DNA from: Chara braunii
Lineage: Eukaryota > Plantae > Charophyceae
Assembly: GCA_003427395.1 (NCBI GenBank)
Contig: BFEA01000043.1
Location: 4,118,439 to 4,182,438 of the forward strand
Direction of reading: 5' to 3'
Length of the DNA stretch: 64,000 bases
A program made the translations under genes and the position numbers. The stretch's first letter is position 1. Each line of letters begins with the position of its first letter. The notes below the pieces were generated by a model that searched no databases, was not told where the DNA came from, and saw only the letters and a list, made by a program, of their open reading frames with translations. Shown piece by piece: positions 1 to 64,000 of the stretch.

Positions 1-1514
1 GGGAAGATGTGGAAATGCAGAATGCCCGTTCACTTTCAAACAGTTCCGAGGTGAAGCAAAAACTGTGTTTTCTCACAGATTGGACATTACTAAAAATATC
101 CTCGTTCAAGGAGAATAGTCCAACTGACGCACTGGCAACACGATACTGGGAAGAGGCAAAAACGGTGCTCATGCACAGTCCCCGGATCCTTGCAGGGGTC
201 GACAGACACACGGAGGTCTCACACATAAATTGGATGGAAGTGGGTGCGGCTATAGCCTATAGTGTTTGTCATAAATGAATTTTTAGACAAAATTGAACAG
301 TTCGCTTATGCCTGGGCGACTGATCACAAAAACACTAGTCATGAGGCGTTCTTACATGAAGGTCTCGCATGGCCCAAACCCCTCGCCCTTGAGCTCTGCA
401 ACGCCCTATACGGCAGCCAACCGACTCTGGACCAACTGCGAACCCGGGCGAATCAACAACAAGACCAACTACAGCAACAACGACACCTGCTTACCCACAG
501 GCCTGGCCATGCAGCATCCACACAACAGCAACTGTCATCAAACTCCCAGGGCCACCACGCTATACAGCTCACAGACCCGGGGGGGCTCACAGACCCGGGA
601 GTCGCCCTTGCCCACCAAGCGCCATCTGAAGCTCAGTGCCTGCTATGCCCAGCCAAGAGTAGGCTAACACACGCGGACATCATGAATGACGATGACGACG
701 GAGACCCGGATGGAGGGAGCCAGGATGTGAGGGCCCTATTACCGTTGTTCCCCAAAAAACTTAAAGACATGGTGAGACTTGAACAGGACGACAGCAACCC
801 CAAAGACATTACACCGGGAGTAGTTTTGTTCCCCGTCACTAGGACTTAAGCAGAGGGGGAATGGCGACTGGGTCTTAGACAGCCTCCGGGCCAGTTTTCG
901 AATCCGTCATTTCGAACGGGGCTCACGGTGGAGGGGTGGATAGGGAACCCATCAACAGCTGCCTTACTGAAAAGGCTGAGTTATTGGGTTAAAGAGTCCG
1001 ACATCCCGGGAGTGGTCGGGACTGTCCTTCCAAAAGACCTCTCCTTCCCCAAAGGAATTATCCCTCTGATAATTTTCATTGATCCGCAAACAAGCAAGCC
1101 CAAGACAAACTCAGTGTTTCAATGGTTCACTCACTCACAGCTTATGAACCTTGCACCGGACCGCCTCAAACCCGACCAGACTTGGACCGCCCCTGCAATC
1201 CTCACATTCATGAGAATTTTCGTGGAAGACAATTTTCTCGAGGACCATAACCAATGGGACGATCTGCTCTTCGTCCTCCCACTCTAGGCCGCCCGCTGCC
1301 GACCTTCCTCCATAACTCCAGATTACGCTCACGCCGTCGCAGTCCTTATTGATGAAAGGTTCTGATCCGTCCCTTCGGCCCTCCCTCACGGGACCCCCAT
1401 CAGACCCCCCGAGGCTCGCCCCACCTCCGCCTTCCTCCTCAATGCCCCCCTCCCCCAACTCTACTCCCCCGGGTCAGACGTCAGCCGCAATGGGCGGCTA
1501 AGCTGGACACAGCG

Positions 1515-4500
1515 GATCTGGACATCCGATCGATCAATGTCAACGGTCTGATCCAGGCCTCACAAGCCAAAACAGACGCCATTTGAAACCTGATCAGATC
1601 ACTGGACACGGGTCAATGGCCTGACGCCATATGTGTGCAGGAGATACACCTGCAAGATACAATACCCCACAATGCCAAAGCTAAAGCTCTCTGGCCCCAC
1701 CCGTCCTTCACTGCGCCGGCCACAACAAGAGCCTCGCCCGGGGTGGCAATTTGGTTGCCGCCAACATCCAGACTCAAGCCGATCACATACGACTATGACA
1801 GGCATCACGGGCGGTGGGTGTACCTTAAAGTGGCAATGCAAGATGAGGAACTGTACCTGGTCTGTGTCTACGCCCCGAATGACCCAGCAGCCAGAATTGA
1901 CTTCTGGCTTACATTACAACAAAACTTGCCAGATGACGCCCCGATGATAATGGCTGGGGACTTTAATACCACGCTGGACCCAGCCTTAGACCGCAGATCA
2001 TCCTCACAACGCCAGGGAGCTCATGACCTTTTGCACAGCCCGGACACCGCTATGCTCAAACAATTTATGATGGTCAGGCAATTGCAGGACGCGTACAGGA
2101 CGCTGCACCCGACTAAAAGGGTGTATACCTGTCTGTCGCCTAGGGGACAGCAGGGCACAGCCAACTCACGAATTGACCTGGCTCTTATCTCCAAGGATCT
2201 CATGGGTCTGGTCATCACAGCAGATATCATGCCTATCAGTCCGTGTAATTCCTTTGACCATAGGATGATTGTACTTGGTCTATCTTTTCACTCTCACATC
2301 AAACGAGGCTCGGGCTTTTATAAACTTAACACCTCCCTTCACCCCCTCTCTAAATTCAAAGAAATGACATAAGACTTTTGGCAGTACTGGCAAACACAGA
2401 AGCCGATCACAGGTGAGAGGGTCTCGTGGTTTAACGAAGGAATGGCCCAACTCAGAGAACGAGCTAGGAGGTTTTCAATCCAACATGCAAGAGACCGTAA
2501 AGCCATACGGGAGAGACTCATGACGGAGCTAGAAGAATGGGATGAGCAATTGATGAAGGACCCGCTGCAATGCCCATCCTTCGACGAGCTCCAGAAAGGG
2601 AGAGACCGACTCCAAGACTACATAGACCACCAAACACAAGCTTGGAGGATTCAGGCTCGCGTCAAGCGGGAACGGGACCATGGCACGATGGCCAAAGTTT
2701 TTTTTGACATAGCCAAAGTGCGGACAAGAGTCAACACGGTCCCCTCACTCAAGCACCCCTTTGAAGAAGATGCCCCAGTAGCAACAAATGCCTGCGCGAT
2801 TGTGGACTATGCATCTAAATACTATCAAAAGTTGTTCACATTGCAAACCCCCGCAAAACCGCCACAGCAAGTCACCCAAGCACGCGAGCAACTTCTGCAG
2901 GCAATTCAGACACGCCTCACAAGTGTTCAAGCAACCCAATTGGACAACCCGCTCACGATGGAGGAAGTCAAGGGAACCCTTGATGATATGGATGATGAGA
3001 AAACCCCTGGGGTGGACGCCTTCCCCAAGGAGTTTTGGGTACAATTCTGGGATTTGCTGAAAGATGATCTGATGGAGTACATTGGAGCAATCCAACGGGA
3101 AGGCTCGTTTGGGGGAATGATGAGTCAAGGGGTCACGACACTTTTATACAAAAAGGGCGACAAGGAAGAGATCAGAAACTACATACCGATCACACTCCTC
3201 CCTGTTCCCTATAAGCTAGTGGCAAAAACATTGACCAAAAGACTCTTGCCGCTTATGAATCTACTCATACACCCCGATCAGTCCGGTTTTATGCCCAACC
3301 GTAATATCCAGGACAACATATTACTGGTCAACGAAACAATCAAATATGCTCGCCAGAGAAGGGTCCCGGGAGCGGTGCTCTTTATAAACTTTGAAAAAGC
3401 CTATGACCACATCGACTGGGATTTTTTAGACACGTGCCTAACCAGGATGAACTTCGGGCCAGTCTTCAGTCACTGGATACAGCTCCTTCACAGGTCTGCA
3501 TCAACGAATATTATGCTCAACGGTCATTTGGCATCTCCTTTTGCCCTCCAGCGATCGGTGTGCCAAGGGGACCCTATAGCGCCCCTGTTGTTTGTCATCA
3601 TTATGGAAGCCCTGGCCTCACTCATAAGAGCCCATCCTCGGATTCAGAAAGTACCAATCCCGGAACTGTCAGCCCACCTCGTCCCGATGACATCTTTGTT
3701 CGCAGACGACCTCACAGTGCTAATCCGAGCAGATAAACAAAGTTTCCAAGCGCTATTAGAGGTCATACACCAATTCTCAATGGCCGCAGATATGAAGGTG
3801 AATTGGAATGCTAAAACTGAAGGATGGTGGTTGCACCCCCTAGATGAAGAGCCTCCCCTGCAACCCCCGATTTCATGGGCTGCGAAAGAAATAGCAATCA
3901 GAATCTTGGGTGTAAAGTTAACAGCATTAGGTCCCCCACCGGATCACGGAGAAAACTTGGTAGACCAGGCAATTGACAGGGTGGCCAGATGGGAGAACCT
4001 GCACACGTCTCTTGTGGGAAGAGCGCTAGCAATTAATAATGTTGTCCTTGCAGCAATTTGGTACAAACTTGCGGTATGGCCCCTCAACAAAAAACAGTAT
4101 GCTAGACTCAGGCGGGCCCTGATAACTTTTCTGTGGAAAAACAGAGCTCAATCCCAAGGAACCCTTAACTGAGTGCAATGGGACATACTGACGCAACCAC
4201 GATCTAAAGGGGGGTTGGGAATACTTGACCCGGAAAGAGAAAGCGAGGCCCTCATTTTTAAAGTACTGGTTAGACTCCTCATACCCGATGACATCCCTTG
4301 GGCGCCGTTGGCCTCTTTGCAGATTACAAACCTGGCCCCGGAGTCACCGGCCGAAAACCGGGTCCACCCCTTCCAATGGCTAACAAACGCACATTGGTCC
4401 ATACCCTCTCCTACGCACCACAACCAACATCCACAGAATGAGAGGCAGGCCACAAAACAAGATATATCCAAAGATCCATTGTGGCCCTGCATGCTCAAAC

Positions 4501-6050
4501 TTTGGAGAAGGAGGGGTCCAAAACAGAAACGACCCGCCTGCAGGTGGCAGGAGATATGCCGTCAACCCCTCTTTGACAATCCCTTCATACTTGATGTCAA
4601 TGGGAATCCCTTCTCTCTTAGGGCAAACTCACCGTGGCTCAACTGGGTAAAGCGGGGCATATATACTATAGGTAATCTGTGGGATGTCACAAGAGCGGAT
4701 TGGATGTCACAAGATCAACTACAACCTAAATTGAAAAACACTAAACATGTCTCGGCCAAACTGCAAACGCTGCAAGAAGCAGTACCATTGGCCTGGCAAC
4801 TCGCCCTGAAAAGAGAGCCCTCACTGCAGCCAGGAGACTTGGTGGTCAAAAGAGCTGACTTACCACTACCGCTCATGATCTATAAAGTGGAAAGGAACAA
4901 CCATGAAACATGCAGGTTGGAGGCTCATACCCCGACACTGTCGAGTGCGAGGGTGTCAAAGTTAATAAAAAACGAACAATTAAACTGCAATGAACATAGT
5001 GAGGCCCTCATGCACATCAGAGTGATGGGGAGTCAAGAAGATGGATTCTTTGCCTACGAACCATCGACTCCGATTGCAGCCCTGCCTTTTGACCCTGAGG
5101 AGTGGGAATGGGCGAATGGTAAACCGATGTATATGTGGAACTACACGGTTAAAGGGGGCTACAGACAATCAACACCACAGCAGCAGATTGGGCCTACCGT
5201 TATAGCAAGATGGACTAGGGACTCTCCCATCGACCCTGCACAAGTGCAGAACCTGGCATGTCACACGTATTCTAAGATCATGCCCACCAATCTCAGATCA
5301 CTGTAGTGGGAGATCCTGCACAGATGTCTACCCACGCCGGATTGGCTGGTGTCCAGGACTAACCTGGAACAGAAAGGGCTGCTATCCATGATCTGCTCCT
5401 ACAGTGGGAGAGCTTCCCCCCCGGCTCCCGCGACGCTTGAACATTGTCTTCTGGCGTGTCCGATGATCGCCCAAATACAGCGGTGGTGGGATGCAGCCTT
5501 CCACTCCCTCACCGCTCACCACATTCCCTGGGATTTAGGCCTGCTGCTGCTTGGCAAGAAAGAAAGCGTCCCAAAGCAGTGGCCTGCGTTTGCAGTCAAC
5601 CTGTTCTCATATACAAGGCTCCACGTCTTAATGCTTGCTTGGTGTGCAAGGTGCTCCTTCGAAAGGAAAGAACACCAATTCGGACTACAGCAGGCCTAGC
5701 AAGTCTTGGAAGAAGTGATCAGAACGCACACCCACGAAGCATGGAGGACCATGAAACAGCAATATGCAAACGAGAAAGAACCGCAGGCAAGACTGACCAT
5801 CACGGAAATCTAGTTGCAGACATGGCAGGACCCACTTAAGATCTTCAGTGAGGTGGATCGCGAGCTAAACATCACTTGGAAGCCGTGGAGAGGCACAGAG
5901 CACACCTGGATCAGGAAACCCCTGACAGACTTCCAAATCTCGTACCTACCCACTAATTTCATCCTCCTGCCGACTCCGCCACCACCAAACGCTCCTCCCC
6001 GTGAAACACCTTTAAACACCGCCGCCCATCCTCCCAATCCCCCCACCCGC
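1515..6050 (+). pseudogene. LINE ORF2 (APE endonuclease + reverse transcriptase + zf-RVT-like C-terminus), broken by stops and a frameshift
   Basis: DLDIRSINVNGL, YAPND, AGDFN, SRIDL, FDH (EN). KTPGVDAF, YIPITLL, QSGF, FEKAYD, QGDPIAPLLF, FADDL (RT). TLEHCLLACP (C-terminus). Split over ORFs 1635-2372, 2442-4172, 4173-5306, 5349-5699 and 5814 onward. Confidence 0.92.
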
Positions 6051-6165
6051 GCCTTTCCTTCCTCTTCGATCCATACCCCCTACCCCGGCCCCCACCAGGT
6101 GCCGCTGGACCCGGTTTCCAGCAGGTGCCGGGGTAGGGGGTATGGATCGAAGAGGAAGGAAAGGC
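6051..6165 (+). repeat. Perfect 39-bp inverted repeat (hairpin) at the LINE A ORF2/3' UTR boundary
   Basis: 6051-6089 GCCTTTCCTTCCTCTTCGATCCATACCCCCTACCCCGGC is the exact reverse complement of 6127-6165. Confidence 0.9.
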
Positions 6166-6821
6166 AACAGGTCTTCATAAGGGTTGGACAAGGTCTTCAT
6201 AAGGGTGGACACTTCGACAGCTCCGCAAGCCTTCGAGTAAGACAGCCGGCGAGAAGAAAGCCCCAGACAGTCGAGGCGCAGTGGGCGACATCCATAGGCC
6301 GCAATCTCAGTGACAGTGGTAAGACCCAAGCAGGATATGCACACTGGGCCAACTCGACAGTGACTGTTATGAATGCGAAAGGAGCCAAAAAAAGCCAAAA
6401 AAGGTGGACCCGACAACTGGGAGCCTACAGGTTTACATGCCTGCAGAGATTCTTCGCTATAAATCTGGTGTGGTCCAGGTCCAGGTCGAGAGGATACGAC
6501 AAAGGTGGAACGATGGATGAGAATCGAAAAGCATTGTGGTACTCATACATGTGCTACCTTGAGGGCGGATTTCTTACCCGCTCCCTACATAAGTTCCAAT
6601 TTACCAAGGTTGCAATGTCATTTTGTTCGGAAGGGGGCCTCAGTAATAAGTAGACAGGGGGGCTGCTGAAATAAGGGCGGGGTTAATAGATAAGGGGCTC
6701 CTAAAAAAGGAGGGGTGATACTAGCAGCTCCATGGGATGTCAGAGCCTCAGAATGAGTCAGCAATAACCTTAGCCCCATGAAACAACAAACATCGATGTC
6801 AGTGTTTCATGATGTATCAAT

Positions 6822-6946
6822 GGGATGCTGGACCCGGTTTCCAGCAGGTGCCGCTCCCCACCAATAGATGGAGCAGCCCCACAGGTAAGCCCTCAATCCT
6901 GACGGTTCTCCTACCACTGTCAGGATAGAGGGATACCGCAAGGGCT
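6822..6946 (+). ncRNA. Conserved LINE 3'-terminal structured module, terminal-hairpin variant B
   Basis: GCTGGA..TCCAGC AGGTG cc GCTCC CCACCAATAGAT GGAGC, followed by an ATCCTGACGGT/ACTGTCAGGAT hairpin with a TCTCCTACC loop, directly before poly(A). Confidence 0.75.
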
Positions 6947-6978
6947 TTTCTTAAAAAAAAAAAAAAAAAAAAAAAAAA

Positions 6979-7105
6979 CAATTTGCAATTGCATTTCGGG
7001 CACCCTTTTTTTTTTCTTTTTTCGGGCACCCTACCGGAACAGAAAGCTGGGTTGCATAGTGCAATTATTTATAATTTATTTTTGTGACTCCCACGTAGTT
7101 TCCCC
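6979..7105. mobile_element. Truncated copy of the palindromic MITE-like element seen complete at 34998-35181
   Basis: Shares TTTGCAATTGCA.TTCGGGCACC, AAAGCTGGGTTG, CATAGTGCAATTAT and TTTTGTGACTCCC..TAGT with that copy. Confidence 0.7.
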
Positions 7106-7123
7106 TTTTTTAACTTTTCATTT

Positions 7124-7920
7124 TTAACAGTCCGGGGTGATGCTAGAGTGCTGATAAGAGCAGGTAGCACTCCCAGGGAGGCTCCGTCTATTGGTGGGGA
7201 GCAGCACCTGATGGAAAGGGGGTCTAGCGTCCCCGAACATTGTAGTAGTTGTTTGATTGCACGCGTGTTTGACTGGGGAACAGAAATGACAGCAAACTGC
7301 GGGTGTACCTAGCAAGAAGAGAGTTTGGCAGACAGAACTACATACATAGCGTCCTGTCTAGTTGATGTAGCTCAGTGGTTAGAGCACCGGTTGGAAATGC
7401 GCATTGTGGTATGAGGTTGCGGGTTCAAAACTCTGCAGCCTTGCGCATGGACACCGGCAGGGCGTTAGAATGACGCACGGCTGGATACACTCCCCTGGGC
7501 TGACGGAGGTAAGCTATTACAGACACTGCTTGCGCACCACCCAGGGGTAAGTCCATGGTCGTTGTATGTTGGGTTTGGGTTGTGGGATGTTTGCCTGATG
7601 CTCTTGGTTCTAGTGGTTCTTTGCAGGCTTGCATACTTGAGGATGATCGTTCATTTGCCTTCCAGTCCGATATTGCGTACAAATCGTTCAGTTTCTACAG
7701 TAGCTCAGTAGGTTCGATAGAAGATTCATGGATAAGGTCGTGTTCTCAAATTTGCTTAGCTAGTGGGAGGCAGAACCAAGAGACCTACACACCGCCCATA
7801 CACTCAGGAACAGCTTATGAGAGTGAGACTTAGTACAAACTGTGGTCAGTGTTGGTAGGTTTCTTGGGGCAAGATTAGAGTAGGGGGACCCATTGGTAGC
7901 TGGAGATCTGGGGGGGTCAG
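7124..7920 (-). mobile_element. 3' part of a minus-strand retroelement ending in module variant A (7131-7234); related sequence resumes at about 16400-16570
   Basis: Reverse complement of the module precedes an A-rich tail. The GAGAGTGAGACTTAGTACA unit occurs at about 7819, 16428 and 16514, on both sides of LINE B. Confidence 0.55.
7361..7445 (+). other. Degenerate tRNA-derived (SINE-head-like) sequence
   Basis: Box A TAGCTCAGTGG with D-arm GCTC/GAGC, and box B-like GGTTCAAAAC at 7422-7431. Acceptor and anticodon arms are poor. Confidence 0.45.
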
Positions 7921-9021
7921 ATGATCAAAATTTCTAGACAATAAAAAAAAACGCAGCCTTTGTGTTCATTGATTTTGAAAAGGCTTATGGTCATGTTGAT
8001 TGGATTTCTGGATGCTTGTTTTTCAAAGATGAACTTTGGTCCTAATATGTGTAGGTTGGTTCGTATCCTGCATCACAGTGCTACGACAAGAGTTTAGGTA
8101 AATGGCTTCCTTTCACCAGCAATAAGGCTTCAAAGGTCGGTGAGGCAAGGGGACCATCCGACACCTTTTCTGTTTGTAATAATTATGGAGGCCCTAGGGA
8201 CTAACCTTAGAAAGAATCAAAATATTAAACGTCTTCATATATATGGAATTCCCGAAGACGCAATTCCTATTATTTCAATGTTTACTGATGACCTCGCGAT
8301 CATGATGGAGGCTTCAGAATCAAATATGACAAAAATCAAAGCCCTGATGGACAAATTTGCCCAAGTTTCTGACATGGTGGTCAATTGGGGGAATAAAACA
8401 CAGGGTTGGTGGATTCACTCGAATGGGGATCGTCCACCAGAACAACCATGAGTTAATTGGGTTCCTTTAGATTCCCCAATAAGAATTCTTGGAGTTTCAC
8501 TGACAGCTCAAGGAAAACCTTCCATCAACGATGAGTGAATTTTGAGACCGGCAGTGGAGAAAATGAATCAATGCAAAGACAAAAATACCTCACGTTTTAG
8601 GAGAGCCCTCATCATTAACAATGTCATCCTTGCCTCTATTTCGTACAAATTAGCACTTTGGTCTATCAGTAAAGAACGAACAAAGACACCACGAAGGCAG
8701 GTGGCAGCATTTTTATGGAGAGGAAACCATGAGTTGGCAAAGGTAATATCAAGAGTCGCCTGGCTGTTCTTGATTTAGCCAAAAACCAAAGGAGGTCTAG
8801 GAATTTTGGACCCTTCCTTACAATATAAAGCTTTGTCGCTACAATGGATTAAAAAACTAATATTGTCTACAGACAAGCCTTGGCAAGATCTGGCATTAGA
8901 ACAGATTCGTAGGCTTGCGCCTTCCGCAACGGAGGATATACACCCACTCACTTGGTCAGAAGACAGGTATTGGAGAATTCCCAAGGCACAGACACAGTTC
9001 AAAGGAGAGGAAGATAGGAGT

Positions 9022-9872
9022 AACGTACCTTAAGAAGAAAATAGGGTGGGTGGGAGAAGAAAATGGGGGGATATCACGAGTCCTATCAGTGAGGGGGCTA
9101 GCTGGTAGGATGGGAGTATGGCACAACAGCAGCAGAGATGGTAACTCTGTTGCAGTTAGCCTTGCCGGAGGGAGGTGTAGAGGTTTGATGGGGGGGTTCT
9201 CTGAGTCGATTTCTGAATTTTGTCATAGTCACCTCAAAATGTTTTTTTCAATCTGGCCCTAGTTTCTTTGCCAGTTTCGAGATGTTTCCGGATATTTTTG
9301 GTAGTCTTGAGAATTGTTTAGGACTCTGGGTACTTCTTGCAAAGCAGTCTAGGTTTCCTTGATATTGTTTACTCATGGATCTGTTGGTTTTTCAATGCCA
9401 GAACGATGCTGGCCGGTGCTGGGGGATTGCCCTATTACCTGTTAATAGCAGGAGCGTGAGGCCTGGTAGAGAGATCTGGGGATGCATAGGGCCAGGCATT
9501 CCAAAGGAAAACCAAGGGTTGCTGTCTGGACGACGCTGACCAGAGCTGGGGTGAGACGTGTTGCCCTGTAACCCATCAGGGTGGGGGCATGAGGCTTGGG
9601 AGAGCTCGTCAGGGAGGAGGACAGTATTAAAGAATTTTAGAATGTTTTTTTGTGGGGAGCTTCCAGGGGTTATGAGCATTCGAAGGACTTCCACTAATAG
9701 CTGTTTGAATTTTTCTAGTAGTTCCTTGTCTAAATTCATGAAATTTTCTGATGATGGGACGCTGGGCCCGGTTCCCAGTTTGTGCCAAATTAAGAGGATA
9801 TGGTTGTATCTATGGGACGCTGGACCCGGGTTCCAGCAGGTGTTGCTCCCCACCAATAGATGAACCTGTTTG

Positions 9873-9908
<36 letters not shown>
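9022..9908 (+). mobile_element. RT-less poly(A)-tailed insertion carrying the LINE 3' module
   Basis: Removing it restores D-R-S-A-A-I-R-D-L (paralog E-R-N-T-T-Y-R-D-L). AGT is duplicated at 9019-9021 and 9909-9911. Module at 9814-9866; poly(A) at 9878-9909. Confidence 0.75.
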
Positions 9909-9911
<3 letters not shown>

Positions 9912-12377
9912 GCAGCTATAAGGGATCTTATATTTGATGACTTGTGGGTCTCGATGTTCAAAACTTGGCGCCAATTACCCTACCCAATAAACATTTTCCC
10001 TCTCGATATGAGGAAGTATTGCGACAACCTATTTTTGACAATCGATGGATCACAAACATAAATAGTCGAATTTTCAATAACTCCGTCTCACCTTGGACAT
10101 TGTGGGTAAAGAAATGGGTGTTGAGGATAAAAGATTTATGGGACCCGAGGACGAAAGACTGAAAATCGGTGAAACAGCTTAGACAAACCTTGAAATATGC
10201 GCATCAACTAGTTGCTAATCTGGAACAAATTATCTTTTTTTATACCTTTGGATTGGGTCAAAACATTGAGACAAGGACCTAAGATTAGGGAAGCAGATTG
10301 GGTTGTAGGATTTCGACCGGATGAGCAACATGTGATTGGTCAGGTGGTTCACACATTTCCTCATGAAGTCTTTGTGAATATCTTCAAATCCACAATGGAC
10401 CACCTCTTGGTGCAATCTCCTTCCAATACTGTCGAAATTTTTCTCTTCACAAAACTCTACAGAATTAGAGTTCTTTATATCCCATCAATTAAGGGTTGGA
10501 AAGCCTACCATCCTCAGATGCCTATCCCTGAACTTCTCTTTGACCCAGCAAAATGGATATGGCAGACTTCAAAGAAAGAGAAACCAAGTGTTCTACAATC
10601 CTTATCAGTGAAAATAACCTATAGGTTACTTCGGAACAAGGTTGACATTTCAATAATACTTCAAGAAAGGTGGACTAGGCATCTAAATATTGATATAAAT
10701 TTCATGAGGAACATAAAGTTTTTCAAAAATATTGGACAGACACCAGCCAAGTTCTCTTCCCTACAGTGGCAGATAGCCCACCGTTGTCTGCTAACGAATG
10801 ATTGGCTCATAGATCATTCCTCACTTGAGCAGAGAGGTCTAACAACACCCTAGTGTAGTTCCTGTTAAACAGTATTCCCGAATAGGAAAATTAGAGAAAC
10901 TATAGAACATATCTTTATGCAATGTCCAGGCTTAGTTCATCTCTGGAGAAGATGGGATTGTATATGGAGGGCTACGTGACACCATCGGTCGTGGATCCTG
11001 CGGCCGAGTTTTTTGGCGGCCGCGTCAAGCTCAGGCGGGCGTGCGCGGGAAAACAGCACGCGCGCGCGGCTGTCGCACATCGGCCTCTATGGCCCTGTCA
11101 AGAAAAAAACATTAAACATTTGGGGGGGCCAGGGTTGGGGATGTGACAAAATAAATTAAAAAAATAGAAAAAAAACTAGGTTCCCAATGGTCCGGAGACG
11201 GGACGTCTCCCCCGTACGTCTCCCCCGGATGTCTCCCAGGGACGTCTCCCTCGGACGTCAGGTACCCCCGTCGTCCGGATTTCCGGACGACGGCTTTTTG
11301 GCACTAAAAAAAATAAAAATAAAAATAAATCACAGTGTTACGCATGCCCTAGAAACCCCTCACAAAAATTTTCAGATTTTTTTGAGAATTTGGTGATAGG
11401 GTGGTATTTGGAATGGGGGGAGGGGTTACGATGGGTTTTGGTGGGGATAGGAGGGGTATAGGTGGGGGTTAAAATCTTTGAAGATTTTTATTATTTATTT
11501 TACTCGCCCAAATTATCCAAAAATTTGGTGGCATACACCTAATGCAAGGTGGAAGCCACATGATTATTTTCAAAAAAAAAAAAGATGTTTTTTTTTTTTT
11601 TTTTTTTTTTNNNNNNNNNNNNNNNNNNNNNNNNNNNNNNNNNNNNNNNNNNNNNNNNNNNNNNNNNNNNNNNNNNNNNNNNNNNNNNNNNNNNNNNNNN
11701 NNNNNNNNNNNNNNNNNNNNNNNNNNNNNNNNNNNNNNNNNNNNNNNNNNNNNNNNNNNNNNNNNNNNNNNNNNNNNNNNNNNNNNNNNNNNNNNNNNNN
11801 NNNNNNNNNNNNNNNNNNNNNNNNNNNNNNNNNNNNNNNNNNNNNNNNNNNNNNNNNNNNNNNNNNNNNNNNNNNNNNNNNNNNNNNNNNNNNNNNNNNN
11901 NNNNNNNNNNNNNNNNNNNNNNNNNNNNNNNNNNNNNNNNNNNNNNNNNNNNNNNNNNNNNNNNNNNNNNNNNNNNNNNNNNNNNNNNNNNNNNNNNNNN
12001 NNNNNNNNNNNNNNNNNNNNNNNNNNNNNNNNNNNNNNNNNNNNNNNNNNNNNNNNNNNNNNNNNNNNNNNNNNNNNNNNNNNNNNNNNNNNNNNNNNNN
12101 NNNNNNNNNNNNNNNNNNNNNNNNNNNNNNNNNNNNNNNNNNNNNNNNNNNNNNNNNNNNNNNNNNNNNNNNNNNNNNNNNNNNNNNNNNNNNNNNNNNN
12201 NNNNNNNNNNNNNNNNNNNNNNNNNNNNNNNNNNNNNNNNNNNNNNNNNNNNNNNNNNNNNNNNNNNNNNNNNNNNNNNNNNNNNNNNNNNNNNNNNNNN
12301 NNNNNNNNNNNNNNNNNNNNNNNNNNNNNNNNNNNNNNNNNNNNNNNNNNNNNNNNNNNNNNNNNNNNNNNNNNNNN

Positions 12378-12424
<47 letters not shown>

Positions 12425-12460
12425 CCCGCGCACGCACACACACACATACACACACACACA

Positions 12461-13786
12461 ATCAGTTTTAAGTATGTTTTTGTCTTCCCTTTTTCTGTTT
12501 TATGTCTTTAGCCGAGCACCCTCTAGCAGTGCTAAACAGTCGGTGGTTCCTCGTTTCGAGTGCCAACTGCACTCTTAGGGGGCCCGCTCAGTTCGGGATG
12601 TCTGTGTTGCCTGTCGGTGATGACGGATGGTCGTCGGAGTGTCCCCCTGGCTCAGCGGGTGGTGGGAACCAACAGCCTGCGGGTTTCTATCGTGATGTGA
12701 GTAGGTCATGTGTTGCTTTGCTCCGTGTTGGATGTGTAGACTGTCTTGTCTGCGCTCTACCGCGGTCTTCCTGCCCGTGCCGCTTGCCTTGTCGTCCTCG
12801 CTGCTCTGCTGCCTTGCTGCCTACCCGCGGATCGTGCCTCCGTGTCTTTTGCTCGCGTGCCTTGTGGTATGGTAGCCTTGTGGCGGTGCCTCGCGCTTCG
12901 TTGCACGGTTCCTGAGCTGCTTGTCTGTGTGCCCTGTCGGCCTTCAGTGTCATTTGCGTGCATGCCTTGTAGTTTGGTTGCCTTGTTGGTGGTGCCTTGT
13001 GCTTCATTGCACGGTTGCCGAGCTGCTCGTTTGCTTGCCCTGTTAGCCTTCCACGTCCTTTACTTGCTTGCGTGCCTTGTAGTTTGGTCGCCTTGTTGAT
13101 GTTGCCTTGCGCTTCACCGCACGGTTGCCCAGCTGCTCGTCCGCTTGCCCTGTAGTTCCTTGCAGTCGTCTTTGGTGATAAGCAGTTGGGCTGCCTCTAC
13201 TATGTTGCCTGGTGCTCCACAGGGTTGTTGCCCGCTGCTATGTCCCGCTTGGGGACAGTCTGCCTTCAACATGGGTCAAAGGGTTCATGACTCAAACCAT
13301 CAAATACGGGGATTTCGCAGATTCTCGAGGGTTCAGCCTCCTGATGAGTCGGTGCAATTCCGACGAAATAATCTCATCATCATCAGTTTTCATTTTTTTT
13401 CAGTCTTTCGATTTGCCTGGGACCTGCATTTTTTTCGGTTTGCCTGCCTTGGTGTGTTTGTGTGCTGGTTTTGTGTTCTTGTTGTCTGCCCTCCCGCCTT
13501 CCCCGTGCCCTCCAGCCTGTGCCTTGATGTCTTTTTGCGTGCTTGGTTTTGGCATGCCTTGATGTTTTTCTTGTCTGCCTGGTCTTGGCATCTTTTTGGG
13601 ACTTCGCTTGCTGGTGTGCTTGCACGTTTTTGGCACTGGGGAAAGTTGGTCATAGATAACCACGTTTGTACGAGGTAGCTCCAGTGAGTAGTAGGGTGGC
13701 AGCATGCAGTGTTTGTTTGGTTGCGGCACGACGGGGTGTACCATGGGTTCCATGGGGTGCGTGGCGAGTATGCCATGGGACATATT

Positions 13787-13788
<2 letters not shown>
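12461..13788 (+). mobile_element. Non-coding hammerhead-bearing element inserted in a (CA)n microsatellite; probably a non-autonomous or 5'-truncated Penelope-like element
   Basis: Bounded by (CA)n on both sides. Internal imperfect tandem repeats at about 12860-13165. Contains a hammerhead at 13319-13374. Confidence 0.6.
13319..13374 (+). ncRNA. Type III hammerhead ribozyme (one helix III mismatch)
   Basis: AGATT-CTC | GAGG gttcag CCTC - CTGATGA - GTCGG tgcaatt CCGAC - GAAA - T - AATCT. Confidence 0.8.
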
Positions 13789-13821
<33 letters not shown>

Positions 13822-13944
13822 TAATCAATCAATCAATCAACCAAACCAATCAAGATCATATCGGATCGATAGGATCTTGATTGGTTTGATTGATTGATTG
13901 ATTGATTGACTCTCACACACAAACACACACACACACACACACAN

Positions 13945-14034
<90 letters not shown>
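13789..14034. repeat. (CA)n microsatellite interrupted by an (AATC)n/(GATT)n palindrome at 13822-13909
   Basis: Direct reading of the sequence. Confidence 0.9.
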
Positions 14035-14040
<6 letters not shown>

Positions 14041-14554
14041 ACACAAACACACACGCAAGAGGACACACACACACACCAACCCCAACTTGGCCCTTTTTTT
14101 TGTTGATTTGTTTTAAATTTTTGTATCTTCATTTTTTTTAAACACCTAATTTCCCTACAAAAAACCGAAAATCATTTCGTAAAAAAACTACAGCACAACT
14201 CAGGGACTATATCGCTCATGATAAAAAATGTCAAAAAAAAATTCCTGCTTTTTTTTGTTTTTTTTAATATTTTGTTTAAATCAAATTTTGTTTTTGAATT
14301 TTTTTAAAATCTTAAACAAAGTCGATTCCAAAATAAAAACATAGGGTTGTAGGGTTTTCCAAGCCCTACACCCTTATTTTTTTTGTTACGTATTTTTAGG
14401 GGTAAAAAAAAAAAATTAAAAAAACAGGTCGTGGACTGGGCCTCATCGGTCGCGGCCGCGGATGACTTTTTCGGCCGCAGCAGCCAAATAACCCGCTACC
14501 TAGGCCGTGGGTGTCACGTAGATGGAGGGGACTAACAAGTATAGATTGGCCTTG

Positions 14555-15962
14555 GGTGTTAGCGCTGCGTTAGCGCAGCGCTAGCATCGCACTGTGGTTT
14601 CACCGGCTCTGAATTTTTTTATTACGGACGCCGGGAGTATTGTGGGGAGGGTAACTCCCCTGCGACCGAATAGCGTTGTCGTGTCTCTCTCATGGTCCCT
14701 TCCCCTTGCCAGGTTGGCAGGCATGGGTGAGATTTGGATGACGCCCCCCATATCAGTATTATGAACAGGTCAGGGCTTTCCCCTTGGTCACAGATACGGA
14801 GCCTCCATGTATACATTGCTACTGCGTTAGCATTGGTCGGGTGCTGCTGTTAGTGGAAGGATGTTCACTCCATCAAGATGAAGAGCGGTTTGCTGTTGAT
14901 TGCCGAGGAGATGGATTTATGAAGAAGATATATATCATGCTTGTGTGGCCTTTATTTGATGATGTATTAGTTTCTTGTGACTGGAGATTTTGAAGTGGGC
15001 AATTGCAGAGGATCTAGGAGTTATCAAGGGTCAGACATGGCGTTTATCATGTTGCGGTCCTTTCGTTGGAGTGTGTGTCTCCTTTGAGTATGAGGATGCA
15101 TTGTTACCTGCGAGCATAAAGTGGTGTTTGTCGTGCCTGTGTGGCGCTGCTTGGTTGAAGTGTTGGATTTGCTAGTGCCTTTTCCTACGGTCGATAATGG
15201 ACGAGAGTAGCAGGAATATTGTCATGCCATTGGGTGCAATCATCTGTTCTTCGTGGTTGGCTTGCTATCTGCTCTTCAGGATCGACTTTTCATGTATAAT
15301 ACGCTACAGGCTGCCAGTGCCACGTGTTTTTTGTTACTGCACGAAGATGAGGAGTACTGTTGTGCCACCAGGTGGAATCTCTTGCTCTCCACCTCATGAT
15401 TGATCTGCTACAACTGCCACTCCATAATCCGCCACGTCTTTTGACTGAAATTCCCTTTGGCTGTTGGATCAGAGAAAGTGGGACATTCGACTTATTGGAA
15501 ATTTGCTTTGCTCGAAATTGACTTCAATTTTTAGGTGATTTACACTTCTTGACGTTTTTGAAGGTTTTGGTTAATGGGTCCTTAATTGGGATTTCATTTT
15601 GTGTTGAGTATTAGTCATGATTACAGTTTCTATTTTGTAAATAATTTAGGGTTAGGGATTATTACGGTAATTGTATCAGGGAATAAGTTAGAAATTTGTG
15701 TGATTGTTTTTGATAATATATAATTAATTGATACATTGGAATAGGATTAAATTCTAAGTACTAACATAGATGAGGCTTTGCAACTAGAGTTCTGCATGGG
15801 ATGGGCTGACGACAGACGTCTTCACTTTGGGAGGTCCGTGGTTGGGGATGGGACTGGCCGGAAGTGCCCCTCCCAGCCTGGATTGGCTACGGAATTCATG
15901 TGAGGGACGCCGGACCCGTTTCCCGGTTTTATAATAAATGATTTTCTTTGAAAAAAAAAAAA
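14555..15962 (+). mobile_element. RT-less poly(A)-tailed element inserted in LINE B
   Basis: Interrupts DWPW...TILLGHW. Starts with a GC-rich TAGCGC palindrome. Ends with the P1-only module GGGACGCCGGACCCGTTTCCCGGT (15904-15927), AATAAA and poly(A). Confidence 0.65.
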
Positions 15963-16775
15963 GGGGGGGGGGGAACAATTCTATTAGGACACTGGATTCC
16001 CCAAAATATCACGCTTTCTAATTTTCAAGACAACCTCTTCAAAACTTCCTCCAAGAGTCACCCTCAGATCTTCATAATTGTTTTTAGACACTTTTCCCCC
16101 TTCTGAATTAGCTCTTGTGGATCTTCAATGGTTTGGAATTGGGGGGAGTGAATGAGTGTTAAGATAGGCAGGGTTGCTGATTTTGTTGGTTATATCTAGC
16201 GGTCCCAGGGGGACTGAAGAGACAATCATACCTTTAAGGATCATTCTAACATTCACAGGTACCAACTATTATATGTAAATGGCACGTTGAACCCGTTTTT
16301 CAACAGGTGATGCTCCCCCACGAATAGATGGGAGCGTTGTTATTTAAAAAAACAAAAAAAGGCACGGGAGGGGTTACGATGAGGGCTTCCCTTAGGACAG
16401 CTTGCACGTGGAACAGAAACGGTTGATGAGAGTGAGACTTAGTACAATCCACAGTCGAAGTTTGTCTGGACTAGGACCCTACAGACCGCCCATGGAATGA
16501 GGAGCAGTTGATGAGAGTGAGACTTAGTACAGTCTATGGCCGGTGCTGGTAGGGCTCTTGTGTCGGTGGGGCTCTCTACAGGATTGGTTGGGTTGCCTGC
16601 CTCCTATGTTCGGTTCACTATCAACAAAGCAAGTAGTAATGACAACAGTGTGCACAACGAACAACCTAACAAGAAACAACAGTAACAACAAATGTGTACA
16701 CAACGATAGGCACGCAAAATAGATCCACCTATGGAACTTGTAGTGAAACGTCTGTCCCTAGCACCTGAAGTAGTA

Positions 16776-17401
16776 GAGGTATTGATTACTTCCCTAGGCC
16801 AGGGAAGAATTGCCTCCAGCTCATGAAGTATGAACGCAGCGGAAAATAACGAGAAAAATCTTAATCATTGATCACCTCATCTAAGGAACCAAATCAGAAC
16901 TCATACCCCAAATCTTCGTCATTGTGAAAGTTCTCCTCCCTAGCAGGCAATTATGAAATACATCGCAAAACCTGAGGGATGACCCACCCCCTCCTCCATT
17001 AAGGTTGCGGACTGGGCAACCCCAATCAACCAAGGGGGCAACCAGACTTAACTATCTTATCCCCACCCGATGCCAACAAATGAGGAGCAAACGATGATAG
17101 GGTTTGGGGGAGGGAAAATTTATCAAACTGTTTCTTCCAACCCCAATCCCATCCCTATCCACATCAGTCGATCCTCTCCCCTCTCCCCCCGTACAACTGA
17201 TAATAGTGGATGCACATACCTTGCTGTTGAGCATGCCGCTGACGCGGTCTCCGCTGTCGGTGATGAAGCCGACGTTGAGACTATCATTATAAACATCGTT
17301 GTTGTAGCAGCCTCCCCTCTCTATCCCATTGTTCCCGTGGTTGTCGTTGCCACCATCGTCGCGATTATTGTTGTTGTTGTTGTTGACTTGTTGTTGTTGA
17401 C

Positions 17402-17459
<58 letters not shown>

Positions 17460-17608
17460 CGTCGTTGTTGTTCTCGCCATCGTTGTTGATGTTGTTGTTA
17501 TCCTTTACACCCTCTTCGCCCATTTCGCCCAATCCCAATCCCTGCTCACCATTATTATTGTTTTTTATTGTTGTAGTTGATGTTGTTGTTATTGTTGTTG
17601 TTGTTGTT

Positions 17609-17670
<62 letters not shown>

Positions 17671-17913
17671 CGTCGTCGTCTCCATTATCATCCGCAGATG
17701 GACGCTGATGATAATGAGACGACAACGACAACCACCACCACCACCACCACGACAACAACAACAATAGGAAAAGCATCAACTACAACAACAATAACAATAA
17801 TGATGGCGAGCAGGGATTGAGATTGGGCGAAATGGGCGAAGAGGGTGTGAAGGATGACAACAACATCAACAACGATGGCGAGAACAAACAACGACGACAA
17901 CGCCAACAACGCC

Positions 17914-17947
<34 letters not shown>

Positions 17948-18589
17948 TCAGCAGCAACAGCAGCAACAAGATCAACAATAATGGCGACGATGGCGGCAAC
18001 GACAACTACGAGAACAGCGGGATAGAGAGAGGAGGCTGCTACAACAACAATATCTATAATGATAGTCTCAACGTCGGCTTCATCACCGACAGCGGAGACC
18101 ACGTCAGCGGCATGCTCAGCCACAAGGTGCGTGCATCTGCTATTATCAGTTGTACGGGGGGAGAGGGGAGAGGGGAGAGGATCGGCTGAGGTGGATAGGG
18201 ATGGGATTGGGGTTGGAAGAAATGGCTTGATAATTTTCCCCTCCCCAAAACCCTATCATCGTTTGCTCCTCCTTTGCTGGCATCGGGTGGGGATATGATA
18301 GTTGAGTCTGGCTGCCCCCTTAGTTGATTGGGGTTGCCCATCCGCAACCTCAATGGAGGAGGGGGTGGGTCGCCCCTCAGGTTTTGCGATGTATTTCATA
18401 ATTGCCTGCTGGGGAGGAGGACTTTCACAATATAAAAGCAGGGGTGTTGCGGTTTGGGGTATGAGTTCTGATTTGGCTCCTTGCATGAGGTGATCAATGA
18501 TGAAGATTTTTCTTGTTACTTTTCGCTGTGTTCATACTTCATGTGCTGGAGGCAATTCTTCCCTGGCGTAGAGAAGTAATCAATACCTC
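16776..18589. repeat. Large imperfect inverted repeat (arms about 16776-17560 and 17790-18589) with (GTT)n/(AAC)n tracts
   Basis: Opposite-strand translations match (DDGGNDN..GIERGGCYNN..NDSLNVGFITDSGD..IISCTGGEGRG). Confidence 0.85.
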
Positions 18590-19401
18590 TGCTCAACAAC
18601 TACGAACTGATGGTGTACTCTATGTTCATCTCCTCTTCTTCGGGTAGCATACTAGGGTGGGAGTTGGTTTGATGCTCTCCCCCTTGGTGAGCTCGGATGG
18701 ATTGCTGATTGTTTTTTGCAACTCCAATCAGGGGGGGAGATAGGTCAGGGCATCGCCATTTCGATCTGCTATTGACAGAGATGAAGATTGCTTGCAGGGG
18801 GTGGACAACGATAATTCTGCCAGCATACAGGAAGTCAGAAAGTAACGATCCTCGATTAGGAACAATACCTCATGAACAGGAGGTCAATCCTCCCCTTTTG
18901 TAGGGGAGTAATCAATGCCTCTGTTTTTTTTCCAGAAACTGGTTAGGTAAGTATATATATAGCATGAAGTGTATTGTTTCTTTGATATCCTATCATTGCA
19001 TAAATGAAGCTGGTTATGATTCCCAGCTTACACACATCACATACATCACACACATCACACTAACGTATTTGTCCCCTCATCTGATAGATAGGTTCTCTTT
19101 GACACCTCAACTCGTCATCGCATACGGAACGTTGACTTTGAGTTCCAGCTCAATTCGTTATACACATTACATCTACGTTAGGGTTTCGTCTGATTGATTT
19201 GATTGCTCTCAATGGCCCATTATCTGACATATAGGTAGGTGGAGTCATCAACACATCTCTGCATTGGGACGCTGGACCCGATTTCCAGCAGATACATTTA
19301 CATAATTGTACAGGGACGCTGGACCCGATTTCCAGCAAGTGCATCTCCCCACCAATAGATGGAGCCTTCGACGCAGGGACCTACTTACCTGGGATGCTCT
19401 T
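17790..19401 (+). mobile_element. (AAC)n-rich RT-less element with YAATC motifs and module variant C, 3'-truncated; related to 30138-31844
   Basis: Same order as the 30138 element: Asn-rich region, YAATC motif, tandem P1 hairpins, core module, TTCGACGC.GGGACCTACTTACC.GGGATGCTCTTA. Confidence 0.6.
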
Positions 19402-20329
19402 ACCCGCGTGGGAAAATAGGCAAAACTGGCAGTTTTCCCAAACTCCTGAATATTCGGAGGTCGGGCCCGACGACGACTGCCATTGATAAATCTGATCGGC
19501 GGCTGTCATTTCGTTTCGACCTCTGAAAAGGTCGGACGCCTACCCGAGGCCCACTATTTTCCCATGAGGCAAAGGTACTAGTGGTTCCAGTACACGAAGT
19601 TTTAAAAAAAAAAAAAAANNNNNNNNNNNNNNNNNNNNNNNNNNNNNNNNNNNNNNNNNNNNNNNNNNNNNNNNNNNNNNNNNNNNNNNNNNNNNNNNNN
19701 NNNNNNNNNNNNNNNNNNNNNNNNNNNNNNNNNNNNNNNNNNNNNNNNNNNNNNNNAAAAGGAAAGAAGTACCTGGGCGACAAGGCTCGCATAAATATGC
19801 TTCGATCAGGGCTGAGTGGGGTGTGTGGGACTCAGCTTAGCCCTGGTACCTACAACCACGGTTCGGTCAGGTCACCCCCAAGGCTGGAGGGTGACGATCC
19901 TGAGTGGTAGACACTAGGCGAGTTGGGTGGATGATTGGATGGTTTGGTAAACGGGAGGACTGTGCGGGAACGTTGGAAGTTGGATGGGGGCGCGAAGGGG
20001 TGGGTTAGGGACGGTCGCATAGGGTAGCAAGTGAGTGGTTGGTTCCAGCGTGCTCATTCTGGATTACGTGGTGATTGCTCAGATTTGGCTTCTCGATTTG
20101 CCATGTGGATTTGGTAAACTAATATGGGAACCTCAACCTTGTGCAGCTCTTTAGGATATAGGATTTCGCCATGTGGCAGGGCAGATGGCGCAGTGTGGAA
20201 CTGCCATCGGGAATAGGCATCAGGGCGGCCTATGCGACTTGTTGTGTTCTGCCACGTGGCTGTTTTGCTAGGATTTCTCCACCCCCCTTTCGATGAAGAA
20301 TCCACATGTATCCTTGCCTTCTCTGATTA

Positions 20330-20918
20330 CCCCTCCTCTTGCTTCATAAGCTTCTTAGGGTAGGCATAGATCTTGCGTTTCGAAGGGTGGTTGTATCAAT
20401 TGATCTTTTATTCTCCCTGCTGCTGATTGCCTCTCCTCCTCATGGCGCGGTGAGGTTTTATGTGGTAGATGATAAGGATAAGATTTTGAATTGTATCAAT
20501 TGGTTTTCTACTCTCCCTATTGCTGATTGCCTCTCCTCCTCATGGCACGATAAGGATTTATATGGTAGACGATGAGGAGCTCAGAGTATGGGCATGATTT
20601 TGGATATAACTTTGGATTACGATGGGCAGTTAATCCCCTGAGGTGAGGGCAATCAATGCTGCTCATCAGTTGCCTGCCATGCTTGCGTGTCGATTTCGAT
20701 GACTGCTCAGATGACCGACCCGTGGCAGGCCTACATGAGTTTGAAATGTTCCTATAACGGTCATTTTACATGTCAAGGGACGCTGGACCCGTTTTCCAGC
20801 AGGTGCTGCTCCCCACCAATAGATGGAGCCTCCCCGAGCATGCTAGTGGTGTCTGCTCTTATCAGCACCCCTAGCATTCACTCGGGTTGTTTCTTCCAAA
20901 AAAAAAAAGAAAAAAAAA
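20330..20918 (+). mobile_element. Short RT-less element or LINE 3' UTR with YAATC motif (20622-20666), module variant A (20777-20886) and poly(A)
   Basis: Motif matches, an A tail at 20898-20918, and an internal tandem duplication of about 100 bp. Confidence 0.6.
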
Positions 20919-21461
20919 GGAGGTAGGATGGTGGGAGTACGAGTGCGCCGGGAGAAATTACAAAAGAGGTAGGCTGGGTGGGAGTCCTATAGGATTAGGG
21001 GGCCTCTACCACATGGCCGAGTGCCGAAGGTGACTCTCATATGTCTGTAATCCAGCCTCTACAACAACCTGGGCTTNNNNNNNNNNNNNNNNNNNNNNNN
21101 NNNNNNNNNNNNNNNNNNNNNNNNNNNNNNNNNNNNNNNNNNNNNNNNNNNNNNNNNNNNNNNNNNNNNNNNNNNNNNNNNNNNNNNNNNNNNNNNNNNN
21201 NNNNNNNNNNNNNNNNNNNNNNNNNNNNNNNNNNNNNNNNNNNNNNNNNNNNNNNNNNNNNNNNNNNNNNNNNNNNNNNNNNNNNNNNNNNNNNNNNNNN
21301 NNNNNNNNNNNNNNNNNNNNNNNNNNNNNNNNNNNNNNNNNNNNNNNNNNNNNNNNNNNNNNNNNNNNNNNNNNNNNNNNNNNNNNNNNNNNNNNNNNNN
21401 NNNNNNNNNNNNNNNNNNNNNNNNNNNNNNNNNNNNNNNNNNNNNNNNNNNNNNNNNNNNN

Positions 21462-21760
21462 CCCCCCCCCGCCCCTCCCCGGTGCTAGCGGTGCTGGTAA
21501 GAGCAGACACCGCTAACACCTGGGAAGAGGCTCCATCTATTGGTGGGGAGCATCACCTGCTGGAAAACGGGTCCAGCGTCCCATATACAGAATGAATTTA
21601 AAGGATCAGGACAGGATATTGGAAAGGGAAGAGAATCTCTTCGCCCTGTGCCAGGCGCAAGATACCTGCTACTACAAACTAGTTCATTCTGTCTAACCAA
21701 ACCTTTGACTGTAATGCCATCAAGCTGCAGAGCCCCCTGCAGAGCCCCCTTATAGAGAAC
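21462..21760 (-). mobile_element. LINE 3' UTR fragment with module variant A (tail falls in the gap)
   Basis: Reverse-complement module at 21478-21582; UTR similar to 44100-44290. Confidence 0.65.
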
Positions 21761-23860
21761 GAAATTTGACAGATAGACCTACACGGCGGCCTAAGTTGAT
21801 TGCCTACATAACAACATAAGGTAAGTCATGGTGAGCCCAAGCCCCAAGGCTGCTTCTGGGGCCACTGGAGGGAATTGAAATTAGTGTTCTGCTTATCCCC
21901 ATTCACCCAGCAGACGACCCCATCTTAGAGCCGGGTGCTATCACCTATGATGGACCCCCAGTTCATGTAGGCAAGCAAGCCTCCCATTCCCCTACCCCCA
22001 CCTTTTGCAATCTGGTACTATGTAGTGTGATTTCTTTTGGTCGTCTGTCGACCCGGCCACCCCCCTCTGACCAGCAGCCGACTTCCCAGACTTGTTTCCG
22101 CCCTACCCTTTGTCCCTGGTGAAGACCATGCAAAGAGCGCAGAAGCAGATCCAGCGCTAGACAGCAACAAGCTTGACTGAAGATTCACAGGGGACAACAG
22201 ATTGGGAGGAAATTTTGAGAGTTGGGCCCTCCCTGCACTACTCTCCACATGCACAAAAGACAAAAAATATGGCGGTGCATTTTCCATGTTCTAGTAGACG
22301 ATTCATTCTCATTTTGTGCATTTGGAGAGTAGTCCCGTGAGGCCCTAGCTCCAGAGCTGTCAGACCCTCGTAGCTCTCGGCATTCCCTCGCTCGCTCCAC
22401 TTGGGGCCTACTAGTAGTTGCACTACCCGCCATCCGTCGGATGGGTGGAGAGTGAAAAAAATGAGAATCACGTCGAACTGGAGGCCTGGTTGCACTTACT
22501 CGCCACAATATTTCTTCTACAAAAAAGTTAAAAACTTTTGTCTGCCTGATCTCGACTCGTGAAGCCGTGCACTCTCCAGAAAGTTGTTTTGTGGAGAGTT
22601 GTCCAAGGACCACCACCCTCCACAAACTGCCGTGCACAGGCGGGGCAACAGAGAACACTCGTCACTACTTGTGTGGACGGTGCGGCAAGCAGTCTGACAT
22701 ATTTTTCATTCGCCAAGTTTGGCGAGTAAGTGCAACCAGGCGCCTACTCGCCAAACTTGGCGTATGCAGAGTAGTGTGACCAGGCCTTTGCTCTAGAACC
22801 ACCGACTCTTGAAGTGCAAGCCTACTACGCGAAGCAACCATAGGGCACATAAACTACTTCTTTGTCCACCTCGACTCGAGCTCTACTCTCGCGAAAGGAG
22901 GCCGAACCAGGGGTAGGATGGAGCACCCTAGAGAAACAGCGAGTTGCAGGCTGTGCACTCTCGAGGGTTCGAGTGTTCTCTTTACGAGTACTGTCTGACA
23001 ACTCTCGAAGAGGATTTTCAGGAGTCCACTTGGAGAGAAAGTGGAGCGAGGCCCCACTCACAAATTTTTGTGAGCCTTGTGGCGCGAGGCCATTGCTTAC
23101 TTCTCCTCCTGCTCTGTACTGTCCTGCACGGGGGCTAGGTCCCACTTGCAGGAGTTAAGAGATGCTGACCGTCCATAGGGGAGATCAACGGCCGAAGTCT
23201 CTTAATCCGTGCAAGTGCGACCTTGCCCCGGCATTGCTTTGGGGGCTACTCTCCCTTCTGTCGTCTCCCGTGTTGGTTATTCCCTGCGGGATCTCACCTG
23301 GTCCCCTCCCTTTAGTACCTGCTCATTTTCTGAAGCTGGATGTGTTTGTACAGAGATGCACAGAATCAGGATTGATCTGATTTTCGGCATCTCTGCATGA
23401 AGCACATCCATATTCAGATGCTAAATCATATCCACTTTGCAAGTGGGACCTCTCTTTGGATTCGGTATGTTGTGGTCAGGAACCAAAAATCACAGCACGT
23501 GGACCTCACCTCAGCAGCCTGAGGCCTTTCTCCACCACCTCCAAGCGGCAAGGTCACTCTTGCCTTCACTCTTCGTTTTCCTTTTCCCCTTTTTTTGTTT
23601 TGAGAGGGGGGGGTGAGTGTGTGTGGGGGGGGGGGGGGGGGGGGGGGGGGGGAGGGGAGAGGACTCCTTTTTGTTTCGTTCTTTGTGTCGGACCATTGAT
23701 CTTGGTCACTCGCGATGCCTCGCTGCACTACTCACGACAGCACCGATGGAGCGGAGTCAAAAAGGAAAAAAAAACAAAAAAAAGAAACGGAAAATTGCAC
23801 CACGTGGACCCAAGCCGCTAAAGGCGGAGTCCTCCCTCCACCACCACGAAGGGACACTAA

Positions 23861-23980
23861 GGCCGTACTCACACCAGCACTACCTTAAATGTATCTGACG
23901 TCATGTACAGCCCCTCATGTATGCATCTGGCCACCATTCTGTCCACAAATAAGTAACAAAGTTATAGTGTGAGTATGCCC
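23861..23980. mobile_element. Small Harbinger/Tourist-like MITE
   Basis: TIRs GGCCGTACTCACAC / GTGTGAGTATGCCC (12/14 match), flanked by TAA and TCA. Confidence 0.45.
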
Positions 23981-26142
23981 TCAGAAGCTCATGTGCCTTC
24001 TTGTTTTTTTTTTTTCTTTTTTTCGGGAAAAGGTTGAGAAGTCCATTATAAGAATTATAAGAATATCCAAAAGGAGGCCGGCAATCCTCACAAACAACGC
24101 CGTAGTCATGTAGCGCTGGGGTGGAAAACCATACCCAGCTTCGGTTTAGCCGTCTGGATGGCAAGAAGACGTCTTACCAGGCTTTTTTTTTTTNNNNNNN
24201 NNNNNNNNNNNNNNNNNNNNNNNNNNNNNNNNNNNNNNNNNNNNNNNNNNNNNNNNNNNNNNNNNNNNNNNNNNNNNNNNNNNCCTCTAGATAGTCTTAG
24301 GAGTAGGTAGTGGAAGGTAAAAGAAACAGAAGTTGAGAGAAGAATATAGAAAAAAGAAAAAAAGAAAAAAAAAAAGGAGTCGGTTTCTGGACCCACGACA
24401 GGTACCTATCTACAATCAGCAACTAATTTATGGGACCCAGACCATCCTATCTTGGAGGATCCCCCTCAGACGGCCCCTACTGCAGATTCCCCAAGGGACC
24501 CCAACGATTTCCTCCACCAGAGTCTGTCTACTAAACACCCCTCCTACCGGGATCCCTTCAGACAATGTCTACTAACACCCCTCCTACCGGGATCCCTTCA
24601 GACAATCCCCTACTGTAGGTTCCTGTCGAGCCCTCTGCTCTTCTGTACAGGAATCCTGAAAGCCCCTACCTTGAGCTATTATCGATCTATCAGTAAAGCT
24701 TCTCAAAATCTATGAGTGTACGACTAACCTAACACAAGGTCTTACTATGGGGGTCATAGCACGACCCTGTGAAGCACCGAGGTTCTACTCTGCTTGACAC
24801 TCCACCCACTAACCCGAAGGGAATCCACCAGCCTGCCTGTCTCCTGCGAGTAACAGAACCGAGTGCCCTGGTTCCTACTTCTGATCTGCCTTGAGCCATG
24901 GACACCATTCCAACTTATCCTGCACATCGATCTTGACCAGCCAATTGGCACCTGTGCACCATGTCTCCCTAAACCATCTCAGATTCTTGCCTGGAGCCTC
25001 AGGTTGTCTTACTCCTCTGTTCCAGTCTGCTTGGATCGGGAGTCTCAGCCGGTAGCAGATAAGGCTCTTTGTTTCCGTGTCTGCCATTCCTCTGTTGTCA
25101 AAGACAGCACGGTTTCGATGTTCCCAAATGACTGACAGAATTACCATTCTGCACACCTGTGCCACGTACCCTGCCCCTCTGGTCGTGGGTATCCCCTCCC
25201 GTGTCAAACCAAGCAGAACCCACTCCCTGCCCCACTCCCATCTGTGCTCCGAGGAGTGCCAATGTCCCGACCACCATTTCCAAATAGGGTTGGATGCCGG
25301 ACAATCCCACCATAAGTGGAAGGTGGATTCGAAGGGCCACGTGCATCTCCTGCATGCCAATCGGACCTCCATGCCTTTCCCTGCTAGCCATACTGCTGAT
25401 GGGGAGACCAGCCATGAGAGTAACCAGAGGACGGCTGCATACCTCTGAGAGGGAAGAGTTGGGAGTTGATGCCACAGATCTTTCATCCTCTGGGCCACAG
25501 GAGGGTAGCAGACTCTCCCATCTTTCCGTTGTTATAGCAATTGGGAGTTTGTTGGGTAACAGGATCTGCAGTGATGAGTTCAGGTTCCCCATGGGGAGAG
25601 TCGAACCTCTCAGTCCCTGCCCCATCCAGCCCCAAGCTCCTGGGTCCAGTTTGCATATCGCTATAGGTTTGTCCGTGCCACTATACTGAACCAGGTGTTT
25701 GGCGTCCACCTCACACCTCTCTTCCACTCTGATCTGAGCGATAACTTCACCCAGCTCAGGAGTGAGGGCTTCGGCTGTTCTCGTCAAACTTGGTCCTTGG
25801 GCAGCTTTGGTCCAAGATTCCCATTGTCTGTCCCCCATGGAGCCGTATTCCTTCAGCTTCCAAAAGATGGGGTAGGCTCGTGGCGGATCTGGTACATACC
25901 AGGTACCTGGAGGGTCGACCCCTGCCAGACTCAGTAGCAGCTTCCAGCTGTGTGGAATACCCGCGAGGACTTCTGCGTACTTTTCTTCTACGTGGTGCAG
26001 GTTCCCCAATGCTTCCCGTAATTCTGCTGTTGATCGCCACTGGCCTACACTGTCGTTCCACAGGTCTTCTATTCGAAGGATCTTCCTCTGAATCCAAGAA
26101 GGTTCCTGGGGCTTTGTTCGCTCTGAACCGCTCCCCCTGTGC

Positions 26143-28492
26143 TTTTTTTTTTGGGGCAAGTACGTTTGTGTCACAAACGAAGTTCGAAAGGGCAAAAAAA
26201 ACAATAATGGGCAACGAAAAAATGGGCATAGTTCGAAAAGGAAGTCATAACATCAGAAGGCGGTAACATCAGGCCCCGAGTTTGAAAAGGGCGGTTGTAG
26301 CACACTTTTTTTTTTTTTTTTTTTTNCGCGGCCGCGGCCAATCTGGGGTGTGGCCGAGACATCCCGGCCGTGGCCAATCTGGGGTGTGGCCAAGACATCT
26401 CGGCCATGGCCAATTTGGGGTGTGGCCGAGACATCTCGGCCATGGCCCAACCATGGGCGCTTTTTTTGTTTTTTTTTTAAGCCACGGCGCGGTGCGGCGC
26501 ACGACAGAAAAAAAAAATAAAAAATAAATGCGAGGATTTAGTACCTCGGCAGTGTTCTGAAAGGCCGTGCCCGCCCTAAGTGAAGGCGGGCCTGCAAATA
26601 TGTGCCAAGGCCTGTTTATAGGCCTACACCAGGCTGAGGGCATGAATCTTCGAGGATGCCTTGTAACAAGGTAGCTCCTTGGCATGCCCTGGTAGCTCCT
26701 TTGCATGCCCTGTGGGGCCCCCATTCAATGTGATTGTGTGATCTGGTCATCTCGCTATAGCTCAAATTCCTTGCAAAAAAAAAAAAAAAAAGACACGGCC
26801 GAAAAAAAGAGCGGCAAAAAAAAGCGCGGCCGAGAAAAAGCGCGGCAAAAAAAAGTGCGGCTGAAAAAAAAAAAGAAAAGAAAAAAAAAAAGGTGCTACA
26901 ACCGCCCTTTTAAAACTCGGGGCCTGATGTTACCGCCTTCTGATGTTTTGACTGCCTTTTCGAACTACGGCCATTTTTTCGTTGCCCATTATTGTTTTTT
27001 TTGCCTTTACAGTTTGAAAGTGTGGTACTACCGCACTTGTTTCTTTTTATTTTTATTTTTTAAGAGGCTCCATCTATTGGTGGGGAGCGTCACCTGCTGG
27101 AAAACGGGTCCAGCGTCCCTTACACAGTGTGATACAATATGATACAAAGAAGAGGAACTGGATGGTGTCTGGAGGGTGCCTGCCAGCATTGATGACTCTG
27201 GAATCCAGGGGATTGACTGAGCAGGTGTGAACATGACCCGACCAATGAAAATGAAAGCTGGTGGTCCCCATCTCCGTCTCCAACCCTATGCCTGGTCAGG
27301 GTTCTGGGAGGAGCCACTGGGGGGCACCAGTGAATCCTTCCGTCTCCCTGCCCAACCCCCCAAAACCCTGGGCCTGCCCTGCTGCCACACACCCACACTG
27401 CGTTAGAATGGAACAGACTAAGACAGAAAATTGGAAGCTTTACAGGATGAAGCAGAGTAAAACATACTGAGACTGAATAGAACAGACTAAAACGGACTAA
27501 AAAACAGCCTAAGACTGAGTAAAACAGACTATCCCAGGCTAGAACTAAATAAAACAGACTAAAACACAGACTGAAAAACAAACTCAAACAGAATAGAACA
27601 GACTAAAGAAAACAGACAAAAGACAGACTTTTTTTTTTTTTTTTTTTTGTAACAGAATGATGTCTGGAAGGCGCCTGTCAGCTCTGGAGTCCAGAGGATT
27701 GACTGAGCAGGTAGGTGTGACTCAACCGATGGGACTGAAAGGAGGTGGCCCTTCGTGAGGGGAAACGGGGGGGGGAACCTCTTCACCCTGATGCTGGCGC
27801 CAGATACCTGCTGCTACATACTGCCCCCCCCCCCCCCAAACCGTTCCAGTCTCTTTTTGGACAGTGACGGACAGTGCTCAGCGAGACAGCAAGAAGTAAA
27901 CAAACTTTAAGAACAGTGGGTTTCATTGGGCAAGGAAATTATAGACGTATTTCTAGAGATCTCGGGTGTGGAGGATATGGGTCGGGGAACTTTTCTGCTG
28001 GTCTCATAGGGATGCTCGAGTCTAACGACATCCACTCTTTGAATCTCAGGTGGTAGTCCCTTGGGACATCCTCTCCTTGCCTGTCCTCCCTTCCTTCAAC
28101 TCCCTCCCAGTCCCATGACCAGCAGCCCTCTGCTACCCACCCCTCCCGATCCCCGCCCAACCATTTTCTAGAAACTGTAGTAAACGTTCCCGGATGTCTC
28201 TGGGTCTATGGAGGTTGTCAAGTGATTGTTTAGTTGACTTCCACCTATGCGAGAGCTCCAGTTGGAAATGCGTTTTAAAAATTGAATTGCTCCAACCTTT
28301 CTTCACCCTCAATCCGCACACGGTCTAAAGTTAGGACACAGCATTGCCACCACCCACAAGACCGTTCTTCGTGACAGGTGAAACATGTTTGTCACAAAGG
28401 TATTGTCTTGAAAGCGTGGATAGTGGCCCATACGGATGGCCCGCCATTCCCATGGCCATTGGTACCATGGAACCATTTGTTGCCACACCCTA
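26143..28492 (-). mobile_element. 5'-truncated module-bearing LINE inserted in LINE C
   Basis: TSD TCCCCCTGTGC (26132-26142 and 28493-28503). Poly(T) at 26143-26152. C-terminal DRVWQQ..WPWEWRAI. YAATC motif at 27180-27225; core module at 27067-27119. Confidence 0.8.
26157..27039. mobile_element. Foldback-type DNA transposon lying in the LINE tail
   Basis: Inverted repeats of about 115 bp (26190-26303 and 26892-27007), termini CAAGTACG / CGCACTTG, and three tandem repeats of about 31 bp (26329-26445). Confidence 0.65.
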
Positions 28493-30137
28493 TCCCCCTG
28501 TGCATTCTTGATTCTGGGATTATCAAAGATTGGTTGTTCCCGGACCTCAGCCCTCGTGACTGGTTCGACCCATGTATCCGGTTTGACTTTCCGCCACGCT
28601 TTCACAACATCTGCCCAGAATTTTGATGAAATCTTCCTGTTCAGGTGAGAGTCCAACTGTAAGCAAAGCAAGACATCCCTGGGCCGTTGAAGACCCCATT
28701 CCTGCGCCAAGATATGCTCTGCCATAATCACCCAGTGGCCCTCTCCATCACTGTTAGTCATACGAATGATCCATTTAGCCAGCAACAGGAGGTTCTGTTT
28801 GACTGGGTCGCAAATTCCCAGGCCACCGTCTTCTTTTGGGCGAGTGATAAACTCCCATGCAACCCTAGTTAGGAACTCCCTATCTTGTTCTCCATGTGGT
28901 TTCCAGATGAACTTCGCTGCTAATCTGCAGATGGTCTTCAGGAAAGGCTTACTCAGAAGCCTAACGTTTCCCACAAACCACAACATTGAAAAGAGGGATG
29001 CCTTAACTACCTGTGCTCTTCCAAACAGAGCAAGATGCTGAGCTTTTCCCCAGCAGCTCACTCTAGCTACCATTCTGTTCTGCATGATCTCTTCTTGAGT
29101 GTTCTGACAATTGTGCATCGCTACCATAACTCCTAGGAACCTTTCCGCCTCCCCCTGTTCTATACGCTGCATTCCCCAATCTGCTTCTAACGGTCTGGTA
29201 TTTGGCAAAAAATACACTGACTTCTTCCAATTTACAGCAGCTTCTGAGAACAGAGCATATTCATCCAACAATGCTTTCAGTGCGTTCAGCGAAGTTGTGG
29301 AGTTACTGCAGATGGCGAACAGGTCATCTGCCATGTGCCTTCCAGATCCTGGGGGCTCTTTGCTCCTTTTTTTTGTTCGTTTTTTTTTAAGTGAACAACT
29401 GCTTTGGTCCCGACGTAGGTCCGTGTTAGGGCTTGGTTTTCCCTGCTGGGGTTCGTCCCGTGTTAGGGTTCGTTTTTTCTTGTTGGAATTCCCTTTTAGC
29501 TTGGCTTTTGTAGATTGCTCAGATAGTTGGAATGGCTGAGTAGTTTCGCCCCCCCCCCCCCCCCCCCCCCGAAACTGCACTTTTATTAACAGGGCCCAGT
29601 GCCTAAGGCGATTACATGATCAAGATAGTAAAAAACAGGGACGACAGGTTGTCCTGCCCCACCGGGGGCCCGGAGCCCCATCCCTGCGTACACAGTATCC
29701 GCACTCTTTACCCTAACGCGGCACCAGCCCTGCTACGAACGCAGATCACCACACTCCTTACCTTACGCTATATTCTTCTCTCAAATCTTTCATCATCTTT
29801 CAATTTTTTCCAATTCACCTTTTTTTTTTTTTTTTTTTCCCAATTCACCTTCACTACCTACCTACCACTATTGCGTTTTCCGTTTTATTTTGTCTTCTTT
29901 TTTCTCACCGGTTTAGGAGATTTGCTTCGTGGATAGCTTACTTAGTGTTTTATCTGTTGAGGGATGGGTTGTAAGCAGTTACTGTAGGGCCTCGCCGCAC
30001 CACAGTAGAAGGGCAAAAAAAATTGACGGCTGTCAGAACAAATTCGACAGCCTCCATTTGACAGTTTGCCCCCCTTTCAACACACAGCAGTGACAGCACT
30101 GTAGAGTGCACGCACTTGTGAAAGCAAGATGGAAAAA

Positions 30138-30820
30138 ACAGAGCTCAGTTTGAAACAGAAGAGGGAGCTGCGCTAGCGCTAGCGCCCTGAAGTCGGCCGA
30201 CCAATGGGGCCTGGTCGCCCTGGCTCAACCAGCGCCGGCGGAGAATAGCTCCCCGGCTGCTGGGCCTGCCTACGTGCCCGACAGGTGCAAATGGTTATCC
30301 GCCGCTTGGTGCCTGATGATTGGTGACGTGGACGTCCCACGACACGTGGACAGGGGCAGCGCCAGCCGTGGGATTGTCAAGTGAATCATGTGAATGACGC
30401 AGCAAATTCGGCGTGAAATGGATTCAGTGGAGGAGCTACAACAGCGTGCGGAAGAATGGCTCGACACACTGGGAGAGGGCTGCAAGCAGCTGCGGATGAT
30501 AGTGGGGACGCTGATGCAGCGGAGGCAGGAGGGGATGGAGATCGATGGGGGGGGCGGTCTCTATGGAGCAGTGGTTAGATGACAGGATCCAGGAGATGTT
30601 GGATGTCATGTGGGAGCTGGAGGAGGGTCCGGATCCCCAGCCCGAACCCTGCATTGACTGGAGACGGGCGGCTGATGGGATGGATGTGTGTAAAGCCCTC
30701 TTTATAAAGGGCCGCAATCTTCGCAATCAGTTGGAGTGCGAGATGGGTGATAAGGGCGAGGGCGGAGTGGATGCCAGCGGAGATAAATGCGGCGACGACA
30801 CTGGCGATAGCAACAGAAGC

Positions 30821-30866
<46 letters not shown>

Positions 30867-31817
30867 GCAACGACGACGACAGCAACAACATCAACAACAA
30901 CGGCGGCGATGCTGGGGGTGGCAACAACAACAACAACAACAATTACAACAACAATAATGATGATGGTGGTAGTGACAACAAGGGTTGCGGCAACGATCAC
31001 GGCAGCAGCAACAACAACAACAATAACATTCACGACAGCGGCAGCAGCAGGGTTGAGAGCGGGGTTGGGGATGACATCAACAACAACAGCGATGATGCCG
31101 ATAGTGTTGATGACGGAGGCAGTGATGACCACGGCAGCAGCGGGGCTGAAAGCCTTAGCATGACGGGTGTGATGCCGCATGTTGAAGTGGAGGGGATTGG
31201 GAATGATGTGGATAAGAGGTTTGCCATCTCCCCCTCCCTTCCCCCTTTTAACCTCGTCGTCCGGTTGAGGGTAGGAGTGGGATGATCGTCGCCAAGTGAT
31301 GTTGATTGGTGTTGTCCGGCCCTCAATACCAATCAACAATGGAGTGCTGAGGGGGGCTGGTTATGATATACATTGCGGGTGGTCAATCCTTCCCTTGCGT
31401 GGGGAAGTAATCAATGCCTCCGCTTACATACATATCATATCTCTCATATTGTTTTGATTGATAAGGACCATTCACATCACAGCACATCATAGTTAGGGTC
31501 TCGTGTTTAGACATTGAAATTCACAAGATCACAAATCATCACACATATCACACAAATATTACACATACATGTTAGGGTGTTCGTGGATCTCTATAGGGGC
31601 GCTGGACCCGTTTCCAGCTGATACTTTCAGATGCATGTACAGGGACGCTGGACCCAATTTCCAGCAGACACTCTCATAAATGTACAGGGACGCTGGATCC
31701 GATTTCCGGCAGGTGTAGCTCCCCACCAATAGATGGAGCCTTCGACGCCGGGACCTACTTACCGGGGATGCTCTTATCACCTCGTTAAGTAGGTTTCCCG
31801 TATAAGGAAGTTTCACC

Positions 31818-31844
<27 letters not shown>
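30138..31844 (+). mobile_element. RT-less, ORF-bearing, poly(A)-tailed retroelement using the LINE 3' module (variant C)
   Basis: TSD AAGATGGAAAAA (30126-30137 and 31845-31856). YAATC motif at 31374-31423. Three P1 hairpins, core at 31687-31739, terminal CTCTTAT hairpin, then poly(A). Confidence 0.82.
30394..31285 (+). CDS. Hypothetical protein: acidic helical N-terminus and Asn/Asp/Gly-rich tail; probable frameshift in the G-run near 30547-30555
   Basis: ORFs 30394-30582 and 30545-31285 join at a G homopolymer: MTQQIRREMDSVEELQQRAEEWLDTL...MEQWLDDRIQEMLDVMWELEEG...NNNN. Confidence 0.5.
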
Positions 31845-31848
<4 letters not shown>

Positions 31849-33031
31849 TGGAAAAAGACGAATGCACCTGAGGGTACGACAAGCATTAGTCCATCCCGAC
31901 CTTACCCCTACTCACCAAGTTTCGAAGCGAAGTCGATGGCGCAGCCGAGGAGTGTCGAAAGCATCGGAGTAGCAGGCTGAGGATTCAACGACTTTCGACA
32001 GGAGGTGTCGAGAAGCATTCTCTGACAACAGCCAAATTCTCTTCCCGTCTCCGACTTCGACAGCTTGTGTGGCGAAGAGAAACTGTCGAAAATCGCATTT
32101 TCGACAATGGTGCGGCGAGGTCCTTAGGGTTTTGGGATAGGGGGTAAATGGCTAGTGTAATTACAGTTCATGTGAGTTGGCTTTCGTTTGGTGTGTTTTC
32201 TTTTGGGTGGGTGGACAGTAGTGATCCGCTGCGAGGGGACCAGCTTTTTTTTGTGAGGGACACCAGGCCCATTTCCTGGCATTTTGAAATACTTTGCCTT
32301 GGGCACTAGGCCCTTCTAAAAAAAAAAAAGAAAAGAAAAAAAGAAAAAGAAAATATAAGGGACTAAAAAAAANNNNNNNNNNNNNNNNNNNNNNNNNNNN
32401 NNNNNNNNNNNNNNNNNNNNNNNNNNNNNNNNNNNNNNNNNNNNNNNNNNNNNNNNNNNNNNNNNNNNNNNNNNNNNNNNNNNNNNNNNNNNNNNNNNNN
32501 NNNNNNNNNNNNNNNNNNNNNNNNNNNNNNNNNNNNNNNNNNNNNNNNNNNNNNNNNNNNNNNNNNNNNNNNNNNNNNNNNNNNNNNNNNNNNNNNNNNN
32601 NNNNNNNNNNNNNNNNNNNNNNNNNNNNNNNNNNNNNNNNNNNNNNNNNNNNNNNNNNNNNNNNNNNNNNNNNNNNNNNNNNNNNNNNNNNNNNNNNNNN
32701 NNNNNNNNNNNNNNNNNNNNNNNNNNNNNNNNNNNNNNNNNNNNNNNNNNNNNNNNNNNNNNNNNNNNNNNNNNNNNNNNNNNNNNNNNNNNNNNNNNNN
32801 NNNNNNNNNNNNNNNNNNNNNNNNNNNNNNNNNNNNNNNNNNNNNNNNNNNNNNNNNNNNNNNNNNNNNNNNNNNNNNNNNNNNNNNNNNNNNNNNNNNN
32901 NNNNNNNNNNNNNNNNNNNNNNNNNNNNNNNNNNNNNNNNNNNNNNNNNNNNNNNNNNNNNNNNNNNNNNNNNNNNNNNNNNNNNNNNNNNNNNNNNNNN
33001 NNNNNNNNNNNNNNNNNNNNNNNNNNNNNNN

Positions 33032-34990
33032 NTGATAGTGGTGCTGATAAGAGCAGACACCACTACCACCTGGGAAGAGGCTCCATCTATTGGTGGGGAG
33101 CTTCACCTGCTGGAAAGCAGGTCCAGCGTCCCTTTTAACAGAAATAAGATTTAATTACATGACATTCCTGCCAGCATTGATTGCCCTGGAAACCAGGGGA
33201 TTAACTGCGCAGGGAGGGGGAGAACCTCTTCACCCAAAAACAGGGGCCAGATTCTTGCCTATGCACACTAGTTCCTCCCTTCCCCACCCTGATAAACATT
33301 TCTTTTGTCCCAAGCCTGCTCCCCTCTTTGCTGGAAAGCGGGTCCAGCGTCCCTTTTAACAGAAATAGGATTTAGTTACATGACACTCCTGCCAGCATTG
33401 GTTGCCCTGGAAACCCAGGGGATTAACTACTCAGGGAGGGGGAGAACCTCTTCACCCAGGAACAGGGGTCAGATTCTTGCATATGCACACTAGTTCCTCC
33501 CTTCCCCCCCCGATAAACATTTCTTTTGTCCCAAGCCTGCTCCCCTCTTTCCTAAGTTCCCATCCTTGTCTACTCTCCCCCTTTCCTCACCTAACACCCG
33601 TACCACCGCAAATCCACCAGGCTATTGGTCGGGGGGGGGAAGGGGCCAGGGAAGTCATCTGCTGTTCTCATGGGAATTGAGGGGTCCACCTTGGTCCACT
33701 CGTGAAAGCTCAGCCGATAATCCTTGCTCAATCTTTCTTCCTCTTGGGTACGTCCTGAGTTTCTTTCCACCCTCCCTAACCCTCCCCCTTCTTTCCCCCC
33801 GAGCCATTTTACGCAGAAGTCCTGTACTTTTTGATCTGATTCTTGTTGTGTGTGTATGTGTCAGATCTGGGCTTTGACTTCTTCCCAGCGGGTTGTTACC
33901 TCTGTCTGGATTTGTTGCTGTATGCTTTCAGTGAATTCGGGTCCTTCCAGCCTCACCCCTTCCATCTCATACGTACAGCGACGTTTCCAAAGCGCCCATA
34001 GCACCGCCCTACGTCCCAGTTGGAACATGTTTTGGGTGAAGTCATCCACCTGTTCCGCATTCCATGTTTCTAATAGTACATGCTTGCCAATTCCATGGCC
34101 AGGGCGTCGTTACTTCTAGCTGATCCCAAATCCTGTCCCACCAGCGCCAGAGAAGGACCGCTCCTGGACATTGCAGGAAGATATGTTCTATGGTTTCTGG
34201 CTTTTTCCTGGATGGGAAAGCATCTAAACAAAATTTACACCAGAGCAGGGTCCGCCCACTTTGTTCCAAGGATGTCCTATCTATTAGCCAGTCGTTTGTT
34301 GGTAGGCAATGGTGTTCTATCTGCCATTGGAGGGAGGCCAGTTTTGCTGGTTTCGTCTTGACGAGCTGAAACCATTTTACCCTCCGAAGACATTCCTTGC
34401 TAATGTTCAGTTGCTTCATCCATCTAGCCTCCACCTGATCCCGTAGATTAGTCATTGGACGGAGTAGTCTGTATGTTGATTTGACTGTTATGCTATGTAA
34501 TTTTCTGATGCATTTCTTGCCCCTTCCAGAGGGTGAGGACCATATCCACTCCATTGGGTCTAGCGGCAGTTGAGCGATCGGAGTGCTGCCAGGGCTTCCA
34601 TCACTATCACAAACAGAAAGGGTGCGATCGGGTCACCTTGTCGGACTGACCTCTGGAGAGAGATGGCCGGCGCAAGGTTTCCATTGACCATGACCCTAGT
34701 TGTGACGTTTTTGTGCAAGATTTCCACCCATCTCCTGAAATGAGGACCAAAGTTAAGTTTTTCCAGGCACTTGTCTAGAAAGGTCCAGTCAACATGGTCG
34801 TAGGTTTTTTCGAAGTCAATGAAAATAATTGCCGCATTATGCTTAGATTGCCTTGCAAGTTTGATCATTTCATTGACCAGGAGGATGTTGTTCTGAATAT
34901 TCCTGCCCTTTATGAATCCAGTCTGGTCTGGGTGGATAATGTCTTTCATTACTTTATCCAAGCGGTTGGCCAGTGTCTTTGTCACCATCT
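33032..34990 (-). mobile_element. Rearranged LINE fragment: RT piece (34580-34990), C-terminus and 3' UTR with a 222-bp tandem duplication and module A
   Basis: PDQTGF, FIDFEKTYD, RQGDPIAPFLF; LQWQIEHHCLP, ETIEHIFLQCP. Duplication at 33108-33551. Confidence 0.85.
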
Positions 34991-34997
34991 TCAATGG

Positions 34998-35181
34998 CTA
35001 GTTGTGCGGAGTCACAAAAACGAGTTTTTGTTGCACCATGGGCCAAGATACAGTTTGCAATTGCACTTCGGGCACCGTACCTGGCCAGAAAGCTGGGTTG
35101 TATACATTGCCCGAGCTGCAATTGCAAACTGTATCTTGGCCCATAGTGCAATTATAACTCAATTTTGTGACTCCCGCCTAG
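34998..35181. mobile_element. Palindromic MITE-like element (about 185 bp, arms of about 65 bp)
   Basis: GGAGTCACAAAA..TTGCACCATGGGCCAAGATACAGTTTGCAATTGCA..CGGGCA is mirrored at the other end. CTAG at both extremities. Confidence 0.75.
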
Positions 35182-38100
35182 TCCCCCCCCCAAAAAAAAA
35201 AGGATTGGGATCTGCTCCCCTTTATGCTGAGAGATTACTGCAGACTGATTCTAAACCTGCTTCCTGCTTGAGCATTGTTGTCATCTTTGCTTTCTGTTCA
35301 TCGGGCCGGACCCTGTCTGTCACTGATGCCCTCGCCTTCTGAGCACCCATATCTGGCTGTTGCACGCATTGGACCGACCTTTAGGGGCCGGACCCTGTCT
35401 GTCACTGATGCCCTCGCCTTCTGAGCACCCATATCTGGCTGTTGCACGCATTGGACCGACCTTTAGGGAGGGGTATTGGGTGGGGGGGGGGGGGAGGGCA
35501 GGGAGGGGGGAGATCGATTGTTTTGGGGGTGGTCGAGGGAGTTGAGGATGGTGCTACTGGGCTTGGTGGAGCTTCATCCGACTGGGCAGTCTATGTGCCT
35601 CCCCTCCGGACACCTTCTCCTACAAACATTAGATGTACATGCTTAATGCTAATCGGGGGAGACAAAGGTCTATCTCTACATGGTGCGAGCCAAGTATGCC
35701 CCAGTAGGTACATGAGGCCAATGAAAATTGAATGGAAGACCTCCTGAAGAAGTTCACGTTGGCAAGATGCGTTTTTTTTTGGGGGGGGAGTAACTTCAGT
35801 AGAGTCAACAAAAAAAAGGAGTTAGCTCCCACCACTGTTCTTTAAGAAGAAAGGGTGGGGATATATAGCGCGAGCCATTCGCTCAGCTGTGATGTGGACA
35901 ATCTGGGAGGATCGAAATATGATTCTCTCCAAGGGAGAATGGTCAACAAACAATACTATCAAGGTCCCATTTGCCTCCAAACCCCCATCCTTTGTCCTCG
36001 TCCAATGACCCCCCTCCCCCCCTCTCTCTCAGCATCCCGGCAGCCAGTGGCGGAAGAGATGAGAGGCAGACCAGACTCTGCCTGGGGCCGGACATAAATC
36101 CCGCTCACTGCACACAGCAAGTCTACGACTGGAGGCGGGGCCAAAATCCTGGCTAAGGCCTTGGGGCAAACAGGAGTGAATACAACAGGGAGGAAGGTGG
36201 GCTTGGGACTGGAAGTGCGGGGCGGGAACGGGTGAGTGAAAAGTCAGACTGGGGTTTAGGGTTTAAAGAGTTTAAGGATTAAAAATGGGTTAACAGCTAA
36301 AGAGACGAGGACCACAGCGACACCGAAGGATGACCAGCAACGGGAAAAAAAAGAGGGGGCAAGGGGAAAGGGGAAAGGAGGCACACCGACCCGGGTCACG
36401 ATCTGGGGGAGAAAGAGTGCGGATGGAGGCCTGTGCATTGCAGCGGCGGCAGCTCACCATAAGATACAGATAGCTGAACCAGGTGGCGATGGCGATAAAT
36501 GGGGATCGGCTGGACTGCTAGTCTACAACAGCGGGCAATTGTATCATGTTTCGTCCCACGTGGTGATGCGAGCCCCGCTGGGCGAATGACTGCATTCGAT
36601 ACTGGATAATCGTCCTAAAGCCAGAGTAGGCATTACCAGGTCCTGCACTGTATGTCCCCAGTCATCTCTGTTATACAAGTTCCACACACACTAGGCTTTT
36701 GTCAGTTTCTAGCTTTTAAAGGCTATTTCTGTTCACCTGGGCCAGAGGTTGTCAGCTGGCGGCAGTCACAACGGAGGGGAGAACCGTTATCTCACCATGG
36801 CTGTGCTCAGTTGAATAGGTAGGTCACTGGGGAACTTGTAGAGGATGTTGGAGTTAGCTCCCCACCTCTCTCTCGATGGGGGTTGGGGATATAGGCCGCA
36901 GGAGGCCAAAGGCCCTGAGTCTCTTACAGGGTAGTTGGAGAGAGGTAGAGTAGAAATCCTGTGCCGAATCAGGTCCGGGGAAGTCGTGCAGTAGACTCCG
37001 AGTTTCTGGGACGTAGGGGACATAGGGGACTGGTGGGTAAGTAGAGAGGGAGAAAGAGAGCATAAGGGAGTGTTAACTCTGGCTATCATCTTTGCCTATT
37101 TTCTTTTCTTTCTTTATTTTATTTTTTTTATTATTATTTTTTTTAATAAAGTCCAAGGTGTTGTAGAGGCTAGTCACTGAGTGCACAGTGATCACTTGGA
37201 GCTGTGAGCCACAGGTGTCCAGGAATATGAGACCACCTCCCATCCCATCCTCACGTCAATACTCCTAGCACACCCCCTATACCACTATCCTACCTAAGTG
37301 TGACCAGCACTCAGGACCATTGTCCTACCATTGGGTAGGCAACTTGGACCGAACAGCAGTGATAGGCACCAGGGCTGATAAGCTGCCCAGCCCTGGTGGA
37401 AGCGGAATCGGGCGAACCTTGTCGAACGGGAAGTTCGGACGCCAGCCCCAAACAATCTACCACAGGTCCCAATATATGGCCACCAGACATTTCTATCCGG
37501 ATGTCAGTAGGAACTGCACCCAATGACACCCTATCCAACCAACCTGAACCTACTGCAGATACTAGACCCTTATCCAGTGACTAGACCCCCCCAGCCTTGT
37601 GTATGTAGCCCATAGGTGATATGTAGTTCTATGTTATGTCCGAAGGCTATATATATGTGTATTCTTTAATTGTTTTCTTGAGGGATGGTAGGATTTGGTT
37701 TTCCTTTTTGTTGTGTTACTCGGGTACTGGTGGTCGTGTCAAAAGCGAAACTGGGTAAGGCTCCCAGCACCGACCATATTGTGGGGTGCCGGCCCTGTTT
37801 CTTTCCTTAATGCGTAATGAATGTGTCTTCTGTGAGGATCTGGGTCCTCGGCAGGCCTAAGGGCCCCCTGCTGCTCATGTGCCCGCCCTAAGTGAAGGCG
37901 GGCCTAACAAATCACGAGAGGCCCTCGGTTGTCAAATTCGTATTTGGGGTCCAGGCCGTTTCCTCGCGCCAGTTGGTTGAGGAAAACACAGGCCGAGCAG
38001 TGAGACTTTCGACGGCGTTCCAGGCCTTTCCAAAATGATGCAGGCCCTAGACGAATGGCAGCCTCGTACACAGACAGTTGGGAGGCCCAACCGAATGAGG

Positions 38101-38831
38101 CCCAGTAGCTGCAAGAGAGGCGCAGCATCCTGGGGCCTACCGGAAGCTTCTGGGCCCAGGCCAGTCCAGCCAGGCTGCCGAATCGAGGCAGGCTCTTTCC
38201 ATATACGAAAGAGCTCGCTGCCTGGCCAGGCATTCGGGCACTCGCATGCTCGTGGCAGCGCTGCTGGAGCTGAAGCTCGTAGGCTGCTGCTAGCGCTGAG
38301 AGGCGAAGTGCAAGCACGTGCGGTCGTGCAAGGAGGAGGGCGCTGCTGAGAGCAGCGCCATACCCAGCCTCCATAGCTGGCGGGCTTGGATGTACAGTGA
38401 GGGCAGGGGTGGTCTTCGGGTTTCAAGAGGGAAGACGTGGGAGTAAGACGAGGGAGAGAGAGAGAGAAGGATGATGATGATGATGTGAGGGCACATACCT
38501 GGTATTGGCGATGGTCTGCATGGGCGACATCTTCAAGTACTTCGGAGGCTGCTGACGTCAACAGTTGCATTGTCGATTAGTAGGCTAGTAGTAGTTGTGT
38601 AGGCAGTAAGCTGGGCGCCGAGCGCCAAGTACGGAGATAGGGACTGGATACATACATTGGTTTTCAGTGCTACGATTCTCCATTGGTGTCATATTGGTGC
38701 AATGCTGCTTTCTGAACACCGTGATACGATCTGACTCTCAATATGATTGTGCAATCTGAATATTGTCATCTCGCTATTGCTCATTTTCCTTGCACTTCTT
38801 TGGGGAAAAAAAAAAAGAAAAAAAAAAGGAG

Positions 38832-41800
38832 TTACAACTCGAAGTGGTAAGCATCCTAAATGTATATGCCCCCAATGAACCGATGGCGCGTCAAACCTTC
38901 TTCAAATCCCTTAAACCCAGGCTACCGGTAGGCATTCCCACGCTTCTGGTAGGGGACTTTAATGCAGCGCCGGACCGATGGCTGGACAAATGGAAAATCC
39001 CCACTCCTTGCCCGATTTATGTTGAGAACGACGAGAGGCTTATTGCGGAACTGTCTCAATCCCTCAACCTCTTCGATACCTTTCGCAGGCAATTCCCCGT
39101 AGACCGTCGATTCACCTGTTTCCGTAAGAACAGCACAGAAAAACATCTAAATCCCGAATAGACCTAATACTTATTTCAGAGGAATTTCAAGGGGCTCTTC
39201 AGTTAGTTGAGATCTTGCAGCCCCTACCCGGGTCTGGATCATGCAATGTGCGTAGCGATCCTTTTCTTCAGAAAAAAACGGATCGGGGTAGTGGGTTCTA
39301 CAAGCTAAACACCTCCCTCCTGACTATCAATCGCTTCAGGACCTACCTCGAGGAGGTATGGTCCTTCTGGCAGGAACAAAAATGCCAATTCCAAGACCAA
39401 ACGGTATGGTTCAACAACGGCTTGGCTTTCCTGGGCCGCAAGTGCAATGAATACTCAAAACTCCTCACGACATGGCGCCACACCGAAGAATCAAACCTAC
39501 AGCATCAACTGCTACACATGCAACTGCAGGAAACTGAGTCAGAGGACCACCAAGAGGAACTAGCCAGAACCATCTAGGCTATAGAGGCCCGTCTTGTAGA
39601 CTATATGGAATATAGATGGCAAGGCATGCGGATTCGAGGCAGACTCTCCAAACACAATATGGAAGGGGCCATGGATGCAAGGTTTTTTGCCATGGTCAAG
39701 GCGAAGTCAGGAAGAACGGTAATTGAAGCTTTGGAGGACCCCAAAGAGAAGCAAGTTCCTCTGCACACGTCCACAACCGCCTGCACAAAAATAGCAAGGG
39801 AGTTCTATCAAACCCTATTCACATTAGAGTGTGGGAATCAGCCGACCCCTCAGAGAACGAAGGAGATCGACGATTTCCTACGAGTGTTCAATAGAACTCT
39901 TACGGAATAGCAAAGAGATACTTTAGATAAACCCCTATCAAAGGAGGAAGTATGAACAACATTAACACAAATGGAAGACGAAAAAACTCCGGGTATAGAT
40001 GGTCTACCCAAAGAATTTTGGGTGTCAATGTGACCAACCATATCACTAGACCTCATGGAATATTACCAGGAGGTGTGGGCTTCAGGGCAAACCGGGGAGT
40101 TGGTGGGGCAAGGAGTGCTGACACTCCTATATAAAAAAGGGGACAAAACTAATATAAAAAATTACAGGCCAATCACCCTGCTTACGGTAGTCTACAAGAT
40201 GATGGCAAAAGCATTGGCCAATCGTATGGCCCCAATAATGTCGGGCATCATCCACCCAGACCAAATGGGTTTTAGACAAGGCAGGAACATCCAAGATAAC
40301 ATCCTCTTAGTAAACGAGATGATTAAACTATCCAGGCAATCCAAAAATAATGCAGCAATCATCTTCATTAACTTCGAAAAAGCGTACGATCACGTGGATT
40401 GGGTTTTTCTCAATAAGTGTCTGGAAAAGCTCAACTTTGGACCGGACTTTAGGCGATGGATAAAGATTCTGCATTCTAGTGCAACAACCAGGGTCTTGGT
40501 AAATGGCAACCTGGCCCCCCCCATCAACCTTCAAAGATCGGTCAGACGGGGGACCCCAGAGCCCTTTACCTTTTTGTAATAATCATGGAAGCACTGGCTA
40601 CTAATCTGAGAACTCACAAGGATATCAGAAGAATCCAAGTAACTGCAATCCCCACGGAAGCTATCCCTGTCTGCTCATTGTTTGTGGACGACTTGACCCT
40701 AATGGTAGACGCCTCCAAGGAATCAATGGAGGAGGTGCAACATATGATAGACCGATTCTGCAGACTGTCAGACATGAGAGTAAACTGGGGAAACAAAACC
40801 CAAGGGTGGTGGATCCACCATCAGGGAGTGAGACCTCCAGAACAACCCAAACTGAAATGGTTCCCAAAGGAAGCACCTATCAGAGTGCTGGGAATATCAA
40901 TGACGGCGGAGGGTAGGCCATCCATCAACAACGAATGGCTAACAGACCCGCCTCTCGTAAAAATGGCACTCTGGAAAAATAAACATACCTCGGTGTTTGG
41001 ACGCTCCCTCATAATCAATAATGTAATGTTGGCGTCGCTATGATACAAGTCAGCAATCTGGGCATTGGACAAGCATGCCCTGCGTCCTCTAAAGCGGCAG
41101 ATAACAACCTTCCTGTGGAGGGGTGACCACGAAAAACATAACGTGATTAATCGAGTGGCATGAAATTCAATAATCCAGCCTAAAACCAAAAGGGGTCTTG
41201 GCATCATTGACCCACTGGCACAGACCAAGGCACTCGCAATACAATGGATTAAACGCCTGATTTTTAATCTTGATATCCCCTGGAAAGGGCTAACCCTAGA
41301 ACAGATATCTCGACTGACACCCCAAACATTGGAAGGGAGTGACCCGAGGATGTGGCTGGAAAACAGGGATTGACCCATCCCAAGAACAAATCAGGTGCAA
41401 CAGGACTCCAACCAACACAACCCCAGACAAGCAGCAAGGGCGGATCTGCGCAATGACCCGTTCTGGCCCTCCATCCTTAAAACATGGAGGAGCCTCCCTC
41501 TGCCGGACAAAAATGCACCGAACAGATGAGAAGAAGTAGCGAGGCGACCCCTTTTTGGCAACAGATTGGTGGTAGACTCAAGGGGACAAACACTCCATTG
41601 CATGGACTCTCCTTGGCGAGGATGGGTCAAACGAGGGATAAAGAGAGTAAAAGACATATAAGACACGGAGAAAAAGGACTGGATAGGTCCCGACCAGCTA
41701 AGGGAGCGACTAAGGTACTGCCACCGGCCACAGGAAGCCCTAGAGGCGATTGTGGAAAGGATCCCCCTACATTGGTGGAGAATCCTCCACAAAGGCCCTA

Positions 41801-43470
41801 CCCTGCAAGAATCAGACTGGGTGGCAGTGAGGGGGAGACAAAGAGAAATAGGCAGGGTGGGCGGCTGCTCTCCGGATGGAACAGTGGCAGTAAACATCTT
41901 CCAAGTACGACAGGACAACACAATCCAAAAAAGCAATCAGGATGCAACCTTCGAATGTCACAAAGAAAGACTGTTCAGAATCAGAGTGCTCGAGGAAAAT
42001 GAACACTACATATCCTTCCAATCGGGCTCTCCGATCCATCATCTGGCTTTGGACCCGCTGGATTGGACACGGACAACCCATGTTGGGAAAGGAAGGAAAC
42101 ACACTAGGACATTACACGGCCTATCAATCAAGTCGACCTACAGGCTGCTGAGACCGACAATCAACCTCAAGGATCACGTAGAGGAACGCCGGAGGAACCA
42201 CCTAAACGTCAGCAAGGAAGAGCTAAGACCAATTAAGTGGTTCAAGATGGCCAAAGCGAGACCAGCCAAAATCGCCTCACTCCAATGGCAGCTTGAACAT
42301 CGCTGTTTACCGACCAGCAACTGGCTGATAGACAGAACATCCCTGGAACAGAGAGGAAACGCCCTTCCCTGGTGTAGGTTGTGCATTAACTCGTTCCCGT
42401 CCAGGAAACGACCAGAGACAATTGAGCACATCTTTTCACAATGTCCAAATGCGCTCTGGCTGTGGAGATGGTGGGACAAAATTTGGGAACAACTAGAAAC
42501 AAAACACCCGTGGCCTTGGGATTGGAGGGCGATACTGTTTGATATTTGGCCTAAACCCCACATCGACCAACACAATGAGTTTACAGACAATATGTTCAAA
42601 ATAGGACGAAGGGCGGTTCTCTCGGCACTCTAGAGACGGCGTTGTACCTTTGAAATGGAGGGAGCCAGATTAGAAGGGCCTGAGCTCACAGAAAGTATAC
42701 AACACCAGATTCAAACAGAAATTGTTGTGAAATGGGAGGAGGTCAAAACACGGATCAGACTCTTGGACACGCAAAAAGACATCCAACAAAAAATAAAGGA
42801 ATTCAGCTCAAACTGGCTTGGGGGACCCGATGGGGGGAAGATAGGGAAGGTAGAATGGAAAGGGGGACTTTTGGAATCAGGGGAAGACCAGGGGAGAACG
42901 GAGATAGTAAGAGACTGTCGATTGAGCTTCTACGAATGGACCAAGGTTGATGCGGCCATCCCCCTAAAACCCCCGGATGAATTCCCTGATTCCCCCCCCC
43001 CCCTCAAACTGCCTGGTGGAAATGATGTGGTATGGTGGATAAGGGGGAGAGGAGGAGGGTGTAGGAAGAAGGGAGAGAGGAAAGAGAGATCTATCTTGGA
43101 AGACGGGAGCGGGCAGGGGTTGGGGAACTAGTGTACAACAGCAGCAGATATGGCGCTGAGCACAAGGTGAAGAGGTTCTCCGACACCCTGCTCAGCCAAT
43201 CCCTTGATCCCCAGGGCAATCAATGCTGGCAGGGATCACTAGGCTCTCATGTTAGTCAGACTATCATCATTCTCAGTTCATTCTCAGTTCATTGTACAGG
43301 GACGCTGGACCCTTTTTCCAGCAGGTGTTGCTCCCCACCAATAGATGGAGCCTCCCCGACGGTGCTAGCGGTGTCTGCTCTTATCAGCACCTCTAGCAAC
43401 CGAGCGGGTTGTTTCCAAAACAAAACAAAAAATAAAAAAATAAATAAATAAATAAATAAAAAACAAAAAC
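38832..43470 (+). mobile_element. L1/Tx1 LINE D, 5'-truncated within the endonuclease, decayed ORF2
   Basis: YAPNE, VGDFN, YRPITLL, FEKAYD, FVDDL, ETIEHIFSQCP. YAATC motif at 43188-43233; module A at 43299-43408; (AAAT)n/A tail. Confidence 0.92.
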
Positions 43471-43830
43471 AATTGCACTATGGGGCAATATACAGTTTGC
43501 AATTGCACTTCGGGCACCCTACCTCGCCAAAAAGTTGGGTTGTATACATTGCCCAAACTGCACTTCAAAACTGTATCTTGGCCCATAGTGCAATTATAAC
43601 TCATTTTTGTGACTCCCGCCTAGTTTCCCCTTTTTTTTGGAAGGGGAACTAAGTTTGAAAACAGAGTTTGAAAATACACGTTGGGCAAGAAATAGTTTCA
43701 AATTGCACTTTGGGCAATTAATACAAGCTAGCTTTCTGGTCAGGTAGAGTTACTTGGGCGTGTTCACTGTGTTGTGTTCGGGGAATGCCCCGAAGTGTAA
43801 TTTCAAACTGTTTTTGTGACTGTACTGAAG
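43471..43830. mobile_element. Palindromic MITE-like element, left-truncated by LINE D, followed by a diverged relative
   Basis: Near-identity of 43471-43623 to 35030-35181; related motifs at 43660-43820. Confidence 0.72.
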
Positions 43831-46800
43831 TTACCCCCCCCCTTTTTTTTTCCTTTTGGGTCTTACAACTGATAAGACCCCACCCACTCTCTCTTGTCAA
43901 TTCTTCCTGGCCCACCCCCAATCCCCCAGCCCTCCCTCAGTGCCTACCACTCACGACCATCACCCTGTAGTTTTGCAATTCTTTTTTTTTTTTTTTTTTT
44001 TTTTTTTTCAAACAACTTCCCCCACTAGTGTTAGTGGTGCTGATAAGAGCAGACACCCCTAGCACCTAGGGAGAGGCTCCATCTATTGGTGGGGAGCATC
44101 ACCTGCTGGAAACCGGTCTAGCGTCCCATATACAGAAAGAATTTAGAGTATCTAAGAAAGAAAACTAAGGGGCTTCTGCCAGCATTGATTACCGTGGAAT
44201 CCAAGGGATTGACTGAGCAGGCTATTGGGAAAGAGGAGTAAACCTCTTCGCCCTATAAGGCGCCAGATATCTGCTATTCCAAAACTAGTCCCTCGCCCTC
44301 CCCTCCCACCCGTTAAGTACCCAAACTTTCTTTTTTGAACTACTGTTATGCAGAGTCAATTCCGTACCACTTCGTTTCCACTAGACAATTAGATGGGGGG
44401 GGGAAGAAGTCTGGGAATGCTTCAGGGGGTTTCAATGGGATCGCTGCATCCACTTTGGTCCATTCGTGGAACCTCAAATGATAGTCTCTTACTAACTTCA
44501 TTCCTTGTTGGTCCTCCCCTGATGTTGTGTATCCTCCATTCCATTCCACCATTCCTATCCTTCCTCCGTTTGCACCCCAAGCGAGCTGGAGCTAAATTCC
44601 TGGATTTTTTGTTTGATCTTTTTATGTCCGTTGAGGAGTTGGATTTGTGCTCTGACTCCATTCCATTTTGCAGTTATTTCTGTCTGGATCTGTTGCTGGA
44701 CACTTTCTGTGAATTCGGGTCCTTCCAATCTCGCCCCCTCCATCTCGAAGGTGCAGCGTCGTCTCCAAAGTGCCCAGAGAATCGCCCGTCGTCCCATCCT
44801 GAACATATTTCCGGTAAATTCGTCTATCTGGACTAGCTGGTCTTTGGGCCAGGGTTCACACAATATGGTTTTCCAGTCCCAGTGCCATCGGGCCTTCGTT
44901 CCTAGTTGTTCCCACACCCTGTCCCACCATCTCCACAGCCAGAGTGCACCCGGACATTGGAGGAATATGTGTTCAATTGTTTCAGGTTGCCTCCGGGAAG
45001 GGAACGCGTTTGTGCACAACTTGCATCATGGGAGAACTCGCCCTTTTTGTTCCAGAGACGTTCTATCTATCAACCAGTTGTTTGTTGGAAGACAGCGGTG
45101 CTCTAGCTGCCATTGAAGTGAGGCCAGTTTGGCTGGCTTTGCCTTGGCCATCCTGAACCATCTAATTGATCTCAACTCCTCTTTGCTAATGTTCAGGTGA
45201 TCTTTCCACCGCGCCTCCACTTGGTCCCGCAGAGCAGCTTTTGGTCTTAGGAGCATGTAGGCTGATTTGACTGTTAGGGCATATATGGACTTGGTGAATT
45301 TCTTGCCCTGCCTTCCTTGGGCTGACCATGACCACTCCAACGGGTCCAGGGCTAGATGGTGAAAAGGGGTACCGGGGTAGTAGGTTATCCTTTGCTCACG
45401 TTCATAGAGTACTTTGATTCTATATACCTCTTCTATTTGGCATATTAACGCTTTGTCGGATGAGCATTCTTGGATGACATTGTCTTGCCTCACTGGAGAG
45501 AGATGCACCACTACCGTTCCATCCGGGGAGCAGCGGACTACCCTGCCCACACATCCTTGCCGATTTTTAATAGCTACCCAGTCTAATTCTTGCAAGGTTG
45601 GGCCCTTACGGAGTATTCTCCACCATGCTAGTGGGATCATTTCTATAAGCGTTTCCAGGGCTTCGTATGGTCGGTGGCAGTACGACAGTCTCTATCGTAG
45701 CTGGTCGGGTCATATCCAGTCTTTTTTATTAGTGTCTCATATATCCTTTATCCTTATTATCTCTCTCTTGACCCAACTCTGCCAGGGGTATCTGTGCAAG
45801 GGAGCATCTAGCCCTTCAAGTCCACCACGCATTTGTTTCCAAAAAGGGGTTGGCGTGCTACTTCCTCTCATCTTTCTGGCGCTGTCCTATCTGGAAGGGG
45901 GAAACTTCTCCATGCTTTGAGGAGGGTGGACCAGAAGGGATAATTGCGTATGTCCGCCCTGACTGCTTGCCTAGGGCAGTCAGGACGGGGTTCCCTTTGT
46001 TCCGATCTCGGTCCTGGAATGGGTCATCCCCTGTTTTCCAACCACGTCAGTGGGTCGGTTTCGGCCCGTGTTTGTGGTGCTTATCTGGAGATCTGTTCCA
46101 GGGCTAATCCTCTCCAGGGGACATCAGGCTTAAACAGAAGGTTTTTAAGTCATTGTAGTGCCAACGCTTTAGTTTGTATGAGGGGGTCGATAATGTCATA
46201 GCCTCCTCTCGTTTTAGGTTGGATTATAAAATGCCATGCTACTCGACTGATTACATTGTGTTTCTCGTGGTCCCCACGCCACAGAAAGACGGCTATCTGA
46301 CTCCTCAGTGGGCGTAAGGCATTCTTATCCAAAGCCCAAATAGCATATTTGTACCACATTGAGGCCATAACCACGTTGTTGATAATCAGCGCACGTCCAA
46401 ACAGTGAGGTGTGCTTGTCTCTCCAAAGGGTCATTTTGGCCAGGGGCGGCGTAGAAATCCAATCATTGTTTATTGGCGGTCTGCCCTCTGCTGTCATGGA
46501 GATACCCAACACTCTGATGGGGGCTTCCTTGGGGACCCAATTGATTTTGGGTTGTTCTAGGGGTCTCCATCCTTGGTGGTGTATCCACCATCCCAGGGTT
46601 TTGTTTCCCCAGTTGACTTTCATATCTGATAGTATACAGAAGCGATCCATCATGTGTTGTACCTCTTCCATTGACTCTCTGGATGGGTCCACCATAAGTG
46701 TCAGGTCGTCAGCAAACAAGGAGCACACTAGGATTGCCTCTCTGGGAAACGCTGCAACTTGGATTCTTTGGATGTCTTTGTGGGCCCTTAGGTTGGCAGC

Positions 46801-47764
46801 TAGTGCCTCCATGACTATGACGAAGAGGTAAGGAGCTACAGGGTCTCCTTGTCTGACAGATTTCTGGAGGCAAATATGGGGGGTCAGATTGTCGTTTACT
46901 ATTACCCTGGTCGTCGCATTTGCGTGGAGAATCTCAATCCAGCGTCTGAAGTATATCCCAAAATTAAGTTTTTCCAGGCACTTGTCAAGAAAGAACCAAT
47001 CTATATGATCGTACGCTTTCTCGAAGTCAACAAAGATGATTGCTGCATTGTTTGGACTGCCTTGTTAGCTTGATCATTTCATTAACTAGAAGGATGTTAT
47101 CTTGAATATTTATGCCCTGGATGAAACCAGTTTGGTCCGGGTGGATGATGTCCGCCATTATTGGTGTCATACGGTTAGCCAGCGCTTTCGCTACCAGCTT
47201 GTAGACCACTGTGAGCAGGGTAATAGGTCTGTAGTTCCTGATATTGGTCCTTTCCCCCTTCTTGTAGAGGAGCGCCAACACTCCCTGCCCCACTAATTCG
47301 TCCGTTTGTCCTGTTCTCCACACCACATGGTAGTAATCCATGAGGTCTTGTGAGATACTCCCCCACATGGCTTCCCAAAATTCTTTAGGAAGCCCATCTA
47401 GGCCTGGAGTTTTTTCCTCTTCCATTTGTTTCAGTGTCATCCATATCTCCTCCTTTGATATGGGTATGTCAAGAGTTTCCTTCTGTTGTTATGAGAGGGT
47501 TTTATTTAATGGACGCAAGAATACATTTATCTCCTTGGCTCGTTTTGCTCTATCTTGGTCCTGACATTCTGAAGTGAATAGTGTTTGATAAAAACCTCTC
47601 GCTATCTTCGTGCAGGTGGCGGTAGATGTGTGGAGGGGCCCTTGGTGGCATTTTGGGTCTTCCAAAGCGTCAATTATCGACCTCCCTGTTTTGGCCTTGC
47701 ATCATTTTTTAGCTTATGTTATTCGGACGACTGATTCTTTTTTGTTTCTCTTGTTTTTGAAACT

Positions 47765-49342
47765 ATGGCTGGAGTCCCGCCTAACCAAGGTTGTTTTACT
47801 TGTGGATCTCTCCACCACTGGAGTCGGGAATGTCCGCAGAGATCTCATGGCTTCCGACCACCGGCCACAAGGGCAAACGCTATTCCCACTTCGACTCCGT
47901 TACTCGCTCTTCCTGCGCCTAACGTGGCTCCAGCTCCTGCGGTCAACCAAGCTGCCTCTGGTTCTGCGGGACACTCTGCCTTCAGCTATCAACCTCGTCC
48001 AAGAACAAATTGGTGGAAAGACAACCAGGAGCAGCTGGACAAGGTCTATAACAAGTTCATGGAAGATGAAGAGAAAGAAAGGAGATGTCAGGAGTTGGAG
48101 GAAAAAGACAGAGTGAAGAAGGAGGAGGAGACTAAACGGAGTGAATGGAAGAAAGAAAGAGAGCGGCTGAAAGCAGAAATCTCTGCCAAACTCGACAAAC
48201 GTTTCGAAGAGCTTGGTCTTAAGCAAAAGGAGACACAAGAGAGCAAGGGTCTATCCGATGAAGTCACGCGTTTGAGGAAGGAGAATGAAGAACTGTTAAG
48301 AAAGATCGGTGGCGTTGCAAGTAATTATGAGGTGGATGATGAGTTGGCACGCCTTAAACGGAAAAACGAGGAATTGAGGAAGCGGCGCAGTAGGGCAAGT
48401 ACTAGTCAGGATGAGGACTGTGTTTCTCGGCTCCAGAAGGAGATCTGTGAGTTGCGGAAGCAAGTGGGAAGCAAGCAAGTAGAGAGTGACGAGATTTTTG
48501 TATTGAAACAAGAATTGGGCGAGCTTAAACAATCAGCCTACATGAAGACTAACTTCGAGCAAGAGATCGTTGGGCTACGTAGGGAGGTGGACTCTTTACG
48601 CAGAATGAACGAGAGGGCGATGGAAGAAACCAAGCAATGGAAGGATGAGGCCCTGAGGCCGGGGAACAAGCGCGGCAGTGTGGTTGTGGATACACCAGCT
48701 ATCTCAAACAGGGGTAATCCTAAGCCGAGATGGACAAAAAGTATGAAAGATGACAACAGGTGGAAGGAGGAATATAAGAAACTACAAGGACTTCATCGAG
48801 TGGCGAACGCGCAGGCTGAACTCCTGAAGGAGAAACGAGCGACTGCCGAGGTGAAACGAATGGAGGCAGAAGGGCAAGTGAAGGAGTTGGAGGAAAAGAT
48901 GAGCCGCCTGAAGGCAGCGGAGGCTGGTAATGAACGAGTGGGGGGTGGTACTAATCTTAAGGACCGTTTAGAAGCTATGGCGTTAGGGTCAGCACGAAGG
49001 GGAAAGAAAGCGATGCCGGGAAGAGGCTCCTCGAAGGAAGACCAGGTGTCTAATGAGGTTAATGATCGCTTCCAATTTGTGGAAGAACAGAAAAAGCAAT
49101 TGCGTAATCTCAAGAAGACGAGACTGGAGCTAATGTGTAAGGAAGCAGGAATTCGGACGGAAAAAGTTGATCAGATGGTTTGCGAATTAGCAGAATTTCG
49201 GGTTGAGCAGGCTTTTGGGCCTATATGGGCTAAGGATCCGGCATCCAAAGGTAAGCAGCCGGTGCATGTGGTAGAGGATGATTCGGAGCAGAGGGATGTC
49301 GACACCTCTGAGGAAGGAGATGAGAGGTCAGTGGAGTTATGA
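47765..49342 (+). CDS. PLE ORF1: CCHC zinc knuckle and long coiled-coil protein (525 aa)
   Basis: CFTCGSLHHWSREC (CX2CX4HX4C) followed by E/K/R-rich heptads; the ORF is intact. Confidence 0.85.
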   Translation: MAGVPPNQGCFTCGSLHHWSRECPQRSHGFRPPATRANAIPTSTPLLALPAPNVAPAPAVNQAASGSAGHSAFSYQPRPRTNWWKDNQEQLDKVYNKFMEDEEKERRCQELEEKDRVKKEEETKRSEWKKERERLKAEISAKLDKRFEELGLKQKETQESKGLSDEVTRLRKENEELLRKIGGVASNYEVDDELARLKRKNEELRKRRSRASTSQDEDCVSRLQKEICELRKQVGSKQVESDEIFVLKQELGELKQSAYMKTNFEQEIVGLRREVDSLRRMNERAMEETKQWKDEALRPGNKRGSVVVDTPAISNRGNPKPRWTKSMKDDNRWKEEYKKLQGLHRVANAQAELLKEKRATAEVKRMEAEGQVKELEEKMSRLKAAEAGNERVGGGTNLKDRLEAMALGSARRGKKAMPGRGSSKEDQVSNEVNDRFQFVEEQKKQLRNLKKTRLELMCKEAGIRTEKVDQMVCELAEFRVEQAFGPIWAKDPASKGKQPVHVVEDDSEQRDVDTSEEGDERSVEL

Positions 49343-52300
49343 GGTGAGCCCGGACGTGGCTACGTTGTGGCTGCTGACTAATGATTGTCGAAACAAGCGT
49401 AAGGGGGTGGGCTTATTGCCAGGTAAATCCTCTATTCTATCTAATGACGGTCAGGTACATGATGATGCGTCTTTCTCCTCGGTCCTTCCTGTTATTTCTA
49501 CTTCGACCTCTCTTGGCTCCTCTTCCCCTCTCGCCTCGTCTCTGCCATGCAAATTCCTCTCTTCTATGGTCCCAACCCTCCTTGATGATTCAATTCGTTT
49601 CTTGTGTGATAAAGCCTTTAATGGTTATTTTCGGTTACTAGTGATTGGACTTATTCTGAAAGGGCAGGTACCTTGGGCTGATAAGATTAAGGACTATATA
49701 CTGAATCTGTTGGGGAGTGGCTATGATTTTGAAAGTTGTGAGGGACCCTTGGTGTACGTCCTCGTTTCTCCCTGGTCACGACACATGTATGTGGGGTCTA
49801 CTACGCGGGATCTGCCGGTAAGATGGGGTGAGCACGTATACAGGGCACTGAGCCAAGGTAATGTCGAAGGAGGGCACCGTAATCATAAGCTGTACACGTG
49901 GCTGAGACGAGGGCGGGTTGGGGACTATGTGGCGTTACCACTGTTTCGATGTGATTTGGCTGATGTTCTTCATTTGGAGGGTTACATCATTAAGCTGTTG
50001 TGTCCTTATCTCAACAGTCGTGAGGGGATTGGGAGGAAGAAGTGGTGTCGGAAGGGTAAGTGGGAAAGGTTAAGATTGAAAAAGAAGGAGGCGGCTAATT
50101 TGGGATCTGGGGTCTCACGAACTCATTTGATTTTCCACCCTACCATTGGCAATAGATCTGCCCGACTGTCCGTTATTCTAGATCAATGCCTTTTTGTGCC
50201 CATTTCGTCGGTGGGTATTGTGTGCTCTGGGGGAGATCTATTTGCAGAGAACTGGAAGGTACTGAGAAGGAGGTTTGGTTCTTCCTTCATTACGGTAAAT
50301 GGGCACACGGAGATTTTGAAGAAAGGGAAAGGGATGTTCAGATTTGACAAATATGTCTACGTCTCTATGATTGTCCCCTTCATGTGTAAGTCTCTGATTC
50401 TGAAGCCATCTTTGGCTGCCTTGCTGTCAAATTCTGTCTCTAGAAAGGAGTTAAAAACATGGGACTTCTCCGTTCTTGTTCGTGCTTTCTCAACTATCCG
50501 ATGTTTTGCAGAGAAACGGAGTTGCTTTCTTCTCAGGTTGATCCTATCTGGGGTGATTAAGCGAAGGTTTGGCTGTAATATTAGACGACGCTTGGTGGTG
50601 AAGGTTACGTATGATATGACTCTGAGCAAGCCTGGAATTCGATCCCTTTGCTCTCGATTGGTCATGAGTGTTGAGGGTAATGAGGAATGAAAGAAGATGG
50701 TGGTACGGAGGATGAGAATTGTTTGGAAGAAGAACAAAAGTGTGGGGGATATTCTATTTAATTTTAGGGAATTTGCTCGGGGCAGTGATGTCTTGTGTGC
50801 ATGTCCTACCATGACAAATGGATTCCCTCAGGTTAATGGTCATATTTGCTTCCGTTTGAACGAATTTGCTAAGGCACCGTCTTGGCTGCGAAATAACAGG
50901 AACGTGGCTCGACCCTCTCAGTTGAATGTGATTGGCCGTTTGAAGAAAGAGATTGGTCGTTCTTTTGAGGGAATGGATTTTCCAAGTCCCACGCTGCGGA
51001 GAAGGGATATGGTCGATTGCACGAAGGTAACACGGGAGGATGGCCTGACTTGCTGCTCTGAGGATGATGTGGTTCGTTGGAAGTTGTTACTAAAGGATCT
51101 GGTAAGAGTACGAATCGACCACAACCCAGGGGACACATTGGTGTGCTGCCCAGTGCGATACCGTGAAGGTATGAATACTCTTTTTCTGAAGAATCTTGGT
51201 TTCAGTGTTTGTGAGGAAGGAGAGCGATCTCTGCTATGCGAGGCCAAGGAAGAGTACATGCGGCGAGGGTTATCTCGATTAGCTAAATGAGATTCTACGG
51301 GGGAACTGGGAAAAGCTTACGCCATTCCTAAATACAAAGATTTTCAAAGATGGCGTCCTATTTGTCCCTCATTCTCGGAGTGCAATGTTCATGCCTGCAG
51401 GAAAGTCTCCCGTTGTGTCAATATGATGATATCGAGTTTACCTCGGCGTTCAAATTTCAACTTAAAATGTACTGATATGTTGGTGGAATCGTTGGTTGAG
51501 GTTAACAAGGATCTGGGGAGAAATGAGGGGTTACTCACAACAGCCTTTGACATCAAAGAAATGTTCTACAATCTTCCACACGGCTCTATCTTGAAGACAC
51601 TCAGTTGGATTATAAATTTATGGGAAGGACGGGGAGTGAGAAGTATGTTGTTGAAGAACCGAGGAAAGGAGGGTAAACTACAAACTGGCAATAAGCAGGA
51701 GAGATGGCAGAAGGTTGACTTCGACCTCATCAGAGTCTTTGTGGGTTTTGATCTGGATCGTACCTACACTTCTGCGTGTGACCGGGTTTTGAAACAGAAC
51801 GTGGGGATACCGATGGGCAAACCCTCCAGTCCAGTCATTGCATGTCTTCTATGTGCTTTCGCTGAATTCTCCTTTTTGGTGTCTTTGGGTTATGACCGAC
51901 GTCTCATTCACGGTATTCGCTTGATTGATGACATGTCAGTTTTTGTCTGATATCTGAAGGACGATGAAGGCTCCAAGGCGAGGGCGGTTGACATACTTAG
52001 GAGTTTTTAGGCTTGCTATGACTGCAATTTGAAGCTGGAATGCACAAGCAGATTAGATGAATGGGATTTCCTGGGATGCACTCTCAGCAACTTGGGATGA
52101 CCCATGGGGGTTAGATGTGCTCCTTTTCATAAGAACCAGAGGGTCATTTTGTCAGAAGGTATCTGCTTTCAAAGCATGCAGGACAATTGTTCTTTCGTGA
52201 GCAAGCAACAAAAGATTGTTGTGGTGGGATCTTTGATGCATCGGGCAAAAAAGTTCACGAGTATACCCTTGGCGGAAGCTAGTTTTCTCCTGAAATTAAA

Positions 52301-52433
52301 GGTTGAACTGAGAATGCGAGATTTCAAGGACGAGATTTTTTATCAAGCTCTGACCAATTTCTCTCTCAAGTTTGGTGGCGCTTGGGATGATTGGGTTGAT
52401 TGCCTTACACTATGGGACCGCCTCTTCAAGTAA
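49278..52433 (+). pseudogene. PLE ORF2: GIY-YIG endonuclease followed by Penelope-type reverse transcriptase; in-frame stops
   Basis: LVYVLVSPWSRHMYVGSTTRDLPVRWGEH ... LEGYII..LCPYLN (GIY-YIG). WRPI, AFDIKEMFYNLPH, KQNVGIPMGKPSSPVIACL, IRLIDD, WDFLG (RT). One frame throughout. Confidence 0.9.
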
Positions 52434-53153
52434 TTAGCTTCTAGGGGGCACCTGAACTGACTCTGTTTTCTTCCTTTCTGAGGGGCTTGTGATGATCCTG
52501 AGTACTAGGGGCCACCTGTTTTCATCTCTCTCCACTGTCAGATGTGTTTTTTCTTTTTTCTTTTTTCTAGGGTCTATTGCTGTTTCGAACCAGCGATCTT
52601 AGTTTCCTTTTTCTGAGCTGGAATGGTAGGGTTAACCCGTTTTTTGTGTTTGTTTTTTTCTTTTTTGGGTTTTTGCTGGCTCGAACCTGAGATCTCAATC
52701 TATTCTCCCTCTTTCTCGTAATTCAGTCGGTGAAGGTTCTCGACCTCAAGACCTCTGTCTGATGCTCTGGGTTTCTTTCACCTGGGTTCGAACGTATGCA
52801 CTTTTGGCTATCTGTCGGTTTCTAGGGTCTTCGCACTTTTGGCTATCTATCGGTTTCTAGGGTCTTCGCTTTTGGCCCGATAGACGTTTCCTCTCAAGGT
52901 TACCTTCTTGGGCTCGAACTAGCCGCCTGTCGGGGCCTTTCTTGTTAGTGGTCTATATGGGTGCACGACTTCTAGAGGTTACTTTCGGACATTCTGACTC
53001 AGCTCCTGGCTAGTTTTTTCGTCTAGTTTCTTTCAGATGGCTACGTTTCCTAAGGTCTTCGAAGTTTCTGATCCTACCTTTGTGTCTATCGGTTGTCGAT
53101 GTTTTCTTTAAATTGATTGCTTGATACGTTAGTTGGCAACTTGTAGTGACGAA

Positions 53154-53207
53154 GACCCCTGACGATTCCGGTGCGGCGACCGGATGAAACGTAGGGTTAC
53201 ACGCCGT
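53154..53207 (+). ncRNA. Minimal type I hammerhead ribozyme (PLE type) with putative loop II pseudoknot
   Basis: GACCC-CTGACGA-TTCCGGT gcggcg ACCGGAT-GAAAC-GTA|GGGTT. Loop GCGGCG is complementary to downstream CGCCGT (53202-53207). Confidence 0.88.
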
Positions 53208-54974
53208 CATGTCCGGCATAGATGTTGATGAGGTCCGGCTTGATGCCTGCATACGTGCTGGACACTTGGAGCTGAGCTATGTTGACCAAATTTTTTTGAA
53301 GCTCATTGGGTCGCGTTCGGGAAGACTCTGACGTGTCACTTTCGATTTCTCTTCTTCCGCTTCATCTGATTATTTCCTTCCTACTTCTCTTCTATCTGTC
53401 TCTCGTCTGTTTTTCTCTCATCCTTTGACTTTATTGTGACATGTGGTCTTCATCTTGGGTGGATAGGCCATGTTGGCCGAATGTTGTTTGTTAATTCGGA
53501 TTGATTTGCTGGTTATGCTAAATAGGCCGCTGACGGCCGACGTCTGATATCCGTGGCTAACAATGATGCTTGTGTGATGTGTTTTACGCCTTGCATACTT
53601 ACCTTAGTCATTGCAAAGAACCTTGCATCCATTGCTCCTTCCATATTATGTTTAGAAAGTTTACCCCGGATCCTGACTCCTTGCCACCTGTGTTCCATGT
53701 GATTCATGAGTTGGTCTTCTAAAGTCTGGATGGTCTTAGCTAGCTCCGCTTGCTGTTCAAGGTCGTTGGTTTCATCTTCCTGTGATTGCAGTTGTCGTAG
53801 TTGATGTTGTAGCTTTACCTCCTCGGCGTGTCGACGCGCCGTGAGTAACTTTGAGTACTCATTGCACTTGCGGCTCAAAAAAACAAGACCGTTGTTGACC
53901 CACAATATATCATTGTTGACCTGGCCTCCGAGTCTCTGTGTTTTTCAGAAGGACTACACATCATTTAGATAGATAATGAAACGATCGTTGGATAAGAGGG
54001 ATGTATTGAGTTTCTAAAAGTCCCTCCCTTGATCAGGTTTTCTCCTGAACGAGAAGGTGGCGAGACATAGCGCGTGGTCCAGACCCGGGTGGGGGCTGCT
54101 GGGGAATATCTCTGACATTTGAAGGGCCCCTTGTAATTCTTCTGAAATTAAGATAAAATCTATGCGTGACTTCGATGCTCTCTCCGTGGTGTTCTTACGA
54201 TAACACGTAAAACGGCGCGCATTGGGGTAGCTCCTTCGAAAGGTATCGAAGAGGTTGAGAGATTGTGAACGTTTCGTGAGTATTCTCTCGTCATTTTCCA
54301 TGTAACTTGGGCAGGGTGATGGGGTTTTCCATCTATCCAACCACCGGTCCAGAGCCGCATTGAAGTCCCCCACCAAAATCGTGGGGATGCCAACCGGTAG
54401 TTTGTCCTTTAAAGACTCAAAGAAGGTTTGTCTTGCCGCCGGGTAGTTGGGGGCATAAATATTCAGGATGCTTACCACTTCCAATTCCAACATTGCAAGT
54501 AAATAGACCCATCTGCCTTCTTCCTGGTATGCTGCCCAGTTGAGCATCTCCACTTTTGATCCAGGCGGGAGTCATATGGCGACTCCACCACTTCCGGGCC
54601 GTGGGGCGTGGGCGCAGAAGACCTGATGTGACCAGATCTCTTTGTGTGTGTGATTCTGTTCTGGACTGTTCATGAGGTGGGTTTCTTGCAGGCATACGAC
54701 ATCCAGCCAGTCTCTCCCTTCTACTCCTTTTAACTGGTCAAAAATTGCTTGTCTTTTAGGGAACTTTGCTGAGGCAAGTCTGTTTACATTGAGTGAGCGC
54801 AGGTTGAGGTCCACTTGCCGTTTACAAAGTTTCAAGGTTTTATCCTTGCCGTATAGTGCGTCTAATATATTCATTCTTTTGTTATCCAGTTGTCTTTGTA
54901 TGCATTTTTGTCTCGCACGATTTGATGTTTTTTTTTTTTTTTTTTTTTTTTTATTTATTTTTACAGGGAGAGTC

Positions 54975-57900
54975 ACTTCTCAGTGTTCAGGATGCTGCCT
55001 TTTTGCAGTATGTCCTTCCTGAGTAGTTTCACCAAGAAGGCCTCAATCTCCGTTGCTGACCAGAGGTCGTCGAGTTTGATCTTTAAGATCTGTAGATCCA
55101 AAAGGGTCTCCCTATCCAACTAGCGCAACTCTTCCGTTCTCGAGTGGTTATAGCGCAAGTAGATGTCCCTGGTTCCAAATTTGTTATGTCCATGAGAGAT
55201 CACCAGGGCGGAGGAGGCTCCTCCCGGGAGATGGCCCTGAATCAATTGGGTAATCTCCTGCTTTCGAAGGACGGCCCAGAACGTTAATGAGAGGAAGAAA
55301 GATGAACGCCGTTGGAGGGAAACTTCCCCATGCCCCATCTTTTCACCTTACTGGAAGGAAAGCTATGCCCTTATCTGAGGGCGCTACGAGGGGGGCTTTC
55401 TCTAGCAGCTGGCGCATTTTTTGTCTTCTGCTGGTGAGGGCAGCCTCCGGAGGTTTTGGTGGGGGAGGGGGTTCGTGGGAGTCAGGCAGTGGCCTTGGTG
55501 CAGCAGGGTCCCAGACTGTCAGCGCCAGACAAAGTCCTTCTGGCGAGTCCGCGTCCCTAGTTTGAGGGGTTGGGTCCTGGTTCTAATTGGTCTCCCTTTC
55601 TTCAACCGTTCTTTCTGACTCGTCTGACTGTCTACATTGTTGTTCTTCCTTCTCTAGTCTCGCACTCTGTTTCTCATTTTCGTCTCTTTGTTGTTGTTCC
55701 TCGTCTTGGCCGTCTGGTGTACCCGGCTGGTCCGTTCGTTCTTCAACAGTTGTGTGGTTGTGCATATCTGTTTGTACTCTCTCCTCAGCTGTGTGATTGT
55801 TGGGCTGTGAGGGCCTTAGGTGAGTATCTGAACGTTTTTTTGGCATATATCTGTGTGGACGTCCTTTTCCCCAGGGGCCTGTTCAGGAGTAAGGGGGTGG
55901 AAACGAGTGAGTACGATGTGTAACAGTTTGTGACAGATATCCGACCAACATACCCCCTCAGGCAGACTTGTGCTACTTTCCAATAGGGGCACCAGGTCTC
56001 TATAAACCTCATCCCAGAATTCCTCGTTTTTGTTTCCATATTTGAGGCGGAGGTTTTCCATCAGCCATTCCGCTACTTCGTGCAGGGCCACCCCCCGTGT
56101 ATTGTTGTCTTTCCCAGCCTTTGTTGCTGCTGCGTGAGCAGTTTGGGTGACTTCTGGCTCCTGAGCCTCCGCCATATCCACATCTGGTGGAGGGGGAGCT
56201 CCAGGAACAGTTTCAATTTCCATTGGCTCAGGGCCGAAGGCATCCTTGAACAGATCTTTTGGGTTGTGGGCCTCTAGTGTTTCGGTTCCTTGAGGTGCAT
56301 GCCTCTTTTCTATGGATTGTCGGGGTGTGTCTCCTCCATCAGATGTTTTACTCTTGAGACTCGGACCCTCCTGTTGCCCTTTGTGTGTTAATATCTTCCC
56401 AGTTGGCAGGTAGCGCATTGCTGGTGGGCCTCAAGCCTGATGCTTTTGTTTCTCTTAGGGCTGATCGGGTTGCCGTTTTATTTGCTTCTCTCTCTCTTGC
56501 GAGGGCGACATCTTGGGGTGTAGCCTTTCGATTTCCAGGGGCCTTTTGGGTTGCAGGGTTTTCGCCGGAGCTTTAAGTGTTTTCATTGGGGGCGGGGTCT
56601 AGTCGTTTGGAGGTCCGGTGGTCCAACAGGGGTCTCCTCGCCCTTCCCAGGTCCAACCCTTAGCCTGCCCAACAGGGTCTAGGTCCTCCAGGAATACCCA
56701 TCCCTCGTGGCCCTTATCCACTGCATGCCATCTATTGGGTCTACGTGGGTCTCGCCGGAGCCGGCCTGCCATTGGGTCCCTCTTGTTGGGGTGGAGGGGA
56801 CAGGCAGATTTTGTGCTCAGGTGGCCGTAGGTTCTACATTTAAAGCACCACGGTTGGAACTTGTGTGCAGTGTTAATCTGAAAGACTCTGCCTCCCATTT
56901 TGTACGGGATGATGTCATCTATCGAGAAAGGTTGATCTTTTGGGAGATCCAGTGCTAACATCAAATAGTTATCACGTTTTGCAACGTAGGACGGGAGCGG
57001 GTCAATAAAGTCCACTATGTCATACTGCTGCCCGAAGTCGTAGACGAAGGCAGCCTGCACCTCCATCGGGATATGTCTCAGTTCCACCTTGAAGTAGTCC
57101 TTCATTAGTTGTTCTCTCTTTTCCTCCGGGCTCACCTTTTTGGGTTGCCAAGGGTAGATGCGCACTTCCGATCTCTCCCATTTTATTTTCTTCCACCCGT
57201 CCATCTTCTGTTTGTCTTCCGTGAAGAGACTGAGGATTGTGAAGACTGTGGAGGAGAAGGGCTGAATTAGGAAGAATTCTTGCACCGCCTCTGGATTACC
57301 TTTCATCTCCTCCAGCCATTTGCGTATCCATTTGACTTTGTCGTGGACCGATTTATGTACGACGTCACCCTGGAAGAGCCAGTTGCTAGCGTGTTTGATG
57401 TAGGCCTTATCTCTTACCTCCAGTTTATCGGCAGGGTATGTTTTCATCACTGTCTTTCTCCCTCCTTGATCCACCACTTGATTTTCTGAGGGAAGGAGAA
57501 AGAGGGTTAGAAAATATGCCCTCGCCGAAGAAAGGTTGCGGAGGGGTACTTTTAGGGTCTCTACCATTCCTTGTTGCGTGCCCTGGGCGTCACGTTTAAT
57601 GTCAAGGGATTTTTCTTGAATTGTGTTTCTGACTCGTTGCGCCCATGAGGGCCTTAAACCCCCTTCTTTTCCCCCCCGTTCCATCCCAGCGGTCTGTTTT
57701 TGTTTGCCTTGTGCTGAGTTTTTCTTCTCTTCCGTCAGCATTTCTTCGTCTTCCTCTTCCTCGCTTCCACTTTCTTCCTCCATCTCCACCTCTTCACCTC
57801 CCTCCATCCCCTTCGTCCCTATCTTTCGTTCTTGTTCCGAGGGAGATGTTTGTGATGATGACCCGACACCCCCCCGCAGTCCTTCAGAGATAGGCGGTGT

Positions 57901-58122
57901 CTTTCCGCGAGTTGTGGCTTCGGCCAGGCTCGGTCACTGCTGCTGATACGTCTGATCCAGTTCCGGGTGTGGGAGGCGACCCAGTCGGGGGAGGGGAGTT
58001 CTTCCGGTCACCGGCCTTCCATAGGGGGATGTCGTTGACTGCCTGCTAGGGTTGTGCCGCATGGCCCCTCGGTAAAAAACGAGGGACCTCGACCCCCGCA
58101 TTCTTTGATTGCCTAGCTCCAT
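54975..58122 (-). pseudogene. LINE E ORF1 (acidic N-terminus, RRM-like region, zinc knuckle, long low-complexity C-terminus), interrupted
   Basis: ORF 56599-57807 has VRIYPW, FKVELRHIP and CFKCRTYGHLSTKSAC. Further fragments run down to about 54975. Confidence 0.75.
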
Positions 58123-58399
58123 CGCGCGACTTTTTTACCTCGCCCAGGTGTTATATGTGAATTCGTTTGAGGCAATTGAGTATTACTTCTCTTTTTGAAA
58201 CTATTATTGTTATTTTATTTATATATATATATGTATATTTTCTTCTTTCTTATTCTTTTTTTTTTCTTTTTTTTTTGAGAAACTTAGTGTTCTTTCCAAG
58301 AATAGCTCTTGCTGGCTCAGGGGTGCCCGGGGGTGGGGATGGCAGGTAGGGGAAAGAGGAAAACACTCGGGGAGATTTACTGGCGCACTTGACTGTTTT

Positions 58400-59520
58400 G
58401 TGTCGTTGCTGCTTATCCTCCTTCATTCCTCCTCGCTGCTTATCCTCCTTCGTTCTGTGTATGTTTTTTCTCCGGTCTCCAGCTCGTCCTTCCTCCTTCT
58501 TTCTCCTCGCTACTTATCCTCCTTTGTTCCTTATGTATTAATCCTCCGGTCTCCAGCTCGTCATTCCTGATTTGTGTCTTTTTCAAGAGTGTACAACGCC
58601 GCCCCTCCCTACCCCTTGTCGTTGTGGTTGATGTTCGTCATCCCCGACGCCGCCCCTCCCTACCCCTCGTCCGCCAATTAGTTCTCGCCCTTCTCTTTCT
58701 ATTTCGTGTCGAGTTCCCGCCAGTCGACCTCCTTCCACCTGCCTCCCTGCGTGTCGCCAAATAGGGTCGAAGTTGATACTCTCCTTTCCCCGTCGATCAC
58801 GTGATAGTATCACAGCGGGGCTTCCTTCTTTTCCTGCGGACTTGCCTGTTTCGTGCCTTGCCGCTTGTGAGCGATGCTCGTTTTCCCCGTCAGCCGATCA
58901 GTCCTCCCCCGTCTCCTTCAGTCCCGTGGCGACCTCCTTCCTCCTGCCCTATCTACTTCCGGGATGATTCTCGCCTTTCCTTGTCGACCATGTGACGGTA
59001 GTGCAGCAGGGCTCCTCTTCTTTCCCGTTTCTTGCCCTCCTTCGTTTCGCCTTCCTCACCTCTTTTCTTCTGCCTCGTGTCCAGGGCGCAGTACGCGCCT
59101 CACTTACCTGTCCTTCCTCGCATTAGTCACCACCCCCCCTTCCTCCTACTACCCTCCGTCATTGATCTTCTCCGCCCCCCCCTTGCGTGTACGTCGCCAC
59201 CCTCACACCTCCCCCCCCTATCTACCCTTACTATAGTCGCCAGTCTCACAACTTCAACCCCCTATCTGCCCTTAGTATGGCCGAAGATGCTTCTCGCCAT
59301 ACCCCGTCGACCGCGTGCCGATAGTGCGGCGGGGCTTCTTTCTTTCCCGCAGATCTGGTTGTTTCGTATCTTGACACTGTGAGCGGTGCACGTCTTCACC
59401 GTCTGCCGATCAGCCCCTACCCTTAATACGGTCAAGGATGTTTGTTTTCTACCCTCCTTCGTTTCGCCTTCTTCCGCCTCGTGACCACCGCGTCGTACAC
59501 CCACCTGACCCTTCTCGCCG
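58400..59520 (-). repeat. Diverged tandem monomer-like repeats in the LINE E 5' UTR
   Basis: The CCCCGTCGA.C.CGTG...TAGT..CAGCGGGGCT.C.TCTTT unit occurs at about 58780, 58970 and 59293. Short GCTTATCCTCCTT repeats at 58411-58524. Confidence 0.6.
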
Positions 59521-59689
59521 TAGACTGCACCCCTCCTTCCTCCGATTAGCCCTCCGTAGTGCTCCTTACCTTGATGCTCCCCCGTTCCTCACCTTGTGAT
59601 TCCGGACGCCCTGCCGAGACGATTACTCCAGATGTTTCAGCTCCCATGCCGTGTGAATTGCCCTCTCACACTTCGGCCACTCCACTTCT

Positions 59690-59853
59690 TCTCCGCCAAT
59701 GTCGGCCCGAGATGCCACGTGTCGACAACGTGGCGGCTGCGGAGTTCCACGTGGAACCCCCTTACGGGGGATCAGGCCACTAAACACGTCAGCCCGTGAC
59801 GCGGTGTGGCCTAGCGCCGATGTGTGACCGCGCGTGCGCTAAGCGCCTCCCCC
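59690..59853 (-). promoter_or_regulatory. Putative internal Pol II promoter of LINE E with G-box/ACGT and CCAAT motifs
   Basis: CpG-rich 5' terminus. CACGTG at 59716 and 59748, TGACGTG (minus) at 59785-59791, CCAAT at 59696. Confidence 0.45.
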
Positions 59854-59879
59854 GTAGTTTTGCAATTCTGTTGTTGCTT

Positions 59880-62800
59880 TTCCAAGATAATATCCTCCTA
59901 ATCAATGAAATGGTCAAAATAGCACGACAGACCAAACAAAACGCAGCGGTTGTTTTTATAGATTTTGAAAAAGCATATGGTCATGTGGATTGGCGATTCC
60001 TGGACGTTTGTTTGCATAAACTAAATTGTGGACCCAACATGCGTAGATGGGTTGAAATTCTACATATAAATGCCATTACACGTATTCTTGTAAATGGGTT
60101 GCTGTCTCTTGGAATCTGCCTCCAAAGGTCAGTAAGACAAGGTGACCCGCTGACCCCTTTTTTGTTTGTCATTGTAATGGAAGCCCTGGGTGCCAACCTT
60201 AGAGCTAATCATAATATCAAACGACTAAGCATTTTAGGAATCCCGGAAGAAGCAATACCAATAACCTCAATGTTTGCAGATGACCTTACAATAATAATAG
60301 AAGCTTCAGAAACAACTATGGAAGAAATCAAAAATCTTTTGGACAAATTTTCTAAAACTTTCAGATATGGTAGTCAATTGGGGAAGTAAAACGCAAGGAT
60401 GGTGGATCCACTCAAATGGCGGACGTCCACCTGAAACCCCCAGGGTACAATGGTTGCCATTAGAAGCCCCTCTAAGAGTTTTAGGTGTATCATTAACGGC
60501 CACTTGCAAACCCACAACTAATGATGAATGGATTTCAAAACCTGCAATCCAAAAGATGAATCAATGGAAGAATCAACATACCTCTCTTCTCGGGAGGGCA
60601 CTGGTTATAAATAATGTGGTTTTCGCATCAATTTGGTACAAATCAACAATTTGGGCAATCAGCAAATGAGGAATCAAACATCTCTCAAAACAAGTGACGA
60701 CATTCCTCGAGAGAGGAGATCATGAACTTCAAAAGGTAATTCCTAGCGTGGCATGGTCTACCCTTATCCAACCTAAGTCCAGAGGAGGGCTAGGAATTTT
60801 AGACCTTACACTACATTGTCAAGCTTTATCCCTTTAATAGATGATTGACCTCATCTTCGGTATAGACAAGCCCTGGCAACCACTAGCCCTACAAGAAATC
60901 AGGAACTTGGCACCAAAGGCACCACCTGAGGTTAATCCGCTTACCTAGGTAGAAAACATATTTTGGCATATCCCTCGTCCTTCCGCACATTTGAGAAATG
61001 AAAGGGAAAGAAATACAACATATAGAGACCTTACCCTAGATAATCTATGGGTATCTCTTCTGAAAGTATGGAGGAAACTACCACTACCCAACAAACCTAA
61101 GCCCACACGATTTGAAGAAATTCTGAGGCAACCTCTATTTGGTAACAAATGGATTACAGACGAAAATAACTGTGTGTATAATAGCTCCACTCCTCCTTGG
61201 TCCCAATGGGTAAAAAAAGGAGTCACACGGATTAAAGACATTTAGGATTTACAAAGGAAAAGATGGAAAAATCCAGATCAACTTAGGAAAACAATTACTT
61301 ACGCCCACAAATTGGACCACAACTTGGATCGCATATCTATCTCCATTCCTTCGAAATGGGTCAAAGAATTGAGAAATGGTGTAAAGTTTCAAAAAGGTGA
61401 TTTTGTTACAATTACACAAGATCCACAAGATTGGAAGGTTGGGCAAATAATGAGTTTACTTGACGAAGGAGCTCTAGTAGCTTTGTTCAAAATAACAACA
61501 AATCATCTGCTCATTGAGACACCGGATCACCAGGTTGAGTTTTTTTCCATTCAACGAAATGTTTAGAATCAGAGTCATTTTTATCTCGGCAACCACTGGT
61601 TGGAGAGCCTTCCATCCGAAATGTCCTATTACAGAACTACCCTTTGATCCGGATGAATGGGTATGGCAGACGGGTACAAGAAATAAACCACGTACTCTAC
61701 AATCCCTAACAGTTAAGGCAACATATCGTCTGCTTAGACCTAGGGTAGATGTGGCATTTATAATAAGAGACCGATGGACTAGGCATTTGAACATAGATAT
61801 ACAAAGTATCAAAAATATAAAAAATTTTAATCAACTAAAAAAATGACCTGCTAAGGTCTCATCATTACAATGGCAAATAATTCATCGATGTCTTCCAATA
61901 AATGATTGGCTTATCAATCGTACCAATCTAGAGCAACGAGGTCTGGCGCTTCCATGGTGTAAAGCATGCCTATCCGTTTTCCCCAACAAGAGAATCAGAG
62001 AAACAATTGAGCAATAATTCATCCAATGCCCCGGAACGGTGCTATTATGGAGAAAATGGGACAGCATATGGAGAACAATGACAGTATTTGACTGGCCTTG
62101 GGATTGGAAAGCCATCCTACTAGGGTAATGGCAACCACAAGATATGCAATTTTCAGAATTTCATACGAATCTGCTCGAAATTGGTCGGAAAGCTATTCTA
62201 TGGGCACTATGGTACAAGAGGTGTGTTTATGAAAGAGAAGATGTAAAACTTGAAGGTAAGGAATTTGCTCAACTGATCATTCAATCTGTACAGACAGAAA
62301 TAAGAGCACACTGGTCAGTAGAACGATCAAAAATACAACAGCTCCATCAAAAAAATGATATAATCAAATGTATTCAAAAATTCAATCAAAATTGGCTGGG
62401 AGAGAATGAAGGAGGGAGTCTGGGAGAAGTGAAATGGCCAGGGAAGGAAGAACAGGGGGAAATTTTAAAACGAGACTTCCTCTTGAGCTTCAAAGACTGG
62501 TTTTTGCTTCCTCCAGGAACCACACTCAGATCTCCAGAATGTTTTCCTGATCCTTTTCCCCCGTCATAATTAGCAATGGTGGATTCACAATGGTATCCTC
62601 AATAAAGTAAATGTTGGGCTTTTTGTTTAGACCTTTTTTAAGGGGATAATTTTTGCTAGGTTCAATAGTCATAGCTGGCGGCCTAAGTTGGCTGAAGTGG
62701 CAACCTTTATCTTCACATATTTCAATAAAGAAACAAGGTTATGTAAAAGGGACGCTGGACCCAGTTTCCAGCAGGTGATATTCCCCACCAATAGATGGAG

Positions 62801-62889
62801 TCTCTACCTAGGTGTTAGTGGTGTCTGCTCTTATCAGCAACACTAACATTGGTAGGGTTTAAAATTAAAAAAAAAAAAAAAAAAAAAAA
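59880..62889 (+). mobile_element. 5'-truncated L1/Tx1 LINE F (same family as LINE B)
   Basis: QDNILL, FIDFEKAY, RQGDPLTPFLF, FADDL, LQWQIIHRCLP. Module A at 62749-62856, then poly(A). Confidence 0.92.
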
Positions 62890-63536
62890 GGATTAAACCA
62901 CCAGTACGTTTCCCCGCTGAAAATACACTGCTTGCACTTGCATGTAAATACACCGCTTGCATGTCGGCGATTCAGCAAAATTTTGGGCTTGGAGAAAAGT
63001 GCCCGGGAAGTACTGGTGGTTTACGCCAGCAGTACATTTCCCAGCCATTTTCCACCAAGGCGGCATCAACTTTCGGGGCTTGGCCTGCCGAATAGAAACA
63101 GCCGTGCATGCCAGCCAAAAGAAAGAAAAGAATTACCAACTGGCCTATCTCAGTTGGTACACCCCTGAACTGTTGCGACATAGACCTGAGTTTGAACTCC
63201 ACTGGAAGCAGGATGAGTTAAATACTACTATTATGAATGACCTAGGGCTGGTCATTTGTAATAATGAAATTTTTTTTGGGGGTGGTAACTAAGGCGCAGT
63301 CACATTTTCAGTTTTTTTTTTTTTTTTTTTTTTTTTCCAGTTCTAAATCCACTTCAGGCATCCCTCCAATACAACACATCCCCACCCAACCCTAAATGTG
63401 GGTTGGATTCATTCATGATTTTCCTCGCTCAGCAGCAAATTCGCAGAGCCGTGAGTGAAACGCATTTAAAACTGAAAACCTTGACTGCACCCCAGTTTTT
63501 TCTTTTTTTTTTTTTTCTTTTTTTTCTTTTTTTTGT

Positions 63537-64000
63537 AAGGGCGATCGCCTTGAGGTAGTATTATCATCAGACTAACCAGCCTAGGTAAATTCAATCTTGT
63601 GTCCAATCTGACACTGGGTGGCCTTATTGCCTTCAGGGAACCCCCAGTGGGAATACTGGCAAGGGGACAGCCGGTAGCAGAGGGAGCGAGCATCATCTGA
63701 GTGGCCAATCGCTGTGCCTCCCTAATTACCCCTACCCCTATGAACAACAGCAGAGATTGCGTTTCTAAACCACCAGTACTTGGCTCAGCTATCAAGTCCG
63801 AGCCTCGACCGACCGGTAGGCGGATCCGTGCCGAGGCTTGGACTACCGGCCGTTCTCCAGCTCCAGCAGGTGCCGCTCCCCACCAATAGATGGAGCAGCC
63901 CGACAAGTAAGCCCTCAATTCTGACGGTTCTCTTACCACCGCCAGAGGATAGAGGGATATCGCAAGGGTCTTTCCTCTAAAAAAAAAAAAAAAAAAAAAA
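63537..64000 (+). mobile_element. 3' end of a retroelement with module variant B and poly(A)
   Basis: CCAGCAGGTGCCGCTCCCCACCAATAGATGGAGC, then a CTGACGGT-TCTCTTACC-ACCGCCAG hairpin and poly(A) at 63979-64000. Confidence 0.8.

Follow-up and report, generated by a model that had tools for sequence, protein, structure and literature searches.

The 64,000-nt stretch of Chara braunii DNA analyzed here (the window) contains a dead, decayed LINE of the APE type on the minus strand, into which a second retroelement has inserted on the plus strand (Table 1). A first-pass annotation of the window had already cautioned that this host LINE is decayed. The insert is an old, decayed two-ORF Penelope-like element (PLE) of the Chlamys type. 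Read antisense to the PLE, its boundaries form an exact GT...AG unit, and the first-pass annotation had proposed the element as a candidate maker of introns in genes. We describe the element, its empty site, its sister copies and other relatives (designated by L numbers, such as L007), and the explanations that may account for these boundaries.

Table 1. Features at and around the PLE insertion, in positions of the window
Feature	Positions	Strand	Evidence or remark
Paralogous LINE, uninterrupted at the homologous site	38841..43424	+	Empty-site reference
Host LINE, downstream part, RT region, decayed	44000..47695	-	Pfam RVT_1, E=5.5e-9 on 47027-47440
Direct repeat CCTT, left copy	47695..47698		Antisense reading supplies the putative "acceptor" AG
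PLE, Chlamys type, single unit, no pseudo-LTR (pLTR)	47696..53603	+	Aligns with L007 9554-15412
ORF1, 525 aa, intact, gag-like	47765..49342	+	Pfam zf-CCHC, E=2.7e-4
ORF2 frame: N-terminal GIY-YIG endonuclease, CxC linker, C-terminal RT	49278..52433	+	
Hammerhead-like core (CUGACGA, stem CCGG/CCGG, GAAACGUA)	53150..53199	+	Motif-level reading only
3'-UTR hairpin GGCCG-CTGA-CGGCC, conserved	53525..53538	+	Alignment fold, 5 pairs
Terminal octamer TACTTACC	53596..53603	+	Complement of G/GTAAGTA
Direct repeat CCTT, right copy	53602..53605		TT is target sequence
Host LINE, upstream part, AP-endonuclease region, decayed	53604..54553	-	Pfam Exo_endo_phos, E=4e-6 on 54014-54553; collinear with the paralog

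The alignment of the insert with its sister copy L007 gives 86.4% identity by blastn and 88.7% over ungapped columns. The L007 unit begins 53 to 56 nt farther upstream, the 5' truncation of the window copy amounting to about 55 nt. No direct repeat of the PLE was found in the window, so that a pLTR or partial tandem structure is absent from this copy; such a structure is present in L007 as well as in L001, L003, L004, L008, and L011. Single 5'-truncated units are a normal outcome of PLE insertion. ORF1 combines a CCHC zinc knuckle with a long coiled-coil-like region. The C. braunii genome annotation includes this ORF, its exact sequence is found in NCBI/UniRef (P0090), and its homologs carry the name of Chara braunii CCHC-type proteins.

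The ORF2 frame is interrupted by five in-frame stops (50688, 51288, 51948, 52008, and 52098), each of them a point change that comparison with L007 and L006 identifies as derived; a reading of the four in-frame TGA codons as selenocysteine was rejected on these grounds. The Pfam matches to GIY-YIG (E=0.0035) and RVT_1 (E=0.007) both lie below the gathering threshold. The GIY-YIG domain occupies ORF2 residues 158 to 188, the RT lies some 550 aa farther on without a change of frame, and a CxC motif between the two (...DVLCACPTM..., LCACP) was spotted by eye in the translation. An exhaustive protein search found C. braunii PLE ORF2s with 42 to 55% identity over about 900 aa, while a word-indexed search with a 470-aa piece returned nothing, probably because low-complexity words crowded its candidate list. 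The two domains and the homology to C. braunii PLEs bear out the earlier identification of the insert as a PLE. At the sequence level, the PLE-type RT, the N-terminal GIY-YIG endonuclease, and the CxC linker by which the Naiad/Chlamys clade is recognized are all present in the window copy.

The block that holds the hammerhead-like core is conserved in L001, L002, and L009 and occurs as about 15 to 20 genomic repeats, with a read depth of 170 to 265 versus about 25 on the element body. Rfam returned no hammerhead on the element and the conserved block at E<=10, no hammerhead in six sister loci at the gathering threshold, and no family whatsoever in the window. In the 3'-UTR hairpin, one pair is retained by a two-sided change in L008.

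Both flanks of the host LINE are collinear with the plus-strand paralog at about 71% identity, the downstream part aligning with 39708-43424. The flanks were compared with the paralog separately and by reference. Across the insertion site, the host LINE and the paralog differ by zero net indel, with 13 nt unaligned on each side. Read on the minus strand, the insert is joined to the LINE as AAG/GTAAGTATG ... TGATGCAAG/GCC (slashes mark junctions): upstream, ...GCA ATG ACT AAG extends to 53603 and is followed by GTAAGTATGCAAGG starting at 53602, and downstream, ...AAAAAATGATGCAAG extends to 47696 and is followed by GCC AAA ACA GGG AGG. Consistently with the original observation, excision of these 5907 nt (47696-53602) gives back a LINE reading frame that matches the paralog collinearly (about 39690); without the insert the host LINE reads MDARFFAMTK/AKTGRS, and the paralogous LINE reads MDARFFAMVKAKSGRT.

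The 4-nt CCTT repeat at the two ends leaves the boundary ambiguous in five registers, one of which (register +1) gives antisense GT..AG. The CTT of the left copy also matches the internal element sequence CTTGC, which makes it a microhomology at the 5' junction, and the CC of the right copy also ends the element's terminal octamer, which makes it a microhomology at the 3' junction. The uninterrupted form exists in DNA: contigs of two samples carry a joint from 47694 to 53602 that skips the 5907 nt, with 4 letters fitting either side, and they confirm the empty-site sequence GGCCTTAG. Since the joint is found in the DNA contigs of both samples, we attribute it to an uninterrupted paralogous LINE; the haploidy of the Chara thallus argues against an empty allele. 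A read depth of about 1300 to 1500 at 53621 points to roughly 100 related copies of the host LINE.

Two oligo-dT RNA runs, of which 6 to 12% was read, yielded no read on the element and 3 and 9 reads in all, every one on the LINE flank and 90 to 95% alike. The spliced reads expected at the boundaries on the earlier interpretation did not appear in this portion of the two runs, none of the reads carrying the joint 47695/53603. One RNA read with a joint from 47676 to 53608 and 24 extra letters represents an uninterrupted LINE paralog, not splicing. Because the joined form exists as DNA, an RNA read with the joint is no proof of splicing. With so small a part of the runs read and a host LINE that is probably silent, this RNA test is weak.

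The 3' end of the element carries the signal of interest. The terminal octamer, presumably equal to nucleotides 2 to 9 of U1 snRNA, is invariant in seven of seven termini from four families (the window copy and two termini each of L007, L006, and L008), which have 67 to 86% nucleotide identity to the window copy overall; the mean column identity of the terminus alignment is 68%. The window terminus reads ...GCATACTTACC/ttag, that of L007 reads ...CGTACTTACCATC/ where the pLTR ends and again at the 3' end, and those of L006 and L008 read ...GCGTACTTACCATCA/ and ...GCGTACTTACCA/, twice each. The terminal ACTTAC, which lies within the octamer, is thus element-encoded and conserved, as had been supposed. 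In the window, ATACTTACCT at 53595-53604 would be identical to nucleotides 1 to 10 of U1 snRNA, judged by the textbook U1 sequence. Since the octamer is element-encoded and invariant, the clade writes G/GTAAGTA antisense at every 3' junction, the candidate antisense donor of its copies being G/GTAAGTAC, flush with the junction, and the match to a donor goes beyond chance for the clade.

At the 3' end of the clade, a conserved hairpin precedes a tail that ends in CUUACCA. The canonical tail is ACTTACCA(TC), and the window copy is without the A(TC) extension. The tail originally put forward, ACUUAC-CUU, has to be replaced by ACUUACCA(UC), the TT in the window being target-derived. No conserved sense-strand partner (GGTAAGTA) for the tail was found within the element. 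Among other relatives, L009 has the variant terminus TACTAACC, L001 and L012 retain a good alternative donor at the same place (GTGAGT and GTGAGA, respectively), the antisense donors of farther relatives are poor (GTTAGT, GTAATT, and GTTGAT), and L011 has none in register. The idea that every insertion writes a donor accordingly holds for the four families of the octamer clade but not for the farther relatives. The 3' ends of L002 and of the L009 downstream copy fall in (CT)n or assembly gaps and were unreadable.

Targets were compared among the insertions. Direct repeats that overlap the element end are CCATCCTAGG in L007 and CCAACGCGTAGC in L008, and the letters shared by tail and target (CCATC in L007, CCA in L008, and CC in the window) fit the proposal that the tail anneals to the target to provide a primer. 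The targets are not the AAG/G sites that had been envisaged; read antisense, they are TGG/ or GATGG/, with CCA or CC shared with the tail. The duplication is not a general source of acceptors either, as had been suggested, with no GT-AG register in L007 (checked by script) or L008 (checked by reading its printed repeat). The boundaries of L001, L003, L004-A, and L004-B were also read, without GT-AG. An exact GT-AG unit is therefore confined to the window copy and absent from the six other insertions examined, two by mapped direct repeat and four by boundary reading. The putative acceptor of the window copy depends on its unusual CCT target. Only two copies at >=86% identity exist (the window copy and L007, by reads and blastn), and neither lies in an annotated gene, which does not agree with an intron maker in genes. 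L006 and L007 show no overlap with any annotated host gene, and a Pfam search of the ORFs adjoining the L007 and L008 insertions matched no family and recognized no host gene.

Boundaries, homology, octamer conservation, microhomologies, copy number, and decay are matters of observation. We consider it likely, with a probability of about three in four, that they reflect target-primed insertion of the ordinary kind, aided by a microhomology at either junction, and that GT...AG is a by-product. In this scenario, the target would have been cut with a 4-nt stagger (CCTT) and the element copied in by target-primed reverse transcription. Two bases at the end of the nicked LINE-sense strand ...ACTAAGG-3' would pair with the CC of the RNA tail ...UACUUACC(AUC), the annealed 3' end would prime cDNA synthesis, and the 5' junction would close some 55 nt into the unit, at the 3-nt microhomology (CTT). 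The conserved terminal octamer of the element supplies the antisense GT, and the antisense AG arises only because CCT follows the nick in this target, in place of the CCA of the relatives. A conserved terminus meeting one particular target would thus leave a GT...AG frame that was not designed as an intron. We infer both this order of nicking and priming and the retention of the octamer for recognition by the RT or for priming; on the priming view, the octamer would be a single-stranded tail 3' of the conserved hairpin.

What counts against this reading is that an invariant 8-mer lies flush at the junction and complements the 5' splice-site consensus perfectly, for which the a priori chance is about 1 in 65,000 for any given 8-mer. 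In view of this improbability and of the good donors of L001 and L012, selection for an antisense splicing signal keeps some probability. The clade would keep the octamer because an antisense 5' splice site is written at each insertion; the octamer would be a selected device for splicing away antisense intragenic copies, of which host transcripts would lose at least a part, and copies at CCT targets would become new, exact introns. We regard this as unlikely. The invariance of the octamer across families, the donor flush with the junction in each clade terminus, the GTGAGT and GTGAGA at the same place in L001 and L012, and the exact GT-AG unit of the window copy all speak for it, and other eukaryotes have introners that derive from retrotransposons (PMC12130899). 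However, neither the element nor the duplication supplies an acceptor in L007, L008, L001, L003, L004-A, or L004-B, the 5' ends vary (truncated pLTRs and tandem arrays), and donors are poor or missing in L009, L003, L004-B, and L011. In the window copy, the acceptor AAG is preceded by an A-rich stretch, pyrimidines making up 7 of the last 25 nt. The two-copy family, the lack of an annotated host gene over L006 and L007, the ORFs without a Pfam match next to L007 and L008, the element without RNA reads, and the presence of the joined form as DNA likewise weigh against it. If true, it would be the first PLE-derived proto-introner. Overall, the earlier interpretation stands as regards the PLE, the encoded ACTTAC, and the overlap of tail and target, and finds no support as regards the exact tail, the target, the acceptor, the genes, and the RNA.

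It is also improbable that the terminal motif is a sense-strand branch site (yUnAy: CUUAC, CUAAC, CUCAC) of a 5'-UTR intron that spans the pLTR/body junction, although Penelope and Chlamys-3_cRei have been described with an intron in this position (PMC8557442). The motif would lie about 29 nt upstream of a conserved YAG/G just within the next unit; at eight full tandem junctions, CGCAG, CGTAG, or CATAG comes at a near-constant distance after an A-C close to the end of the unit, and the L009 variant improves the branch-site consensus while it spoils the antisense donor. However, the YAG belongs to a conserved hairpin, CGTAG-N8-CTACG, so that its conservation needs no splicing to account for it, yUnAy is highly degenerate, no sense donor was identified, and the motif is just as conserved at 3' ends without a downstream unit. 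Pure coincidence, with GT and AG as chance dinucleotides of a random insertion and no element-encoded signal, is very improbable: five equivalent registers on two strands give GT..AG in about 4% of random insertions, and very many junctions were screened beforehand, but the donor side is non-random, the full predicted donor G/GTAAGTA being encoded by an octamer conserved in related families, so that the sister copies refute coincidence for the donor side while it still applies to the putative acceptor side.

With ordinary target-primed insertion as the preferred reading, the insertion in the window bears on no gene. The 3' end of the clade is now resolved to the base, as a hairpin and then a CUUACCA(UC) tail. 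The integration mechanism of PLEs with an N-terminal endonuclease is poorly known, and three independent insertions with a 2- to 5-nt overlap of tail and target provide sequence-level support for annealing-primed integration in this group. The tail is at once an exact complement of the 5' splice-site consensus, a small curiosity that is cheap to test.

The 3' end resembles the 3' recognition modules of non-LTR retroelements, which consist of a hairpin and a short single-stranded tail with 2 to 5 nt overlapping the target at the 3' junction; unlike these modules, which end in poly(A) or a microsatellite, the PLE tail ends in CCA(UC) and bears a U1-like octamer. The maize elements Ds, dSpm, and Mu are DNA transposons with terminal splice sites, whose splicing was shown experimentally and is usually imprecise. 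There, a terminal sequence acts as donor or acceptor and most of the insertion is removed, while the donor of the PLE is putative. With introners (Gozashti et al. 2022, 2025; PMC9860276, PMC12130899), the window copy shares a GT...AG-bounded mobile element whose removal restores the host frame and a splice signal that lies partly within the target duplication. Introners are many near-identical, annotated, and spliced introns of unrelated genes, whereas the element described here has two copies and a dead LINE as host; moreover, only its donor is element-encoded, and an acceptor is supplied in the window copy alone. A PLE-derived introner is not mentioned in Gozashti et al. 2025 (PMC12130899).

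The closest known system is the Chlamys-type PLEs of C. braunii itself (Craig et al. 2021; PMC8557442), of which the Chlamys-2_cBra type has a canonical 3' hammerhead ribozyme and an upstream gag-like zf-CCHC ORF. The invariant terminal TACTTACCA and target duplications that bear microhomology were not found in the main text of that report (PMC8557442). The window copy differs in having no pLTR and no hammerhead called by Rfam and in its site, which is LINE coding sequence and neither (CA)n nor (C)n. Common to both are the upstream gag-like CCHC ORF, the GIY-YIG domain N-terminal to the RT, the CxC linker, the hammerhead-like motif in the 3' region, the frequent 5' truncation, and the genome-wide spread, and the sister copies L001, L003, L004, L007, L008, and L011 agree in their pLTRs or tandem arrays. 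The window copy thus adds a decayed example, nested in a dead element, to a PLE type that Chara braunii was known to have.

The insertion, a decayed Chlamys-type Penelope-like element (PLE) on the plus strand of a dead minus-strand LINE, spans 47696-53602 (5907 nt). On the minus strand its junctions read ...GCA ATG ACT AAG/GTAAGTATGCAAGGCG... (53603/53602; slashes mark element boundaries) and ...AAAAAATGATGCAAG/GCC AAA ACA GGG AGG (47696/47695). Both flanks are parts of a single APE-type LINE, now fragmented into short ORFs, and a paralogous LINE in the window is collinear with both. Host and paralog have 13 unaligned bases on either side of the site with a net indel of zero, and the frame across it reads MDARFFAMTK/AKTGRS in the host and MDARFFAMVKAKSGRT in the paralog. 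The junctions and the collinear paralog thus confirm the first-pass annotation in its claim of antisense GT-AG boundaries whose removal restores the LINE frame. Because of the 4-nt direct repeat CCTT, five excision registers are equivalent, and only one of the five gives an antisense GT..AG. The octamer CCTTGCAT occurs three times in the window: close to the element 3' end, at the 5' junction, and in the LINE flank 20 nt from the boundary, where it is LINE sequence also found in the paralog; this may reflect chance or additional RNA-target pairing at insertion.

The element has the architecture of the Chlamys group of PLEs with N-terminal EN, and its closer match is the Chara braunii type, in which a gag-like ORF lies upstream (PMC8557442). 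ORF1 corresponds to an annotated protein whose homologs are named as C. braunii proteins, and the closest ORF2 relatives sit on GCA_003427395.1 scaffolds. Compared with two sister copies, each of the five ORF2 stops is a derived point change (three TGG>TGA, one AGA>TGA, and one GAG>TAG); the window copy is simply decayed. A block of its 3' UTR (53050-53249), kept in other PLE families, has a read depth of 170-265 versus ~25 for the remaining element, and the hammerhead-like core within it is not recognized by Rfam.

Features of the window and of related C. braunii PLE loci (L001-L012)
Feature	Position or locus	Strand	Details
ORF1	47765-49342	+	525 aa, intact, CCHC knuckle
ORF2 (second frame)	49278-52433	+	GIY-YIG near N-terminus, CxC linker (LCACP), RT motifs downstream, five stops
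Tandem duplication	52798-52867		35 nt, 97% identical, PLE 3' UTR
Hammerhead-like core	53150-53199		minimal; CUGACGA, stem II CCGG/CCGG, GAAACGUA
Direct repeat CCTT	47695-47698, 53602-53605	+	4 nt
Octamer CCTTGCAT	53589-53596, 47695-47702, 53622-53629
Exo_endo_phos	54014-54553	-	host LINE flank
RVT_1	47027-47440	-	host LINE flank
Paralogous LINE	38841-43424	+	~71% identity
Unit starts with CGTAG-N8-CTACG hairpin	L001:9709; L003:9548; L004:1400, 9942; L006:9884; L007:9520; L009:9582; L011:9251, 14920, 20419; L012:9882
PLE array	L011:8368-26005		head-to-tail
U6 snRNA-like	L003:16302-16404; L007:7544-7690; L006:18390-18502	+ (PLE strand)	Rfam
3' end	window		...GCCTTGCATACTTACC/ttagtc
3' end	L007		...CGTACTTACCATC/ctagg
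pLTR end	L007		...CGTACTTACCATC/gatttaatgc (unit start)
Both ends	L006		...GCGTACTTACCATCA/
Both ends	L008		...GCGTACTTACCA/
3' end	L001		CACTCACCAT; antisense donor GTGAGT
3' end	L012		ATCTCACCAT; antisense donor GTGAGA
3' end	L009		TACTAACCATC; antisense donor GTTAGT
3' end	L003		CAATTACCA; antisense donor GTAATT
3' end	L004-B		TATCAACCA; antisense donor GTTGAT
3' end	L004-A		ACTTCACAC; donor not scored
3' end	L011, three tandem junctions		CTCTCAACAT; no GT in register

Twelve loci of the C. braunii genome were gathered via protein relatives. The sister copy, L007, aligns at 86.4% identity over exactly window 47696-53603 and has an upstream pseudo-LTR (pLTR); neighbouring families stand at 74% (L006) and 67% (L008 and L009). 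Since pLTRs give unit ends independent of flanking sequence, termini could be compared directly: the terminal octamer TACTTACC is unchanged in 7 of 7, at a mean column identity of 68% over the alignment. ACTTAC is thus element-encoded, as had been proposed, and the clade writes an antisense G/GTAAGTA at each 3' junction. One locus, L011, carries three or more PLE units arrayed head to tail (repeating every ~5.4-5.7 kb, 88-92% mutually identical). A hairpin, CGTAG-N8-CTACG, lies ~20-30 nt downstream of the unit 5' start in every family examined, in several of them followed by GTGTGTGTG, and is absent from the window copy because of 5' truncation. U6 snRNA-like sequences above the Rfam gathering threshold lie ~1-2.5 kb from PLE insertions at three of six loci, with a T-rich insert in that of L007, and none inside the window; retro-pseudogenes of U6, or a Chara repeat derived from it, may account for them.

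Folded as a consensus, eight termini show two hairpins, GGCCG-CTGA-CGGCC (in which L008 has one compensatory change) and UACGC-N4-GCGUA, together with a single-stranded tail, CUUACCA(UC). A stem-loop with a short target-pairing tail is the usual 3' recognition and priming module of retroelements, and the octamer is most likely conserved as part of such a module. Possibly, the motif is instead a sense-strand branch site that serves an intron of the element's own in the 5' UTR, spanning the pLTR/body junction. Penelope and Chlamys-3_cRei have an intron of this kind (PMC8557442), and the L009 variant TACTAACC fits a branch site and spoils the antisense donor, although the YAG downstream of the candidate is part of the conserved CGTAG-N8-CTACG hairpin.

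Consistent with the recognition and priming role, tails overlap their targets. The direct repeats are CCATCCTAGG in L007 and CCAACGCGTAGC in L008, each sharing its first 3-5 bases with the element tail, which supports priming as proposed, with the tail annealed to the nicked target; the last three bases of the L008 repeat also overlap its truncated 5' start. The tail itself is not ACTTAC-CTT: the window element ends at ACC, the next TT being target, and the canonical tail is ACTTACCA(TC). Nor are the targets AAG/G, the shared motif being CCA or CC (antisense TGG/). The window copy is ~55 nt shorter at its 5' end than the L007 unit, CTT at that junction also matches internal element sequence, and microhomology joins occur at both ends, within a stagger of 4 nt.

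An antisense acceptor is in register only where the target is CCT, with CT at repeat positions 2-3; the common CCA yields TG. No GT-AG register was found in L007 (by script) or L008 (by reading its repeat), or at the boundaries of L001, L003, L004-A, and L004-B, so the duplication does not in general serve as the acceptor source suggested earlier. The predicted acceptor of the window copy is AAG preceded by an A-rich tract. Donor likeness is seen in about half of the families (window/L007, L006, L008, L001, and L012 being counted as good donors), and an ...ACCA-like end is more general. Selection for an antisense splice donor is improbable, even if eight bases that perfectly complement the splice-site consensus and sit exactly at the boundary are an unlikely accident. 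Neither L006 nor L007 overlaps an annotated gene, and no Pfam family was matched in ORFs adjoining the L007 and L008 insertions.

DNA contigs from two samples span the locus. The summed depth of the element body is ~2x that of single-copy contigs, and the second read-supported copy carries exactly the L007 differences (44, 58, and 69 in three segments), indicating a family of two copies; the flanking LINE has ~100 copies in the genome (read depth 1300-1500 at 53621). Each sample has a contig with a 47694-53602 joint, at which four letters fit either side; this joint fixes the target as GGCCTTAG. The uninterrupted form is thus present as DNA, in paralogous LINEs, and an RNA read with the same joint would be no proof of splicing. 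In two oligo-dT RNA runs, with 6-12% of each read, 3 and 9 reads fell on the LINE flank, all 90-95% alike, and zero on the element; no transcription of the window copy or host LINE was seen there. Contigs of both DNA samples also join 47758, after the first ~60 nt of the element, to its own 3' UTR at ~52549 through 25-30 unrelated letters, suggesting that another genomic site carries a relative with an internal deletion, probably non-autonomous. The second sample (X4) has the alternative base alone at ~20 positions within 47818-53372, including 50690 and 51290 (TGA vs TGG), which suggests strain-level polymorphism at the window copy or two copies collapsed in X4 contigs.

Of the earlier interpretation, the element-encoded, conserved donor-like tail and annealing-primed insertion are supported; the retro-introner mechanism is not, as tail and target differ from those proposed, the acceptor is not systematic, the two copies lie outside genes, and no read from the two RNA runs fell on the element. 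Among classified introner families, retrotransposon-derived ones make up ~12% (LTR) and ~5% (non-LTR), in a report that mentions neither PLEs nor Chara (PMC12130899), and a literature search combining Penelope-like elements, splice donor, and antisense yielded no relevant paper. The Chlamys-type PLEs already described from C. braunii have a gag-like ORF, a hammerhead, pLTRs, and tails (PMC8557442). The window element represents one more copy of this known kind, to which our analysis makes a modest addition: the clade tail defined to base level, and its overlap with targets.
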